DNA of 64,000 nt from Candidatus Calditenuis fumarioli (lineage in GTDB: Archaea > Thermoproteota > Nitrososphaeria_A > Caldarchaeales > Calditenuaceae). Under the pieces are notes generated by a model. The model was not told the origin of the DNA. It did not search any database and was given only the letters and a program-made list of their open reading frames with translations. Positions within the stretch are counted from its first letter, which is position 1. The number at the start of each line of letters is the position of its first letter. Position numbers and translations under genes: made by a program. Positions 1 through 64,000 of the stretch are shown here, one piece after another. The DNA is taken from the NCBI GenBank assembly GCA_030059665.1, contig JANVYR010000001.1, positions 384,001 to 448,000 of the forward strand, written 5' to 3'.

Positions 1-321
1 CTTCTCGATCACGACCCTCGCAGAGTACGGGCCCACCTTGTCGACGCTCTCGACCATCGCCGCGACCAGCGCCGTGTGGAACCTGTCCATGCTCGTGGGG
101 ATGGTGATCTTCCCGACGACCCTGTCGCCCTGCGCGTGGACCTGGACCTCAATCCTGCCGATCCTGCCGGTTCGCTGGAGCTCCCTCAGGTCGAGGTCCG
201 AGCTGAAGATCCCCTCGGTCTGCCCGAAGATCGCTCCGACGACGTCGTTCTTGTCCACCAGGCCGTCGACCTCTATCCTGGCCTCGATCACGTACTTCGT
301 CGAGCTCGGTTGGCTCGTCAT
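1..321 (-). CDS. dnaG: Archaeal DnaG primase / exosome-associated protein, N-terminal part (runs off the window edge)
   Basis: Not in the ORF track. My translation from ATG at 321 is MTSQPSSTKYVIEARIEVDGLVDKNDVVGAIFGQTEGIFSSDLDLRELQRTGRIGRIEV..., the characteristic archaeal DnaG N-terminus; the frame stays open to position 1. Confidence 0.92.
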   Translation of the reverse strand, partial: MTSQPSSTKYVIEARIEVDGLVDKNDVVGAIFGQTEGIFSSDLDLRELQRTGRIGRIEVQVHAQGDRVVGKITIPTSMDRFHTALVAAMVESVDKVGPYSARVVIEK

Positions 322-399
322 AGCCTATCCCGTTCGGTTAACCTCAACCCTCACGTTATAAAATTATAATTCGGTCAACGGGGAAAGCCGTCACGCAGC

Positions 400-1677
400 T
401 CAGAGGAAAAGGAGGAAGGGCATGTAAATGGTTAGAGAGACGGCGGTCACCAGGAGACCGACCTTGGCGAACCTGAGGTAACTTATCGTCCGGCCGTATC
501 GGCTCTCGAGGACCTCGAGCACTATCACGTTGGACGCAGCACCCAGGATCGTGAGGTTGCCCGCCAGCGTGGAGGATGTCGCCAGGGTCAGCCAGACGTC
601 GACGTCCTGACCGGTCACGCCCGCCTCCCTGAGCTGCTGTATCGCCAGCTTCGCGAATGGAACGTTGCTTATCAACTGGCTCATCGTCAACGAGATTGCG
701 GCCAACTTCAGGAGGCCGAAGGTCTCGGTCACGTCTCCCTGGTTCACGGCCAGGAGAAGGGGCGAGAGGACCTGCGACCGCCAGACCCCCTCAACCGTTA
801 TGAACATTCCGAGGAAGAACAGTATCGTGCCGAAGTCCACCCTCGAGAGGATCTCCCTCGGATTGTCGGTGAAGGACCAGATGGCTGCGGCCACGACGAA
901 GGGTATCAGGCCCCGGGACGTGACGTGAGGCTGGCCCAGAGCCGCGAGGACGTCGTTCACCATCAGCGCGCCAACCGCAGAACCTCCTCCGATGACCGCG
1001 AGGTAGAACTCCCTCCGCGACCTCACCGCCTCCCAAGGAGCCGCCGGGACCACCACCCTCTCCCTCGGGATTTTGTAAAGCCTGATGAGGATCAGCGGGA
1101 GGACGATCAGGGAGAGCAGCGTCGGGACTGCCAGCCTCGCCAGGAAGTCTATGAAGGGAGACCTCATTCCCGACTGGAGGGCTATCAGGACGTTCTGGGG
1201 GTTGCCTATTGGGGTCATCACGGAGCCGATGGTTATCGAGAAGCAGAGCAGCAGGAACGCAGCCTCGTACATGCCCCCGAGGGACTTCCCGACGAGCACG
1301 GCGATAGGCGGGCCCATCAGCGCGACCGTGTCGTTGACGAAGAAGGCAGACATTAGCCCGAACAGCAGGGAGGAGACGAGCATCAGAGTCCACTTGTCCC
1401 TCACCCTGGAGAGGAAGTAGCTCGCGATGAAGTCCAGGAGGCCCGAGTGCTCGGCCACACCGACGAGTGCGAACATCCCGATCAGAAGCATCACCACGTC
1501 GAGGTCCACCAGTTGGGCGGCCTCATCGATTCCAACGAGGCCCAGCATTAGAGTGACGGACGCTGACAGGATCATGACGGACCAGATCGGGATCCGCGGG
1601 AACCTGCCCCTCAGCACGGTTCCTCCGAGGAGTATCGAGAGCACCAGGAGTCCCGAGATGAGGGTCGTGGCGTTCAT
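400..1677 (-). CDS. SLC13/ArsB/NhaD-family anion permease
   Basis: 425 aa, many TM helices; family motifs FFVNDTVAL, GSVMTPIGNPQN, ISNVP and LAGNLTILGAASN. Confidence 0.85.
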   Translation of the reverse strand: MNATTLISGLLVLSILLGGTVLRGRFPRIPIWSVMILSASVTLMLGLVGIDEAAQLVDLDVVMLLIGMFALVGVAEHSGLLDFIASYFLSRVRDKWTLMLVSSLLFGLMSAFFVNDTVALMGPPIAVLVGKSLGGMYEAAFLLLCFSITIGSVMTPIGNPQNVLIALQSGMRSPFIDFLARLAVPTLLSLIVLPLILIRLYKIPRERVVVPAAPWEAVRSRREFYLAVIGGGSAVGALMVNDVLAALGQPHVTSRGLIPFVVAAAIWSFTDNPREILSRVDFGTILFFLGMFITVEGVWRSQVLSPLLLAVNQGDVTETFGLLKLAAISLTMSQLISNVPFAKLAIQQLREAGVTGQDVDVWLTLATSSTLAGNLTILGAASNVIVLEVLESRYGRTISYLRFAKVGLLVTAVSLTIYMPFLLFL

Positions 1678-1860
1678 AGCGGACCTCGGTTCCGGGTGTC
1701 GTCGACCACTTTAAGCTGCAGCCGTCTCGTTGCGCGGAGCTCTCCGTCTCGGCTCCGTTGAACTTCCAGCGTTGCACAGCTCAGTCCAATACTGGGTTAC
1801 CCTTCGATCGTCGCCCCGTTGGCCGATCCACCACCTGATCCCCCAGCTTTCCGGTCGCCG

Positions 1861-1922
1861 GAACCGTTCTAACCGTTCCGAACGGATCTGACCAGCGGAT
1901 TGGCAGGTTCTATTCCAGAACC
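1861..1922. promoter_or_regulatory. Cluster of GTTC/GAAC inverted repeats, candidate operator upstream of the 1955-3815 genes
   Basis: CCGTTC-C-GAACGG at 1873-1885, an extra CCGTTC at 1864-1869, and GGTTCT-ATTCC-AGAACC at 1906-1922. Confidence 0.3.
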
Positions 1923-1954
1923 CCTTATCACGGGCCACGAAGCGCTGTTCACCG

Positions 1955-2863
1955 ATGAGCTCGGTCAGGGCCTGGACCGCTGTGGCGCTGGTGCTGATGA
2001 TGCTAGCAGGGGTAATTCCGTTGGTGCTGGCGCAGGAGGGGAACGGCGAGGAGCAGGAACTTCCTCCAGGGCTCGCGATCACCTCGGAGCTCAGGGCGAT
2101 CATCGAGGAGCACCGGGAGGCCGTTCAGTCGGTGATCCTTGAGTTCCGGATGAAGCTCGAGAACATCACTGAGAGGAAGACGGAGCTGATACGGACCTAC
2201 CTCGAGGAGAGGGTCAACAGGACCGAGGCGATAAGGGAGGAGATGGAGAGGCTGAGGCGGTTGTTCGAGGCCGGCAACCTGACCAGGGAGGAGTACCTGG
2301 TCCAGCTCAAGGCCCTTCAAGACCAGCTGAAGGCGCTGAACAAGGCATCCGAGAAGCTGGGTCATCTGATCCAGGACCTCGTGAAGGAGCTGAAGGACGC
2401 GGTCAAGGAGAAGGTCGAGAGGCTCAGGGAGATCAACAGGGAGTTCGGCAGGAGGGTCTCGGAGGAGGCAAGGAAGATCGGAGAGGAGATGAGGGAGAGG
2501 GCCCGAGGGAGGGAGGAGACGGAGGGAGGAACCGGCACAACGACGACCAACCAGACATCAACGGCCCACGGTGAGAGAGGTCAGAGGGGACGCGGAAGGG
2601 GCAACCCGCACTCCGAGGGCACCTCCACCTCAACCGGCACAGGCTCCGGTGACGACCATGGGAACGGACGCGGAAGGTCAACGGTCACAACGACCACCAC
2701 GACCACCACCGGCAACGACGCGGGCTCCGATCAGGGTCACGGACGAGGCAGGGGCAACGGAGGAGGGGGCGGTGAGGATCGGGGGAACCACGGTCGCGGC
2801 AACGGCCAGAACAACGGAAGAGGCGATGGTGACGAACGCGGTGGAAGAGGACGTAACGGATGA
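1955..2863 (+). CDS. Secreted coiled-coil protein with a low-complexity Gly/Arg/Asn/Thr tail
   Basis: Signal peptide ending VLA|QE, an E/K/R-rich helical domain, four N-x-T sequons, then a tail of GRGRG repeats and poly-Thr. Confidence 0.8.
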   Translation: MSSVRAWTAVALVLMMLAGVIPLVLAQEGNGEEQELPPGLAITSELRAIIEEHREAVQSVILEFRMKLENITERKTELIRTYLEERVNRTEAIREEMERLRRLFEAGNLTREEYLVQLKALQDQLKALNKASEKLGHLIQDLVKELKDAVKEKVERLREINREFGRRVSEEARKIGEEMRERARGREETEGGTGTTTTNQTSTAHGERGQRGRGRGNPHSEGTSTSTGTGSGDDHGNGRGRSTVTTTTTTTTGNDAGSDQGHGRGRGNGGGGGEDRGNHGRGNGQNNGRGDGDERGGRGRNG

Positions 2864-2897
2864 GCTAAATCCCAGCTGGGCTGAGCGGCCGTAGCGG

Positions 2898-3815
2898 ATG
2901 TCGCCGATCGCGCTGGCGCTGCTCGCACTCGTGGTAGCGGGTCAGGGAACCCCTCTGACGGTTTACCAGATACAACTCAGGGCCGATGGCTCTGCGATAT
3001 GGACGGTGGAGCACCGCTACCCGCTGGGGGACCAAGTCTCGTCGCAGCTCTTCGAGCAGGCGAGCAAGTCCCTTGAGTCCTACGCGACCGATTACGGCAA
3101 CCGACTGGCGTCGCTCGTGGGCAGGATCTCCGAGCAACTGGGGAGACCCATGTCCGTGGAGGGGCTCAACGTCACCGCACGGGTCGTCGAGACTCTGACA
3201 GGAAGGGTCGGGACCATCAGGGTGGAGTTCACCTGGATCGGCTTCGCACAGACTCACGAAGACGGACGACTGGAGGTCGGCGACGTCTTCATCGGCGGAT
3301 TGGTCCTTCTGGAGGGCGAGTCGCTCAGGCTCGCCTTTCCACAAGGGTACGAGACCATCAAGGTCGCACCCAACCCCGACGCATCGGGGCCCTCGTTCGT
3401 CGAGTGGGGTGGGAGGAGGGTCTTTCCGGACGGCGAACCCTACGCGCTCCTAGCACCCGCATCACCTCACTCGGGGCCGGCATCTGGACCTTCGGGTTCG
3501 ACGGGGCGGTCCGCATCCTTTGTCGACCCGTGGACCATCATCCTCTTCGCGGCTCCAACGATCTCGGCCGTTGTAGCTGCGCTGCTCTGGACACGACGTA
3601 GAAGCAGGCCCTCGCCCCAGTGGACCTCTGACGAGGTAGGCGCGGTGCTCGAGGTGATCCGGAGGTACGGTGGCACGGTGACGCAGTCGAAAATCGTCAG
3701 GGAGACGGGCCTCTCCAAGTCAACGGTCAGCACGGTGCTGAAGATCCTCGAACGGGAGGGCGTGGTCGCCAGGCAGAAGGCCGGCCGGGAGAAGCTGGTC
3801 CGACTGCTCAGGTGA
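2898..3815 (+). CDS. Membrane-anchored winged-HTH regulator with extracellular N-terminal domain
   Basis: Signal peptide, beta-rich ectodomain, TM helix WTIILFAAPTISAVVAALLW followed by RRR, and C-terminal wHTH (VTQSKIVRETGLSKSTVSTVLKILEREG). Confidence 0.85.
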   Translation: MSPIALALLALVVAGQGTPLTVYQIQLRADGSAIWTVEHRYPLGDQVSSQLFEQASKSLESYATDYGNRLASLVGRISEQLGRPMSVEGLNVTARVVETLTGRVGTIRVEFTWIGFAQTHEDGRLEVGDVFIGGLVLLEGESLRLAFPQGYETIKVAPNPDASGPSFVEWGGRRVFPDGEPYALLAPASPHSGPASGPSGSTGRSASFVDPWTIILFAAPTISAVVAALLWTRRRSRPSPQWTSDEVGAVLEVIRRYGGTVTQSKIVRETGLSKSTVSTVLKILEREGVVARQKAGREKLVRLLR

Positions 3816-3899
3816 TCAAGGGCCCGTGCTTTCGACCGCAAGGTTACGGGTCGTGTGGACGGAGAACACTAATCACGATCCGAGAGCATTCACCGATGG

Positions 3900-4265
3900 A
3901 TGCCGATTAAGGTCGCGATCGTCGGGCTCTTCCCCACGGTCTTCTCGACGAGGTGCAAGGCGGTCTGTGATCCTGCAGGCGTCGCTGGACTCAGGACGCT
4001 CGAGGCGCAGCTCTCCGAGTACCCCGAGGTCGTCAGGGCTGGGGTGAAAGCGGTCACCGACGCCGTCAGCGAGCTCATCAGGTTCTTCCCCGATCTGCAG
4101 GTGGAGCTGGTCCACGCGATGAGCCTGAAGGGCCTCGCGCTATCGGTGCGTCACCGACTCCGGAGCGGGACGTATGCGGTATTCGCAGGTAGGGCCTTCG
4201 CATTGCCACATCAGCTGGAGGAGCTCATCGAGTCCGTTGAAGGCGCCCTGGCAAACCGAACATAA
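3900..4265 (+). CDS. Hypothetical protein (CxxxC motif, possibly thioredoxin-like fold)
   Basis: 121 aa ORF filling the gap between two + strand genes, coding-like codon use, CKAVC motif. Confidence 0.55.
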   Translation: MPIKVAIVGLFPTVFSTRCKAVCDPAGVAGLRTLEAQLSEYPEVVRAGVKAVTDAVSELIRFFPDLQVELVHAMSLKGLALSVRHRLRSGTYAVFAGRAFALPHQLEELIESVEGALANRT

Positions 4266-4275
4266 TCGATTTATG
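4261..4275. promoter_or_regulatory. Palindrome CATAA-TCGAT-TTATG upstream of the thiW operon, candidate operator
   Basis: 5-bp inverted arms about 40 nt before the thiW ATG, next to an AT-rich TATA-like GGTTAAAT. Confidence 0.3.
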
Positions 4276-4316
4276 AAATGGGTTAAATGCGGAACCGATG
4301 AGGGAGAGGACCAGAA

Positions 4317-4892
4317 ATGACAGCGCGGAACGAACCCTCCCGGACCGTGGCGCTGATCGTCGCCCTATCGGCTCTAGGACTGGTTCTGGCGCCGTTCTTC
4401 TGGTTCCCGTTCCTGGGAACGAGGGCCTTCCCCGGTCAGCACCTGGTCAACGTCCTCTCGGGTATCCTGCTGGGGCCGATCAGGTCCATCCCGGTACCGA
4501 TCGTCGTGGGGACGATCCGAATAACGCTCGGCATCGGGACCGTCTTCGCCTACCCCGGCGGCATACCGGGGACGATAATGGTCGGCCTGGTCCACAGGTA
4601 CGTGACCAGCAGGTTCAGGGATCCAAGGCTGAGGTATCTGTCGGCGTTCGCGGAGCCGATCGGAACCGTGCTCATCGGAGGGACTATCTCGCTGCTCGTG
4701 ATAGGGCCATTGCTCGGCGTCAGGAGCATACTCGACCTGCTCTCGAGGGAGACGCTCGTCGCGGCCCTCCTCACCTTCTGGTCGGGCTGGGCCGTGAGCT
4801 CGGTGACGGGTTCCGCGATCGGATACGTCGTCTCGTTGGTTCTGAGCAGGGCTCTACCCGAACTCTTCAGGTCCCTCGAGGCTTCGAAATGA
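4317..4892 (+). CDS. thiW: ECF transporter S component ThiW (thiazole precursor uptake)
   Basis: AFPGQHLVNVLSGILLGP, GTVFAYPGGIPG and EPIGTVLIG motifs; lies in an operon with thiDN. Confidence 0.9.
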   Translation: MTARNEPSRTVALIVALSALGLVLAPFFWFPFLGTRAFPGQHLVNVLSGILLGPIRSIPVPIVVGTIRITLGIGTVFAYPGGIPGTIMVGLVHRYVTSRFRDPRLRYLSAFAEPIGTVLIGGTISLLVIGPLLGVRSILDLLSRETLVAALLTFWSGWAVSSVTGSAIGYVVSLVLSRALPELFRSLEASK

Positions 4893-5515
4893 GCTCTGAT
4901 CGAACCCTCCCGGTAGAGGTGGAGGGTCTTTTGGGAAAGAGGACGCTCGTCGTGGGTGAGGCCGGTGCAGGTAAGTCCACGCTGCTGGCTAAAGCGCTCG
5001 AGCGGCTGGTGGAGATGGGCCTGGCTCGTGAGGTAACGGTGATCGATATGGCTCCCTTCAGGTTCTCGGGCATTGGAGGGAAGCTTAGGGACCTAACGGA
5101 GGCCGTCGGGCAGGTCCGTTACCTGACAGACGATCGGATAGCGCCGCCGAGGCTCCTCGGTAAGAGCGCGCAGGAGGTGCTCGAGCTCGCTTCCCGGAAC
5201 GCGGCCCTCATAGAACCCCTGCTCCTTGATTACCTCAGGTCTCCCACGAGGATTTTGCTGGTGAACGACCTGACGGTCTACCTCCACGCAGGCGACCCGG
5301 CGCTCATCGAGCGGGCCATGGAAACCGCAGAGACATTCATCGCCACCTGCTACGAAGGATCGCGCCTGAGCGACGACAAGGGCTCCGGGGTAACGAGGAC
5401 CGAGAGGGAGAGGCTCGAGTCTCTCAAGCGGAGGGCCGATATTGTGCTTAACCTCGGCGAATTGTTTAATGCTGAAGCAGTAGGTGGAGAGGTGCAGCGA
5501 GGCGAGAGGCTTTGA
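4889..5515 (+). CDS. Small P-loop NTPase of unknown function
   Basis: The real start is ATG 4889, overlapping the thiW stop (ATGA); the track's 4298 start is an over-extension. Walker A GEAGAGKS and Walker B-like ILLVND. Confidence 0.8.
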
Positions 5516-6867
5516 GGATTCCGAGGGCCCTGACCATCGCCGGCTCTGATTCCGGAGGCGGAGCTGGGATACAGGCGGACCTGAAGACCTTCGCCGCTCT
5601 GGGAGTTCACGGGATGTCAGCGATCACATCGATAACCGCGCAGAACACATACGCTGTCACGAGGGTCGTCGACCTAGACCCGGACATGGTCGTGGAGCAG
5701 ATAAGGGTCTGCTTAGAGGACATCGGGGTCGACGCGATCAAGACCGGGATGCTGCACACGAGGGAGATCATCGAGGCCGTCGCAGGGGAGTTGAGGAAAG
5801 TCAGGGTTCCGAAGGTGGTGGATCCGGTGATGGTCGCCAAGAGCGGTGCTCCTCTGCTGAGGGACGACGCGATCAGGTCTCTCGTCGAGGAGATGTTGCC
5901 GCTGGCTAACGTGGTAACCCCGAACGCCAGGGAGGCCGAAAGGCTGACGGGGAAACGCGTTGCCGACCTCGAGGACCAGAAGCGAGCTGCGCGTGAGATA
6001 GCCTCCATGGGAGCTAAGGCGGTGGTGGTGAAGGGCGGCCACATCGACGGGCCCGTGGTTCGGGACGTCCTATACGTCGATGGAGAGTTCCACGTGCTGG
6101 AAGCGGAGAGGATTTCCACGAAGAACACCCACGGCACCGGCTGCACCTTCGCGTCTGCTATCGCCGCCTACCTTGCGCACGGCTTCACGACTGTCGAGGC
6201 GGTGAGGCACGCCAAGGAGTTCGTCACAGACGCGATCAGGTACGGACTTGACCTCGGAAGGGGACCTGGGCCCGTCAACCCGACATGGTCGGTGCTGAGG
6301 AGGGCCTGGCTCTTCGAGGCGGTGGAGAGGGTCCGGGCAGCGGTCGAGGAGCTGGACCGGGTGGATGGGATCGGATGGGTCTGTCCGGAGTCGATGATCA
6401 ACCTCGCAGAGGTGATTCCGTACGGTTCGGACAGATCGGACGTCGTCGGGATACCCGGGAGGATCGTCAACGTCGGCGGGAAATTGAAGGCGTCATCGTG
6501 TCCTAAGCCAGGAGGGTCGAGGCACGTCGCGTCAGCGGTCCTCGTGGCCCACTCGCTGGACAGGAGGGTGAGGGCCGCGATGAACGTGAGGTACGACGAG
6601 CGGATCCTGTTGGCTGCTAGGGATCTGGGCCTGACTGTTTCCAGTTACGACAGGTCAAAGGAACCTCCTGAGATCAAGAGCGTCGAGGGGATGAGCATCA
6701 GGTGGGGCGTTGGCGAGGCATTTAACAGGGCCGGTAAAGTGACGGACATCGTCTACCACCTCGGCGACCTCGGGAAGGAGCCGATGATAACGATATTTGG
6801 AGAGGATGCAGTTGACGTCGTTAAAAAGTTGCTCCGTATACTTAACAAAGTGGGTCAATTCGGTTAA
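5512..6867 (+). CDS. thiD: Bifunctional HMP/HMP-P kinase and thiamine-phosphate synthase ThiD-ThiN
   Basis: [27 protein letters not shown] and NTHGTGC motifs; C-terminal ThiN domain (RAAMNVRY...[11 protein letters not shown]). Confidence 0.95.
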
Positions 6868-6895
6868 GCAAAAAGCATATTTAGTGCAAACATGC

Positions 6896-6986
6896 GTTAT
6901 AATAACAGATCTTAGCGGTCACCACGGCTTTTATGTTGGCATTTTGTTATGCAATACCCCTATTTAACAAAAAACAATTATATTGT
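6896..6986. promoter_or_regulatory. AT-rich promoter region with two palindromes
   Basis: GTTAT-A-ATAAC at 6896-6906 and ACAAT-TAT-ATTGT at 6974-6986, upstream of the FAD oxidoreductase. Confidence 0.3.
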
Positions 6987-7017
6987 GAGCTCAAATCATC
7001 GAACAACGGGTGAGACA

Positions 7018-8154
7018 ATGAATTCCTACGACATCGTGGTCATCGGTGGTGGGGCGGTCGGCCTCTCGCTCTCCTACCTAGCTGCGAAGAAGGGTTACCG
7101 TGTTGCGCTGGTCGAGAGCGGACATCTGTGCAGCGGTGCTACCGGCAGGAGCGCAGGGATCGTCACGCTTCAGCTGAGCCTCGAGGAAGACGTAGCGATG
7201 GCCGCTAAGACGATCGAGCTGTTCCGCGAGGTCGGCAAGGGCTTTGGGACAGAGTTCTACCGAACGACGGGTTTCCTGACTTTGGTTCCGGAGAGGATGC
7301 TCGAAGAGACGATAGAACCGCTCAGGTCCAACAACGTTGGCTACATGGTGCTGAGGGCTGACGAGGTGAAGCGATACGTCCCGTTCCTCAAGGCCCACGA
7401 CCACGAGGTCGGAGTCCTGACGAGCAACGACATGGTAGTCGACGCCTCCGAGATGGGAAGGGCCTTCAGGTATGCGCTCAACGAGATGGGCGTCAGCGTA
7501 ATCGAGTGGAACGGACGAGGCGCCATACACGTCGAGGGTGGGGAGGTCAGGGGTGTGATGGCGAACGGACAATCGCTGATCAAGGGCGATGCGTACGTCT
7601 TCGCCGCAGGACCCTGGAACAAGACGCTGCTGGGCGGGCTTGGCATCACGGGAGTTCCGCTGACCGTTTACAAGTGCCAGGTCGTGAGGCTGTGCGCGGA
7701 GAGGACCTTGGATTACGTTCCGTTCTACGTCATGGGCGAGCACCTCTACATGAGACCCGACGGCAACGGGACCTCGATCGCTGGAAACGGCTACGCGCGT
7801 GTGGTGGAGCGGCCGGAGGACGCGATGGACGGACTCGAGAAAGAGTACGTGCAGCACATCGCGGAGCTCCTCGCGGAGCGGGTTCTCGACCCGAGCGGGT
7901 TCCGCGTTTGCGGAGGCTGGTCCGGACCGTGCAGCATCACGCCGGACGGTTACCCAGTCATCGGCAGGATTCCTGGGCTCAGGGGCGCTTACATCGTGGA
8001 CGGGCTCGACGGCTACGGGCTCATGAGGGCAGCAGGGGTCGCGGAGCTGGCTCTGAAGGCGGTCGAGGGCGAGGAGCTGCCGAAGTACAGCGCCGAGAGG
8101 TTCAAGGGCAGAGAGGAGCAGGAGGAGCTGGTGGTCGAGCTCCACTCGGTCTGA
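7018..8154 (+). CDS. FAD-dependent oxidoreductase, DAO/sarcosine oxidase beta/glycine oxidase family
   Basis: VVIGGGAVG Rossmann motif, GATGRSAG, ITPDGYPVIG and GYGLM motifs; start set at ATG 7018 after GGTGAG. Confidence 0.88.
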   Translation: MNSYDIVVIGGGAVGLSLSYLAAKKGYRVALVESGHLCSGATGRSAGIVTLQLSLEEDVAMAAKTIELFREVGKGFGTEFYRTTGFLTLVPERMLEETIEPLRSNNVGYMVLRADEVKRYVPFLKAHDHEVGVLTSNDMVVDASEMGRAFRYALNEMGVSVIEWNGRGAIHVEGGEVRGVMANGQSLIKGDAYVFAAGPWNKTLLGGLGITGVPLTVYKCQVVRLCAERTLDYVPFYVMGEHLYMRPDGNGTSIAGNGYARVVERPEDAMDGLEKEYVQHIAELLAERVLDPSGFRVCGGWSGPCSITPDGYPVIGRIPGLRGAYIVDGLDGYGLMRAAGVAELALKAVEGEELPKYSAERFKGREEQEELVVELHSV

Positions 8155-8355
8155 TCAGCCCCTCTCCCTCGCCCTCTCCTTGATGTTAGCGGCCACTTCC
8201 CTTGCCCTCCTGGCGTCGTTGGTGGTGAAGAGGACCTGAGAGCCCGCTACGGAGCTCTCTTTGCCGCAGAACCTGCAGGTGAACCTCTTCGATGCCAGAA
8301 CCACCATCACGTTGCCGCAGTGCGGGCACCTCACCACCAGGTACGTCCTTCCCAA
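8155..8355 (-). CDS. Small zinc-ribbon protein (DUF1922-like)
   Basis: C-terminal part of track ORF 8155..8919; from TTG 8355 it reads MGRTYLVVRCPHCG...FTCRFCGK, with two CxxC pairs. Confidence 0.75.
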   Translation of the reverse strand: MGRTYLVVRCPHCGNVMVVLASKRFTCRFCGKESSVAGSQVLFTTNDARRAREVAANIKERARERG

Positions 8356-8446
8356 CCCGTTCCAGCTGCACGGCGACGGTATTTGATGCGATCGCCTCCG
8401 GGTTTCGGGAGAACGATAATTACAACCCGGGAGAGTTCGGGGACAG

Positions 8447-9148
8447 ATGAGGTACGTGGAAATGCTGACGGCCGTGAGGTGCGCGGTGGCCACGATCCTC
8501 GTCAAGCAGCACGGGATAAGGCCCAGTGAGGTCGCGAGAGCTCTCGGGGTGAGCCCGGCCACCGTGACGCAGTACCTGAAGGGTAGGACGGGAACGCTGG
8601 AGGAGCTCAAGAGGGAACCGGCTTTGTGGAGCAGGATCGAGGTCTTCTCGGAGGAGATCGCCAAGGGGATAAGGTACGGGCTGAGGGGTTCGTGGGGCAC
8701 AGAGGTCGAGGAGCTGGCGATGAGCCTGCTCAGGGAGATGAAGGGGTTTGAGCGGCCGAGGGCCCTCGAGGACGCAACGAGGCTGAGCCTGCTGAGGAGG
8801 ATAGAACTTGAGGAGAAGTCGGCGGCGAAGGCCCTCGAGCTTGCCAGCAGGACCGGAGACCCACTAGTCTCCATGCTGCTGAGGCAGATAGCTTCCGACA
8901 GCATGAGGCACGCCGACATCCTCTCGACGCTTCTGAGGACTGTGGGCGAGGAGGGAGTCTCGACGGGTCACGACTACAGGACCCTGAAGGAGCTGCTGGA
9001 CTTCGAGGAGCAGGCGGAGTCGGAGAACCTCCTCGAGCTGGTGAGGACTGAGGACCCGCTGGTGAAGGCGCTCCTGCTCTCGATCGACCTCGACGAGCGC
9101 AAGCACGAGACTGTCCTCAGGGAGCTGCTCAGGAGAGCAGGTGGTTGA
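8447..9148 (+). CDS. XRE-type HTH fused to a ferritin/rubrerythrin-like domain
   Basis: N-terminal PSEVARALGVSPATVTQYLKG; C-terminal duplicated E...D(S/E)xxH helices (DSMRH, DERKH). Confidence 0.8.
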   Translation: MRYVEMLTAVRCAVATILVKQHGIRPSEVARALGVSPATVTQYLKGRTGTLEELKREPALWSRIEVFSEEIAKGIRYGLRGSWGTEVEELAMSLLREMKGFERPRALEDATRLSLLRRIELEEKSAAKALELASRTGDPLVSMLLRQIASDSMRHADILSTLLRTVGEEGVSTGHDYRTLKELLDFEEQAESENLLELVRTEDPLVKALLLSIDLDERKHETVLRELLRRAGG

Positions 9149-9198
9149 TCCGACTGACCCCGTTGGGTTACCGCTTTTAGCGAGCTCCTCCACTATGT

Positions 9199-9750
9199 GT
9201 GACGTTGGAGAGGCTCTGGGCACCGTGGAGAATGGGGTACATCCAGAGGGCCATAAAGTCCGGTGGGAGGGAGGCGTGCATCTTCTGCCAGAAGTACAGG
9301 GAGAGCGACGACAGACGCAACCTGATACTCGTCCGTGGCAGAAGGGCCTTCGTGGTGATGAACGCCTTCCCGTACAACAGCGGCCACCTGATGGTAGCGC
9401 CCGTGAGGCACGTGGGAGACCTGACAGCGCTGAGGCGTGACGAGCTGTACGAGCTGAGCGAGCTGACCAGGCTCTGCGTGGAGCTGCTGAACAAGGCCTA
9501 CAATCCGTCGGGCTACAACATCGGGATGAACCTCGGGAGGGCTGCGGGTGCCGGGATAGAGGACCACCTGCACGTCCACGTGGTGCCGAGGTGGGTGGGC
9601 GACACCAACTTCATGCCGGTGATCGGAGGAACAAAGGTCCTCCCGGAGCTGCTCGACGCGTCCTACGAGAGGATATACTCGGTGCTGCCGGAGGAGGTCA
9701 AGCGGAACCTCAGGACGCCCGAACGAAGGGCCGACTCCGGGACGCGTTAG
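9199..9750 (+). CDS. HIT-family hydrolase (Ap4A phosphorylase-like)
   Basis: LWAPWR, CIFC, NAFPYNSGHLM and the HLHVHVVPRW histidine triad. Confidence 0.92.
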   Translation: MTLERLWAPWRMGYIQRAIKSGGREACIFCQKYRESDDRRNLILVRGRRAFVVMNAFPYNSGHLMVAPVRHVGDLTALRRDELYELSELTRLCVELLNKAYNPSGYNIGMNLGRAAGAGIEDHLHVHVVPRWVGDTNFMPVIGGTKVLPELLDASYERIYSVLPEEVKRNLRTPERRADSGTR

Positions 9751-9799
9751 AACGGCTAAGGCTTTTCCGGAGGGACGTTGATCGACCTGAGGGAGGGAG

Positions 9800-10828
9800 T
9801 TGGGAGACGGAGCTGAGGCCGGTGTCCAGTTCGTGAAGCTGGACCTGAGGCGCTACCACAAGGCGGGCTACCGGGTGGTGGGTGAGTTCAAGCACTCGGC
9901 TGTTGAGATCTGCCGCTGGACCAGGTCGAGGCTCAGGGGTGGGAGGAACTGCTACAAGTCCGTCTACGGCATCGACTCCGGCCGCTGCATCCAGATGACA
10001 CCGACGCTGGACTTCTGCAACTTCGCATGCCCCTGGTGCTGGAGGCCATTCGGCCCCTACAGGCACAAGGCCCACGGAAGGGAGTGGGACGATCCCGAGA
10101 CCATAGTGAGGGAGATGGTCAGGGCCCAGAGGCAACTCCTGTCCGGGTTCGGAGGGAACCCCAAAACCGACAAGTCCTATTACAGGAAGGCGCTCAGACC
10201 GGCCCACGTAGCAATATCCCTTGACGGGGAGCCGACGCTCTACCCGAAGATCGCGGAGCTGATCAAGGAGATCCACTCGAAGGGCATGACGACCTTCCTC
10301 GTCACCAACGGCACCATGCCGAACAGGTTGAGGGAGATGCTGGAGAAGGACGCGATACCCACGAACCTCTTCGTCAGCGTCTACGCCACCAACCGGGAGG
10401 ACTACGTGAAGGTGACCAAGTCCGTGATCCCCGATGCCTTCGACAGGGTCTTGGAGAGCTTATCGCTGCTGAGGGAGTTCGAGAGGAGGGGGTGCAGGAC
10501 GGTGATCCGGCTGACGCTGGTGAAGGGGCTGAACATGAAGGACCCGGAGGGGTACGCGGAGCTGATCAAGCGCTACCAGCCCAACTTCACCGAGTTCAAG
10601 GGCTACGCCTGGCTCGGCGAGTCGAGGCAGAGGCTGACCCAGGACGCCTCCCCAACGTTCGAGGAGCTGAGGGAGTTCGAGCAGAGGGTGGACGCGATTA
10701 CGGAGTACAAGCCCGTGATGCTCGACAAGGTCAGCAACATCATCGTCTCCGTCAGGGACCGGGAGAGCTGGAGGAGGAACCTCGAGGTCGCTGCGGTGAT
10801 ATCCAAGCTGCCGGGATACAGCGGCTGA
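9800..10828 (+). CDS. taw1: 4-demethylwyosine synthase Taw1/Tyw1 (radical SAM)
   Basis: CRWT...CYK..YGI...RCIQMTP, CNFACPWC (CxxxCxxC), SLDGEPTLYP and FLVTNG. Confidence 0.92.
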   Translation: MGDGAEAGVQFVKLDLRRYHKAGYRVVGEFKHSAVEICRWTRSRLRGGRNCYKSVYGIDSGRCIQMTPTLDFCNFACPWCWRPFGPYRHKAHGREWDDPETIVREMVRAQRQLLSGFGGNPKTDKSYYRKALRPAHVAISLDGEPTLYPKIAELIKEIHSKGMTTFLVTNGTMPNRLREMLEKDAIPTNLFVSVYATNREDYVKVTKSVIPDAFDRVLESLSLLREFERRGCRTVIRLTLVKGLNMKDPEGYAELIKRYQPNFTEFKGYAWLGESRQRLTQDASPTFEELREFEQRVDAITEYKPVMLDKVSNIIVSVRDRESWRRNLEVAAVISKLPGYSG

Positions 10829-10890
10829 GTGCTAAAAGTCGACGTTGGAGGCCCCGAACCCTCGCCCAGCCTTCAGCGCTGAGCCGACCA

Positions 10891-10905
10891 CACGACTATA
10901 TCGTG
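10891..10905. promoter_or_regulatory. Palindrome CACGA-CTATA-TCGTG centred on a TATA-like element
   Basis: Perfect 5-bp arms 21-35 nt upstream of ATG 10926. Confidence 0.35.
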
Positions 10906-10925
10906 CCGGTGAAAACGATGAGGTG

Positions 10926-11333
10926 ATGTCGGCCCGTCCGCTGCCGAGGGTTCAGGAGTACACGAAGGCGTTCTGGGAAGGAGTGAAGTCGGGCAAGCTC
11001 CTCATCCAGAGGTGCAGATCGTGCGGGAGCTATCAGCACTATCCCAGACCGGGATGCGCCTCCTGCGGCTCGAGGGACCTCGGGTGGGTCGAGTCCTCAG
11101 GTAGGGGGAGGATCTACAGCCTGACGGTCCCCAGGGTTGTCATCGGTGACCAGAAGGCCTTCGAGGCCGAGATCCCGTACGTGCTCGCGATGGTGGACCT
11201 GGAGGAGGGAGTGAGGATCCTGGCAAGGGTCACAGGTTACTCGAGGCCCGAGGAGGTCTCGATCGGGGATCAAGTCGTCTTCGAGCCCGTCGACGTCGGG
11301 GGCTTCCACCTGCCGTACTTCAAGAAGGCGTAG
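10926..11333 (+). CDS. DUF35 Zn-ribbon/OB-fold protein (stand-alone)
   Basis: AFWEG...IQRCRSCGSYQHYPRPGCASCGS, GRGRIYS and PYVLAMVDLEEG; start at ATG 10926 after GAGGTG. Confidence 0.9.
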   Translation: MSARPLPRVQEYTKAFWEGVKSGKLLIQRCRSCGSYQHYPRPGCASCGSRDLGWVESSGRGRIYSLTVPRVVIGDQKAFEAEIPYVLAMVDLEEGVRILARVTGYSRPEEVSIGDQVVFEPVDVGGFHLPYFKKA

Positions 11334-11413
11334 CCCAACGCGCTTCCAGCCCTTGGCCTAAGTGGCGGTATTCTCCAACGTTTATCCGGAGTCAGGACGC
11401 TGAAGTTGACGGG

Positions 11414-12103
11414 ATGATCGTGATCGACAGCAACGAGGCCGCTGAGGCTCCGGCGATTGCGGAGACGCTGCGGGGAGCTGCCGAGGTAGCGGTCCGGCCC
11501 CTCGATGCGGGCGACTACCTCCTCACGGGCCAGAACGGGACCGTGCTGGTCGAGCGGAAGAGGGTCCCCGACTTCCTCAGCAGCCTGAAGGGCAGATTGT
11601 GGGACCAGCTGGAGAGGATCAGGTCCTTCGAGGGCACCAAGGTCCTGATACTCGAGGGGAACGTCGGCTTCTACCGGAGAACCGGCTGGAACGAGACCGC
11701 GGTCCTCGCGATGATGGACAAGATCGCGGTCGAGATGGGCATCCCCATAATACCGACTCCGGACGAGAGGGGGACGGCCGCCTACCTCCTCTGGAAGCAC
11801 CGGAGGCTGGGGGAGGTGAGGGAACCGCGGGACTACCCGCTGAGGGTGGCGAGGAGGGACATGACGGTCGAGGAGAGGGCCCTCTTCACGCTCGAGGGGA
11901 TGTGCGGTCACAAGACGGCCATCGCGCTGCTCGAGCACTTCGGGACCCTCGGTGACCTGATCTGCTTCGTCCGCTCGAACCCGTACCCAGCAGTCGAGGC
12001 CAGGCTCTCCGCGGTCAAGGTCGGGGGCAGGAGGATACCCGAGTCGACGATCAGGACGATCTACGAGGTCGTCAACTTCAGGTTCGGGAGCGGGACGAGA
12101 TGA
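11414..12103 (+). CDS. xpf: ERCC4-domain structure-specific endonuclease (short archaeal XPF type)
   Basis: IDSNE, GDY and VERKRVPDFLSS (ERKx3D) motif, plus an HhH-like C-terminus. Confidence 0.85.
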   Translation: MIVIDSNEAAEAPAIAETLRGAAEVAVRPLDAGDYLLTGQNGTVLVERKRVPDFLSSLKGRLWDQLERIRSFEGTKVLILEGNVGFYRRTGWNETAVLAMMDKIAVEMGIPIIPTPDERGTAAYLLWKHRRLGEVREPRDYPLRVARRDMTVEERALFTLEGMCGHKTAIALLEHFGTLGDLICFVRSNPYPAVEARLSAVKVGGRRIPESTIRTIYEVVNFRFGSGTR

Positions 12104-13899
12104 GGGGCGCGGTGGTGGTCGCGGAGAAGCCCTCCGTGGCGAGGGCGATCGAGGAGGCGCTGGACTCGATAGGCGTTGAGGACGTTCTGGTCACCAGCGT
12201 CAGGGGCCACCTCCTGGACCTCGACCTCCCGTTAGCGTTCAGGAACTGGAAGGGCAGGGATCCGGTGGAGGTGCTCGACCTCTCACTGGCCGATCTGAGG
12301 TACGTCGTAAGGGACCGGGAATCCCACCGGCACCTCCTCAAGGTCTTCAGGGAGAGGGCTCCTCTGGTGATCGCCACCGACAACGACCACGAGGGCGAGC
12401 TGATAGGCGCGGAGGTCCTGATGGTGTACCGGAGCGTGCGTGGCGATCGGTCGAGGTACTACCGGATGCGCTTCAACTCCATCGAGCGGGACGAGCTGAT
12501 CAGGGCCTGGCGCAACCTCGAGCCCGACCTGAACTGGGGATGGGTCCACAAGGCCGAGTTCAGGAGGGCCTTCGACCTGCTGACCGGTGCCGCCTTCACG
12601 CGGTTCCTCACCCTCTCCGCCGAGAGAAGGGGGTTCGATGGGCTCCTAAGCTGGGGGTCCTGCCAGACGCCGACGCTCTACTTCGTCGTCGAGCGCGACC
12701 TCAAGATAGAGAACTTCAAACCGATTCCCTTCTGGTACCTCGAGGCCCTTCTCGAGACGGATTCGGGCGAGCGGTTCTATGCAAGGACCGAGCGGTTCTG
12801 GGAGAGGTCGGAGGCCGAGTCGGCGTTCAGGCGTGCGTCCTCAGCGGAGACCGGTTCGGTGCGGGAGTTCGTCGAGGAGCACGAGGCAATCCGAAGACCC
12901 CTTCCTGCGAGGACCGACGACGCGTTGAGGGACCTGGTCGCGATAACGGGAAGGACGGCGAGGGAGCTGATGGAGGTCCTCGAGCGGCTCTACGCCGAGG
13001 GCTACATTTCCTATCCCAGGACGGACACGAACAGGTACCCAGAGGGCTTCAGCTATGCGAGGTCACTGAGGGCTGCCGTCAACGCAGGCATCGTGGGAAC
13101 TGAGGTGCTCCGCAGATCGCCTGACCCGAGACAGGGAAGGCTCGACGACGGCGCTCACCCACCGATCTACCCGATAAGGCCCTACTCGGGGAGAGGATTG
13201 CTGGCCGCGGTGTGGGAGTACATAGCCCGGAGGTTCGTAGCCAACGCCTACTTCGACGACGCGCTGGTGGCCAGGCAGAGCGCTGCGATAGATATCGGTG
13301 GCGTGACCTTCGGTGCCCACGGCCAGCTCCTGCTGAGGAGGGGGTTCCTCGAGGTCTATCCGTACCAACGCGTCGAGAGCGATCCGATCCCGAAGCTGTC
13401 GAGGGGCCAGCTCCTGAGGGTCGTCAAGCTGGAGCTGAGGGAGGGGAAGACGAGCCCGCCTCCCAGGATGAGCGAATCGGAGCTGCTGGCGACGATGGAG
13501 GCCCACGGCATCGGCACCGATGCGACGCGCGCCACCTTCCCCGCACTGATAGTCTCGAGGGGGTACGCCGTGAAGACGGGCAAGAGCATCAAGTCCACCG
13601 AGCTGGGTAGGGCACTGGTGGAGGCCCTTCGGTCCGTCGACGAGCGGCTCGTGACGCCGGAGACGAGGAGGAAGGTGGAGGAGAGGATGGGGATGGTCGA
13701 GAGGGGCCTCGCGGACTGGAGGGAGCTGCTGCGCGAGTCCCTGAAAGAGTACAGGGATTTGCTGCTGGAGTGCGTCGGGAGGTGGGAGAATCTGAGCGGG
13801 AAACTGGCTGAGCTGATCTCAGCTCCATCGAGCAATAGAATCGAGGGTTCCGGGAGCAGCGGTGGACGCCGACGGCGCGGGAGCCTCAGACCCTCCTGA
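12100..13899 (+). CDS. topA: Type IA DNA topoisomerase (Topo III-like), no C-terminal Zn ribbons
   Basis: VAEKPSVA, ATDNDHEGELIG (Toprim), GSCQTPTL, catalytic ISYPRTD, AHPPIYP and GIGTDATR. Confidence 0.92.
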   Translation: MRGAVVVAEKPSVARAIEEALDSIGVEDVLVTSVRGHLLDLDLPLAFRNWKGRDPVEVLDLSLADLRYVVRDRESHRHLLKVFRERAPLVIATDNDHEGELIGAEVLMVYRSVRGDRSRYYRMRFNSIERDELIRAWRNLEPDLNWGWVHKAEFRRAFDLLTGAAFTRFLTLSAERRGFDGLLSWGSCQTPTLYFVVERDLKIENFKPIPFWYLEALLETDSGERFYARTERFWERSEAESAFRRASSAETGSVREFVEEHEAIRRPLPARTDDALRDLVAITGRTARELMEVLERLYAEGYISYPRTDTNRYPEGFSYARSLRAAVNAGIVGTEVLRRSPDPRQGRLDDGAHPPIYPIRPYSGRGLLAAVWEYIARRFVANAYFDDALVARQSAAIDIGGVTFGAHGQLLLRRGFLEVYPYQRVESDPIPKLSRGQLLRVVKLELREGKTSPPPRMSESELLATMEAHGIGTDATRATFPALIVSRGYAVKTGKSIKSTELGRALVEALRSVDERLVTPETRRKVEERMGMVERGLADWRELLRESLKEYRDLLLECVGRWENLSGKLAELISAPSSNRIEGSGSSGGRRRRGSLRPS

Positions 13900-14128
13900 C
13901 GCCCTCGAGTGCCTTCAGCATGGCGTGATCCGAGACGACCGCTATCTTGTTACCGTGTTGGTCGTACAGGTGAATCTCGTCGTCCTTCTCCCTGGCCACG
14001 AGCCGGTGCTTGCCGGAGCAGATCGGGTAGGTGTCGGAGAGGCCGCACATGCATATCCATACCTCCTCTCCCTTATCGGTCACGTGTCTGTGTGGTCTCT
14101 TCGCCGTATGGATGACGATGCGCGCCAT
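13886..14128 (-). CDS. CDGSH-type iron-sulfur protein
   Basis: WICMCGLSDTYPICSGKH, a variant of CxCxxSxxxPxCDGSH. Confidence 0.85.
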   Translation of the reverse strand: MARIVIHTAKRPHRHVTDKGEEVWICMCGLSDTYPICSGKHRLVAREKDDEIHLYDQHGNKIAVVSDHAMLKALEGVRRV

Positions 14129-14187
14129 CTCGTCACCGACGACCTACACCGTCATTTAATTTTTGTGCGTCGTCGCGAATCTGAACG

Positions 14188-15243
14188 TCAGACCGCTGGT
14201 ACCTCGAGCGTGACGCAGTGGATGCCTCCGAGACCGAAGAAAAGCTCCTCCGACCTGATGGGGACCACCTCCCTTCCCCTGAACGCCTCCGCTATCACCT
14301 CAAGGGCCTCCTCGTCCTCGGGCTGACCGAAGGTCGGAACGATCACGTGCCTGTTCGTCACGAGGAAGTTCAGGTACGTGGCCGGGACCTCTGTGCCGAG
14401 AACCCTCACGGGCGACGGCATCGGGACCTTGTAAAACGTGTACTCGTCCTGGTCAGGCTCCCGCAGCCTCTCCTCGAGGACGGCCTGCGCCTCCCTGAGC
14501 ACCGCGTAGTTCGGGCTCTCCCTACGTCTCTCCTCCGCGACGAGCACAGCACCCCCAGGCGCAAGCCTAACGAAGGTGTCGACGTGTCCGTCGGTGTCAT
14601 CACCCGAGATCCCGCGGTCGAGCCAGACGACACGCGTCACGCCGAGGTAGTTCCTGAGGGCGGTCTCGATCCGGGACCTGCTGAAACCGGGGTTCCTCCT
14701 CTTGTCGAGGGCCGCCTGCCTCGTGATCAGCACCTCACCCCTCTCGCCGACCTCTATCATCCCTCCCTCGATGACCAGATTAGCAATGAACCCGATCGCG
14801 GCGGTCGACTCGAGGACCCTGAATCCCGTGGCGTCGTCCCTCTCCAGCTCCTTGTACTTCCCACCCCAGGCGTTGAAGACCCACTTGACGCCGGCCAGGG
14901 TTCCCCTCCCCGTTAGGAAGGTAGGGCCGTAGTCCCTGATCCAGACGTCGACCGCTGGGATCCGGAAGAAGTTGACGCCCTTCGTCCCGTAGAGCTCGCC
15001 GACCATCTTCTCGGCCTCAGCGAGGGAGCTGCTGTTGGGAACTATCACGTTGACCTCCTCCGATGACCTGATGGTCCCGATCAGCCGGACGAAGACCTCC
15101 TTCACCCTCTCGATTATCTCCTCGGGGAAGGTGCCGAGGTTGGCGGGCCACACGGTCCAGACGGCGCTCTGGGCGTGGAACTCAGGAGGCTTCCTGAGCC
15201 CGAGCCTCGAGGGGTAAAGCTGGAGCCTTGCGAGCGAGCTCAT
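14188..15243 (-). CDS. aguA: Agmatine deiminase (peptidylarginine deiminase family)
   Basis: Start ATG 15243 overlaps the aguB stop (ATGA). Motifs PPEF...WP, WIRDYGP, EGG, DTDGHVD, YLNF and GGIHCVT. Confidence 0.92.
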   Translation of the reverse strand: MSSLARLQLYPSRLGLRKPPEFHAQSAVWTVWPANLGTFPEEIIERVKEVFVRLIGTIRSSEEVNVIVPNSSSLAEAEKMVGELYGTKGVNFFRIPAVDVWIRDYGPTFLTGRGTLAGVKWVFNAWGGKYKELERDDATGFRVLESTAAIGFIANLVIEGGMIEVGERGEVLITRQAALDKRRNPGFSRSRIETALRNYLGVTRVVWLDRGISGDDTDGHVDTFVRLAPGGAVLVAEERRRESPNYAVLREAQAVLEERLREPDQDEYTFYKVPMPSPVRVLGTEVPATYLNFLVTNRHVIVPTFGQPEDEEALEVIAEAFRGREVVPIRSEELFFGLGGIHCVTLEVPAV

Positions 15244-16097
15244 CCGATGACCGACCTGTACAGCTCGGGCCTCCTGCACCTGATAAACCCCCAACTTTCT
15301 CGGACCTGCTGAGATCTGCGCAGATCGACCCGCCTCACCGCGACTCCCTCCTCGTCCACGCCCATCCTGCAGAGAACGTTGCCGAAGGCATCTGTCACGA
15401 ACGACGAACCCCAGAACGCGATCCTGCCCTCGCGACCTGTCCTGTTCACTGCGACGACGGAGATTCCGTTGGCGATCGAGTGGCCCCTCTGGACCGTCTC
15501 CCACGCCTCCCTCCAGTCGCCCTCGGACTGCTCTATCCCGTCAACCCAGCCTATCGCTGTGGGGTAGAAGACGATCTCGGCTTCCTGGAGCGCGAGCGCC
15601 CTCACGGGCTCCGGGAACCACTGATCGAAGCAGATCAGCACGCCGAACTTCACTCCCGCCGCCTCGAAGGGCCTGATGGGGCCGTCTCCCGGAACGAAGT
15701 ACCTCGACTCGTAGTAGCACTCGTCATCAGGGATGTGCGTCTTGCGGTAGGTCCCGATCACCTCGCCAGAGGGACCGATCACCGGTGACGAGTTCCAGTA
15801 CCCGCGCTCCGAACGCTCGATCAGCGAACCTCCGATCACCACCACGCCGTGCCTCCTCGCGGCGTCCGAGAGGGCGGAGACGAAGTGCCCGTACAGCGAG
15901 GAGAACTCCTCCAGGGTCCTCTCGTCGGGGACTGGGTCCTGCGCGACGTACCTGAACGGGAAGAGCTCCGGCAGGCAAACGAACTCCGCGCCCTGCGCTG
16001 CCGCATCTCCTATCAGCTCGACGGCCTTGGTGACGTTCCGTCTGACCTCCGGCTCCATCTTCATCTGGATCAGCCCCACGCTGAGCGTCCTGCTCAA
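15240..16097 (-). CDS. aguB: N-carbamoylputrescine amidase (nitrilase superfamily)
   Basis: Glu-Lys-Cys triad motifs LPELF, YRKTHIPDD..YYE..YF and ICFDQWFPE, also YPTAIGW; coupled to aguA. Confidence 0.88.
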   Translation of the reverse strand: MSRTLSVGLIQMKMEPEVRRNVTKAVELIGDAAAQGAEFVCLPELFPFRYVAQDPVPDERTLEEFSSLYGHFVSALSDAARRHGVVVIGGSLIERSERGYWNSSPVIGPSGEVIGTYRKTHIPDDECYYESRYFVPGDGPIRPFEAAGVKFGVLICFDQWFPEPVRALALQEAEIVFYPTAIGWVDGIEQSEGDWREAWETVQRGHSIANGISVVAVNRTGREGRIAFWGSSFVTDAFGNVLCRMGVDEEGVAVRRVDLRRSQQVRESWGFIRCRRPELYRSVIG

Positions 16098-16151
16098 GCC
16101 CCCGAGTCGTCTTTGAACTCGCTTATATCTGGGTTCTCGTCATGCATCGCT

Positions 16152-16580
16152 GTGAAAGTAAAGGAGGTGATGCGAAGGCCGGTGGTCACCGTTGGACCGA
16201 AGGACGCGGTATGGCAGGCCCTTGAGGTGATGCGGTCGACCAACATAGGCGCCGTGGTCGTTGCGGAGGGCGAGAGACCCGTCGGCATACTCACCGAGAG
16301 CGACGTAGTCCGTTTGCTGGTGGACCGTGGGATGGGGATCACCGAGCTCCTTTCACTATCGGTGGAGAGCGTGATGAGCAGGCCCGTCACCACCTGCAGT
16401 CCGGACGAGGACCTAATCGAGGTGGTTAACCGGATGGTCGAGCGGAGGGTGAGGAGGCTGCCGGTTGTCGAGGGCGAGAAACTCGTCGGCATCCTGACGG
16501 AGAGGGACCTCCTCCGCGCTTTGCTCGAGCTGCTGAGATCGGCTAGGACTGAGGAAGCTCGACAAGGTACTCGAGCGTGA
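16152..16580 (+). CDS. Tandem CBS-domain protein
   Basis: From GTG 16152: VKEVMRRPVVTV...VGILTESD...VMSRPVTT...VGILTERD. Confidence 0.88.
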   Translation: MKVKEVMRRPVVTVGPKDAVWQALEVMRSTNIGAVVVAEGERPVGILTESDVVRLLVDRGMGITELLSLSVESVMSRPVTTCSPDEDLIEVVNRMVERRVRRLPVVEGEKLVGILTERDLLRALLELLRSARTEEARQGTRA

Positions 16581-17262
16581 GGTCCGGGAACCTCTCCCTC
16601 AGCGACCTGGCGGTGGAATCCATCACGGCGACCGCGAAGACGCCCACCGGGACCGCACCGGATCGCTCCACGAACCTCAGCAGCGCCTCGACCGTCCTGC
16701 CGCTGCGGACGAAGTCGTCCACGATCAGAACCCTCTCCGAGCGCCTGATGGCCCGCTTCGGAAGGTAAACGTACTCGACGACCGGCGGCGATCTCACGAT
16801 CCGCTCCTCCACGAACTCCGTGTAGACCGGGTCCTTCACCGGCTTCGCGATGACCAGCTGGGCTCCGAGTTCAGATGCCACGTGAACCGCCAGCGGCACC
16901 CCATCGGTTGCGACCGTGAGCACCTTCTCGACCGCGGAGCCAGAGAAGAGGAGGGACGTGTAGAGCCCTACGGTGCGGAGTATCCTCTGGTCCTGGAGAA
17001 TCTGGCTGAGGTCGTAGAGGCCGTCCGGCGTCTTCCTGAGGAGCGACGCGAAGAACTCCGGGAAGTAGTCCTTCCTGGCCAGTTCTATGATCGCCAGAGC
17101 CCGCTCCGTCGTCGGCATCACCTTTCCGTGGACGTATCTGCTCAGGACCGACTGCTGGAGGCCCAGTCTCTCCGCCAGCTCCTTCAGCTGGTACCTCAGC
17201 CTCAATGCCCTCAGGGTCTCGAGGGCGAGCAGCCTCAGCTTGGTCTCGTCGAGCCTCTGCAT
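16543..17262 (-). CDS. HTH-phosphoribosyltransferase fusion (PurR-like regulator)
   Basis: N-terminal LKELAERLGLQQSVLSRY HTH; PRPP loop VLIVDDFVRSGRT. Confidence 0.88.
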   Translation of the reverse strand: MQRLDETKLRLLALETLRALRLRYQLKELAERLGLQQSVLSRYVHGKVMPTTERALAIIELARKDYFPEFFASLLRKTPDGLYDLSQILQDQRILRTVGLYTSLLFSGSAVEKVLTVATDGVPLAVHVASELGAQLVIAKPVKDPVYTEFVEERIVRSPPVVEYVYLPKRAIRRSERVLIVDDFVRSGRTVEALLRFVERSGAVPVGVFAVAVMDSTARSLRERFPDLTLEYLVELPQS

Positions 17263-17364
17263 CCGGTCTCTGCCCTCCCCCGCACATCCGCCAATTTAGT
17301 CTGATCCCGTCTCGGGGGTGGCTCCGGGGAACGCTCATCAGAGAGGAACGGCTACGGAGTCCGG

Positions 17365-18336
17365 ATGAGGCCCGTATACCGGAGGACGCTCACCTCGATC
17401 GGCAGGAGGTCCTACGCGGTCGTCCTCCCAAAGGAGTGGGTCAGCAAGGTGGGGCTGAATCCCGGCGACTCGATACTGATCGAGGTACAGCACGACAACT
17501 CTCTGCTCCTGCGGCCGATCGCATCCGAACACAGGGCTACACAGCAGGCAGTCAAGGTCATCAGGACAGGAGCCACCCTCAGGAGGGAGATCACCGCCGC
17601 GTACTTGGCCGGTTACGACAGGATCGTGCTGAGGTCCGATGCTCCCCTCTCGAGCGCCGACAGGGAGGTGGTCCGGAGGACCGTCAGGGGTCTCACGGGA
17701 GCGGAGGTGGTATCGGAGAGCAACAACGAGATCGAGATCCAGATCCTCCTGGACACTTCAGCCGTCGAGCCCGAGAAGGTCGCGAGCCGTCAGAACGCGC
17801 TGGTCGCCAACAACATAGAGATCGTCGCCGATGCCATCGACGAGTGGAGCGGTGACAGGGCGAGGGTAGCCATGATGATGGACGAGGAGATCGACCGGCA
17901 CTACTTCACGCTGGTGAGGGCCGTCAGGGCCTACGCGAGGTCCGGACGCCTCCCAACCGTCAGGTTGCTGGACCTCAGGCTGGTCGCGAAGTTCCTGGAG
18001 GACATAGGAGACCGTCTGGTCAGGATCTCCGAGCTGATCGCGTCGAACGGCACATCGAAGCCGCCGGGCGAAGCGCTGAGCTCCGTCGCGGAGAAGGCGA
18101 GGGCCCTCGTCCCAACCCAGAACAGGGCCTTCGAGTCGTTCATGCGCTACGAGGTCGAGCTGGCTGAGGAGGTCATCTCCGAGATCTCGGTCCTGATAGA
18201 TTCCCTATCTTCGCTCGAGAGGATGGAGGGCGTTCAGGTCGACAAAAGGGCCCAGGCGATCGTCAACGAGCTGAAGCGGATAGCCGAGGACCAGATAGAC
18301 ATCGCCGACATAACCACCCCGCTACCCGAGCCCTGA
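17365..18336 (+). CDS. AbrB-PhoU phosphate uptake regulator
   Basis: N-terminal AbrB domain (IGRRSYAVVLPKEWV), AAYLAGYDRI, DEEIDRHY and LEDIGD PhoU helices. Confidence 0.88.
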   Translation: MRPVYRRTLTSIGRRSYAVVLPKEWVSKVGLNPGDSILIEVQHDNSLLLRPIASEHRATQQAVKVIRTGATLRREITAAYLAGYDRIVLRSDAPLSSADREVVRRTVRGLTGAEVVSESNNEIEIQILLDTSAVEPEKVASRQNALVANNIEIVADAIDEWSGDRARVAMMMDEEIDRHYFTLVRAVRAYARSGRLPTVRLLDLRLVAKFLEDIGDRLVRISELIASNGTSKPPGEALSSVAEKARALVPTQNRAFESFMRYEVELAEEVISEISVLIDSLSSLERMEGVQVDKRAQAIVNELKRIAEDQIDIADITTPLPEP

Positions 18337-18339
18337 AGC

Positions 18340-19227
18340 TCAGCCGGTCCCGAACGAGTCGATCTCGATCATCGACCTGCTGACGCCGCCCTTCTCGAGC
18401 TTCTGGAGCATGCCGTCAACGCCCTTTTCCCTGTCGCCAGCGATGAACCTAGCACCGCCGCAGATGCCGTAGTACGCTCCGTCCCAGTCCGGCACCAGCT
18501 CCTTGATGTCGTCGAACACGATGTGCCTCCCCAGCAGCATCCTGACCCGGCCGTTCCGGTCGTCGCCACCGAAGAGCTCCTGCAGTATCTCCTCCTTCGA
18601 GACGTCGTGCTCCCTCGTGAAGTTCACGAGCAGGTGGAGGTCCTTGTACTCGTCCAGCAGCCTCGGGATCAGCCTCCTGTAAATGAAGTCGTTTCTGGTC
18701 CTGTTCACGTACAGCAGATGTATCGAGACCCCGAGCCTCTTGTCGATGGCGTACTCGATGAAGCACTTGAACGGTACTATCCCGCTCGATGCCGCCAGAA
18801 ATACCACCGTTTTCAGCTTGCCCTCGGCTATCATGTTCAGGGCCTTCTTGAGGAACCTGCCGTACGGGCCCTCGATGACGACGAGGTCGCCGATCTTCGC
18901 CAGCTGATGCAAGTAGGGCGCGAAGGTTCCTCCCTCGCTCTTGATCATCAGCTCGAAGTAGCCGTCAGATCTGGTGGGAGAACCGGCGATGGAGTAGAAC
19001 CTGAAGTCTCCCTTCTTCAGGGGAGTGTCGAAGTAGAGCTTGACGTCCTGACCTGGATGGTAATCGAAGATCCTTCTGTCGCCTACGTTCTTGAAGATGT
19101 AGGTCTTCGCCAGCTCCGTCTCCTGGATGACGTCCGTGATCACCATCGGATACTGGTACACCAGCTGGCCGCGTTGGTCGATGACCCTGACCGTACGCCC
19201 GATCGGCTGCTCGATCCCCACGCCCAA
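18340..19227 (-). CDS. Ferredoxin-NAD(P) reductase-like FAD/NAD-binding oxidoreductase
   Basis: PGQ, RFYSIAGSP, EGPYG, LAASSGIVPF, ICGG and terminal DSF motifs. Confidence 0.85.
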   Translation of the reverse strand: MGVGIEQPIGRTVRVIDQRGQLVYQYPMVITDVIQETELAKTYIFKNVGDRRIFDYHPGQDVKLYFDTPLKKGDFRFYSIAGSPTRSDGYFELMIKSEGGTFAPYLHQLAKIGDLVVIEGPYGRFLKKALNMIAEGKLKTVVFLAASSGIVPFKCFIEYAIDKRLGVSIHLLYVNRTRNDFIYRRLIPRLLDEYKDLHLLVNFTREHDVSKEEILQELFGGDDRNGRVRMLLGRHIVFDDIKELVPDWDGAYYGICGGARFIAGDREKGVDGMLQKLEKGGVSRSMIEIDSFGTG

Positions 19228-19376
19228 TGATCACAGCCGCCGGTATTTGATAGTCACAGCCGCCTCGCGGAGAGGCCTGCATGGCAGCGGGGACGCTTTT
19301 TTCGACCGACGCAACCTCCATCATAGCCAATCCTGTTCGTATCACATATATTAGCGCGTTCGGAAAGCCTGTTTCC

Positions 19377-19889
19377 GTGAGCGGGTCCGAACGGAGGACG
19401 GCGACTACTTTTCGGCGCACCTCCTCAACGGTCACGGTCCTGAAAACGATGCTTTTCCCGAGCAGGTACTCGCTAGAGCGGTGGAGTTACACCCTCCAGA
19501 GGATAACGGGCGTCGTGGTCACGCTGTACTTCGTCCTTCACGTCATCGAGACCGGCAACTTCGTCGGCGGCCCCTCGGTCTGGTACGTTCCTCCATACGA
19601 CTACGCCAGAGCTTACTACGAGGAGATCAGAGAGTTCCTTCACAACCCGGTCTTCGACGTCGGACTGGTGATCATCGGATGGATGGTGGCCTTTCACGCG
19701 GTGAACGGTCTGAGGCTCACGCTCGCCCACTTCGGCATAACGCTCGGAAGGCCCTCACGGGTTGAGCCTGAGGCGCCACCGAGGTCGTTCTCGCCGTTCC
19801 AGAGGGCGATCTTCTGGATATCGATAGCCTTGGCGGTCTTCGCGGTGGTCTACAGCCTGAACGCGCTGATGGGGGTGCTCGCGGCGTGA
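19377..19889 (+). CDS. sdhC: Succinate dehydrogenase cytochrome b subunit
   Basis: LQRITG and FHAVNGLRL; start set at GTG 19377, about 27 nt after TATA-like ATATATTA (ATG 19449 is the alternative). Confidence 0.85.
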   Translation: MSGSERRTATTFRRTSSTVTVLKTMLFPSRYSLERWSYTLQRITGVVVTLYFVLHVIETGNFVGGPSVWYVPPYDYARAYYEEIREFLHNPVFDVGLVIIGWMVAFHAVNGLRLTLAHFGITLGRPSRVEPEAPPRSFSPFQRAIFWISIALAVFAVVYSLNALMGVLAA

Positions 19890-20257
19890 GCGAGAGGAGG
19901 CTGATGCTGCTCCACTACGTGACAGGCATCGGCATACTTATCACCGGTGCAGTGCACCTCTGGGTGGTCTTCTTCACGGTTCCGCTGGACCAGACGATCT
20001 GGGAGACGACGATGCTCTTCGACAACCACCCGTTCGCGATCCTGAGCGTTTACCGGAACGCGCTCCTGGCCTCGACCCTCTGGCTTCTCCTGGTCTTCAC
20101 GACCTACCACGCTATGAACGGAATCAGGGTGATCCTGATGGAGCTGATCCCGAACAGAAGTTTCGTCTCCGCCATCAAGTGGGTTCTGATCGCGCTTGGA
20201 CTCTTCCTAGTCGTCTACGGAACAAGGACTATCCTGATAGCTTACAACATCCGGTGA
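19886..20257 (+). CDS. sdhD: Succinate dehydrogenase membrane anchor
   Basis: GTGA overlap with sdhC; LHYVTG, VHL and YHAMNGIR His ligands. Confidence 0.85.
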   Translation: MSERRLMLLHYVTGIGILITGAVHLWVVFFTVPLDQTIWETTMLFDNHPFAILSVYRNALLASTLWLLLVFTTYHAMNGIRVILMELIPNRSFVSAIKWVLIALGLFLVVYGTRTILIAYNIR

Positions 20258-20263
20258 TGGGGC

Positions 20264-20974
20264 ATGGAGGGTAAGGTCGTCTTCACGGTCTTCCGCCACG
20301 ACCCCTCTGCTGGCGAGAGACCGAGGTTCGTCAGGTACGAGGTCCCCTACCGAAGCGGCATGACGGTGCTCGACGGGCTGCTGTACATCAAAGAGAGGAT
20401 CGACCACACCCTCGCCATCAGGTACTCGTGCAGGATGGGAATATGCGGCTCCTGCGGGATGAAGGTGAACGGGCTCCCGAGGCTCGCCTGCTTCACCCAG
20501 GTCTCCGAGCTCGGAAGGTCCATCAAGGTCGAACCGCTCCCTAACCACCCCCTGGTGAGGGACCTCGTCACGGACTTCACTGCTTTCTTCTCGAAGCACC
20601 GCGCGGTCAAACCGTGGCTGATCAGGAAGGACGCGGAGGAGCAGGAGAACCCCACGAGGCAGTACCTCCAGAGCGACCAGGAGCTGGAGCGTTACATACA
20701 GTTCTCCTACTGCATATCATGTGGCCTGTGTTACTCCGCCTGCCCCGTGGTTACCGCGCTCCCCGAGTTCCCAGGTCCTCAGGCGCTGGCTTGGCTTTAC
20801 AGGTTCTACGCCGACAGCAGGGATCAGGGAGGTAGGGAGAGGCTTAGGCTCGTCGACGATGCCACTGGGATCTGGCGCTGCCACTTCGCTGGTTCCTGCA
20901 GCCAGGTCTGCCCGAAGGGCGTCGATCCCGCGCTCGCCATCCAGCTGCTGAGGAGGGCAGTCCTCAGGGGATGA
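20264..20974 (+). CDS. sdhB: Succinate dehydrogenase iron-sulfur subunit
   Basis: SCRMGICGSC (2Fe-2S), CISCGLCYSACP (4Fe-4S) and CHFAGSCSQVCP (3Fe-4S). Confidence 0.95.
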   Translation: MEGKVVFTVFRHDPSAGERPRFVRYEVPYRSGMTVLDGLLYIKERIDHTLAIRYSCRMGICGSCGMKVNGLPRLACFTQVSELGRSIKVEPLPNHPLVRDLVTDFTAFFSKHRAVKPWLIRKDAEEQENPTRQYLQSDQELERYIQFSYCISCGLCYSACPVVTALPEFPGPQALAWLYRFYADSRDQGGRERLRLVDDATGIWRCHFAGSCSQVCPKGVDPALAIQLLRRAVLRG

Positions 20975-21143
20975 TCGCATTATCCGGTTGAACTGCAAAC
21001 TTAGCCTAGGCAACTCACAATCACACGATTGGTGATGTAATTTTTGCTGAGGACGAAATAAAAATAACGGCACCCCAACATTTGGAAACCTGAATGAGGT
21101 TGAAATATCACAAAAACCACAACATAATTGACGGGTGGTGGGA

Positions 21144-21692
21144 ATGGTGCTCGAGTTGCTCCTGGACCTGGTGATAGCGGTCGTCCAGCTGATCCTGGCG
21201 GTGGCGCTGGCGCTGTTCAGCATAACGTTGGCGCTGAACGTCCTCGACAGGACTACGAAGGGAATCAACGAGTTCGAGGAACTCAGGAACAAGAACCTCG
21301 CGGTCGGCGTTTACATAGCGGGGATCCTGATCGCGGTCGCCAACGTCATAGGACAGGCCGTCTCCGGAATCAGCAAGTCCGTTGTTCCGGGCCAGTTCAA
21401 CGCCGCTGCCCTCATCGGCGGCCTCATCCAGCTCTTCATCGGCCTGCCGCTGGCGCTTGTCCTGGTGGTCTGGGCGCAGAACAGGGTGTACGGCTGGCTT
21501 GTGAAGGCCGCGGAGAAGATACCCGGCGTGGACATCAAGGAGTTCACCGTTGAGGCCGAGCTGAAGCGGGGGAACGTCGCGATCGCTGTCCTGCTCTTCG
21601 GCACCTTCGTCGCCATCTCCCTCGTCATAAGCCAGGGCATTTCCTTCCTCTCCGAGCCCATAGCCTCGGCGATAACGAGGCTGTTCCGCTGA
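21144..21692 (+). CDS. DUF350-like membrane protein (internally duplicated)
   Basis: Two repeats, EELRNKNLAVGV and AELKRGNVAIAV, each between TM helices. Confidence 0.75.
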   Translation: MVLELLLDLVIAVVQLILAVALALFSITLALNVLDRTTKGINEFEELRNKNLAVGVYIAGILIAVANVIGQAVSGISKSVVPGQFNAAALIGGLIQLFIGLPLALVLVVWAQNRVYGWLVKAAEKIPGVDIKEFTVEAELKRGNVAIAVLLFGTFVAISLVISQGISFLSEPIASAITRLFR

Positions 21693-21893
21693 GCCCCGAA
21701 TCGACTGCAGAGGTCACCCAGGATTTCTTCAGAACCTCGGCATTTTTCATGCATCTCATTCGAGTTAGCGTTCTCCATCCATTTGTCGACGGTCGTGATC
21801 GAGTCTGTTGGGTTCCGGGTTCGGAACGACGAAGAGACTGGACTCGTTCGACATAAAACGCGCTTAAATACCGAGCAGATCCGCGAAATTCCG

Positions 21894-22349
21894 GTGTCGC
21901 ACGTGAAACAGGTCGACATCTCCCACAAGCCGTTTGTGCTCAGGGAGGCCGTCGCCGAGGGGTATCTGCGCCTGAGGCCGGAGACGATTGAGCGGATCAG
22001 AAAGGGGGAGGTTGAGAAGGGCGATCCCCTGCAGCTGGCCCAGCTCGGCGGGATCATCGCCGCGAAGGAGACGCCACGGCTCCTCCCCCTATGTCACCCC
22101 ATCAGGATCGAGTCGGTCAACGTCGAGGTCGCGATCGACGAGGAGAGGTCCGCGGTCCGCGCTAGGGCCACGGTGAGGGCTCTTGAGCAGACGGGCGTCG
22201 AGATGGAGGCGCTCGCGGCCGTCGTTGGAGCGCTGCTGAACGTCTGGGACGCGGTGAAGCAGTACGAGAAGGACGAATCAGGTCAGTATCCAGTCACAGA
22301 GCTGGTGAACGTCAGGGTGGTGAGGAAGGTGAAGAGCGGGGTGGGGTGA
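21894..22349 (+). CDS. moaC: Cyclic pyranopterin monophosphate synthase MoaC
   Basis: From GTG 21894: QVDISHK...REAVAEG, KGDP, AAKETPRLLPLCHPI and TGVEMEAL. Confidence 0.93.
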   Translation: MSHVKQVDISHKPFVLREAVAEGYLRLRPETIERIRKGEVEKGDPLQLAQLGGIIAAKETPRLLPLCHPIRIESVNVEVAIDEERSAVRARATVRALEQTGVEMEALAAVVGALLNVWDAVKQYEKDESGQYPVTELVNVRVVRKVKSGVG

Positions 22350-22353
22350 GCGC

Positions 22354-23145
22354 GTGCCCGATCGCCTTCTGATGCTGGGTACCGGTACGCTGAAACCCGG
22401 CCCTGGAAGGTACGGCGCAGGGGTCCTCCTCGAGGTCCGAGGGAGGAGATTGCTCCTCGACTGCGGCCCGTCCGTGGTCCAGAAGCTCTACAACGCTGGA
22501 ATAGACGCGACGGAGCTCGACGCAATTTTCCTCTCGCACTTCCACGTCGACCACACCTCCGACCTTCCGGACCTCATCTCGTCGCTCGCCGCCGACGCCC
22601 GAGGTTACCCGAGGAGACCGGAGAACCCTGTGAAGCTCATCGGTCCTCCAGGACTCGTGAGGTTCCTGGGAGCGTTGCTGGAGTCTAACCCGTTCTACAG
22701 CTACGTCGCCGAGTGGAACCGGATGCTGCGCCTTGTGGAACCGGTCGAGGTGGATGAGGGCTCCGAGGTGAGGCTGGGGGAGCTGGTCCTCCGCTTCGCT
22801 CCGGTCGACCACCCCAACGGCTTCGCGGTGCGGGTTGATGCAGGCAATATCTCGGTCATCTACTCCGGCGACACGGCCCCGACCCCTTCGGTCGTCAGGC
22901 TGGCCGCAGGCTCCGATTTTCTGGTCCACGAGTGCACCTTCCCCTCGGAGAGGCTGATGGGCCAGCACACATCTGAGCAAGGGCTTGCGGAGGTTGCGTC
23001 CCGGTCATCCCCTCGTACCTTGGTCGTGACGCATCTCTCACCAGCGTGGACCGGTAGGGAGCACGAGATCGTCGATGCCGTGAGGGCGTCCTTCAGGGGC
23101 AGAGTGGTGGTGGCCCGGGACATGCTAGAGATCCCGTTGACCTGA
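22354..23145 (+). CDS. MBL-fold metallohydrolase (RNase Z/BN-like)
   Basis: LGTG, LLDCG, SHFHVDH, YSGDT, LVHECT and THL motifs. Confidence 0.88.
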   Translation: MPDRLLMLGTGTLKPGPGRYGAGVLLEVRGRRLLLDCGPSVVQKLYNAGIDATELDAIFLSHFHVDHTSDLPDLISSLAADARGYPRRPENPVKLIGPPGLVRFLGALLESNPFYSYVAEWNRMLRLVEPVEVDEGSEVRLGELVLRFAPVDHPNGFAVRVDAGNISVIYSGDTAPTPSVVRLAAGSDFLVHECTFPSERLMGQHTSEQGLAEVASRSSPRTLVVTHLSPAWTGREHEIVDAVRASFRGRVVVARDMLEIPLT

Positions 23146-23175
23146 TGCAACGGCCTTCCGTCCCCTCCCACCGCC

Positions 23176-23703
23176 TCACGATCCCTTCACGAGCTCCGGC
23201 AGCCTCACCCCCCTCTGACCCTGGTACCTGCCCTGATAGGGGCGCTCGACCTCCGAGGTCAGCTTCGCGAAGACCACGTGGAGGAAACGCTGTCCGGCGT
23301 AGAGCCTCACCGGGAACTCTCCCCCCACCATCTCGATCGTGAGCTGCCCCTCGAAGTTGGCGTCGATTATCGTGGGCGGTATCGAGAGGCCCAGCCTCGC
23401 GAAGGTGCTCCTGAGGTTGACGAACCCCATCAGGTCCCTCGGCATCGAGATGTACTCGATGGTGTGGAGGAGGACGTGCTCCCTCGGCCCCACGACGAAG
23501 GAATCGCCTCTCTCTATCCGGTAGAAGCCCGAGACGTCGCCGTCCCTCGTGTCGAGGACGGCATCGGTGCTCTTCAGTCGGGCGATCTCGCCGCCTATCC
23601 TCAGGTCCAGGCCGTTCTCCCTGACCGTGTCCTCGAATATCGGCTCGACCCTGAGCCTCCCGCTCCTGATGTAGTTCCACAGGTCGAAGTCCGACAGTAT
23701 CAT
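23176..23703 (-). CDS. dcd: dCTP deaminase
   Basis: [32 protein letters not shown] and YQGQRGV. Confidence 0.92.
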
Positions 23704-23756
23704 CCTTTCAGGTGAAATGAAGGGCAGAACGTAAAAAATCGGCTGGCAGAGCTGGT

Positions 23757-24245
23757 TTAGCCCCGTTTCCCGGTGATACCTCGTCCTTTATCGGCGTATT
23801 CTTCCCCCGGGCGCCAAGCAGCGGTCGTCACCGAGGACCTGTCGGCGTAGTGCTGAACCACCCACTCCGGCTTAAGAGATCTGACTATGTGCTCGAATGC
23901 GGCTTTGGGGTCGCTGTGGTCGCCGCATGTGAAGACGTCGACTGTGGCGTACCTGTACTCCGGCCAGGTGTGGATGGCGATGTGGCTCTCGGTGATCAGC
24001 GCCAGCACCGACACCCCTCCCTTCACCCCCTCTACCTTCCAGGTCTTGACCTCCATCAGCGTGGCCCTCGCGATGCCAACCGCCTCCCTCACCAGCCTCT
24101 CGATTAGCCGCTCGTCCGCAAGCGCCTTCGGGTCGCAGCCGTACAGGTTACCGTAGACGTGTTTTCCTATGATGGGTTGCATATCGGCTTTGAGGACCTG
24201 CTGCCGTCCGACCGAACCAGTCCCGTCCAACTTCTTCCTTGTCAT
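23757..24245 (-). CDS. speD: Pyruvoyl-dependent AdoMetDC-family proenzyme (arginine or SAM decarboxylase)
   Basis: GKHVYGNLY, the ES|H cleavage site in [17 protein letters not shown] and YADRSS; a TATA-like TTTATTA about 25 nt upstream supports the 24245 start. Confidence 0.88.
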
Positions 24246-24437
24246 CGGACGTCGTTTGCGTTTTCTAATAAATCGTGCGTCCAGGGCTTTCGCCTGAAGG
24301 TCGAATCGTCTCCAATTCGGTCAGCCCAGCCCCACCTACCCCAGCCATCCACCAGCCTGCTGGACTCAGATCCTCGCAGACAGGCGAGTGGGGCTTTGAA
24401 GTTGTTTACCATAAACCGTTGATCGTTTATGTTCAAA

Positions 24438-24795
24438 GTTTTACCTTAACCGAGAGATTGGGAGACCAGCGTTGCAGATCGTGTTCAGGCAGGAGATCCG
24501 GAGAGATTACAGCTAATTCCATCTAACTTGAATTAGGATGAAAATGTTCGCAGCTTTTAAGGATGCTTTTGGGATTTGTTCCTAATGGACTGCGCAAACC
24601 ATCTTCATAGGCAGGGGGCACGGAACTTGACACCTTCCAATTGATAAGGGTGACCCGAAACACAACGTCCTCCGTCGGGCCAGCCAAACGGATCGGTTGG
24701 GGGAATGTAGTCTGGATCACCATTTCAATCTCATTTGAATTATCAAGATCGTGTGGCTGATCGGTTTTACCTTACACGTAAAACGTTTAACCTTA
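24438..24795 (+). repeat. Three dispersed copies of GTTT(T/A)ACCTTA in a 575-bp intergenic region
   Basis: Copies at 24438-24448, 24764-24774 and 24785-24795; inverted repeat CATAAAC/GTTTATG at 24410-24431. Confidence 0.5.
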
Positions 24796-24820
24796 AAACT
24801 CAACAACGATCACTACCACC

Positions 24821-25159
24821 ATGCCCGAGAGGGGCGGGAAGGGGGGCAAGCTGAGCAACAAGGGAAGGCAGGAGCGGAGGTCGGGCGAGGTGACTAAACC
24901 CCAGATCGACAAGAAGGTGTTGCAGGTGAGCGTCTCGCAGGCGGTTTCCCAGCCGAGATTGGCCTTCTATTCGCCGGTGGCTGCGGCGGTGCTGAACTAC
25001 CTGAAGAACACCCAGCCGAGGTTCAGCATCAGCAGCGAGCTGGCGAGGCTCGTCGAGGCGGACCTCGCAAGGAGGTACCCATTGCTGGTCTCACACGTTA
25101 AAAGGGCGTTGGAGGCGAAGGGGCTCAGGAGGAGGGCGAAGGGCAGTGGAGCCGGGTGA
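24821..25159 (+). CDS. Small basic hypothetical protein
   Basis: 112 aa with coding-like codon use; overlaps the start of the next gene. Confidence 0.65.
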   Translation: MPERGGKGGKLSNKGRQERRSGEVTKPQIDKKVLQVSVSQAVSQPRLAFYSPVAAAVLNYLKNTQPRFSISSELARLVEADLARRYPLLVSHVKRALEAKGLRRRAKGSGAG

Positions 25160-25955
25160 CCTGATCAGGTCGGCGCTGACCAGAGCGATGGAGGTTTACC
25201 GGGACCTGGCGAGGAAGGGCACCGCCAGCCAGCGGGTCAGGAGGGGGAGCTTCGGAGACATGGCGATGGTGGCAGACCTGATGTGCGAGGAGGCGATAAT
25301 GAGGGAGCTGGCCAGGTCACTCGACCTGAGGAGGTGCACGGTCGTCGCAGAGGAGTCGGGGATCATCAACGCCGAGTCCGAGCAGGAGCTGGTTGTTTTG
25401 ATAGACCCGGTGGACGGCAGCACCAACATGCGTCGGGGCATGAGGCACTTCGGAGCTGGTATAGCCATCGCGTCATCGTCCAAGTTCAGGGACGTCTTCG
25501 CCGCCGGCGTGCTGGACTTCGTCAGCGGGGAGCTGGTGCTGGCCACAGAGGACAACGTCGTTCTGCCCGAGGGTTCGAAGGGACCATCGAACGTTGAGGA
25601 CCTGCGCGAGTCCGTAGTGACGCTCGACTTCAGGGCTGCCAAGAGGGGACCGAGGGACGTGGAGAGGTACCTGAGGCTCGTGCGGGCGCTGAAGCACGTG
25701 AGGAACCTCGGGTCGTCGCTGGTGGAGCTGGAGCAGATAGCGCTGGGCGTCCTGGACGCCTACGTCTGCATCACCCCGGAGATGAGGGTGTTCGACATCG
25801 TACCAGGGATGTACGTCCTCAAGAAACTCGGGTGTCCCCTCTGGACGGGCGACGGTGACCCCGAGGAGCTCGAGCTGGTGACTCGCAACCGCTATCCGCT
25901 GATCGCCGCAAGCAACAGAATTCTGCTGCAGCGGATCCTCGAGGAGATCAGTTGA
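25146..25955 (+). CDS. suhB: Inositol monophosphatase / FBPase family protein
   Basis: ADLMCEE, AEESG, IDPVDGSTN, RNLGS and FDI motifs. Confidence 0.88.
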   Translation: MEPGDLIRSALTRAMEVYRDLARKGTASQRVRRGSFGDMAMVADLMCEEAIMRELARSLDLRRCTVVAEESGIINAESEQELVVLIDPVDGSTNMRRGMRHFGAGIAIASSSKFRDVFAAGVLDFVSGELVLATEDNVVLPEGSKGPSNVEDLRESVVTLDFRAAKRGPRDVERYLRLVRALKHVRNLGSSLVELEQIALGVLDAYVCITPEMRVFDIVPGMYVLKKLGCPLWTGDGDPEELELVTRNRYPLIAASNRILLQRILEEIS

Positions 25956-26032
25956 GCGCTGATAGCCGGTTTTCAGCGTTGGCGGAGTCAAAAACGCTTA
26001 ATACAAATCGTGAGGGTTGAAGCGTTAAGGAA

Positions 26033-27742
26033 ATGTCCACAGTAGACGAGCTCATCATCAACAGGTTCTGGGTGAAATCGTATCCGCCCGATATCAGGCC
26101 GGACATCGAGATCCCGGCGAAGACCTACCACGAGCTCTTCCTCGAGTCGGCTGAGCGGAGGTCCAACAAGGTCGCGGTGATCTTCGCGGGCTCGGAGTTC
26201 ACGTACGGCCAGGTCCTCGACGCTGCCCTCAGGGTCGCAGGTTACCTGAGGTCGATCGGCGTGAGAGAGGGCGACAGGGTCTCACTCGTCCTTCCCAACT
26301 CGCCCCAGTTCATCGCATCGTACTTCGGGACCCTCATGACGGGCGCAGCTGTCGTCCCCATCAACCCGCTGTACAAGGCTGGGGAGATAGGGTACATGCT
26401 CGCGAAGAGCAGGGCTAAGGCGGTCTTCACGCTCGACCTGTTCCACGATGAGGTCCTGAAGGCCGTTGAGGGTACCTCCGTGGAGAAGGTGATCGTCTCG
26501 AACATCGCCGACCATCTGCCACCGGTCAAGCGGGTCCTCGGAAAGCTGCTGAGGAAGGTGCCATCGAAGCCGGTGAAGAGGGACGCCATGGTCGTCGGCT
26601 ACAACAGGGTCCTCTCGAGCAGACCTCTCCCGACGGACGAGATCGCACGACCTGACCCGGCATCGACCCCTGCGGCGATATGCTTCACCAGCGGCACCAC
26701 GGGCCTCCCGAAGGCGGCTGTCCTCACCCACAGGAACCTCGTCTCGAACATACACCAGAGCTACGAGGTGGCAAAGACCGCGCTCAGCGAGGACGAGACT
26801 GTGCTGGCGGTCCTCCCGTTCTTCCACATTTACGGCCAGACGGCGATCATGGGCTTTGGTCTCACCTTCGGCTTCAGGCTCGTGGTGGTTCCGAGGCCGA
26901 ACGTCGACGAGATTCTAGAGCTGATCGAGCGGTACCGGGTAACCATCGTCTTCGGGGTTCCGGCCCTCTACAACGCGATGATCTCTTCCCCCAAGTTCAG
27001 GAGGGAGATCTTCTCCCACGTCAAGCTCTGCGTCTCGGGTGCCGACAAGCTGCACGAGGAGATAGCGAAGAGGTTCGAGCAGGCGACGGGCGTCCGCATA
27101 GTGGAGGGATACGGCCTCACCGAGACCAGCCCCATAACCCACCTGAACCCGCCTGCGAGGACGAAGATCGGTTCGATCGGTCTGCCGGTCCCGAACACGC
27201 TCGCATGGGTCTTCAAGCTGGAATCGAACGTGCCTTTGGGGGTTGGACAGGAGGGCGAGCTGGCGATCTCGGGGCCGCAGGTCATGGAAGGTTACCTCGA
27301 GGACCCTGAGGCGAACAGAACGGCCTTCTTCACCCTCTTCGGGAGGAAGTGGTTCAGGACCGGAGACATCGCCAAGGTCGACGAGGAGGGATACTTCTAC
27401 ATCATCGAGCGGAAGAAGGACCTGATCAAGTACAAGGGATGGTCGATCTACCCGGCCCAGGTGGAGAACCTGGTGCTGAAGCACGAGGCGGTCCAGGCGG
27501 TGGGCGTGGTTGGCGTGCCGGACGTTGAGGTCGGTGAGAGGGTCGTGATGTTCGTGGTGTTGAAGCCCGAGTACAGGGGGAAGGTCAAGGAGGAGGACCT
27601 GATGGAGTGGTGCAGGAAGAACTTGGCTCCGTTCCAGGTGCCCTACAGGATCTTCTTCAAGGAGGAGCTGCCGGTGAGCATGACCGGCAAGGTGCTGAGG
27701 AGGGTGCTGAGGGAGGAGGCGGCGACGCTGCTGAAGTCCTGA
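26033..27742 (+). CDS. fadD: Long-chain fatty acid-CoA ligase
   Basis: FTSGTTGLPK, VEGYGLTE, FRTGDI, ERKKDLI and GKVLRR adenylation motifs. Confidence 0.9.
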   Translation: MSTVDELIINRFWVKSYPPDIRPDIEIPAKTYHELFLESAERRSNKVAVIFAGSEFTYGQVLDAALRVAGYLRSIGVREGDRVSLVLPNSPQFIASYFGTLMTGAAVVPINPLYKAGEIGYMLAKSRAKAVFTLDLFHDEVLKAVEGTSVEKVIVSNIADHLPPVKRVLGKLLRKVPSKPVKRDAMVVGYNRVLSSRPLPTDEIARPDPASTPAAICFTSGTTGLPKAAVLTHRNLVSNIHQSYEVAKTALSEDETVLAVLPFFHIYGQTAIMGFGLTFGFRLVVVPRPNVDEILELIERYRVTIVFGVPALYNAMISSPKFRREIFSHVKLCVSGADKLHEEIAKRFEQATGVRIVEGYGLTETSPITHLNPPARTKIGSIGLPVPNTLAWVFKLESNVPLGVGQEGELAISGPQVMEGYLEDPEANRTAFFTLFGRKWFRTGDIAKVDEEGYFYIIERKKDLIKYKGWSIYPAQVENLVLKHEAVQAVGVVGVPDVEVGERVVMFVVLKPEYRGKVKEEDLMEWCRKNLAPFQVPYRIFFKEELPVSMTGKVLRRVLREEAATLLKS

Positions 27743-27758
27743 TCGGTCCCGTCCTCTT

Positions 27759-27783
27759 CGGATCCCGACGTCATTTGGATCCG
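27759..27783. terminator. Possible stem-loop between convergent fadD and hbd/crt genes
   Basis: CGGATCC-N11-GGATCCG inverted repeat in the 63-bp convergent gap; function not demonstrated. Confidence 0.25.
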
Positions 27784-27805
27784 GTCTGCCTCAGATTCCA
27801 AAACC

Positions 27806-29758
27806 TCACTCTCCCTTGAACTCCGGTTTCCTCTTCGAGAAGAAAGCGGATATGCCCTCCATCAGGTCCTTCGTCGCGAACAGGTGGGCGAACAGGCTCG
27901 ACTCGTGCCGGAGCCCCTCGTCGATCGGGACCTCGAGGGCCGCGTTGATGGCGTCCTTCGCAGCGGCGAGGGCGATTGGAGGCATCTCCGCCAGCCTCAT
28001 CGCGAACTCCCTCACCTCACGCTCGAAGCCCTCCGGGGGGACCACCTTGTCGATGATTCCCAACCTGAGGGCCTCCTCCGCTTTGATCCGGTCGCCGAGG
28101 AAGATCACGAGCTTCGCCTTGGACGGCCCTATCAAGCGGGTCAACCGCTGGGTAGCACCCCCTCCCGGAATGAGACCAAGCCTGATCTCGGGCTGACCGA
28201 CCTCCGACCTCTCGGTGGCGATCCTGAAGTCGCACGCGAGTGCCAGCTCCAGACCTCCGCCGAGGGCGAAACCGTCGATCGCGGCTATCACCGGCTTGGG
28301 AGACCTCTCTATCTTACGGAGGAGCTCGTTGAACCTCAGCGAGAAGCGGTGGGCCATGGGCACCTTGCTCTCGGTGGCGAGGATCTCGGAGAAGGCCGTT
28401 ATGTCCGCACCTGCGGAGAAGGCCCTACCTCCGGCACCAGTCAGAACTATCACCCTCACCGAGCGGTCCTCGGAGAGGTCCTTGAGGGCCACCTCCAGCT
28501 CCTCAATCATCTTGGGCGAAATGGCGTTGAGCCTGTGAGGACGGTTCAGCACGATCCAGCCTATCGGCGGCTCCCTCCTTACCTCGATCTCCTCGAACGA
28601 CGCAGCAGCTGGTCTCGGCTGGGATACGAGCGAAAGGAGGTACGACGACGGAGCGTAGCCCTCACCCAGCTCCGCCCTGAGCTCGCTCAACACGGAGTTC
28701 ACCTTCTCCGGTGTCAGCTCCGAAGCGTAGCCGAAAACGCCTCGGGGCAGATTGAGGCCGAGCTTCATGGCGGTCTCCACGTCCTCGTGACTGGCGACTC
28801 CCTGCTCAACAAGCCTCGCTGCCTCGTTCATCCCAGGCACGATCATGTACCAGATGTCCACGTCCCTGCCAGCGTCCTGGGGTATGCTCGGCCTCGCGCC
28901 TGCAGGCCACTCGTAGAAACCCCTCCCGGTCTTCGCACCCAGCTCCCCCCTCTCCACGTACCTCCTCAGGAGCTCGATTGGCCTGAAGGTCCTGTCGCGC
29001 TCGGCGATCACCTTCGAGACGTTGTAAGCGACGTCGATGCCCACGTAGTCCGCGAGCTCGAAGGCGCCCATCGGGAAGCCCGCCCTGTACTTCAAAGCCG
29101 AGTCGATCTGGACCGGTGTGTACCTCCCCTTCTCCACGAGGTGGCATGCGACCTCGAAGAACCGCGTGAGCACCCTGTTGACGATGAACCCCGGAACGTC
29201 CCTGTTAACCGTCACGACGGTCTTGCCGAGCGACCTAGCGAACTCGGTCGCGAGCCTCTTCGTCTCCTCGCTCGTCCTGCTCCCGATGATGACCTCCACC
29301 AGCTGCATCAGTTGTGGAGGGTTGAAAAAGTGGATGCCGAGGAACCTCTCCGGTCTCTCCACCGCGGCCTGCAGCTCATCGATCGGGATGGAGCTGGTGT
29401 TGGTACCGAGGAGCCTGGCCCTCCTTGCGGCCCTGCTGGCCCTCCGCCATGTGTCGAGCTTCACCTGGAGGTCCTCGAAGACCGCCTCGATCACCACGTC
29501 CGCATCCGCACATGCGGACTCGAGCGAGGTGGTGGTCCTGATCCTGCCCATAACCTTCTCGACTTCCTCGGGCCTGATCCTCCCGCGCTCCGCGAACTTC
29601 CCAAGGCTCCACCTGATCTTCTCTAGTGCCCTTCCCAGGATCTCCTCAGAGACGTCGACCACGGTGACGCTGTACCCCGACATCGCAGCGACCTGCGCGA
29701 TCCCGTGCCCCATCGTTCCCGCTCCGATGACGACGACCCTCTCCAGACCCGATGACAT
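27806..29758 (-). CDS. Bifunctional 3-hydroxyacyl-CoA dehydrogenase / enoyl-CoA hydratase
   Basis: VIGAGTMGHGI, NTSSI, HFFNPP and GFIVNR; C-terminal crotonase domain AFSAGAD, GGGLELALACD, PEIRLGLIPGGG. Confidence 0.93.
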   Translation of the reverse strand: MSSGLERVVVIGAGTMGHGIAQVAAMSGYSVTVVDVSEEILGRALEKIRWSLGKFAERGRIRPEEVEKVMGRIRTTTSLESACADADVVIEAVFEDLQVKLDTWRRASRAARRARLLGTNTSSIPIDELQAAVERPERFLGIHFFNPPQLMQLVEVIIGSRTSEETKRLATEFARSLGKTVVTVNRDVPGFIVNRVLTRFFEVACHLVEKGRYTPVQIDSALKYRAGFPMGAFELADYVGIDVAYNVSKVIAERDRTFRPIELLRRYVERGELGAKTGRGFYEWPAGARPSIPQDAGRDVDIWYMIVPGMNEAARLVEQGVASHEDVETAMKLGLNLPRGVFGYASELTPEKVNSVLSELRAELGEGYAPSSYLLSLVSQPRPAAASFEEIEVRREPPIGWIVLNRPHRLNAISPKMIEELEVALKDLSEDRSVRVIVLTGAGGRAFSAGADITAFSEILATESKVPMAHRFSLRFNELLRKIERSPKPVIAAIDGFALGGGLELALACDFRIATERSEVGQPEIRLGLIPGGGATQRLTRLIGPSKAKLVIFLGDRIKAEEALRLGIIDKVVPPEGFEREVREFAMRLAEMPPIALAAAKDAINAALEVPIDEGLRHESSLFAHLFATKDLMEGISAFFSKRKPEFKGE

Positions 29759-29840
29759 GCCCCTCGCTCAGAGAGGCCTCTAGTTGCATTTAAGTGGGTG
29801 GGGTTGTGGGGGCTGGCCGAAAACTGAGGGTCGGTCCGGC

Positions 29841-30506
29841 TCAGGGACGATGTTGAATCACCTCCGCCAGCTCTTTCAGGTCCCTCACCTCGATCCTTGC
29901 CTCTACGCCCAACTCCTCCATTGGCAGGTTGTACCTGTTGAGGTAGACGGTGAAGAGGCCCGCAGCGCCTGCACCGGCCAGGTCCCAGGGATTCGAGGAG
30001 ACGAAGCCCACCTCGCTTCTCGCCACACCGAACCTGTCCACGAGGCCGTAAACCCTCGGGCTGGGCTTGTAGACGCGCACCATCTCCGCCGATAGCAGCT
30101 CAGTGAAGTGCTTCCTCAGACCCGTGTTCCTGAGCAACTCGTCGACCATACCCCTGTCGCCGTTGGTCAGCGCGACAAGCCTGAAACGCCTTGCCAGCTC
30201 CGGAAGCGCCTCCACCGCGTCCTCGTGCGGCCTGAGGTTGAGCCACGCCTCCATCAGCCTCCTCTCCTGTTGCCTGTCGAGTGAGACGCCGAACCTACGT
30301 GCGGTGTATCGCAATGCCCACTCGGTGACGACCCAGAAGTTCTCGTACCGCTCCATCAGCGACAGCAGGTGGGTGTACTCCAGCTGCTTGGCCCTCCAGA
30401 CCCTCAGGAACTCTTGCGGCTCTGGGACCACTCCCCTTAGGGCAGAGGCGAGGCTGTTGAGGTCGTAGAGCGTGCCGTAAACGTCGAACGCGAGGAGCTC
30501 GATCAC
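29841..30506 (-). CDS. Haloacid dehalogenase type II (HAD superfamily)
   Basis: FDVYGTL, WRAKQLEY, TNG, YKPSP and SSNPWD motifs. Confidence 0.88.
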   Translation of the reverse strand: MIELLAFDVYGTLYDLNSLASALRGVVPEPQEFLRVWRAKQLEYTHLLSLMERYENFWVVTEWALRYTARRFGVSLDRQQERRLMEAWLNLRPHEDAVEALPELARRFRLVALTNGDRGMVDELLRNTGLRKHFTELLSAEMVRVYKPSPRVYGLVDRFGVARSEVGFVSSNPWDLAGAGAAGLFTVYLNRYNLPMEELGVEARIEVRDLKELAEVIQHRP

Positions 30507-30630
30507 GCCGCAGCCCCTTCCGCAGCTGGATAAATCTCCTCCGGGAGCACCAGGCCTTCGATCGCCGCCACCGGTTTCTTCCTTGCGATTTTATAGCTCG
30601 ATGAACGGCCAGCCCTGCGGAGGGAGACGG

Positions 30631-31395
30631 TTGGTGGCGCAGGGAGAACGGCTTGTAGGTCTGTTGAAGAGGTTCGGGCTCTCGGGATACGAGGTCAGGG
30701 CGTACCTCGCGCTGCTGGAGTTGGGCGAGGGAACCGCACAGGCGGTCTCCGAGGCCGCCAACGTTCCCAGATCGAGGGTCTACGAGGTGATGAACTCGCT
30801 GATAGAGAAGGGCTGGGCGATCGCGGTCAAGTCCAGGCCGACGAAATACAGGCCTCAGGACCCGGAGGTTGCCCTGAGGAGGAGCCTGATGAGGGTGGAG
30901 CGCGAGATGGAGGAGCTGGCGAAGGCCCTCGCGGACGAGCTGATGCCCCTTTACCGCGGCGGCGTGGGCGAGGAGGTGCCGGAGCTGGTGATCGTCAGGG
31001 GCGAGCAGGACCTCTGGAAACGGGTCAAGTCGACCATCGCCAAGGCCAGAAGGAGCCTCGCGGTCGCGCTGCCGCTGATACCCGAGGAGGTCGAGGAGAC
31101 CCTGATTCCCGTCGCATCAATAATGAGGGAGCGGGGTGGATCGGTGAGGGTCCTGTTGGGGAACGAGGTCGACGACAGGGACGCGAGGAAGTTAGCGGAG
31201 CACGCGGAGGTCCGAAGGAGGGAGCTGAGCTTCGGAGGGGGAGTGATAGCCGACGCCTCGGAGGTGGTCTTGGTCCTGATGGAGCCGGAGCGGCAGGTGC
31301 CCAGGTTGGGCATCCACTCTGCCCACTCGATGCTCACCATGTTAGCCCAGACTTACTTCGACATGCTCTGGTCGACTTCCCAGCCGGCCTCCTGA
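30631..31395 (+). CDS. TrmB-family transcriptional regulator
   Basis: FGLSGYEVRAYLALL...VPRSRVYEV; start placed at TTG 30631/GTG 30634 from the TATA position (uncertain). Confidence 0.88.
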   Translation: MVAQGERLVGLLKRFGLSGYEVRAYLALLELGEGTAQAVSEAANVPRSRVYEVMNSLIEKGWAIAVKSRPTKYRPQDPEVALRRSLMRVEREMEELAKALADELMPLYRGGVGEEVPELVIVRGEQDLWKRVKSTIAKARRSLAVALPLIPEEVEETLIPVASIMRERGGSVRVLLGNEVDDRDARKLAEHAEVRRRELSFGGGVIADASEVVLVLMEPERQVPRLGIHSAHSMLTMLAQTYFDMLWSTSQPAS

Positions 31396-32114
31396 AGGAG
31401 GTGCAGGAACCGGTAGGCGTCGTCGAACATGGTGACATTGTTGAACATCACGTATGCCCTCCTGAACTCGATCCTCCGCAGGTATCGCTCCAGTTTCCGT
31501 AGGTCCTCGTCGGTGTAGGTGTAGCTGTACATTTTCTTTCCCGGCGGAGAACCGTGCAGCCTGAGATAGAGCACCCTCTTGCTGGAGAGGTGAACGGGCT
31601 CCGAGGCGAATGGGTCAACAACGTGCACCACATCTGCCTCCTCGCAGACCTTCTTGACCCACGGCTCGCTCCAACCCCGCGGCTCGAACCCGATGGTCAA
31701 CCCGTCCCGATCGATCTCCCTGAAGAAGCGGAGGGCGTTCTCGACGTTCGAGGGCGTATCCGTGAAGGAGGCGGGGGTCTGGACGACGCAGAACTCGGCA
31801 CGGAGCGCCCTGCAGGCCTCCAGCGTGACCTCCCAGCTCTCCATCACCTCCCTGCTCATGCGGAGGAACCCGTGACCAGGCTTAGGTCTGACGTTCGACC
31901 TCTTCCAAGTGGGGCTGTTGCTCGGGTGCGTCACTCCCTGGAAAGCCTTGACCGCGAAAACGAAACCCTCCGGAACCGATTTCCTCCACCGCTCGAGGGT
32001 TTTGCGCTCGTGGACCCTGTAGAAGGTCGACTGGACCTCGACCGCGTTGAAGCGCTGGACGTACCTCCTCATCGAGACCGGAAAGCCGCAGCAACCCACC
32101 AGGACGCCGCCCAT
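31353..32114 (-). CDS. DUF72 family protein
   Basis: VGCCGF, VEVQSTFY, FAVKA, QTPASF, FEPRGW, YLRLHG and FNN motifs. Confidence 0.88.
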   Translation of the reverse strand: MGGVLVGCCGFPVSMRRYVQRFNAVEVQSTFYRVHERKTLERWRKSVPEGFVFAVKAFQGVTHPSNSPTWKRSNVRPKPGHGFLRMSREVMESWEVTLEACRALRAEFCVVQTPASFTDTPSNVENALRFFREIDRDGLTIGFEPRGWSEPWVKKVCEEADVVHVVDPFASEPVHLSSKRVLYLRLHGSPPGKKMYSYTYTDEDLRKLERYLRRIEFRRAYVMFNNVTMFDDAYRFLHLLQEAGWEVDQSMSK

Positions 32115-32117
32115 GGC

Positions 32118-32852
32118 TCACCGCACCAGCGACCTGAGCGACTTGATCATGGACTCCACCGAGTCGGCCGTCGAGAGGATTAGCGGGATCCGCTCGATCT
32201 CGCTGAGCCTCTTCGCCAGCTCGTCGACCGAGTCGGGCGTCTTGGGCCCGTGAAGCACCACAACCTTAGGCTTGAGGGGGAAGACGCGTATCGCGACCAT
32301 GGGTGACCTGCCGGTGGAGACGTTGGTGAAGACCATCGCCCTCATCGAGTTCCGCCCGAAGAGGTTGACGAAGTCGTACGGCCCCAGCTCCGTTATCGCG
32401 GAGAGGCTGTCGATCACCGTGTAACCGTAGACGTGCCCCGATATCTCCTCCGGGACCGTGAGCGGGATCCCGAGGACCGCGGAGACAACCTTCTCTGTCT
32501 CTACCGGCGCGGGGAACTCCACCATGTCGATGACCGAGTGCTGGAGCCTCAGCGTCCCCTCGAACATCTTGTGGACCACTTTCCCACCGCGTTTGATGTC
32601 CAGCTCGATCAGGCTCCTGACGTATCGCCCGACGAAGTTGATCCCCGGAGACCTCCTCTTCCCCTTCTCGTAGTCGCTCAGGACCGGTGAGGATATGCCC
32701 ATCGCTGCAGCCACGTCCTTCTGCGTCAGCCCGAAGATCAGCCTCCACTTCCTCATGGTCTTGCCAGGATCGGTCGAGAAGACGATCTCGGCCGCTATCT
32801 TGTAGGCGACCTGGTTCACCAGCCAGTCGTCCGCCACCCTCCGCATAGCCAC
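32118..32852 (-). CDS. XRE-HTH transcriptional regulator (archaeal COG1709-like)
   Basis: IAAEIVFS..PGKTMRKWR, SDYEKGKRRSPG and FTNVSTGRSPMVAIRV. Confidence 0.85.
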   Translation of the reverse strand: MAMRRVADDWLVNQVAYKIAAEIVFSTDPGKTMRKWRLIFGLTQKDVAAAMGISSPVLSDYEKGKRRSPGINFVGRYVRSLIELDIKRGGKVVHKMFEGTLRLQHSVIDMVEFPAPVETEKVVSAVLGIPLTVPEEISGHVYGYTVIDSLSAITELGPYDFVNLFGRNSMRAMVFTNVSTGRSPMVAIRVFPLKPKVVVLHGPKTPDSVDELAKRLSEIERIPLILSTADSVESMIKSLRSLVR

Positions 32853-32903
32853 GCCCCCGAATTTAGCCCAATGGTTAATAAGGGATGCGCTGAAGATAGC
32901 CGG

Positions 32904-33926
32904 ATGAATTACGGGAATGGTCTAGGGATGGCTGTTTTCGCGAGCCACAGCGCGCTCCAGCTCGTCCTCGGCGGCGAGGCGCAGGGCGTTCGGGTAGCTC
33001 TCTTCGGCCCCCAGCAGAGCCTGAGGCTGTACCGGCGCTTTCCGGGGATCGGGTGCGAGCTGATCGAGTACTCCGGGCCCGAAACGCTGGAGCGTCTCGC
33101 CGAGCGCGGCTACGTCCTGGTCCCTAACGGGTCGGTGGTGGAGTACGTCGGGCCGGAAACGCTTGCCAGGTCGAGCGTCAGGGTCTTCGGGTCGAGGGAG
33201 CTGCTGAGGGCCGAGGCGAGCCAGAGCCGGAAGATGGAGCTCCTGAGAAGCGCGGGCATCCCGACTCCGAGGACTTACTCTTCTCCGGACGAGATCGATG
33301 GTCCGGTCATCGTCAAGTTCCCCGGAGCCAAGGGCGGCAAGGGATACGAGGTCACCGAGGACCCCGAGAAGGTGAGGGAGCTGCTCCATTGGGCCGTCGA
33401 GAAAAGGCTCGCAGGGAGTCCGGATGAGGTGATGGTTCAGGAGTACCTGATCGGCACCACCCTCTACGCGCACTACTTCCACTCGCCGATCCACGACAGG
33501 ACCGAGATCACCGGCTTCGACATCAGGTACGAGTCCGACGTCGACGGGCTGAGGCGTGCGCCTGTTGACGTGGCCTCGCGTTACTCGCCGACCTTCACCG
33601 TCGTCGGTAACCTTCCGGTCTTCCCGAGGGAGAGGCTGCTGGAGACGTTCCTCGAATACGGGGAGCGCTTCGTCAGCGCGGTGAAGCGAGAGCTCGGAGG
33701 GAAGTTCGCGGGGCCCTTCTGCCTCGAGTGCGTCGTGGACAGGGACCTGAACGTCCTCGCGTTCGAGTTCTCCGGCCGGATCGTCGCGGGCACCAACGTC
33801 TACCTCGTCCACGGAAGCCCGTACCTCGCCCTTTACTTCGGGAGGCCCATGACCGTCGGCGAGAGGGTTGCGCTCGAGCTGAGGGAGGCCCAGGAACGGG
33901 GGGCCCTCGAGGAGGTGCTGACCTGA
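32904..33926 (+). CDS. purP: PurP-family ATP-grasp formate ligase, paralog 1
   Basis: SHSALQ, GAKGGKGY, IRYESD, GPFCLE and RIVAGTN; leaderless ATG 32904 about 25 nt after TTAATA. Confidence 0.88.
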   Translation: MNYGNGLGMAVFASHSALQLVLGGEAQGVRVALFGPQQSLRLYRRFPGIGCELIEYSGPETLERLAERGYVLVPNGSVVEYVGPETLARSSVRVFGSRELLRAEASQSRKMELLRSAGIPTPRTYSSPDEIDGPVIVKFPGAKGGKGYEVTEDPEKVRELLHWAVEKRLAGSPDEVMVQEYLIGTTLYAHYFHSPIHDRTEITGFDIRYESDVDGLRRAPVDVASRYSPTFTVVGNLPVFPRERLLETFLEYGERFVSAVKRELGGKFAGPFCLECVVDRDLNVLAFEFSGRIVAGTNVYLVHGSPYLALYFGRPMTVGERVALELREAQERGALEEVLT

Positions 33927-33965
33927 GGTTACCGCTTTACCCCAGCGCTGCCGCACTTGACTGCG

Positions 33966-35024
33966 ATGAGGGCGGACTCGGTGGCGTGCGTCGCATCCCA
34001 TTCGGCCCTTGACGTCTTCGACGGGGCGAAGGACGAGGGCTTCGCGACCGTCGCTCTATGCAGGCTGGGCAGGGACGCGATCTACAGGGCTCTGCCCGAA
34101 CTCATAGACCACTACATCGACCTGAAGGATTACCGCGAGATGCTCGACCAACGGGTTCAGGGGAGGCTCCGAGAGCTGGGGAGCGTGGTGGTCCCCAACA
34201 GGAGCATGGCCGTATACGTGGGGTACGAGGGGATAGAGAGGCACCTATCGGTTCCGGTCTTCGGGAACAGGATGATGCTCAGGTGGGAGGAGAGGACCGG
34301 CGAGAAGAACTACTACAGGCTCCTCGATGAGGCGGGCGTCAGGAGGCCCAGGACCTTCCGGGACGTGGACGAGGTCGACAGGCCAGTTATGCTTAAGGTG
34401 CAGGAGGCCGAGCGGACCCAGGAGCGTGCCTTCATCATAGCGACCGATGCGGAGGACCTGAAGCGCAAGGTCCGGAGGGCCCTCGAAACGGGCACCATCA
34501 GCGAGGGGACGCTGAAAGCTGCGGTGATCGAGGAGCTGCTCCTCGGAGCGCACTTCAACGTCAACTTCTTCGCGAGCAGGGTACGGAGGAGGCTCGAGAT
34601 CGTCAGCGTCGACAGGAGGATACAGAGCGACCTCGACGGTTTCCTGAGGCTCACCGCCAGGGAGCAGCTCGAGATCGCAAGGACGCCCTCGATGATCGAG
34701 GTAGGTCACGAGCCCGCAACGCTGAGGGAGAGCCTGCTGAACCAGATCTACGAGATGGGTCAGAGGGTCGTCGAGGCTGCCTCGAGGTTAGAACCGCCGG
34801 GGCTGATCGGGCCCTTCACGCTCCAGCTGATGGTGATGCCGGACCTCTCCGCGGTCGTCTACGACTTCGCACCGAGGATAGGTGGAGGAACCAACGCCCA
34901 CATGGGAACCGGCGGGAACTACTCGAAGCTGTTCCTGAGAAGGGCCGTCTCGATGGGGAGGAGGATCTGCATCGAGCTGAGGGAGGCGAGGGAGCAGGGG
35001 ATGCTCGACGAGGTATTGACGTAG
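33966..35024 (+). CDS. purP: PurP-family ATP-grasp protein, paralog 2
   Basis: SHSALDVFDGAKDEGF, ERAF, DRRIQSDLDG, GPFTLQ and PRIGGGT. Confidence 0.85.
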   Translation: MRADSVACVASHSALDVFDGAKDEGFATVALCRLGRDAIYRALPELIDHYIDLKDYREMLDQRVQGRLRELGSVVVPNRSMAVYVGYEGIERHLSVPVFGNRMMLRWEERTGEKNYYRLLDEAGVRRPRTFRDVDEVDRPVMLKVQEAERTQERAFIIATDAEDLKRKVRRALETGTISEGTLKAAVIEELLLGAHFNVNFFASRVRRRLEIVSVDRRIQSDLDGFLRLTAREQLEIARTPSMIEVGHEPATLRESLLNQIYEMGQRVVEAASRLEPPGLIGPFTLQLMVMPDLSAVVYDFAPRIGGGTNAHMGTGGNYSKLFLRRAVSMGRRICIELREAREQGMLDEVLT

Positions 35025-35030
35025 CGGCCC

Positions 35031-35396
35031 TCAGAGGAGGGGAAGGGAACCGGTAACCCTGTCAACCATCTCGGACGGCGCTGGTCCTATCCCGAGGGCG
35101 GTCACCGTCCCGGGTTCGAGCTCCGTCAGGCCGGCGTCGGAGACCAGCTCGCACGGGAGCCCGAGGGCCTCGGCCTTTTTCCGCAGTTCCTCAAGCTCCT
35201 CCAGGGACCTCGCCTTCACCACCACCTTCTTCTGGCCCTCGCTGAGCCATCTCTCGACCCAGGCCTGGTGGTAGCGCATGGCCCTGAGCAGCGCCGAGAC
35301 GGAGGCGTGGGCCACCTGGACCGCGGTCTTACCGACGCTCATGCGGAGGTCAACCCTGACAACTATCACCTGCTTGAACCCACGCTCGCCCGTCAA
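35031..35396 (-). CDS. pth2: Peptidyl-tRNA hydrolase Pth2
   Basis: [30 protein letters not shown] and [19 protein letters not shown]. Confidence 0.95.
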
Positions 35397-36265
35397 AGGG
35401 AAACCCTCCTGCTGCCGAACGTCGCTGGCTGGTTGTTGACCTTCACCACCCTGGTTTCACCGTAGGATCCCAGCGCCTCCCTCACCTCATCGACATTCTC
35501 CTCGTAGCAGAGCGCCGCGATCGCAGGTCCGGTCCCCGAGATGGAGCATGCCAGGGCCCCCTTCCTCAGAGCAGCGACGGTGACGTCCGTTCCGTAACCC
35601 AGCGCCGCCGAGTGAACGAGGCCGTTGAGCGTCATAGCCCTGATGTAATCTCCCCTCATCGCCAGCTCGAAGGCCACCTCGACGAGACCCCTGATGGGGA
35701 GCAGGTCCTCGCGCCTGAAGGAGGAGGTGAAGGTCCTCCTGCCCTCGGGGACCGAGATCACCGCCATGAGCCTCTCCTCCAGCTCTGACCTCATCAGGAG
35801 GGCCCTCCTCCGGTTGTCGGTCACCACGAAACCCCCGAGCATGCACGCGGAGGCGTCATCGGCAGCTCCCGTGATTGACGTGCCAGAGCGTATCGAGACC
35901 TCCGAGACCAGGTCGAGCAGCTCCCAGTATCGCGGGACCTCGCCGATGGCGTCGAAGAGGGCCAGCGTGACCGCTGAGGCCGCAGCGCTGGAGCTTTTCA
36001 GCCCCACCGCCACCGGTATCTCCGACTCAACCTCGACCCTGCACCCCTTCCCGGAGAGGGCCTTCCTCTCGGCCACCAACTTGAACGCGGTCCTAGCAAC
36101 GGAGTCGTCCGCCTCCTGACCCCTGCACCTGAACGAGAAGACGCCGTCGTCGGTGAGCTCCACGGTCGCCGCCATCCTCAGATCGATCCCTATGGCCGCG
36201 CCCTTCCCGATCGAGATCGCGTTAACCACCGTCACCGCCCCTTTGACCTCCGCCCTTCCTCTCAT
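35393..36265 (-). CDS. aroK: Archaeal shikimate kinase (GHMP family)
   Basis: [32 protein letters not shown] and SGTGP motifs. Confidence 0.92.
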
Positions 36266-36438
36266 CCGCGGGTACCGCTGCGGGGCAAGATAGGAGCTTT
36301 ATCCCGATGGGCCTATTCGACGTGAAAGCGGGAGTTTGAGGGCTGACGCGTCGTCTCCTCATAGCACTAGGCGAGCCGCCGTCGTGAGCCATCGAGAGGA
36401 ACAGGAAAAAATAGGGCGTTCGCCGGAACCCGAACCGG

Positions 36439-36536
36439 GCCGGGGTCCCATAGCGGCCATTGGGGCGGCCTGGAGAGCTTGCCTGAAAGCCGCTGCCCCG
36501 TTGAGGGGCGCGCGGGTTCGAGTCCCGCCCCCGGCG
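36439..36536 (+). tRNA. tRNA-Ser(GGA) with a 12-nt intron at canonical 37/38 (36476-36487); CCA not encoded
   Basis: Folded by hand: acceptor GCCGGGG/CCCCGGC, discriminator G73, D-arm CCA/TGG, anticodon stem GCGGC/GCCGC, long variable arm GCCCC/GGGGC, T-arm GCGGG-TTCGAGT-CCCGC. AAAAAATAGG promoter-like element upstream. Confidence 0.93.
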
Positions 36537-36610
36537 CTTAAACGGTTTCTGACCTCGAGACGCGGTTTCAGTTACAATCATAAATTGAGAGGGAGGAGTC
36601 CGGAACGCGG

Positions 36611-37507
36611 TTGAGCGGCTCAGCGCAGGCCCCATCCACATCGCTGGTCACCGCGGTTAGGACCTACTTCGTCCTCACGAAGCCCAACGTCTGGTGGCTC
36701 CTCGTCTTCACGGGTATCGGCGGTTACTTCGCCGGATCCTCGGGCACCTTCGACCCGATTACGTTCGCCCTGACCGCTGCATCCCTCAGCGCGGCCTGCG
36801 CAGGTGCCGAGACGGTCGCGAACTACCTCGAGCGGGACATCGACGCGGTCATGACCAGAACCAGGAGGAGGCCCCTGCCCTCGGGGAAGATCACTCCACC
36901 GGAGAGGGCCCTGTACTTCGGCCTCCTGCTCACGGCTACGGGCATCGCCCTCTCGTCCCTGATCAACCTCTACGCCCTGGCATTCACGGTCTTCGGGGTT
37001 CTCGACTACGTGGTGGTCTACGTCATGTTGACAAAGAGGAGGACGCCGCTCAACGTGATCCTCGGCAGCTTCTCGGGCGGCGCGCCTGCGCTGATCGGCT
37101 ACACCGCCGCCACCGGCTTCCCGGACGTCTACGGCTGGCTTCTGGCAGCGCTGGTCGTGCTCTGGATACCCTCACACGTCTGGAGCCTGGCGATGAAGTA
37201 CCGCGAGGACTACAGGAGGGCTGGCGTTCCCATGTTGCCCGTCGTGATCGAGGAGCGGAAGGCCATACGGTGCATCGTCTCGACCGTCGTCCTGCTCGTC
37301 GCCTTCTCCCTCGCCCTGCCCATCGCAAAGCCCTCCCTCGGGCCGCTGTACCTCTCCGTTGCCGCACTGCTGGGAGGGGCTCTGCTCTTCCTCAGCATCA
37401 GGACGGCTCTCAGGCCGACCTTCGAGAACTTCTGGAGGCTCTTCAAGTTCACGAGCCCGTACCTTGCGGTGCTGTTCGCGGCGATAGTCCTGGAGGCCCT
37501 TCTGTGA
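36611..37507 (+). CDS. ctaB: Protoheme IX farnesyltransferase (heme O synthase)
   Basis: LTKP, NYLERDIDAVMTRTRRRPLPSG, KRRTPLN and WIPSHVWSLA..YREDY..AGVPMLP. Confidence 0.93.
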   Translation: MSGSAQAPSTSLVTAVRTYFVLTKPNVWWLLVFTGIGGYFAGSSGTFDPITFALTAASLSAACAGAETVANYLERDIDAVMTRTRRRPLPSGKITPPERALYFGLLLTATGIALSSLINLYALAFTVFGVLDYVVVYVMLTKRRTPLNVILGSFSGGAPALIGYTAATGFPDVYGWLLAALVVLWIPSHVWSLAMKYREDYRRAGVPMLPVVIEERKAIRCIVSTVVLLVAFSLALPIAKPSLGPLYLSVAALLGGALLFLSIRTALRPTFENFWRLFKFTSPYLAVLFAAIVLEALL

Positions 37508-37518
37508 CGTAGTCCGGT

Positions 37519-38136
37519 GTGCATAGGGTTTTGAGTTTGGAGGAACCCCATGAGGCGGGCGAGGTGCTCCTGCTGAAGCCGGAGGCTCTGGACGCGCTGG
37601 TCGAGGCAGGTCTCCTGAGGAGGGAGGACGCGGTGAGGAGCATCGGTCTGAGCGTGAACGGCGACGGCTCGGTCGATGCCCAGGTCCTCGAGGCCGATGG
37701 TGAGACATTCCGTGTTGCCGACAGGGTCAGGTCGGGTCTCGAGCTGCCCTTCAGGCCCTCATCGTTCAGGCTCCTATCGGTGACCTACGACGGACGCGAG
37801 GTCAAGAAGCTGAGATCGCTCATGCTCGAGTCCAACCGCATCCTCGTCGAGGGAGGGCTGCTGCTCCTGAAAGCCGGGCTTCAGAGGGACGAGGTTCCCC
37901 GCTTGCTGCTGACCACCGGTTTCGCGTCCACCGATCCGCAGACCGTCGCGGGGTACCACGTGGGCGTCAAGGTCTGGAAGAGCTACGTGAGGAACCGGTG
38001 CCCGAGGTGCGGCAGCGAGCTCACGATCCCCCTGATCCCGGAGGACAGCACCTCCATCAGGATATGGTCCTTTTACTGCAGCAGCTGCGGTTACGTCTGG
38101 AACTCGGAGGAACCGGTGCTCAGGTACTCGTTCTGA
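37519..38136 (+). CDS. Hypothetical protein with C-terminal Zn ribbon
   Basis: 205 aa with CPRCG...CSSCGYVW; start uncertain. Confidence 0.7.
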   Translation: MHRVLSLEEPHEAGEVLLLKPEALDALVEAGLLRREDAVRSIGLSVNGDGSVDAQVLEADGETFRVADRVRSGLELPFRPSSFRLLSVTYDGREVKKLRSLMLESNRILVEGGLLLLKAGLQRDEVPRLLLTTGFASTDPQTVAGYHVGVKVWKSYVRNRCPRCGSELTIPLIPEDSTSIRIWSFYCSSCGYVWNSEEPVLRYSF

Positions 38137-38734
38137 AGCTCGGCTTACCCACTCCAGACGCGAACGCCTCGGTCGAGGGCATCACTATCGTCCCCTCCTC
38201 GGGATTCCCCAGCTCGACGGTCAGCCCGATGTCGTGGAGGTAGGCGATGAGCGCGCAGGTCATCGCGTCGACCTCGTCAACGGTCAGACTACGCTCCACG
38301 CGGAGCCCCAGCCGGGACGCAACGAGATCCGCGACTTTCTTGTCGGGCCTCCGGCCTCTTCCGACCAGACCCATCGTCCTCTGCGCCCCACGAGGGTAGA
38401 CCTCGATGACCCTCAGGCCCTTCTCCCTGAGGGCTGACGCGATCCGGGACCCCCTCTCGGTCAGCAGCCTCATCGGCCCCATCGTCGGCGGCAATATTGG
38501 GACGCCGAGCCTCCTCACCTCCAGGTCGCACCGCCTCAGGCCCCTCCCGGACCTCGGTGACGTCAGCGGCGCGTCGATCGCAACAGCTTCCGGAGCAGAT
38601 CGAAGTACCAGATCCACGAGCTCTTCGTCTGTCAGCACGCTGTGGAACTCGAGGGAGACACCTACCCTCGCAACGCACACCGCGGTGGGCCGCCTCTCGG
38701 TGCCGCTGAGGTCGATGCCGACGTAGACTCTCAC
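38120..38734 (-). CDS. DUF429 family protein (RNase H-like predicted nuclease)
   Basis: VGIDLS, AIDAPL, RRCD, IEVYP and DEVDA motifs. Confidence 0.82.
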   Translation of the reverse strand: MRVYVGIDLSGTERRPTAVCVARVGVSLEFHSVLTDEELVDLVLRSAPEAVAIDAPLTSPRSGRGLRRCDLEVRRLGVPILPPTMGPMRLLTERGSRIASALREKGLRVIEVYPRGAQRTMGLVGRGRRPDKKVADLVASRLGLRVERSLTVDEVDAMTCALIAYLHDIGLTVELGNPEEGTIVMPSTEAFASGVGKPSFRTST

Positions 38735-39819
38735 CTGCGCTCCCCGGTTCCAGCTTCTCCCGGAGGTCTCCTCGAGAGCTGGATCAGCTCCTCGACGTGC
38801 TCGGGCCTCTTCGCGCCGACCAGCGTGCAGTCCGAGGCCGACCTGGCGAACTGGATCAGGTGCTGCGCGAGCGTCATGCCGGGCGGTGGCTTGAGGTTGA
38901 CGCGCCTGAGCAGACGGCCCTCCAGCAGGGGGGCGCTGGTAACCACGACGAGCGAGAGCTTCCTCGCGGCCTCGACGGGTGTGAGGAGCTCGCCTTCGAC
39001 CTCCTGGTTCCTCAGGGTCACTGCCTCCGGCATCGCGACGTTCAGCGGCAGCTGGACGAACCTCAGCCCGTGATTCTTACCGCCGACCGAGAGGGCGCAC
39101 TCGACGGCCCTCTGCAGGTCGAGGTGCTCCTCCGCGTCCCTCTCAACCCTGAGGGAGCTCCAGGTCGCGAGCCCGTACCACCCGATCAACCCCTCGGACC
39201 TCAAATCCTCCAGCTTCGCGAAGGCCTCGGTCAATCTGGCGTACGTCGCCTCCCTCCCGAAGACCGGGACCTGATGCTCCATGACGTTGTGGAGGTAAAC
39301 CACGTCCAGCACCTCGAGGTCTGTGTTGGCCCTGCTCTTCCGGACGCTCCACTCCACGTACCTCGGAGAGATGGAGTGGATGCCGCCCGCGACTTCTGAG
39401 GGGCTGACGACGCCGGCCCTGAAGAGCCTCTCCTCGACGTAGTCGATGAAGGACCTCCTCTCCCGCGAGTCGTGCGTCAGGTAACCGGCTTTGGTGCAGA
39501 CCAGAATTGCTCTCCTCTCTGCGATATTGGATTCCACGAGCCTTCGGATAGCCCTCCCGACCGCTGCCTCCGCCCGCATGAACCTGTAGTTGATCGCTGT
39601 GTCGATCACGTTCACCGCACCCGACGAGACGAGCCTGAAGACCGCCTCCTCCACGAGCGAGTCCGTCGCGTCGTCCGGCTCCCCGAGGTAAGTGCCGATT
39701 CCGAGGCTGCTGATAGACCCGATAGGCGTCTCCCTGTAGTGCCCCTCAGCGACACCCATCCCCCTCGCGAGCTCCGCGAAGGCCCTGGAGGACGAGGCCG
39801 TGAAAGCGCCAGGGATCAT
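38731..39819 (-). CDS. Aldo/keto reductase
   Basis: LGIGTY, IDTAINY, VCTKAGY, DVVYLHN and VQLPLN motifs. Confidence 0.88.
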   Translation of the reverse strand: MIPGAFTASSSRAFAELARGMGVAEGHYRETPIGSISSLGIGTYLGEPDDATDSLVEEAVFRLVSSGAVNVIDTAINYRFMRAEAAVGRAIRRLVESNIAERRAILVCTKAGYLTHDSRERRSFIDYVEERLFRAGVVSPSEVAGGIHSISPRYVEWSVRKSRANTDLEVLDVVYLHNVMEHQVPVFGREATYARLTEAFAKLEDLRSEGLIGWYGLATWSSLRVERDAEEHLDLQRAVECALSVGGKNHGLRFVQLPLNVAMPEAVTLRNQEVEGELLTPVEAARKLSLVVVTSAPLLEGRLLRRVNLKPPPGMTLAQHLIQFARSASDCTLVGAKRPEHVEELIQLSRRPPGEAGTGERR

Positions 39820-39904
39820 GCAGGTCGGCTGCGCCTCGATCTCTTTGGGTTTTCGGCCATGAACCCGAGGCTCCTCCGCGAGCCCTCACGGACCACGTGA
39901 TTCC

Positions 39905-40201
39905 TCATAGTAGGGCGTACTCCTCCCTCGTCCAGGGGTCGAGGATCCGGAGCCTGCCGTACTTGGGCCTCACCGCGAGCAGCACCTTGGCGCCGGAGAC
40001 GCGGGATACCTCGCTGAGCTTCTCGAGCTCCTCGTGCGAGGGCCTGTCGTTGTACTTGCACTCGACCAGAACAGCCTGACCGCCCTTGATGCAGACCAGG
40101 TCAACCGGCTTGCTCCCCGCGGCCCTCACCACCAGCCAACCCCTCGAGGCGAAGAGGTCCCTCACCTCGTACTCTAACCTCCTACCCCTTTTGTAGCTCA
40201 T
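39905..40201 (-). CDS. hjc: Holliday junction resolvase Hjc
   Basis: YKRGRRLEYE...GWLVVRAAGS.PVDLV...VECK (PD-D/ExK). Confidence 0.9.
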   Translation of the reverse strand: MSYKRGRRLEYEVRDLFASRGWLVVRAAGSKPVDLVCIKGGQAVLVECKYNDRPSHEELEKLSEVSRVSGAKVLLAVRPKYGRLRILDPWTREEYALL

Positions 40202-40319
40202 CCGAGGACCGTTTTCGCCCGGCGGATATCACGTTTTCCCGAAAACCGTTACAGCTGGATCGGCAGGATGCGGTGATCGCGCGGAACGTAAATTGATCGG
40301 AGGCTCCGAACGCTCTGGG

Positions 40320-41894
40320 ATGCGGTTCGAGGACCTCGTCCTGAGGGCAATCGTCTTCATCGCTGGTGCGGTGGTCATGGTCGTGGAGCTGGCGGGTGGC
40401 AGGGCGATAACCGCGCTCTACGGGAGCTCCGCGGTCGTCTGGGGCGGGGTGATCGGCGTTGTTTTGACCGCGCTCTCCTCGGGCTACTGGATCGGCGGCC
40501 GCCTCTCGGACAGGTTCGACCCGAGGAAGGTGGTGATCGCGATGGCCCTGGTTGGTGGGATCTACGTGACGGCCCTCCCGACCGTGACCGCGCTCGCCTC
40601 ATCCGTATTCAGGTTCGAGCTGCTGGAGGAAAGGATCGGATCGGTCCTGAGCGCTTCGATCGTGACCGGAGTTCCGTCGCTGCTGTTGGGAGCTGTCGTC
40701 CCGGCGGCGGTCAAGCAGATCGGTCAGGGAAGGCAGGAGCTCGGAACGGTCTCTGGTAACGTCTACGCCCTCTCGACGCTCGGCAGCATCGCGGGCACCT
40801 TCGGGACCACATTCTTCCTGTTGCAGTACCTCGAGGTGAACTCGATCTTCCTGCTCTCGGGCCTGACCCTCTCCGCGATCGGTCTTGTGGGAGCCGTCCG
40901 CCACCCGGGGATGCTGAAGGCCGGGGCAATCGCGGTGGTTCTCTCGGTGCTGGTCACCTCCCCTTCCTTCCTGGTCTGCACCTCCGCGTACATCGGTGAC
41001 GTGAAGTACGTCGGCGACTCGGCCTACTCCAGGATCGTCGTGGTCGAGAGGGCTGGCACGAGGCTGCTCTACATCAACGGCCTCCTCCACAGCGGCATGG
41101 TCATCGGCGTCCCCGATTCGCTGCCCTTCGCGTACACCAGGTTGTTCGTTCTGGGTCCCCTCATCAACGGGAAGACCAGGAACGCCACGGCGCTCTTCAT
41201 CGGCGGCGGGGGCTTCTCGGGCCCCAAGTTCTTCGCGAGCCATTACCCAGGAATGAGGATAGTGGCGGTTGAGGTCGACGAGAAGGTGGTGGAGGTGGCC
41301 CGCAGGTTCTTCCACCTCGACGAGTTCAGCGACAGGATAGAGGTCGTCGTCATGGACGGGAGGAGGTATCTGATGGTGACCGATGCGGTTTTCGACGTGG
41401 TGGTGCTCGACGCCTACTCCAAGAACTACATACCGTTCCACCTCGCGACGTCCGAGTTCTTCGGCCTGCTCAGATCGCGGGTCAGGGAGGGTGGCGTGGT
41501 CGTCTCGAACGTAATCGCCTCGCTCGCAGGGCCCACATCGGCCATCCTCTGGGCCTACGTCAGGACCCTCACCCAGCACTTCCCCCACGTCCTGATCGTT
41601 CCCGTCTCGAGCGGTGACCCGTATGACGTTCAGAACGTGATCGTGGTCGCGAGCGATGCCCCACTTCCGGACACCAGGACCCTGCTCGACCGCGCATCGA
41701 CCGATCCCGTTGCGTCCCAGCTGGGGCTCGAGGGGCCCATCTCCAGGGCCTTCGTCCCCTCACACGACCTATCTCAGTTTCCGCTGCTCACCGACGGCTA
41801 CTCGCCCATCGAGAACCTGATGAACCCGGTGACGATGTCCCGCTTCGGGGAGCGTTACACGACCGGCCTCGGATCGCCCTCCCTCTGCGCCTGA
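40320..41894 (+). CDS. Membrane domain fused to a spermidine-synthase-like SAM-dependent domain
   Basis: About seven N-terminal TM helices (GxxxGxVYAxSTLGSIAGT), then LFIGGGG, VEVD, DGRRYL and DVVVLDAY. Confidence 0.85.
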   Translation: MRFEDLVLRAIVFIAGAVVMVVELAGGRAITALYGSSAVVWGGVIGVVLTALSSGYWIGGRLSDRFDPRKVVIAMALVGGIYVTALPTVTALASSVFRFELLEERIGSVLSASIVTGVPSLLLGAVVPAAVKQIGQGRQELGTVSGNVYALSTLGSIAGTFGTTFFLLQYLEVNSIFLLSGLTLSAIGLVGAVRHPGMLKAGAIAVVLSVLVTSPSFLVCTSAYIGDVKYVGDSAYSRIVVVERAGTRLLYINGLLHSGMVIGVPDSLPFAYTRLFVLGPLINGKTRNATALFIGGGGFSGPKFFASHYPGMRIVAVEVDEKVVEVARRFFHLDEFSDRIEVVVMDGRRYLMVTDAVFDVVVLDAYSKNYIPFHLATSEFFGLLRSRVREGGVVVSNVIASLAGPTSAILWAYVRTLTQHFPHVLIVPVSSGDPYDVQNVIVVASDAPLPDTRTLLDRASTDPVASQLGLEGPISRAFVPSHDLSQFPLLTDGYSPIENLMNPVTMSRFGERYTTGLGSPSLCA

Positions 41895-41927
41895 ACCCAC
41901 TTCCCGTTACCGACAGGAGAGCCTATA

Positions 41928-42623
41928 TTGACCTCGACAGTTCCGGTTTTGAGGGCCGGTCTGTTGTCCGCCTTAGGATCGCTGGTCGAGCGCCTCCTCG
42001 CGGCCCACGGCATAGTTTACGAGGTCACCAGGAAGGATGGTCTCACCGAGATCAGGTCAGAGAGGGTAGTCGCCAGGTTCTCGGCCGACGGAGGGTTCTC
42101 GGTCTCGTTCCGTGACGGCACCGAGCTGCGCGGAGCCGGCCTTGTGGTGGAGGAGGGTGTGGCGACGGTGAAGGTCTCCGAGGGCGGCCTGAGCTTCGAC
42201 TATGCCCACTTCCTGCCGCACATAGAGAAGTGCTCGACGCTGCACGGCCACACGGCCACGGTCTCCGTCGACGTCACAGGTCCCAAGAGGACCGAGGGGT
42301 ACGTGATGGACTTCGGCGTCCTGAAGCGATTGGTGAAGTCGGTGATAGACGAGCTGGACCACAGGATTGTCATCTCGCCGAAGTACGTCAGGGACGTCCG
42401 GGACGGCAGGTACCTGATCTCCTTCGATGGACTGGGCGGGAGCTACGACCTCTGGGTCCCCCAGTCGAGGGTGGCCCTGATCGAGGGCGACTCGACGGTC
42501 GAGAACATATCGGCCCACATAGCCCGCAGGCTGATCGAGTCGATCCCTGTAAGGCCCGTGCTGGTCAGGGTGACCGTGAGCGAGGGCGTGGGGAAGTACG
42601 CGGTAGCGGAGCTTCTGCGATGA
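41928..42623 (+). CDS. queD: 6-carboxy-5,6,7,8-tetrahydropterin synthase QueD with N-terminal extension
   Basis: FDYAHFL, LHGH, MDFGVLK, LDH and STVENI; start uncertain (TTG 41928 or a later GTG). Confidence 0.85.
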   Translation: MTSTVPVLRAGLLSALGSLVERLLAAHGIVYEVTRKDGLTEIRSERVVARFSADGGFSVSFRDGTELRGAGLVVEEGVATVKVSEGGLSFDYAHFLPHIEKCSTLHGHTATVSVDVTGPKRTEGYVMDFGVLKRLVKSVIDELDHRIVISPKYVRDVRDGRYLISFDGLGGSYDLWVPQSRVALIEGDSTVENISAHIARRLIESIPVRPVLVRVTVSEGVGKYAVAELLR

Positions 42624-43279
42624 GCTCCGTCAGCAGGCTCGGATACCTAGTGCTGCTATCGGGTGGGATCGACTCGGCTACGGCTCTCTACCTCGTCAGA
42701 AGGAACGCCGCGAGGTGCTCGACCCTCTCGATCCTCTACCACCGGAGGAACAGGCGCGAGGCTGAGGCTGCGAGGGCGATCGCCGAGGCGGCGGGCGTCG
42801 AGGAGCACGTAGAGCTCGACCTGGGATTCCTTCGCGAGGCGGTGGACTTGGGCGCCCAGATCAGGGCAGAGGTCGAGAGCCACGGTGCACCGCTCACCCT
42901 CATCCCCTTCAGGAACCTCGTCTTCTACTCCGTCGGCTGCTACTGCGCCTGGATAAGGGGTCTTGACAGGGTCGTTGCGGGCCACAACGCCGAGGACTCG
43001 CAGCTCTTCCCCGACGTCGGCCGGAACCTTCTGAGCAGCTTCAACGAACTGGTCGGGTCGATGCTGCCGTGGCGCAGGGTTGAGGTCGAGGCCCCTCTGA
43101 TGGGCTTGAGCAAGCTGGAGGTCGTTAGGCTGGCTCTGGAGCTCGGGGTGCCGCTCGAACTCACCTGGAGCTGCTGGAAGGAGGGCGAAGTCCACTGCGG
43201 CGTCTGCGAGGGATGCAGGAAGAGGAAGGAGGTCTTCAGGGAGCTGGGCATCAGGGACAGGACAGAGTACGCCGAGTGA
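42620..43279 (+). CDS. queC: 7-cyano-7-deazaguanine synthase QueC
   Basis: Start ATG 42620 (ATGA overlap with queD); LSGGIDS, IPFRNL, FPD and TWSC...HCGVCEGC. Confidence 0.9.
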   Translation: MSSVSRLGYLVLLSGGIDSATALYLVRRNAARCSTLSILYHRRNRREAEAARAIAEAAGVEEHVELDLGFLREAVDLGAQIRAEVESHGAPLTLIPFRNLVFYSVGCYCAWIRGLDRVVAGHNAEDSQLFPDVGRNLLSSFNELVGSMLPWRRVEVEAPLMGLSKLEVVRLALELGVPLELTWSCWKEGEVHCGVCEGCRKRKEVFRELGIRDRTEYAE

Positions 43280-43289
43280 GGTCGAGTCG

Positions 43290-44759
43290 TCAGGTGGGCC
43301 TCAGCAACCTCACCTTCCTGACCCTCACGGAGGGGCCTCCGAACCACACGGGTATCGCCTGCATGGGCTCACCCTTGCCGCAGTAGCCCGCGGTCATCTC
43401 CAGGTCCTTGCCTACTGCGTCGATGGAGGAGTAGAGGCCCTTCGTCGTTATCTCGAGGATCGGTTTGTAAACTGGCTCAGCGAGACGGCCGTTCCTGATC
43501 AGGTACGCCTCGACGCCCGTGTAGCGCTGGTTCCACCTCTTGTCGTCGATGTTCCACTCGGAGTAGGTCTTGATGTAGACGCCGAAGGAGATGCCCTCGA
43601 TCAGCTCCTCAAGCGAGTGGTCGCCTGGCTTCATGTAGGTGTTCGCCATCCTCACGATGGGCTCCCGGTCGTAGGCGCTCGCCCTAGATGCGCCGTTGCT
43701 CTTGGTTCCGAGGACGGCCGCGGTCTCCCGGTTCTGGAGGAGCTCCCTCAGCACGCCCCGCTCGATCAGAACCCTCTCCCTCGCCTTGACGCCCTCCTCG
43801 TCGTAGAGGTAGAAGCCGTAGGAGCCCGGAAGCGTGGGGTCGTCGACGACCGTGACCGCATCGGATCCTATCCTGGTACCCAGGAGGTCCGGCTTGATGT
43901 AGGTCTCGCCGGCCTGAGCCGCCTCCCTTCCGAGCATCCTATCGGCCTCTCCGGGATGGCCCGCCGATTCGTGGCAGATCAACCCGACCACCTCTGGTCC
44001 GAGGACGACGTCCATCTCACCCTCAGGAGGCGCAATGCCCTTCCGGAGAACCAGGCCAACGGCCTCCGCGTCCTCCCTCAGGTAGTCGTCGAGCCTCCAC
44101 CTCTCGAACCCCTCCCACCCCCTGGACTCCCCTAGGTCCTTGTGCCTGAAGATCGACCTGCCGTCGGAGGCGAGCTGGTAGAAGAAGCTGATTGCGACCC
44201 TAGGGATCCAGGAGTAGACGTCGGCACCGTCAGAATTGATGACGTGCTTCTCCGTGTGGCCGCAGGTGAGGCCGATGAACCTAGATGGCGCCTCCACCCC
44301 CGAACTCCGGGCCCCCTCAAGCAGCCCCTGATCAGCGGCCCTCAGCGCCTCCACCCTGTCCTGGACGTCGACGTGCTCGAACCTCACCCTCGGCCTGACC
44401 AGCACTTTGTCTTTCCCGAGGTTTTCCTCGCTCATCTCAATGGGCCTCTTCACGAGCCTCGCCGATGCCCTTGCCAGCGCCACAGCCCTCTCGACGGCGT
44501 TCCTCACCGAGTTCTGCTTCAGCCTGTTGGTGGACGCGAACCCCATCGCGCCGTTGACGATGACCCTGACGGCGATGCCCGAGTTGACCGAGCTTCCTCC
44601 AGCGACGGGGAAACCGTTCCTGAGGCTCACCTCCTCGTGGTAGTCGAGCTGATACCTCGCCTCAGCGTAGCTCGCGCCGAGCGAAAGGGCCTTCTCGACC
44701 GCCGACCTCAGTAGGTCCTCCGGAGTCCCTCCGCGCTCCTCCTCTCCACGTCTCGCCAC
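43290..44759 (-). CDS. tldD: TldD/PmbA family metalloprotease (TldD type)
   Basis: HESAGHPGEAD (HExxxH), DDPT...YDEEG, PIVRMANT and CGKGEPMQ. Confidence 0.9.
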   Translation of the reverse strand: MARRGEEERGGTPEDLLRSAVEKALSLGASYAEARYQLDYHEEVSLRNGFPVAGGSSVNSGIAVRVIVNGAMGFASTNRLKQNSVRNAVERAVALARASARLVKRPIEMSEENLGKDKVLVRPRVRFEHVDVQDRVEALRAADQGLLEGARSSGVEAPSRFIGLTCGHTEKHVINSDGADVYSWIPRVAISFFYQLASDGRSIFRHKDLGESRGWEGFERWRLDDYLREDAEAVGLVLRKGIAPPEGEMDVVLGPEVVGLICHESAGHPGEADRMLGREAAQAGETYIKPDLLGTRIGSDAVTVVDDPTLPGSYGFYLYDEEGVKARERVLIERGVLRELLQNRETAAVLGTKSNGASRASAYDREPIVRMANTYMKPGDHSLEELIEGISFGVYIKTYSEWNIDDKRWNQRYTGVEAYLIRNGRLAEPVYKPILEITTKGLYSSIDAVGKDLEMTAGYCGKGEPMQAIPVWFGGPSVRVRKVRLLRPT

Positions 44760-45019
44760 CCCGAGCTCACCTCTTCCGCCATCCTCCTCGCGGTCTCAGT
44801 TATGGACTTTGCCCTCTCCAGCATCTCGGAGAGCTCTGGCCTGAGGTCGTCGGGAAGCTCGGGGTCCTTGAGGGCGTCCAATAGCGCGGCCGTCAGCTCC
44901 TCCGCCTTCGATTGGACGAAGTCGAGCCTCGATCCCGACCTGAGGAAAGACTCCAGGAGCTTGATCGTCTCGCGCGCCTCCTCGACGAGCCCCGTTAAAC
45001 TCTTCGCCCGTTCCGGCAT
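44708..45019 (-). CDS. Small helical hypothetical protein
   Basis: 103 aa, E/L/R-rich, coding-like; overlaps the tldD start by 52 nt. Confidence 0.55.
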   Translation of the reverse strand: MPERAKSLTGLVEEARETIKLLESFLRSGSRLDFVQSKAEELTAALLDALKDPELPDDLRPELSEMLERAKSITETARRMAEEVSSGWRDVERRSAEGLRRTY

Positions 45020-45143
45020 CCTCGTCCATCAACTGGAGAGATCACCGTGTAATATGGATTCCCGGACCAACCGGCCCTTGCAGCAGGACGCACCTACATA
45101 TCGGCTGAAGCGGTGTTGTCTCAGGATGCGGGAAGGATTCCCG

Positions 45144-45875
45144 ATGGGCCTGGGGAGGGAGGAGCTCTACGCGATGCTGTACGAGTGCGTGGCGAGGTCG
45201 CCCGGTTTCCCCTCCCTCAAGGCGAAGGTCCTCGAGGTGGTGATGAGGAGGCCCTACGTCACGCAGCAGGAGCTCGCAGCAGCCCTGAACCTCACTCCGG
45301 GTCAGGCGCTGATCGCCCTCAGGTCCGTCAGGTTGTGGTGCCATGAGGTCGAGACTGAGGTGAGGCTCTCCCGCAGGATAACGCCGATCTACCGGAGGGG
45401 TGCCATAGGAGGGACCTTCGACAACCTTCACTTGGGCCACTTGGCGCTCCTGAACGCGGCCTTCAGGTCGGCGGAGCGCGTCTTCATCGGCCTAACCACC
45501 GACGACTTCGTCTCCTCAGTTGGGAAGCGCGGCGTCGCGCCCTACCAGGAGAGGAGGGAGGAGCTCGAGAGGGTGCTGGAGCGGTGGGGTTGGCTGAGCA
45601 GGGCCGAGATAGGAGCGCTCTCCGATGAGCTCGGGCCGCCAGCGGAGGATCCGTCGTTCGACGTCATCATCGGAAGCCCCTTCACGCTCGCCAACTGCCT
45701 CAAAGTCAACGCCGTCAGGATCGAGCGCGGCCTGCCGCCGATCGCTGTGGAGTTATCGCCGATGGTCCTGGCCGAGGACGGGTTGCCCCTCTCGAGCACG
45801 AGGATAAGGGCCGGGGAGGTGGACAGGTATGGGAGGCTCACAGGATCCCGAGCACGAGGAGGACCAACAGCGTGA
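45144..45875 (+). CDS. coaD: Phosphopantetheine adenylyltransferase with N-terminal HTH domain
   Basis: GGTFDNLHLGH and the archaeal CoaD tail LAEDGLPLSSTRIRAGEVD; preceded by TQQELAAALNLTPGQ HTH. Start ATG 45144 or 45126. Confidence 0.85.
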   Translation: MGLGREELYAMLYECVARSPGFPSLKAKVLEVVMRRPYVTQQELAAALNLTPGQALIALRSVRLWCHEVETEVRLSRRITPIYRRGAIGGTFDNLHLGHLALLNAAFRSAERVFIGLTTDDFVSSVGKRGVAPYQERREELERVLERWGWLSRAEIGALSDELGPPAEDPSFDVIIGSPFTLANCLKVNAVRIERGLPPIAVELSPMVLAEDGLPLSSTRIRAGEVDRYGRLTGSRARGGPTA

Positions 45876-46740
45876 CCGAGGCCGCCGAGAAGGCCCAGAG
45901 TCCGCTCGAGCCCGTCAGCCTCTTCATCGCCCAGACCGAGTAAACGACGAGCCAGAGCCAGGACGCGACCGACGCCGCGATCGAGACGGGATCCCGGCTG
46001 ATCGGAGGATAGAACCTGTAGGAGACAAGGGAGTCGTACGTTATCAGGTCGTATTTCGCCATCACGAGCTCCGCGTCGCCGATCGTTGTTATCTCGAGCC
46101 CTTTCCTGACGCTGACGTCGGACAGCCTCACGACCGGTCTGATAGAGCCCGGTTCTCCCGATCCGTTTCGAAGGGCTTCATCCCCTCCCTCGACGAACGC
46201 TGTGACGCGTTCGGCCCTCAGGATCAGGGCCTCTCCCTCGACGGTCACGTTTCCCTGCTGGACCAGCACGTAGGTCACGTTCTCGAGCTTAAGTCCCGTG
46301 AGCTCGAACCCTACCACATAGACGTCCCTCTCCGGGAGGGCTACGTTGTACGCGAGCAGGAATGCGGATGCGATGCCGACCGCGACGGTTGCATGGAGGA
46401 CGGCGCTCACCAGCTGCGCCGAGAAGCCCCGGGTGGGTTTGCTGACGTAAACGATCGTCGCCAAAACGAACATGGTGACGACCGTGCCGATGACGACGTA
46501 TCCCAGCCCGGAGAACGCAACGTCCCTCGGAGACGTGAACGGGAAGTAGACGCCGCTCAAGACCCCGTTGAAGGGGTTGATCCACCTGGTCTTCACGGTC
46601 AGGGAGTAGACGTAGGAAAGGGTCGCGACCGCCGATGTTAGCCCGAAGACGAGGAAGGCCCTCCTCATCCTGACCCCGACCTCGAGCTCCGACGCGAGCC
46701 TCCTGGGGTCGAGCACCCCGATGATCTCCGTCCATCGCAT
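45838..46740 (-). CDS. Hypothetical membrane protein (Yip1-like TM segments around an extracellular insert)
   Basis: Three N-terminal and two C-terminal TM segments around a beta-rich domain; start ATG 46740 next to the nth stop. Confidence 0.65.
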   Translation of the reverse strand: MRWTEIIGVLDPRRLASELEVGVRMRRAFLVFGLTSAVATLSYVYSLTVKTRWINPFNGVLSGVYFPFTSPRDVAFSGLGYVVIGTVVTMFVLATIVYVSKPTRGFSAQLVSAVLHATVAVGIASAFLLAYNVALPERDVYVVGFELTGLKLENVTYVLVQQGNVTVEGEALILRAERVTAFVEGGDEALRNGSGEPGSIRPVVRLSDVSVRKGLEITTIGDAELVMAKYDLITYDSLVSYRFYPPISRDPVSIAASVASWLWLVVYSVWAMKRLTGSSGLWAFSAASVTLLVLLVLGIL

Positions 46741-47507
46741 CAACTGCCGCCAGCCGCCCGACGATAATAACCGCACAGGTCAGAGAGGACGCAACGGTCG
46801 CAGAGGGGCCTCCTGCTCCTGCAGACGGAGCGGCCGTGGGCTATCAGGAGGAGGTGGGCCTCGTACCTCGTCCCGGGTGGGAAGACCTCCTCGAGCCTGC
46901 TTTTGATGCGCTCGTAACTCTCCCGCTCACCGACGAGACCGAGCCTCTGGGCTACTCTCCTGACGTGGGTGTCGACCGGTATAGTGTCGAGAGTTCCGGT
47001 GCTCGAGAGGAGGACGTCGACCGTCTTCGGGCCTATGCCCTTGACCCTCAGAAGCGCTTCCCTCGCCGCGTCCGGTCCGCTCTCCAGGAGGCCTTTGAGG
47101 TCGGGATCTCCAAGCCTCAGCGCCAGCGCAGCGAGCTCCCTTATGGCCCGGGCCTTGGCATCCGCGAGGCCCGCAACCCTGATCGCACGGGCTATCCTCC
47201 TGAGGCCTGCCCTCACGAGGGCCTCGGGGGTCAAACCGACCGACCGCTCCAGCTCGGAGTAGGCCCTCATCGCTGCCTTATCGGTCGAGTTCTGAGAGAG
47301 GATCGTCGCCACGAGGACCCTGAAGGGGGAGCCGGTGGTCAGGTTGACGTAGCTCGAGACGAAGTCCTCCATTTTCAGCCTGTGAGCGCGCCTGAGCCTC
47401 TCGAGGACCTCCTTTCCCAGATCGCCCCCACCCTTGATGGCCCCGCCTATCCCCTCCCCGCTCACCCGCCTAGGGCCGCTCGCTCCCCAGATGAACCCTA
47501 CCGTCAC
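46740..47507 (-). CDS. nth: Endonuclease III
   Basis: LSQNSTD, HhH GIGPKT, VDTHV.RV and 4Fe-4S motif CRSRRPLCDRCVLSDLC; the start may be downstream (GTG 47465). Confidence 0.92.
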   Translation of the reverse strand: MTVGFIWGASGPRRVSGEGIGGAIKGGGDLGKEVLERLRRAHRLKMEDFVSSYVNLTTGSPFRVLVATILSQNSTDKAAMRAYSELERSVGLTPEALVRAGLRRIARAIRVAGLADAKARAIRELAALALRLGDPDLKGLLESGPDAAREALLRVKGIGPKTVDVLLSSTGTLDTIPVDTHVRRVAQRLGLVGERESYERIKSRLEEVFPPGTRYEAHLLLIAHGRSVCRSRRPLCDRCVLSDLCGYYRRAAGGS

Positions 47508-47543
47508 AACGGTTTATGACCGGAGGGTTTCACGGTTTACTAG

Positions 47544-47972
47544 ATGTCGTCCTCGCCCAAGAGGCTCGAGAGGTCAGATCGGAACAGGGTCATAGCTGGC
47601 CTCTTCGGCGGCCTCGGCGAGTACCTGAACGTCGACCCCAACATCCTGCGGCTTGCGGGGGTCGCCCTCCTGATCGTCGCGCCAGCGGTGACGGTCCTGC
47701 TCTACACCATAGGCGTCCTCCTCGTTCCCAAGTCTGGCGGGAAGCCCTACATCGGACCCGAGATCGAGATGTCAGCTGTAGGACCAGCGATAGTGGGCGT
47801 CGTGCTGGTGTTCCTGGGGACAGCGTTGATGTCGCCGTTCCTCGCAGCGGCCGGAATCTGGTTCTCCCCCATAACGATCAGGACCACGCTCCTCACCGTC
47901 TCGTTCGCTGCCGGTGCGCTCCTCTTCCTCATCGGAGCCGTGATCCTACTCACGCACCTCAGGAGGCTCTGA
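47544..47972 (+). CDS. PspC-domain membrane protein
   Basis: LERSDRNRVIAGLFGGLGEYLNVDPNILRL. Confidence 0.85.
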   Translation: MSSSPKRLERSDRNRVIAGLFGGLGEYLNVDPNILRLAGVALLIVAPAVTVLLYTIGVLLVPKSGGKPYIGPEIEMSAVGPAIVGVVLVFLGTALMSPFLAAAGIWFSPITIRTTLLTVSFAAGALLFLIGAVILLTHLRRL

Positions 47973-47984
47973 GGCCCGAGCGGC

Positions 47985-48446
47985 TCACTCCACTGGCGTC
48001 CTCCTCTCCTTCGGTATCTGCGGGTGGACCTTCCCGTCCCTCGAGACCTTCCCGCTCCCCGCGAAGAGCGGTCCGTGTCGGGCCACCACGAAGCTCGCCT
48101 CGGGATCCGCTCCGAGCTCCGAGATGTCTATCGGTTGACCGGACGCCCACCTCTCGAGCTGCGCGGCGTTGAGCTCGACCACGTTCCTCCTCAACCTCGG
48201 ACCGAACAGCTGGGATCCCTCGACGGAGAGGTAGAGGCCGAACTTGGTCCGCTTGAGGACGTAGAGACCCAGAGCCTCCACCTTCCCGATCCGCTGCGCC
48301 GTCTCGTACGCCTCCCTGGTGACAGCCCTTACCTTGCCCTCGGAGGCCTCGACGAGGACGAGGTCCTGCGGAATCTCGTCAATCCCGAACTCCCTCTCCA
48401 GCAGCTCCAGCAGGGCCTTCCGGTCAGACCGATCGAGGACCTTCAC
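47985..48446 (-). CDS. NIP7-like PUA-domain protein
   Basis: Coupled to the m5C methyltransferase; LSVEGSQL..P...NVVEL and PUA-like C-terminus. Confidence 0.75.
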   Translation of the reverse strand: MKVLDRSDRKALLELLEREFGIDEIPQDLVLVEASEGKVRAVTREAYETAQRIGKVEALGLYVLKRTKFGLYLSVEGSQLFGPRLRRNVVELNAAQLERWASGQPIDISELGADPEASFVVARHGPLFAGSGKVSRDGKVHPQIPKERRTPVE

Positions 48447-49390
48447 CGCGTCTCACCCTTCTCGATCAGCGCGACGAAGAAGCCCTCGCCGCCGTTGTCG
48501 TAGGGATAGCACTTGAAGCACTTGGCTACCTCGGGGTCGAACCGGATTCCGCTCCACTCCTCCAGGGGCCGCCTGACCTTGAGGCCCTCTGGTCTGAACT
48601 CGAGCACCCTCGCACCAGACCTCCTGCTCAGGAGCTCTGACACAACCCACTCGTTCTCGAGAGGGTGTATGGTGCACGTAGAGTACACGACCCTGCCCCC
48701 TGGGGACGTCGCGTCGTAGGCGGAGAGCAGAAGGGAGAGCTGGAGGACCCTGACGCGCTCCGTTATCCCGTGGGAGTAATTCTTTGCGGCCGCCCAGTCC
48801 TTCATCACGATCCCCAGCGAGCTGCAGGGGACGTCGCAGAGCACCCTGTCGAAGCTCTCCCTCATCCTCTTCCCGAAGTACCGGCCGTCCTTCAGCGTGA
48901 CCACGCAGTTCATCACGCCCCAGCGCTGAAGGTTCGAGATCAAGGGTCTGATCCGCTCGGTCGAGGCGTCGTTGGCGACTAGGACACCCGAGTTCTCCAT
49001 CAGCTGGGCGATCTGGGTCGACTTGCTCCCGGGCGCAGCGCATAGGTCGAGCACCCTCTCTCCCGGCCTCGGGTCAAGGGCCTCAACCGGGACCATCGAT
49101 ATCGGCCCCTGGATGTAGATCAGGCCGAAGAGGTGGGGGACCGTAGCTCCGAGCTCCTCACGCTCGGCCCTGTTCGCCCTGTACGCGTGCCTCGCCCAGG
49201 ATATCCGTTCCACCTCCCAACCCCTCTCCCTTAGGAACGAGACTATCACCTCCTCTGGGAGCTTCAGCGTGTTGACCCTGAACGTCTCCGGCAGCGGTCT
49301 CGTCATCGCATCGAGGTACAGGTCGACGTCCACGTCCGGGAGGCTCTGGAGGAGGGCCAACAGATCCTCCGATACCGGAATCCTGCTCAC
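48443..49390 (-). CDS. RsmB/NOP2-family RNA m5C methyltransferase
   Basis: VLDLCAAPGSKS, DVPCS and YSTCT..PLENE. Confidence 0.92.
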   Translation of the reverse strand: MSRIPVSEDLLALLQSLPDVDVDLYLDAMTRPLPETFRVNTLKLPEEVIVSFLRERGWEVERISWARHAYRANRAEREELGATVPHLFGLIYIQGPISMVPVEALDPRPGERVLDLCAAPGSKSTQIAQLMENSGVLVANDASTERIRPLISNLQRWGVMNCVVTLKDGRYFGKRMRESFDRVLCDVPCSSLGIVMKDWAAAKNYSHGITERVRVLQLSLLLSAYDATSPGGRVVYSTCTIHPLENEWVVSELLSRRSGARVLEFRPEGLKVRRPLEEWSGIRFDPEVAKCFKCYPYDNGGEGFFVALIEKGETR

Positions 49391-50019
49391 TTCAGAACCT
49401 CACCCGTCGAGGCGTACCAGAGGAGGAGGTCCAGTTCCTCAGGACTCATCCCTAGCTCTCCGGAGAGCGCCAGGAACCTCTGCTCCAGCTCGAGGTAGGT
49501 CCGGCGGGTCAGTGACCTCGGAACCCTCTCGATGGCTCCCAGCACCTCCATCCAGCGGAGAACGTGTCTGTCGAGGACCGCGATTCCGGTGAAGCCGACG
49601 TTCCTCATGAAGTGAGAGGCCTCCTTCAGCCCGAAGCCCCAGACCCTCTCCACCAGCGCGTCCCTCACCGATCCCGTCTCCCCCTGCAGGAGGGCGACCA
49701 GCACCGCTGGTTCTCCTCTGAGAAGACGTCTGTTCAGGACGAGGTAACGAGCCTTCCGGACGTGGAACCTTATGCCGTTCCTCCTCATCACCTCCGCGAC
49801 CTCCGAGGCCCGACCCGAGAGGAGGAGGCCTGAGGCTTTCAGCTCGTCGATCGCCCTGAGCGCCGCCTTAGCTTTGGACTGGGGCGTCATGACGCAGAAG
49901 GCCAGCTCCTCGAAGAGCCTGAAGGGGTCGCTCCTGTCGACGGACCGGAACTCCGCGATCCTCCGCTCGATCAGCCCCCGCACCTCCTCGTACGCCCTCA
50001 GCAATCGCTCCAGGGCCAT
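49387..50019 (-). CDS. ogg: 8-oxoguanine DNA glycosylase/AP lyase (OGG2 type)
   Basis: ELAFCVMTPQS, GFGLKEASHFMRNVG, AVLDRHVLR and LDLLLWY. Confidence 0.93.
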   Translation of the reverse strand: MALERLLRAYEEVRGLIERRIAEFRSVDRSDPFRLFEELAFCVMTPQSKAKAALRAIDELKASGLLLSGRASEVAEVMRRNGIRFHVRKARYLVLNRRLLRGEPAVLVALLQGETGSVRDALVERVWGFGLKEASHFMRNVGFTGIAVLDRHVLRWMEVLGAIERVPRSLTRRTYLELEQRFLALSGELGMSPEELDLLLWYASTGEVLK

Positions 50020-50066
50020 CCGGAGCTAAGTGATGCGCTTGACTTTTAGCACTGACACCGGGCCGG

Positions 50067-51506
50067 TCAGGACTGCCTCAGCAGCCTCCCCAGCTTCGTC
50101 CTGGTCGTGCCGAGCGTCATCGTGCCGGGGTCTATCACCCTGAAGGTGATCGGCAGCCTCCCAACCGCCTTCCCCCACGCGAGGACGTTCCCGGGAGGAA
50201 GGTTAGGCAAAATGGACCTGAGTGTCTCCGGGTCGATCTCCAGGTTTCGGGCCAGGTGCTCTATGTCGGACCCGTTCCTGATGTTGAACATGAAGACGTT
50301 GTCGGCCTGACGGTAGATCAGCGCCGGGATCGAGTCGGGCTGGTTGGTTATCAGGACGGTCGATATCCCTATGTGCCTCATCCTCGTGATGACGTCCTCC
50401 CAGTAGGTCTCCCTCAGGTAAAGGTGGGCCTCCTCCGCGAACAGGACGATCGGGTCGATCTCGTCGTTGAACAGGAGCTCCTTCATCCTGCTCAGCAGGA
50501 ACTCGACGAAGACCCGCCTCTGGATCGATCCGAGCCTGCTCATGTCGAAGACCACCAGCGCACCTCTGTCAGGCGGGAAGAGGGAGGTGAGGTCGACCTC
50601 CAGTTCCTCCTGATCGGAGTCCGTGAAGATGCCCGTGGACTCGAGCGTCAGCAGCCTGTTGGCGACCGCATCGCGGACCGACTCGTTCATCGGTACCGAC
50701 TGGACGGCCCTCATCAGATTCGGGAAGGTGAGGGCCCTCCTCCTGCGGAGGTCCCTGACCAGCCTCAGCAGCTCCCTCAAACTCGTCTGTGGGAGGCCCA
50801 AAGCGTACGTCATGACGTCGGCCAGGACCTCGTCCGACATGGAGGCCAGCGGGACCTGGAAGTTCACGCCGGGAGCGAGCACGGTCATCAGATCCGAGAC
50901 GTGGCTGGGTTCGCCGTCCCTCCGCCTGCCGAGCGAAACGTACTCTCCGTTCACGTCGAGCACCACCACGTTGCACCCGGCCCTCGCGAGCTCAGACGAC
51001 AGGACCTTCGCCAGGTGGGACTTCCCCGATTCCTTCCTTCCGACTATGAGGGTGACGCTTCCCTCAACGCTCGTGGCGTCGATCACCACGCCCTCGCCCA
51101 CCCTAACAGGCACCTTCGGTGGTGGAATCACCGTCCTGAGCAGGTCGCTCACCTCGACCCTCCTCACCCGGGACGCGTACCTGGAGGGAAGCCAGAGCCT
51201 GTTGGGGTCGACGCCGTTGACCCTCCTGACCTTCGCCACCACGACCCTTGAGTCCCTGATCGACCTGACGACCGATTCGATCTCGATCGGGTCCAGCCGC
51301 TCGGTCACCTCAACGGATCCACTCGAAAGGTCCCTCAGGATGTCCTCCATCAGCCCCGGAACGTCGGCGTACTCCACGTCTATCACCTGGAGCAGGATCT
51401 TCCGGTCGCTCTCCTCCACGACCAGGTAGTCCCCGAGCGAGAGGTCTGAGTCCCACGAGAGCGCGAGCAGCTCCACCTTGTCGCCCGACTTCCTGAAGAG
51501 CCTCAT
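50067..51506 (-). CDS. herA: HerA/FtsK-family ATPase
   Basis: N-terminal HAS-like barrel, Walker A GRKESGKS, Walker B LFAEEAH, MRHIG and TNQP. Confidence 0.82.
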   Translation of the reverse strand: MRLFRKSGDKVELLALSWDSDLSLGDYLVVEESDRKILLQVIDVEYADVPGLMEDILRDLSSGSVEVTERLDPIEIESVVRSIRDSRVVVAKVRRVNGVDPNRLWLPSRYASRVRRVEVSDLLRTVIPPPKVPVRVGEGVVIDATSVEGSVTLIVGRKESGKSHLAKVLSSELARAGCNVVVLDVNGEYVSLGRRRDGEPSHVSDLMTVLAPGVNFQVPLASMSDEVLADVMTYALGLPQTSLRELLRLVRDLRRRRALTFPNLMRAVQSVPMNESVRDAVANRLLTLESTGIFTDSDQEELEVDLTSLFPPDRGALVVFDMSRLGSIQRRVFVEFLLSRMKELLFNDEIDPIVLFAEEAHLYLRETYWEDVITRMRHIGISTVLITNQPDSIPALIYRQADNVFMFNIRNGSDIEHLARNLEIDPETLRSILPNLPPGNVLAWGKAVGRLPITFRVIDPGTMTLGTTRTKLGRLLRQS

Positions 51507-52465
51507 CTCCCATCGAACGGTGAGAGGACCGCGGCCCTCACGTCGACCTCCTCGTGCACCCTCAGCCCGTACCTCCTCTCGAGGACCGATTTGATCGCGG
51601 CGATCTCGGCCCAGCTGTGCCTCGAGAAGGCGTGGGCGACCGTGAGCGTCTCAGGGTAACCGGAGATCAGCGCGTCGCTCGCCACGACGTCCGAGAGCGC
51701 ATCGATCCACCGGTCCGCCGGGAAGACGTCCGCCCTGAAGGCGATGCCGCCTTTCTCGAGGCGGGCAACTGTCACTCCGACCTCTCCACCTGGGTACGGA
51801 AGGAGCTGGGCCCTCCTCGCCAGGAGCGCCACCCTCTCCGCCTTTCCGAGCAAGTGCCCGAGGTGGGCGGCGAGGACGCTGTTCTTCGCTATTCCGATCA
51901 CGGACGTGCCGTCCGTTGAAAGCGGGAGCTCTGGCACCCTCGTTAGCGGCATGTCGAGGAGGAGAACGGATTCGGGAGCCTCCCTTGAGACCAGCTTCTG
52001 GACGAGCGACTCGAACCTCCTCAGCTCGACGAGCGCCACGGAATCCGTGGAGGAGGGCTGCACGACGCTCGCCAGCTTCGGCAGCGGCCCCACCACCCTG
52101 ACCCGCATCGAGCTGCCCGATCTGATTACCACCGCAGCCTTCAGCGAGAGGAGCGGCCTCCCTCCCGCGAACCCGAGCTGGACGACGGAGCCGTCGACCG
52201 CGACCAACCTCCTCCGCGTCCCGGGAGCTATCGCGGCCGGCTCTAGGTCACCATCCTGCACAACTTGCCCAAGGATCGCCGCCTCGTCATCCAGATCCTG
52301 ATCGGCTTCCTGACCGTTCAGGAAGAGAACGCCCGTCGGGTCTCTCGAGGCCCTTTTGAGCTCGTCCACCCACAACTCCGCGATACTTTTAAATAAGTGC
52401 CATGAGACATCGAAGGTGTTGAGGCGAAGCAACTCGGTAGCCATGCTCACTCCGCCCACCATCAA
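51503..52465 (-). CDS. nurA: NurA-family nuclease
   Basis: VAVDGS, LLD, GIAK and GYPETLTVAH; ATGA-coupled to herA. Start uncertain. Confidence 0.8.
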   Translation of the reverse strand: MMVGGVSMATELLRLNTFDVSWHLFKSIAELWVDELKRASRDPTGVLFLNGQEADQDLDDEAAILGQVVQDGDLEPAAIAPGTRRRLVAVDGSVVQLGFAGGRPLLSLKAAVVIRSGSSMRVRVVGPLPKLASVVQPSSTDSVALVELRRFESLVQKLVSREAPESVLLLDMPLTRVPELPLSTDGTSVIGIAKNSVLAAHLGHLLGKAERVALLARRAQLLPYPGGEVGVTVARLEKGGIAFRADVFPADRWIDALSDVVASDALISGYPETLTVAHAFSRHSWAEIAAIKSVLERRYGLRVHEEVDVRAAVLSPFDGR

Positions 52466-52506
52466 AGGAAATTGCTGGCTATTTAATGTTGCGCAGGTTG
52501 GTCAAC

Positions 52507-52992
52507 ATGAATCAGGATAATTCAACAAACAGGGTGAAGGTGAGGCTCAACGTCCGGGGCGTCGAGGTCGAGATAGAGGCGCCCGTGGATCAGCTCGAGG
52601 AGAGCGTGAGGAGGGTCATGGCAGCGCTCGGCGAGGCGGAGGCCAGACAGGAGAGGCCGGCGCAGGAGGTCAGGAGGCAGCTCACGTGCAGGCAGGTGGT
52701 CGAGCGCCTCGTCTCCGAGGGTTACTTCCGGGAGCCGCGGACCCTCTCGGACGTCTACCAGGAGGTCAAGAGGCGGGGGTACGGCTTCGACGCTACCGCA
52801 GTGGCGCACGTTCTCCTCGAGCTGGTGAGGGAGGAGGTGCTCGACAGAGACGGATCGCCGAGGAGGTACCTTTACAGGGAGAAGAGGCGCATCGAGGCGA
52901 AGGGGTTTCCCGAGACAGGAAGCGACCAGCTCACCCTGCCTGCTGCCGAGGAGAGAAGCGCTCGATCAGATACCGCATCCCCATCGGGGTGA
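52507..52992 (+). CDS. Hypothetical winged-helix protein
   Basis: N-terminal KVRLNVRGVEVEIE hairpin; C-terminal YFREPRTLSDV...LVREEVLDR wHTH. ATG 52507 lies 25 nt after TTTAAT. Confidence 0.75.
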   Translation: MNQDNSTNRVKVRLNVRGVEVEIEAPVDQLEESVRRVMAALGEAEARQERPAQEVRRQLTCRQVVERLVSEGYFREPRTLSDVYQEVKRRGYGFDATAVAHVLLELVREEVLDRDGSPRRYLYREKRRIEAKGFPETGSDQLTLPAAEERSARSDTASPSG

Positions 52993-53434
52993 CCTCGTAG
53001 TCTCCCCTCTCGAGCCTCCTCACGAAACCGCTCTTCCGCAACTCGCTCAGAGCTCCCGTCAGAGTCCCCCTCTTCAGCCCGAGGCCCTCCGAGAGCTCGC
53101 GGAGGTTGGTGGAGCTCGACTGCCTCCTGCCGAGCAGGTGCTCGACCCTTCTCAGCGCTAGGTAAAGGAGGACCTGGTCGGGAGCGGGCAGTCCGTGCGC
53201 CGTGGGTCTGAACGCGAACCCGATGGACTCGTCGAAGACGACGTGCTCCTTCACCGACTCGAGGAACTCGGGCACGCTCACGTCCACGCTCAGCGCCCTC
53301 GCCAGGGAGTAGGCCGGAACCACCTTCTCCACGAACTCGTGGACCGCCCTGATGACCGACGTGACGTCGCCCTCCACCGAGAACTCAACGCCCTCATGCC
53401 TAAGGGTGACCTTGAGCGTGTCCTTCGAGGACAA
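52931..53434 (-). CDS. Hypothetical winged-helix protein
   Basis: N-terminal KVTLRHEGVEFSVE hairpin; C-terminal LRELSEGLGLKRGTLTGALSELRKSGFV wHTH. Confidence 0.78.
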   Translation of the reverse strand: MSSKDTLKVTLRHEGVEFSVEGDVTSVIRAVHEFVEKVVPAYSLARALSVDVSVPEFLESVKEHVVFDESIGFAFRPTAHGLPAPDQVLLYLALRRVEHLLGRRQSSSTNLRELSEGLGLKRGTLTGALSELRKSGFVRRLERGDYEVTPMGMRYLIERFSPRQQAG

Positions 53435-53531
53435 ACCGAACTGAAGGGTGACAAGACGTATTTGAGGGTACGCAGCTCAGCCGACGCTCCCGGGTGACGC
53501 TTATCATCGAGAGCTGGTAGACGACCGCAGG

Positions 53532-54911
53532 ATGAGCTCACCGGCGATCTACGAACATCTGCTCCTGCTGGCGGTGGCCGCTGTCGTCGTCTTCCCGAAC
53601 CAGCTTCCATATCCTCCACTGGATACGACGCCCTCCGCGGTCTCTTCACCGGCCGTCAACGTCCTCGTCATGGCGCTTCCGACGGAGCGGGCCGTTGTGG
53701 TCTACGAGATCGATTCAGGATCCCTCTGGAGAATAGGACTGGGCTTCGTTCCGGAGGGGGTCGTCTCGTCGGGCGACAGGGCGCTTGCCTACTCGAGGAT
53801 CCAGCAGAAGGCGGCGCTCCTCGACCTCCGGGCTAGGGCCGTCCTAAGGGAGATCGACGTCCGGGTGGAGGCTGCCTGGCCTGCAGCGAACGGCTTCCTC
53901 GTCCACGACGGCCTCAAGCTGATCGTCCTCAGCCCCGACGGAGAGATCGTCAGGGACTTCAAAACCGGTTATGCCGGATCGCCCTGGTCCGGTAGTGCTA
54001 AGGGGAACGCTTTCTGGTTCGTTGAGGAGGACCTCGTGACGCTGAACCTCCTCGACCTGAGTACTGGTCAGATCAGGCAGGTCTACAAACACAACGATAA
54101 GATAACAGCGGTTCTCGCGCTCACCGAAAACAGTGCAGCCATCTCCTCGAAGGGCTACATGGGTATCATTAGGTCCGACGGGACGCGGAGGGACCTCAAG
54201 ATCCCATATCAGGTCTCAGAGGCGACGTTTCTGTTCCCCGCGAAAGCAGGGAGGGTCGTCTTCGTCGACTTGATCCATCGCGTCGTGGGGATCATCGGTG
54301 AGGACCTCGCGGAACATAGGGTGGTCGAGAGGTTGACGTTCGCCCTCGCCTCACCTGCGCCGTCAAAGCTCTACGTCCTCGACCCATCGGCGAAGACGCT
54401 GGACCTATTCGACCTCACGTTCGAGCCCGAGATCAGGGAGGCGCGCTTCCTCGTCACCGGGAAGTCCACGGTCAGGGTCGAGGCCGTCGTGGTGGACCTG
54501 GACAAGGACGCGGAACCGGGGTTCCCGCAGGTAGTCGTCGAGGACAGTAAGGGCACGAGGACGATAGTTCCGATGAGGGCCCTCCCCGACAGCAGGTACT
54601 CGGCGGACGTGGACCTGAGCGACCTGCGGGGAACGGCGACCGTCAGGGTCGTCGTGAGGGACGAGGAGGGGCACGTCGCCCAGAGCAAAGAGTACAGGGT
54701 AGAGGTGGAGGCAGGCGAGATCAAGACGACGACTGGACTCACCGTCACAAACACAGTCACTAGCCCTGCCCAAACCGGTAGGGAGACCCAGCAGCTGCTG
54801 TTGTCCTCGGTCGAGCTGACCTTCTTCCTCGTCCTGGTGGGCGCCCTCGTCCTCGTGGCACTCAGGGCCCGCAGAACCGGAAGGTCACGCGCCAGGAAGA
54901 GAAAGGCTTAA
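53532..54911 (+). CDS. Cell-surface protein: beta-propeller-like region, Ig-like domain, Thr-rich linker, C-terminal TM anchor
   Basis: N-terminal hydrophobic segment, beta-rich repeats, TTTGLTVTNTVT linker, TM helix and basic tail RRTGRSRARKRKA. Confidence 0.7.
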   Translation: MSSPAIYEHLLLLAVAAVVVFPNQLPYPPLDTTPSAVSSPAVNVLVMALPTERAVVVYEIDSGSLWRIGLGFVPEGVVSSGDRALAYSRIQQKAALLDLRARAVLREIDVRVEAAWPAANGFLVHDGLKLIVLSPDGEIVRDFKTGYAGSPWSGSAKGNAFWFVEEDLVTLNLLDLSTGQIRQVYKHNDKITAVLALTENSAAISSKGYMGIIRSDGTRRDLKIPYQVSEATFLFPAKAGRVVFVDLIHRVVGIIGEDLAEHRVVERLTFALASPAPSKLYVLDPSAKTLDLFDLTFEPEIREARFLVTGKSTVRVEAVVVDLDKDAEPGFPQVVVEDSKGTRTIVPMRALPDSRYSADVDLSDLRGTATVRVVVRDEEGHVAQSKEYRVEVEAGEIKTTTGLTVTNTVTSPAQTGRETQQLLLSSVELTFFLVLVGALVLVALRARRTGRSRARKRKA

Positions 54912-54938
54912 CGGGGTATTGACTTCCCAACGTATGGA

Positions 54939-56945
54939 ATGCCAGCTCACAGGCTGCTCTGGTCCCCCAGCGAGGATGACGTTGAGGACGCCAACATCAC
55001 CAAATTCATCGAGTTCGTGGTCAGGCGAAGGGGCATAGAGCTGGGAGGCTACTTCGACCTTTACGACTGGTCGGTCTCGGAGATACCAGAGTTCTGGAGG
55101 GAGGTCTGGGACTTCGTCGGCGTCATCTCCTCCGAGGGTTACACCGCGGTCGTCGACGACCTGAAGAAGTTCCCCGGTGCGAGGTGGTTCGTCGGAGCGA
55201 AGCTGAACTTCGCGGAGAACCTGATGAGGTACGGCGACGAGCGGACCGCGATCGTCTTCAGGGACGAGACCGGTGAGAGGAGGGAGTACACCTACCGGGA
55301 CGCCCACCTCGAGGTCGCCCGCTTCAGGGAGTACCTGAAGGAGATCGGCGTCGGACCAGGAGACAGGGTTGTGTCCTACATGCCGAACGTGCCCGAGACG
55401 GTCTTCGCCATGCTCGCAGCCACAAGCCTCGGGGCCGCTTGGTCCTCCACCGGAACCGAGCTCGGGCCCACAGCGGTGATCGACAGGCTGGGACAGCTGG
55501 AGCCGAAGGTCATGATCACCGTGGACCAGTCTGTTTACAAGGGCAGGATAACGGACGTCAGGCAGAACGCGGCGAAGATCGCCGGGTCCATCCCCTCGCT
55601 CGAGGCGGTCCTCGTCGTGGAGAGGTTCCGGGAGAGGGCCGACGTCTCATCGATTCCGAAGGCCGTCAGCGCCTCGGACGTCCTCTCCGGCAAGGGCGAG
55701 GCCGAGAGCGTCAGATTCGAGCAGGTGGAGGCCAACAGTCCGGTTTACGTCATGTTCTCCTCGGGGACCACCGGGAAGCCCAAGTGCATGGTCCAGAGCG
55801 TCGCCGGAGTCCTGGTGAACCACCTGAAGGAGCTCGTCCTGCACACGGATCTGAAAAGGGAGGACGCGCTGCTTTACATCACATCGCCGAGCTGGATGAT
55901 GTGGAACTGGATGACCAGCTCGCTGGCCGTGGGCTCCGAGCTCGTGCTCTTCGACGGCAACCCGCTGTACCCTGACTGGAAAACGATCTGGCGCATCGTG
56001 GAGGAGGAGGGAGTGACGGTGTTCGGTTGCAGCGCCAGCTACGTCTACGCCATCAAAGGCGCCAACGCGGAGCCCGGAAGGGAGTTCGACCTCTGGAGGT
56101 TGAGGGAAATCTCCCAGACCGGGTCGCCCCTCTCGGCGGACGGCTTCGCCTGGGTATACGAGCACGTCAAGTCCGACCTCTGGTTCAACTCGATCTCCGG
56201 CGGCACCGACATCAACGGCTGCTTCCTCGCGGGTAGCCCGACGCTTCCCGTCTACGCCGGGGAGCTCCAGGCCCCTGCTCTCGGGATGAAGGTGAAGGCT
56301 TACGACGAGATGGGGAACGAGGTCTACGACAGGGAGGGCGAGCTGGTCTGCGAGGCTCCTTCGCCCTCGATGCCGATCTACTTCTGGAACGACCCTGATT
56401 ACAGGAGGTACGTGGAGACCTACTTCGAGTTCTACCGCAGGGTGGGGAAGAACGTCTGGAGGCACGGCGACTGGATAACGATCTACTCGGACACGAGGAG
56501 CGCGGTCATCCACGGGAGGTCGGACGCCACCCTGAAGGTCTCGGGCGTCAGGATCGGTACCGCTGAGATCTACCGGGTGGTGGAGAGGTTCCCCGAGGTC
56601 GCTGACAGCCTGGTAGCATCGCTCGACCTGGAAGGCGAAACGGTCGTCGTACTCTTCGTCAAGATGCGGGAGGGTAAGGAGCTGACGGAGGACCTCGCGG
56701 ATCGGATCAGGAGGGCTCTGAGGGAGGAGGCTTCGCCGAGGCACGTGCCGCACTACGTCGTCGCAGCACCCGACATACCGTACACCTTCAACCTGAAGAA
56801 GGTCGAGATTGCGGTTACGAACCTCCTCAACGGCAGGCCCGTAACGAACAGGGAGGCTATCGTGAACGCGGAGGTCCTGGAGTTCTACGAGAGGTTCGCG
56901 CAGGATTTGAGGAGGAAGCTGACGGAGTCCGGGAAGAGAGGTTAG
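54939..56945 (+). CDS. Acetoacetate-CoA ligase
   Basis: LWSPS, FPGARWF..AKLNFAENL, MFSSGTTGKPKCMVQ, WMMWNW, SISGGTDI and GRSDATL. Confidence 0.9.
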   Translation: MPAHRLLWSPSEDDVEDANITKFIEFVVRRRGIELGGYFDLYDWSVSEIPEFWREVWDFVGVISSEGYTAVVDDLKKFPGARWFVGAKLNFAENLMRYGDERTAIVFRDETGERREYTYRDAHLEVARFREYLKEIGVGPGDRVVSYMPNVPETVFAMLAATSLGAAWSSTGTELGPTAVIDRLGQLEPKVMITVDQSVYKGRITDVRQNAAKIAGSIPSLEAVLVVERFRERADVSSIPKAVSASDVLSGKGEAESVRFEQVEANSPVYVMFSSGTTGKPKCMVQSVAGVLVNHLKELVLHTDLKREDALLYITSPSWMMWNWMTSSLAVGSELVLFDGNPLYPDWKTIWRIVEEEGVTVFGCSASYVYAIKGANAEPGREFDLWRLREISQTGSPLSADGFAWVYEHVKSDLWFNSISGGTDINGCFLAGSPTLPVYAGELQAPALGMKVKAYDEMGNEVYDREGELVCEAPSPSMPIYFWNDPDYRRYVETYFEFYRRVGKNVWRHGDWITIYSDTRSAVIHGRSDATLKVSGVRIGTAEIYRVVERFPEVADSLVASLDLEGETVVVLFVKMREGKELTEDLADRIRRALREEASPRHVPHYVVAAPDIPYTFNLKKVEIAVTNLLNGRPVTNREAIVNAEVLEFYERFAQDLRRKLTESGKRG

Positions 56946-57343
56946 GGGGCCGGCTCGAAGCCCTCTATATCCAATATCGAACCGACCCTCTTCTGCCTGA
57001 ACCTCACCCTGACCCTCATACCTTCCCTCGGATCGCCCTCGCCGAGATACCGGTGCAGAAGGCCGCCGCCGAAACCGTCGAAGGACACGAAGGCCAGCAC
57101 CTCACCGCCTCCGTACCTGGTCCAGGTGACGACCCTGCCCTCATTGGTGACCTCGACGTGCTCGACCTTGCCGTCTATGCAGTGGGGACAGAACGCGAAG
57201 GGCGGGACGTACGACCTCGAGCAGGCCCTGCACCTCGACCCCCTCAGCACGCCGTTTCGGAGGCCCTCGAGGAAGACCGAGAGCGCGAAGCCCGCAGGGT
57301 ACTCGTAGGGGTTCTCTATCGAGTGCCTGAACTCCCCTGCCAT
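56942..57343 (-). CDS. DUF35 Zn-ribbon/OB-fold protein
   Basis: From ATG 57343: FLEGLRNG..GSRCRACSRSYVPPFAFCPHC. Confidence 0.88.
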   Translation of the reverse strand: MAGEFRHSIENPYEYPAGFALSVFLEGLRNGVLRGSRCRACSRSYVPPFAFCPHCIDGKVEHVEVTNEGRVVTWTRYGGGEVLAFVSFDGFGGGLLHRYLGEGDPREGMRVRVRFRQKRVGSILDIEGFEPAP

Positions 57344-57348
57344 CCCCC

Positions 57349-57999
57349 TCACCCCCGCAAAGGTGCGAAGTAGAGCACGTCGGTGATGCTCCCCGTCCTC
57401 TCCTCCTTCGGTTTCCAGACCGGCCTCACCTTCATCCCGATCTCGATCTCGGAGGGTTCGACCTCGCCGAGCCTGTGGAGGATGCCTGCGGCGTGGGCCA
57501 CCGTTGAGCTGTTGGGCCTGATGACCTTCGTGCCCTCGAACCAGATCACCGCTATGGGCTCCGGTCTCGGCAGCCTCACCTTGGGGTTCGTGCCGATGTG
57601 GGCGATCGAGTAGGTGGCGACCTCGCCCTCGCCGCTGTGCTCGATCCACTCGTCGACCCTCCTGAAGCACCACTCGCAGAAGGTCCTGGGAGGTATCAGG
57701 ACCCTGCCGCAGCCGGTGCACCTCGTCCCCACGAACTTGCCCTCCCTCAGCCCCTGGAGGAACCTCGTCATGGCAATACCGGTGCTCCTCCTGTACCGGT
57801 AGTCGAGCAGGTATGGCGTGACCAGCAGCTCCGCAGGGAGCTCGAACTCGGTCCTGCCCCTCACCTCCTGCAACGCCTTCGTCCAGGCCCCCTCCCTGCC
57901 GTCGCCCACCTCGGCGACCGCTCTGGAGAGGAGCTCCGCGAGCGGCCCATCGAGCCCGGACAGGGTTTCCGGAGCGAACCTGACGAGCCTGGCCCTCAT
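57349..57999 (-). CDS. DUF35 Zn-ribbon/OB-fold protein with N-terminal extension
   Basis: ATG 57999 overlaps the thiolase stop; TRFLQGL..GKFVGTRCTGCGRVLIPPRTFCEWC. Confidence 0.88.
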   Translation of the reverse strand: MRARLVRFAPETLSGLDGPLAELLSRAVAEVGDGREGAWTKALQEVRGRTEFELPAELLVTPYLLDYRYRRSTGIAMTRFLQGLREGKFVGTRCTGCGRVLIPPRTFCEWCFRRVDEWIEHSGEGEVATYSIAHIGTNPKVRLPRPEPIAVIWFEGTKVIRPNSSTVAHAAGILHRLGEVEPSEIEIGMKVRPVWKPKEERTGSITDVLYFAPLRG

Positions 58000-59150
58000 C
58001 TCCTGCACACCACCACCGTGCCCACCTGCATCAGGTCACCCCACGCCTGAGCCACGCCCACATATGCGTTCGGGACCTGCCTCTTCCCCGCACGCCCGGA
58101 GAGCTGCCAGTAAAGCTCGGCGACCTTCATCAGCCCCGCTGCCGCGATGGGGTTGCCGACGCCGAGTAGGCCTCCGGAGGGCGATGCCGGATGGTCGCCG
58201 TCCCTGTGGAGCTGGCCCTCTTTCAGCAGCTTCGGTGCCAGCCCTGGCCTCCCGAGAAGCCCGTCCAGGTGATGGAGCTCCTTGTACGTGAACGGGTCGT
58301 AGGGCTCCCAGACGTCGACCTCCTTCAGCGGATTGACTATCCCCGCCATCCGGTAGGCCCTCTGCGCCGCGAGATAGACGTAGTACGGGAAGGCGAGGTC
58401 CCTGTTCGTCCAGTACTGGGAATCGAGGCACGTTGCCACACCGTCGATCCAGACCGGCGTGTCGGTGAGCTTCCTCGCCTCCTGCTCCGACGCGAGAAGG
58501 ATTGCGACCGCTCCGTCCGATGTGGGGCTGATGTCGAGCCTGTTCACAGGCCAGACCATCACCTCCGAGTTGAGCACGTCCTGGACGGTTATCCTCGCAC
58601 CGAGCTGGGCATGGGGGTGGTCGAGGGCGTTCGCCTTGTTCTTCACGGCCACCTCCGCGATGAGCTCCTTCGTCAGGTTGTGGGCCTCCATGTACCTCCT
58701 CATCTCGAGCGCGAAAATCCAGATCAGGTTCGGTCCGAGGGGTTGCTCGATCACCGGCTCGAAGATCGTCTGGAAGAGCTTCTGGGCGTGCGGGTACGGA
58801 GGGCTCATCTTCTCCCAAGCCACCACCAGGAGCGTGTCGAAGAGGCCTGAGGCGACGTGGTACCAGCCAGCGACCGCTGCGGCCACACCGCTCCCTCCTC
58901 CGACGAAGACGCGGGTGATGGGCTTGCCGATGGCCCCAGCCGCCTCGTTCGCGATCGAGACCTTGTCGTGGTAGCCGTCGAAGGCGTCGGGCGCCGAGGC
59001 GCACAGGACCCCGTCGACGTACCTGATCGAGAGGGATCCCACGTCGTCGAGGCACCTCTTCACGGCCTCCCTGATCATCTCCGGCGACGAGTGGGGGAGC
59101 ATCGACCTGAAGTCGGTCATCCCAGCACCGACTATCGCGACCCTCCTCAC
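57996..59150 (-). CDS. Thiolase-fold protein lacking catalytic Cys (Ltp3-like putative aldolase subunit)
   Basis: Thiolase fold (VAIVGAGMT, EKM, AVKNK.NA, SDGAVAI) with TRVFVGGGSG, EPYDPF and GGLLGVGNPI at the catalytic positions. Confidence 0.85.
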   Translation of the reverse strand: MRRVAIVGAGMTDFRSMLPHSSPEMIREAVKRCLDDVGSLSIRYVDGVLCASAPDAFDGYHDKVSIANEAAGAIGKPITRVFVGGGSGVAAAVAGWYHVASGLFDTLLVVAWEKMSPPYPHAQKLFQTIFEPVIEQPLGPNLIWIFALEMRRYMEAHNLTKELIAEVAVKNKANALDHPHAQLGARITVQDVLNSEVMVWPVNRLDISPTSDGAVAILLASEQEARKLTDTPVWIDGVATCLDSQYWTNRDLAFPYYVYLAAQRAYRMAGIVNPLKEVDVWEPYDPFTYKELHHLDGLLGRPGLAPKLLKEGQLHRDGDHPASPSGGLLGVGNPIAAAGLMKVAELYWQLSGRAGKRQVPNAYVGVAQAWGDLMQVGTVVVCRR

Positions 59151-60304
59151 GCCGCATCACCTGTCCTGAGGAAGGCGAGCGTCCCCGAATCGGATATCTC
59201 CGAGTGGAGGGACCCCACTATCGCGGCCCTCGCTCCCCTCACCTGGACCCTGCCGGCCTCGCCCCTGAGCTGCCTGACCGCGCCGACGAAGGCCCTCGCG
59301 CCGGAGGAGTTGAGGGAGTTCCCGTTCCCGATGCACCCACCCGAGGGATTGAGGGGGAGGGTCGATCCGGGATCGAGCTCGCCGGCCCTAAGCATCCTGA
59401 CGGCCTCTCCATCCGAGCCGAGCATGGCGGAGAGGAACTGGAGCTCCTGGTGCGCGGAGAACTCGGTGAACTCGATGAGGTCCACGGCCCTGATCGGGTT
59501 GGTGCCGATCGCGCTCCTCACCCGGTCCAGCGCAGCTCCGACCCACTCCATCTTGCCCCAGCTCCTCATCCACTGATGCGCCGCAGAGGTGGTTCCCGAG
59601 CTCCAGACCATGGCGAGCTCCACCGCCCGGTCAGAGCGTCTCCCCCACTTCTCGGTTCCGAGCACGACCACCGCGACGTAGTCCGAGAAACGGGCGACGT
59701 GCCTCCGCCTAAGCGGCTCGTAAAGGAACGGGTCCTCCTCCAGCTGCTCTGCGGTCACCTCCTCACCGTAGGGGCCTCCGGAGAGCGCCGCGTTCCTCGA
59801 GTTCTTCGCCGCGACGGAGGAGAGGTCGTGGGTTGTGCATCCGGAAGACCTAAGGAAGGCCCTCGCGTCAAGTCCCAACAGGACGTAGGGGTCGGCGAGG
59901 AGGGGCCTGAGGCAGTGCGGGTCGAGTGAAGACCTCAGCACGTCGTTGTAGTTCTCGATCTCTGATGGCCTGGCGTGGGACTCGACCACCGCGAGCTCCA
60001 TCATCCCCGACCTCAGGGCCATGTACGCGTGGAAGAGGGCCTCGAGGAAGTCGCCAGCCACGAGCATGTTGAACTTCAGCCTCGTCCCTACCTGATCGGG
60101 AGTGTATTCATCCGCAATCGATATCCCTTCGACGAAGTCCTGCTCGGCGGAGAAGAGGCCCTCGACCTCATCCGGCTCGACGCCCGCGTCAGCGTAGGCC
60201 CTGACCGCAGCCTCGAAGGTCGCCTCCCTGAAGTCGAGCTCCCTCATCGAAGTCGAGGGAGGAAGTCCCCCCACCCCGAGAACGTATACCTTGTTGAACC
60301 CCAT
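59147..60304 (-). CDS. Degenerate thiolase-fold protein (Ltp4-like partner subunit)
   Basis: VYVLGVG, VAAKNSRNA and NPSGGCIGNGN; no nucleophile Cys (VAGDFLEA) and no HDxF motif. GTGA overlap with the next gene; own TATA-like TTTTAAT about 30 nt upstream. Confidence 0.82.
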   Translation of the reverse strand: MGFNKVYVLGVGGLPPSTSMRELDFREATFEAAVRAYADAGVEPDEVEGLFSAEQDFVEGISIADEYTPDQVGTRLKFNMLVAGDFLEALFHAYMALRSGMMELAVVESHARPSEIENYNDVLRSSLDPHCLRPLLADPYVLLGLDARAFLRSSGCTTHDLSSVAAKNSRNAALSGGPYGEEVTAEQLEEDPFLYEPLRRRHVARFSDYVAVVVLGTEKWGRRSDRAVELAMVWSSGTTSAAHQWMRSWGKMEWVGAALDRVRSAIGTNPIRAVDLIEFTEFSAHQELQFLSAMLGSDGEAVRMLRAGELDPGSTLPLNPSGGCIGNGNSLNSSGARAFVGAVRQLRGEAGRVQVRGARAAIVGSLHSEISDSGTLAFLRTGDAA

Positions 60305-60482
60305 TGCAACTTCTCTTAGCGTCTATCGATTAAAAGTTTGTGCGGTGTCCGCGTGCTGTAACGCGTCTCATCTCACGGCGTTCCGCTCTCCTCCGAAACC
60401 CCATTCCAGTAGGTGAGGGTTGACGGCCCGATTTCCATCGGACGGTTTTCGAGGGACACAAGGTGATGCAAGGAATCGTCGC

Positions 60483-61652
60483 TCAGTAGGACTTCGGCAG
60501 ACCCAGGACGTGGGTCCCGATGTAGCCGAGGATGAGCTCGTTGGTGACCGGCGCGGTCTTGAAGAGGCGCAGGATCGGGTAGAGCGTGATCAGGTCGGTC
60601 CCGAGCTCGAAGGCGTAGCCCCCGAACGCCTGCATGGCGACGTCCAGAGCCTCAAGCCCTGCCTCCGACGCGAGCAGCTTGGCAGCGTTGGCCAGCTCCA
60701 GTCCCTTGCCTGACCGGTCGTGGAGCGCCGCGGCGGCGTAGACCATCGAACGGGCCGCCTCGAGGTGGGCGAAGGCCCTCGCCATCGGGAACTGCAGGCC
60801 CTGGTGCGAGCCGATCGGGACGTCGAAGACCCTCCTAGTCTTCGCGTACTCGACGGCCTTGCTCAGGGCGAAATCGCCCAGACCAACGGAGATCGCGGCG
60901 ATCATCAGCCTCTCGACGTTCAACCCCTCGAACAACGTCCTGTAACCCTCCCCCTCCCTCCCTATCAGCTGGTCGCTCGATGCCCTGACCGAGTCGAGGT
61001 AGACCGCGTACTGCCACTCGGGCCCTTTCATGTCTATGTCGAGGGGCTCCATCCTGATGCCGGGGTCCGAGGTCTCAAGGACGAAAAGGGAGATCCCGTA
61101 CCTCTTGTCGCCCACCTCGTCGTACCTCTTCGTCCTCGCCACGAGCAGCATGTAGTCCGACTCCCTCGCGCCGCTGATGAAGACCTTCTGGCCGGTGATG
61201 ACGTAGCCGTCGCCGTCCCTCCTCGCCAGCGTCGAGATCCGCCAGGTGTTCGAGCCGGCCTCAGGCTCTGTCAGGGCGAAGCTCATGCGCCTCCCCTCCG
61301 TGCACGTCGGCGTGACGAAACGCCTGATCTGCTCCTCCGTCCCAGCGGAGAGGACGATGTGCCTGCTGAAGTGGGTGACGAGGAACTGCAGCACCGGCAA
61401 ACCCTCCAGCGCCAGCGCCTCCTGCGTCAGCACCGCGCCCCTCAGCCCGAACCCCGATCCGCCGTACCTCTCCGGGACGCCAACCCCTGTCAGGCCCTGC
61501 CTCCTCATCTCCTCCCAGAGCTCATCCGGCGGCTCCCTCCTCCTCCACTTCTCGAGCCAGTAGGACCTCCCGAAAACCCTCGCGACCGACCTGGCGGTCT
61601 TCAGCAGAAGGCCCTCCTCATCGGTGAGCGTCTCGTGCAGCGGTATCCGCAA
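60483..61652 (-). CDS. Acyl-CoA dehydrogenase
   Basis: FALTEPEAGSN, ITGQKVFIS, LNVERL, FDVPIGSHQGLQF and FGGY; C-terminal TAPVTNE lacks the usual Glu. Confidence 0.92.
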   Translation of the reverse strand: MRIPLHETLTDEEGLLLKTARSVARVFGRSYWLEKWRRREPPDELWEEMRRQGLTGVGVPERYGGSGFGLRGAVLTQEALALEGLPVLQFLVTHFSRHIVLSAGTEEQIRRFVTPTCTEGRRMSFALTEPEAGSNTWRISTLARRDGDGYVITGQKVFISGARESDYMLLVARTKRYDEVGDKRYGISLFVLETSDPGIRMEPLDIDMKGPEWQYAVYLDSVRASSDQLIGREGEGYRTLFEGLNVERLMIAAISVGLGDFALSKAVEYAKTRRVFDVPIGSHQGLQFPMARAFAHLEAARSMVYAAAALHDRSGKGLELANAAKLLASEAGLEALDVAMQAFGGYAFELGTDLITLYPILRLFKTAPVTNELILGYIGTHVLGLPKSY

Positions 61653-61671
61653 ACTTCGACTCCCCCTTTGA

Positions 61672-62646
61672 TCAGTGGGCGGCCGACTTCCTTATCGCGT
61701 TTGCTATCCGGTCCTTGTTGGGGAGGTACAGGTGCTCGTGGACCAGAGGGTAGGGCGTGTCGTAACCGGTCACCCTCAGTATGGGCGCCTCGAGGCTGTA
61801 GATCTCCCGTTCCGCGATGGTGGCGGCGATCTCCGCGCCGAACCCTGACGTCTTCTGGGCCTCGTGGACGATCACCGGCCTCCCGGTCTTCCTGACCGAC
61901 CTCGAGATCGCCTCCCAGTCGTAGGGTATCAGGCTCCTCAGGTCTATCACCTCAACGGATATCCCCTCCTTCTCGACCTCCTCCGCGGCAGCGACCGCGT
62001 CGTAGACCGTGGCCCCGTAGGTGATCACCGTGACGTCACTGCCCTCCCTGACCAGCCTCGCCTTCCCTATCGGGACGGTGTATTCCCCATCCGGTACGTC
62101 CTCCTTCAGCGAGTGGTAGAGCCTCTTCGGCTCGAAGAAGATCACGGGGTCGTCGTCGCGTATCGCGGAGATCAGCAGCCCCTTTGCGTCGGAGGGGGTG
62201 GAGGGAACGACGACCTTCAGCCCTGCCGTGTTGGTGAAGTAGGACTCCGGGCTCTGGGAGTGGTACATCCCTCCCCTGACGCCTCCACCGACGGGAGCCC
62301 TGATCACGAGAGGTGCAGCGTAGTGGCCCGCGTTCCGGTACCTGAACTTGGCGACGTTCGAGACCAGCTGCTCGAAGCCCCCGAAGATGAAGTCGGAGAA
62401 CTGGATCTCGGCCACCGGCCTCATCCCGTTCGCAGCCAACCCGAGGGCGACGCCGATTATCGCGGACTCCGAGAGGGGAGTGTCCATGACGCGCTTGGGC
62501 CCGAACTCGACGAGGAGGCCCTCCGTGCAACGGAAGACGCCGCCGTTGACGCCCACGTCCTCGCCCAGCACAACGACCCTCTCGTCCCGCCTCATCTCGT
62601 ATCTGAGGGCCTCGTTTATCGCCTTCGCGAAGGTCAGGACCGTCAT
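61672..62646 (-). CDS. 2-oxoacid dehydrogenase E1 beta subunit (PDH/BCKDH type)
   Basis: LGEDVG..GGVFR, DTPLSE, EIQFSDF, HSQSPE and VHEA. Confidence 0.93.
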
Positions 62647-63737
62647 CCGCGCATCACCCTCTCCATCCTGAGCTGCTGCCGAAACTCCTCCATCTGCTCC
62701 CTCAGCTGCGGCGTCGGCTCCGCGTAGACGTCCTCGAAGATCACCATCGGGTCGAGTCCGGGCTTGGCGAGCGCCTTCTCTACCTCCGCGGAGACAAGCG
62801 CCTCCACCTCCGCCCAGAGCGCCTTGTCTTCCTCCTCCCCCATCACGTTCTTGGAGATCAGGTAGGACCTCATCCTCTCGATCGGATCCCTCTCCATCCA
62901 GTACCTGACCTCCTCCTCGGACCTGTACCTCTTCGGGTCGTCGCTGGTGGTGTGGGCACCGAGCCTGTACGTCACCGCCTCTATCAGCACCGGATCGCCG
63001 CCTTCCCTGACCTCCTCGAAGACGGACCTCGAGACGAGGTACATCGCGATCGCGTCGTTGCCGTCAACCCGGTATCCGCTGAGGCCGTAGGCTATCGCCT
63101 TCTGAGCTATGGTCGCTGCGCCCGTCTGCCTGCTGACGTGCGTCGAGATCGCGTACTGGTTGTTCAGGCAGATGAAGACGATGGGAGGCTTGTAGACGCT
63201 GGCGAAGTTGATCCCCTCGTGGAAGTCTCCCTTCGAGGTCGCACCGTCGCCGAAGTAGGTGACCGCGAGCCTCCGCTCTCCCCTGATCTTGAAGGCAAGC
63301 GCGTATCCCACCGCTACGGGTATCTGCGTAGCGACGGGCGTCGGAGCGGGGACGATGTTGAACCTGCTGTCGCCGAAGACGGCGAACTCGTGGCCCTTCA
63401 GCGGATCGTCGACCGTGTTCAGCTGCCTGTCCAGTATCTCCGAGATCGGTACTCCCCTGGTCAGGTAAACTCCCAGCTCCCTGTAGGACGGGAAGACCAC
63501 GTCCTCGGGCCGCAGCGCCAGAGCGGAACCGACCATCGCCGCCTCCTCGCCCAACGACTCGGCGTAGAGGGCAACCTTTCCCATCCTCTGTAATCGGAGG
63601 AGGTACCTGTCGAGGGCCCTCGTGAGCACGAGCAACCTGTACATCCTCATCAGGAGCTCCCTCTCGAGTCCGAGGTCCTCCGGGTCCGGGGGCCTTCTCT
63701 TACCCAGAATTGTAATGAATTCCCACCACCCCCTCAA
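62643..63737 (-). CDS. 2-oxoacid dehydrogenase E1 alpha subunit
   Basis: GEEA, PSYRE, TPP motif [13 protein letters not shown]...NNQYAIS and HTTSDDP. Start uncertain (TTG 63737 or ATG 63650); the track's 63998 start is over-extended. Confidence 0.92.
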
Positions 63738-63936
63738 TCCGTAAAATGCGAATTCCCAGAGATAACCCTTCTCCCGTGAACAGTTGTCGTGTAAGGAAAT
63801 GGTGGCTGGTACGATCGTACAAGCGTTTTCCTTCGGGCTGAAATCCGCGTAACGGGAATACGGGGATATTGCGCGAAGCTGGCCGGATCCGGTGCACCGG
63901 CAGACGCTAATAGCCGTCGGACGGGCCCGGGGTGCG

Positions 63937-64000
63937 ATGCTGCTCGACAGGCTGAGACCCGGGAGGGGGGACAGGAAGATAGCGTCGCTTGAGGTCAAGC
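63937..64000 (+). CDS. Possible 5' end of a divergent gene (truncated by the window)
   Basis: ATG CTG CTC GAC AGG... (MLLDRLRPGRGDRKIASLEVK), open to the edge; too short to identify. Confidence 0.3.
   Translation, partial: MLLDRLRPGRGDRKIASLEVK

Follow-up and report, generated by a model that had tools for sequence, protein, structure and literature searches.

A widespread four-gene cassette of Cys-less thiolase-fold and DUF35 proteins in Candidatus Calditenuis fumarioli: not a classical thiolase, possibly a retro-aldolase-like lyase

A cassette encoding two unlike thiolase-fold subunits (ThlA and ThlB) and two DUF35 proteins was analyzed in a 64,000-nucleotide stretch of contig JANVYR010000001.1 from the hot-spring archaeon Candidatus Calditenuis fumarioli (the whole of this stretch is referred to as the window). 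As judged from gene adjacency and structure modelling, the four products most likely form one complex. Sequence comparison gives good support to the view that this complex would be no classical thiolase, whereas a function as retro-aldolase-like lyase, for which we infer both the chemistry and the substrate class, has about an even chance of being correct. At least 592 species genomes, archaeal and bacterial, carry the cassette, each in one copy.

All four genes are located on the minus strand. The gene for ThlA, a degenerate thiolase-fold subunit (59147-60304; 385 aa, ATG start), overlaps by 4 nt with that for the highly conserved, Cys-less ThlB (57996-59150; 384 aa), whose GTG start lies within GTGA. 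ThlB in turn overlaps by 4 nt with DUF35_1 (57349-57999; 216 aa), a zinc ribbon and OB-fold protein with its ATG start embedded in ATGA, and a gap of 5 nt (TGA, GGGGG, ATG) separates DUF35_1 from the second, poorly conserved DUF35 protein, DUF35_2 (56942-57343; 133 aa, ATG start). Re-reading of the minus strand confirmed the four tightly coupled genes of the initial annotation, with their overlaps, and products of 385, 384, 216, and 133 aa were also called in four public records representing near-identical contigs. A putative TATA-like element (TTTTAAT, 60329-60335, minus strand), read by eye, is centered approximately 28 nt upstream of the ThlA start codon.

The stop of DUF35_2 overlaps by 4 nt with that of a convergent gene on the plus strand (54939-56945; 668 aa), previously proposed to encode an acetoacetate ligase and identified here as acetoacetate-CoA ligase (AACS) by 778 bits against TIGR01217 (cut-off 521) and 837 bits against NF002937. 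Upstream of ThlA, the minus strand encodes an acyl-CoA dehydrogenase (ACAD; 60483-61652; 389 aa; Pfam Acyl-CoA_dh N, M, and C), followed by the 2-oxoacid dehydrogenase subunits E1 beta (61672-62646; Pfam Transket_pyr and Transketolase_C; PRK09212, 318 bits) and E1 alpha (62643-63644; approximately 333 aa; Pfam E1_dh; TIGR03181, 404 bits). For E1 alpha, the 451-aa open reading frame is over-extended, public gene calls giving 333-335 aa. No hydratase gene is encoded in the cassette cluster.

ThlB is a full member of NCBIfam PRK06065 (567 bits, cut-off 455) and matches Pfam Thiolase_N and Thiolase_C_1. In the HMMER alignment to the P. furiosus thiolase 7YVY, its Gly85 takes the place of the nucleophilic Cys (GGGSG versus ACASG), Y284-D-P-F aligns with HDAF, and G-N333-P with GHP; the substitutions FVGGGSG, YDPF, and GNPI reported from first inspection are thus all present. 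As 120 homologues (61-95% identity) show no variation in Gly85, Y284DPF, or GN333P, and alignment A1 shows none either, these motifs are not the result of chance. Across 46 diverse cassettes, from different phyla, no conserved Cys was found in either ThlA or ThlB, and both His motifs carry another residue in place of His. The earlier verdict "not a thiolase" therefore stands, and the label "acetyl-CoA acetyltransferase" had to be rejected for the complex because the catalytic Cys is missing.

The two thiolase-fold subunits differ strongly in conservation. In the 46 cassettes, 165 of the 384 ThlB positions are at least 93% conserved, including the loops lining the thiolase active site (GGG(T/S)G, YDPFxYKELHH, GVGNPIAAAG, and QAWGDLMQ), compared with just 32 positions in ThlA. 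ThlB identity amounts to approximately 78% across Caldarchaeales families and 60% between Archaea and Bacteria; ThlA, at approximately 40% across the same families, is a fast-evolving partner. It matches Pfam Thiolase_C_1, scores 258 bits against PRK06066 (below the cut-off of 516), and is degenerate at all three motif positions (Ala/Gly in LVAGDF, TE-F, and GNS), as had been noted before. This disparity argues for a constrained catalytic subunit and a structural partner, so that ThlB is probably catalytic and ThlA probably non-catalytic.

The heteromeric complex suggested by the initial annotation agrees with the strict gene adjacency and with modelling. The predicted ThlA–ThlB heterodimer reached an ipSAE of 0.93, versus 0.00 for the best of three controls; 58 of 80 solved complexes pass the mark applied, as do 2 of 110 mismatched pairs. 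However, this pass may mirror the likeness to thiolase dimers already solved. At least 88% of the contacts agreed between model runs (partner pLDDT ≥87), and 7 of the 13 invariant ThlA residues fall in the predicted ThlB interface (binomial 0.0014). The ThlB model itself (pLDDT 83.4) adopts the SCP2-thiolase fold, with a pLDDT below 50 for the active-site loop 329-333. DUF35_1 features an N-terminal extension of approximately 60-80 aa, Pfam matches to zf-ChsH2 and OB_ChsH2_C, and four zinc-binding Cys conserved in 43 orthologues. DUF35_2, for which zf-ChsH2 was matched and the OB domain remained sub-threshold, occupies the fourth place in 85 of the 117 loci analyzed.

Among characterized enzymes, the steroid C3 side-chain retro-aldolase TcLtp2–ChsH2(DUF35) (PDB 6OK1), which cleaves a tertiary 3-hydroxyacyl-CoA into a ketone and an acyl-CoA, resembles ThlB in its Cys-less SCP2-thiolase fold, its Tyr at the first position of xDxF, and its DUF35 partner. 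However, Ltp2 is a homodimer with YDHF and Tyr344, as opposed to YDPF and Asn333 in ThlB (the ThlA–Ltp2 alignment places Tyr344 at the GHP position, that of Asn333), and its DUF35 domain belongs to the hydratase ChsH2, whereas the cassette provides two free-standing DUF35 proteins and no hydratase. The bile-acid C5 side-chain aldolase CtSal–CtShy(DUF35) (PDB 9MYR; PMC12329534) shares with ThlB a Gly at the nucleophile position, the catalytic Tyr, an amide at the GHP position (Sal Gln352, ThlB Asn333), and a DUF35 partner, but is a homodimer acting on steroids, and its essential Cys304 of YDCY corresponds to Pro286 in ThlB. The base is the Tyr of YDHF in Ltp2 and that of YDCY in Sal, where Gly occupies the nucleophile position and a Gln follows 50 residues after the Tyr; the C304A, C304S, and C304H variants of Sal are inactive (PMC12329534). 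The proton donors of both aldolases are absent from ThlB, which has Pro286 in place of Sal Cys304 and Ltp2 His296, and Asn333 in place of Ltp2 Tyr344.

Regarding the proposed Ltp3/Ltp4 type, ThlB and ThlA scored well under the cut-offs of the actinobacterial models PRK08313 (237 versus 514) and PRK07937 (75 versus 419), which we take to represent Ltp3 and Ltp4. These two unlike, adjacent thiolase-fold genes were proposed to encode an aldol-lyase for branched 3-hydroxyacyl-CoA (Wilbrink et al. 2012, in PMC10398937); the evidence for them is genetic only and concerns actinobacterial degradation of C24-branched sterol side chains. Their substrates are sterols, whereas these archaea are without sterols. 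The closest relatives of the cassette by sequence and fold are archaeal thiolases, the thiolase-fold dimers of which reside in larger assemblies held by DUF35 proteins: phmmer yielded 1e-42 for 7YVY versus 1e-15 for Ltp2, and in the Foldseek search with the ThlB model, Ltp2 and Sal ranked 18th and 29th. Archaeal thiolases, however, keep the Cys/His set and catalyze Claisen condensation, whereas the cassette lacks those residues and its two thiolase-fold subunits are unlike each other, as are its two DUF35 proteins. In summary, the retro-aldolase proposal holds in part. The invariant Tyr of Ltp2 and Sal, the Gly at the nucleophile position, and the two thiolase-fold subunits with two DUF35 domains paralleling Ltp3/Ltp4 speak for it; on the other hand, ThlB falls outside the Ltp2, Sal, and Ltp3/4 families and the proton donor is absent. 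As true thiolases are closer to ThlB than the aldolases are, the aldolase reading rests on convergence and not on membership.

The core of the retro-aldolase-like lyase would be a ThlA–ThlB heterodimer of the SCP2-thiolase fold, each side probably capped by one DUF35 protein, with ThlB contributing the sole well-conserved active site. Neither the acyl-accepting Cys nor the two His remain in this site, but it would keep an enolate-stabilizing pocket formed by Asn333 (GHP position) and Tyr284 (HDCF/NEAF position), a combination that most likely implies the making or breaking of a C–C bond beside the thioester, with no covalent intermediate involved. In the most probable reaction, a short 3-hydroxyacyl-CoA (C4-C6, possibly 3-methyl-branched) would be split by retro-aldol cleavage into acetyl-CoA (or propionyl-CoA) and a carbonyl compound. 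By analogy with Ltp2 and Sal, Tyr284 may act as the base on the 3-hydroxyl group; the proton donor would be some other invariant residue, Asp372 in the W-G-D loop being a candidate.

A more specific suggestion, that the complex is a non-homologous HMG-CoA lyase, appears unlikely, and the complex is a weak candidate for this step of leucine catabolism. Leucine would pass via E1 to isovaleryl-CoA and via ACAD, methylcrotonyl-CoA carboxylase, and a hydratase to HMG-CoA, the cleavage of which yields acetyl-CoA and acetoacetate, re-activated by the adjoining ligase. The context in this genus favors such a role: E1 alpha and beta lie directly upstream, ACAD and AACS adjoin the cassette, one carboxyltransferase is encoded in the source genome, and relatives of the genus are branched-chain amino-acid specialists (PMC12979851). 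Within 41 Caldarchaeales genomes, AACS co-occurs exactly with ThlB (20/20 genomes with and 0/21 without it) and adjoins the cassette in three different gene arrangements, while soil Nitrososphaerales carry a bona fide AACS (947 bits) inside the cassette, beside ACAD, ETF, and a canonical thiolase. The search for a canonical HMG-CoA lyase (DRE-TIM, NF004283) returned none above the cut-off in the source genome (best 90 bits versus 246), in the 41 Caldarchaeales, or in 401 genomes of the phylum; that enzyme has an unrelated fold and metal-dependent chemistry, its sole likeness to the cassette being the proposed retro-aldol cleavage of a tertiary 3-hydroxyacyl-CoA to acetoacetate for AACS, that is, the same type of chemistry.

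However, the cassette is equally conserved where this pathway is interrupted. The carboxyltransferase PF01039 was not found in the cassette-bearing families f13 (0/23), f15 (0/13), and f24 (0/14) and genus g3 (0/8), and five cassette-bearing genomes (two g3 Caldarchaeales, one f4 genome, and two complete genomes) lack both PF01039 and the biotin carboxylase PF02785, even at E 1e-3, so that the known route from leucine to HMG-CoA is closed in them. The f4 genome, 99% complete, carries the AACS–ACAD–cassette cluster. About half of the cassette-bearing genomes have no biotin carboxylase and therefore no methylcrotonyl-CoA carboxylase, and ThlB, being approximately 60-80% identical in carboxylase-free genomes, presumably catalyzes the same reaction in them. 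Moreover, profile comparison did not support assignment of the ACAD to isovaleryl-CoA dehydrogenase, the ligase outside Nitrososphaeria is an unassigned ACS-like enzyme and not AACS, and with HMG-CoA synthase as sole source, lyase and AACS would constitute an ATP-wasting cycle.

The many cassette-bearing genomes without biotin-dependent (de)carboxylases would also suit a biotin-independent acyl-CoA decarboxylase (malonyl-, methylmalonyl-, or glutaconyl-type), in which, as in KS-Q/CLF domains, nothing but the oxyanion hole for the thioester is left of the Cys-less site. Genes for a methylmalonyl-CoA-mutase-type large subunit, a B12 subunit, MeaB, and adenosyltransferase border the cassette in at least eight Bathyarchaeia loci and one deltaproteobacterial locus, and TbSLP, a Cys-less protein resembling SCP2-thiolase that also has this Tyr, weakly decarboxylates malonyl-CoA; with a kcat of 0.005 per s, though, this activity is very low, and Sal shows none (PMC12329534). 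This function is improbable, as it leaves the link to AACS and ACAD unexplained and a four-protein complex of approximately 1100 residues seems elaborate for such a reaction.

There is likewise little to be expected of a 3-ketoacyl-CoA cleavage without acyl-enzyme, in which a second CoA, aided by ThlA/DUF35, directly attacks acetoacetyl-CoA or 2-methylacetoacetyl-CoA. We know of no precedent for thiolysis without a nucleophilic Cys, and both catalytic His are replaced as well. The adjoining AACS does make acetoacetyl-CoA, true thiolases are the closest sequence relatives, in line with the annotation tradition, and a CoA site shared within the archaeal thiolase/HMG-CoA synthase complex is built with the help of DUF35, as summarized in 10.1101/2024.07.05.601840. 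Ordinary Cys-containing thiolases are kept in cassette genomes, including the source genome, sometimes directly beside the cassette (cluster c7), which would make a thiolase-like complex redundant. Finally, a non-catalytic scaffold, carrier, or regulator derived from dead thiolase paralogues would fit the loss of every canonical catalytic residue in both subunits, but is very improbable given that the conservation of ThlB, active-site loops included, goes far beyond the needs of a scaffold and that one copy is kept per genome in all these species.

For the retro-aldolase-like lyase, the neighborhoods outline a possible route. Recurrent neighbors are a short-chain ACAD and an ACS/AACS-type ligase; of the 117 loci, 45 have an ACAD and 39 such a ligase at most 4 kb away. 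Genes for ETF, crotonase, canonical thiolase, and methylmalonyl-CoA-mutase-type proteins with MeaB also recurred, but 3-hydroxyacyl-CoA dehydrogenase was not seen in this group. ACAD and cassette are syntenic in 19 Caldarchaeales genomes. An acid may thus be converted by CoA ligase and acyl-CoA dehydrogenase, then by a hydratase encoded elsewhere, and finally by the lyase; in this genus, a branched-chain 2-oxoacid dehydrogenase E1 would feed the route, which would be tied to acetoacetate activation. Known members of the cassette include saci_2230-2235 of S. acidocaldarius and Msed_0270/0271 of M. sedula. The former genes are co-regulated, with lower levels on xylose than on xylose plus NZ-amine (bioRxiv 10.1101/2021.07.28.454237) and higher levels under nutrient excess (PMC11486757). 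With its four-gene order kept in Caldarchaeales, Sulfolobales, Thermoproteales, Bathyarchaeia, Asgard, and Chloroflexi, the cassette is very widespread.

The cassette occupies the minus strand of a 1.57 Mb Caldarchaeales genome (64% G+C) and comprises four genes, encoding two unlike thiolase-fold proteins, ThlA (59147-60304, read from the sequence) and ThlB (57996-59150, with a GTG start inside a GTGA overlap), followed by two zinc-ribbon/OB-fold proteins, DUF35_1 (57349-57999, with an ATG start inside an ATGA overlap) and DUF35_2 (56942-57343, starting 5 nt past the DUF35_1 stop codon). The coupling and overlaps described in the initial annotation were borne out by the minus-strand reading and by public gene calls, in which the same four genes were present on near-identical contigs. 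Likewise, the reported TATA-like element was recovered as TTTTAAT, a putative promoter element read by eye and located some 28 nt ahead of the ThlA start codon. According to Pfam, DUF35_1 features the zf-ChsH2 and OB_ChsH2_C domains, both above the cut-off, and DUF35_2 a zinc ribbon above the cut-off and an OB domain below it (16 vs. 27 bits); the Cys4 zinc ribbon of DUF35_1 is conserved. A free-standing DUF35 protein with both Pfam domains is also encoded in the window (10845-11333, plus strand), directly after a radical-SAM wyosine-formation gene (9800-10828, plus strand), and no thiolase-fold gene adjoins it.

ThlB was identified as a full member of the NCBIfam family PRK06065 (NF004721, ‘thiolase domain-containing protein’), scoring 567 bits against a curated cut-off of 455, whereas the best family for ThlA, PRK06066 (NF004722), was reached only below threshold (258 bits, cut-off 516). 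Scanning species-representative genomes for the ThlB-specific peptides YDPF[DT]YKE or QAWGDLMQ revealed at least 592 carriers, including Caldarchaeales, Bathyarchaeia, Asgard lineages, Nitrososphaerales, Sulfolobaceae, Acidilobaceae, Thermoproteaceae and Korarchaeia among the archaea, and Actinomycetota, Myxococcota, Deltaproteobacteria, Planctomycetota and Chloroflexi among the bacteria. Genomes which we take to be those of S. acidocaldarius, M. sedula, P. aerophilum and A. pernix belong to this set. In the phylum sample, ThlB was found in 83 of the 401 genomes, in a single copy every time, and the gene order ThlA-ThlB-DUF35-DUF35 was retained across the lineages examined. Between Caldarchaeales families, ThlB evolves slowly (approximately 78% identity) and ThlA fast (approximately 40%); 165 of the 384 ThlB positions, as opposed to 32 in ThlA, were at least 93% conserved in 46 cassettes from distant lineages. 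ThlB is among the most conserved acyl-CoA-related proteins common to Thermoproteota, Asgard archaea and several bacterial phyla. No biochemical study of ThlB orthologues was found in the literature; saci_2232/2233 appear as annotated acetyl-CoA acetyltransferases (PMC11486757), and Msed_0270/0271 are listed as ketothiolase candidates only, marked “ND” (PMC7078158).

Alignment of ThlB with the P. furiosus thiolase (PDB 7YVY) placed Gly85 at the nucleophile Cys, Y284-D-P-F at the HDAF motif and G-N333-P at the GHP motif, confirming the substitutions initially reported. These three motifs were invariant in 120 homologues (61-95% identity), with Tyr284 kept in 120 of 121 sequences. ThlA, described as degenerate at all three positions, indeed aligned with Ala/Gly at the nucleophile position, GNS at GHP and TE-F at HDCF/NEAF, and its nucleophile loop is shortened by a three-residue deletion. 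Hence, the nucleophilic Cys of the classical xxACASG motif is absent from both proteins, the GHP His and the His/Asn of the HDCF/NEAF motif with the acid/base Cys were not found. Neither protein has a conserved Cys column in the 46 cassettes. The proposal that the cassette does not encode a thiolase was right in kind, since the catalytic Cys and His set is lost. The active site also departs from the canonical pattern in another thiolase fold of archaeal origin, PDB 4YZO (ST0096 from Sulfolobus tokodaii, ‘thiolase-like protein’), which features Ser (NTSGSG) in place of the nucleophile Cys but retains both His motifs; literature searches on 4YZO/7YVY and on archaeal HMG-CoA lyase returned nothing on the family of this cassette.

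The initial annotation went further and considered the cassette a likely Cys-less heteromeric aldolase of the Ltp3/Ltp4 type. In the aldolase Ltp2 (PDB 6OK1), the Tyr of YDHF serves as base, the His of the same motif forms the oxyanion hole, and Tyr344 is the acid (PMC12329534). In Sal (PDB 9MYR), catalysis relies on the Tyr and Cys of YDCY; Gly occupies the nucleophile position, Gln352 is the equivalent of Tyr344, and the C304A/S/H variants were inactive (PMC12329534). Tyr284 of ThlB corresponds to the base Tyr of Ltp2, but Pro286 stands for the His of YDHF and Asn333 for Tyr344. Gly85 and Asn333 match Gly89 and Gln352 of Sal, this Gly-plus-amide combination being common to both; however, the invariant Pro286 replaces the catalytic Cys304. 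ThlB therefore shares the base of these enzymes and the acid of neither. Asp372, Tyr289-Lys290-Glu291 and His293-His294 are all invariant and could fill the missing role; Asp372 is located in a W-G-D loop, present in place of the CxGG loop and in contact with ThlA in the model. We know of no thiolase-fold enzyme described as using a catalytic set such as the one proposed here, in which Tyr284 and Asn333 would be combined with a new proton donor.

With its two adjacent but dissimilar thiolase-fold subunits and its two DUF35 domains, the cassette resembles the Ltp3/Ltp4 pair. On the other hand, membership in the actinobacterial families PRK08313 and PRK07937, which we take to stand for Ltp3 and Ltp4, was not obtained (237 vs. 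a cut-off of 514 bits, and 75 vs. 419 bits). As judged by HMM scores and PDB ranks, genuine archaeal thiolases are closer to ThlB in both sequence and fold than Ltp2 and Sal are, so any aldolase function would represent an independent invention; in Foldseek, ThlB falls among all SCP2-type thiolases, a result that does not discriminate between aldolases and thiolases. The 2+2 architecture of the proposed Ltp3/Ltp4 type and the base Tyr of Ltp2/Sal were retained, and the family membership and the Ltp2/Sal proton donors were not. From its residues, ThlB may work like Ltp2 and Sal, yet outside their families.

A heteromeric complex, as proposed previously, is supported by the conserved gene order and by the two-chain model of the ThlA-ThlB heterodimer, predicted with an ipSAE of 0.93, the best of the three controls giving 0.00; of the reference sets, 58 of 80 solved complexes attained the mark applied to this score, as did 2 of 110 mismatched pairs. 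Model runs agreed in at least 88% of contacts, with partner pLDDT values of at least 87. This outcome may reflect thiolase likeness, because thiolase dimers have already been solved, and homodimers may be compatible with it as well. The predicted interface with ThlB contains seven of the 13 invariant residues of ThlA (p ~0.0014), which fits the role of a structural partner. By analogy with 6OK1, 9MYR and 6ESQ, the DUF35 proteins would bind to ThlA-ThlB.

The gene neighborhood points to acyl-CoA metabolism. Across 19 genomes of the Caldarchaeales, synteny links the cassette, in three arrangements, with an acyl-CoA dehydrogenase (ACAD; 60483-61652, minus strand, in the window) and a bona fide acetoacetate-CoA ligase (AACS; 54939-56945, plus strand), the latter scoring 778 bits against the TIGR01217 equivalog cut-off of 521. 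Identification of the ACAD as isovaleryl-CoA dehydrogenase was rejected, since it matched best to models of generic short-chain ACADs and to AcrC-like ones, with scores far short of the cut-offs in every case. In the window's genus, the 2-oxoacid dehydrogenase subunits E1 alpha and E1 beta are encoded directly upstream, ahead of the ACAD; unlike this arrangement, loci of the Caldarchaeales family f4 (L031, L033-L038) carry an E1-alpha-like gene (~347 aa) convergent with DUF35_2 and no E1 beta within 9 kb. The genome encodes a single E2 core of a 2-oxoacid dehydrogenase, outside the window (G000:C1:33877-34566) and far from the E1 pair, which therefore lies by the cassette without its own E2 or E3 nearby. 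In genus g3 (L026-L030), a SAM-dependent methyltransferase (184 aa; e.g., L026:6055-6609) is located between AACS and ACAD. Furthermore, a fused 3-hydroxyacyl-CoA dehydrogenase/enoyl-CoA hydratase (650 aa; 27806-29758, minus strand) and an AMP-forming acyl-CoA ligase (26033-27742, plus strand) were identified about 28 kb from the cassette, representing a possible source of the hydratase missing from the cluster.

Among 117 loci of all lineages, an ACAD was found within 4 kb in 45 and a ligase of the ACS/AACS type in 39, the ligase being of an unassigned ACS-like type in Sulfolobales, Thermoproteales and Acidilobales. In soil Nitrososphaerales MAGs (L155, L178), a true AACS (947 bits) separates ThlB from the pair of DUF35 genes; the upstream side carries ETF alpha/beta together with an ACAD, and the downstream side a canonical thiolase. 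In Asgard loci, a crotonase and a canonical thiolase are additional neighbors. Bathyarchaeial loci (L106, L107, L109, L112, L113, L119, L120, L124, L127, L129 and L133) feature a divergent second thiolase-fold gene with a DUF35 gene upstream and, often downstream, a methylmalonyl-CoA-mutase-type large subunit, a B12 subunit, MeaB and a corrinoid adenosyltransferase, a set that also flanks the cassette of a deltaproteobacterial MAG (L154). In S. acidocaldarius, saci_2230-2235 behave like a single regulatory unit responding to peptide/amino-acid supply (bioRxiv 10.1101/2021.07.28.454237) and to nutrient excess (PMC11486757). Neighbors and regulation together indicate that the cassette serves short-chain, probably amino-acid-derived, acyl-CoA catabolism.

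Which reaction is catalyzed was considered at several levels. That the cassette represents an aldol-type lyase in general has, in our view, about an even chance. A narrower proposal, which we put forward tentatively and consider doubtful, is the biotin-independent disposal of 3-methyl-branched short acyl-CoAs in many archaea and some bacteria: leucine-, isovalerate- or isoprenoid-derived substrates would pass through the ACAD and a hydratase, and the cassette would split the resulting tertiary alcohol, converting HMG-CoA to acetoacetate and acetyl-CoA, or 3-hydroxyisovaleryl-CoA to acetone and acetyl-CoA.

The initial suggestion of an HMG-CoA lyase, acting on leucine-derived HMG-CoA, agrees with several observations. 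A canonical HMG-CoA lyase was not found in the own genome, in the Caldarchaeales or in the sample of 401 genomes of the phylum; AACS is tightly tied to ThlB, occurring in exactly the 20 of 41 Caldarchaeales genomes with ThlB (kinship between genomes means that these counts are not independent), both genes being present in five and absent from three of the eight g3 genomes. In the known pathway, conversion of leucine to HMG-CoA requires methylcrotonyl-CoA carboxylase, and a single carboxyltransferase is encoded in the own genome. However, searches for PF01039-type carboxyltransferases found none in entire families that carry the cassette, nor in genus g3, and five genomes with the cassette possess neither a carboxyltransferase nor a biotin carboxylase, even at E 1e-3, three of them being Caldarchaeales with the AACS-ACAD-cassette cluster (one 99% complete); a protein as conserved as ThlB should catalyze the same reaction everywhere. 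E1 and ACAD do adjoin the cassette, and the lineage has been described as specialized in branched-chain amino acids (PMC12979851). Given this mixed evidence, the HMG-CoA version appears unlikely, and the weight is placed on the general aldol-type lyase.

Comparing the distribution of the cassette with that of the canonical HMG-CoA lyase was uninformative, as that enzyme is missing from the whole phylum sample and no contrast is possible. The acetone route, in which acetone from 3-hydroxyisovaleryl-CoA would be carboxylated by acetone carboxylase to acetoacetate for AACS, was left without support for this link: homologues of Hydantoinase_B are present in 26 of the 41 genomes of the Caldarchaeales, seven of them without the cassette. 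A search for acetone carboxylase gamma (PF08882) gave no match in five genomes and, being equally negative in the controls, was uninformative. The only hydantoinase_B homologue of the own genome (G000:C1:195564-197099, outside the window) is broken by three TGA and one TAA codons and may be a pseudogene or a match spanning frameshifts; the copies of its relatives are intact. A decarboxylase, Cys-independent thiolysis or a scaffold role are lesser alternatives to the aldol-type lyase.

Overall, the cassette encodes a real, strongly conserved and mis-annotated enzyme complex with DUF35 partners, probably a lyase. The initial annotation holds in its description and in the kind of protein proposed; Ltp-family membership and HMG-CoA as substrate were not established. 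The acetyl-CoA acetyltransferase label carried by these genes in hundreds of genomes and metabolic reconstructions is almost certainly wrong, affecting Msed_0270/0271 as ketothiolase candidates and leucine pathways called “complete” in Calditenuis. Genetic tools exist for S. acidocaldarius, the bearer of saci_2230-2235. Solving the cassette may yield a thermostable catalyst for C-C bond formation and would provide a third catalytic solution among Cys-less thiolase-fold lyases; it would also fill a gap in archaeal short-/branched-chain acyl-CoA catabolism, a gap suggested by the failure to find a canonical HMG-CoA lyase in the 401 genomes sampled from the phylum.
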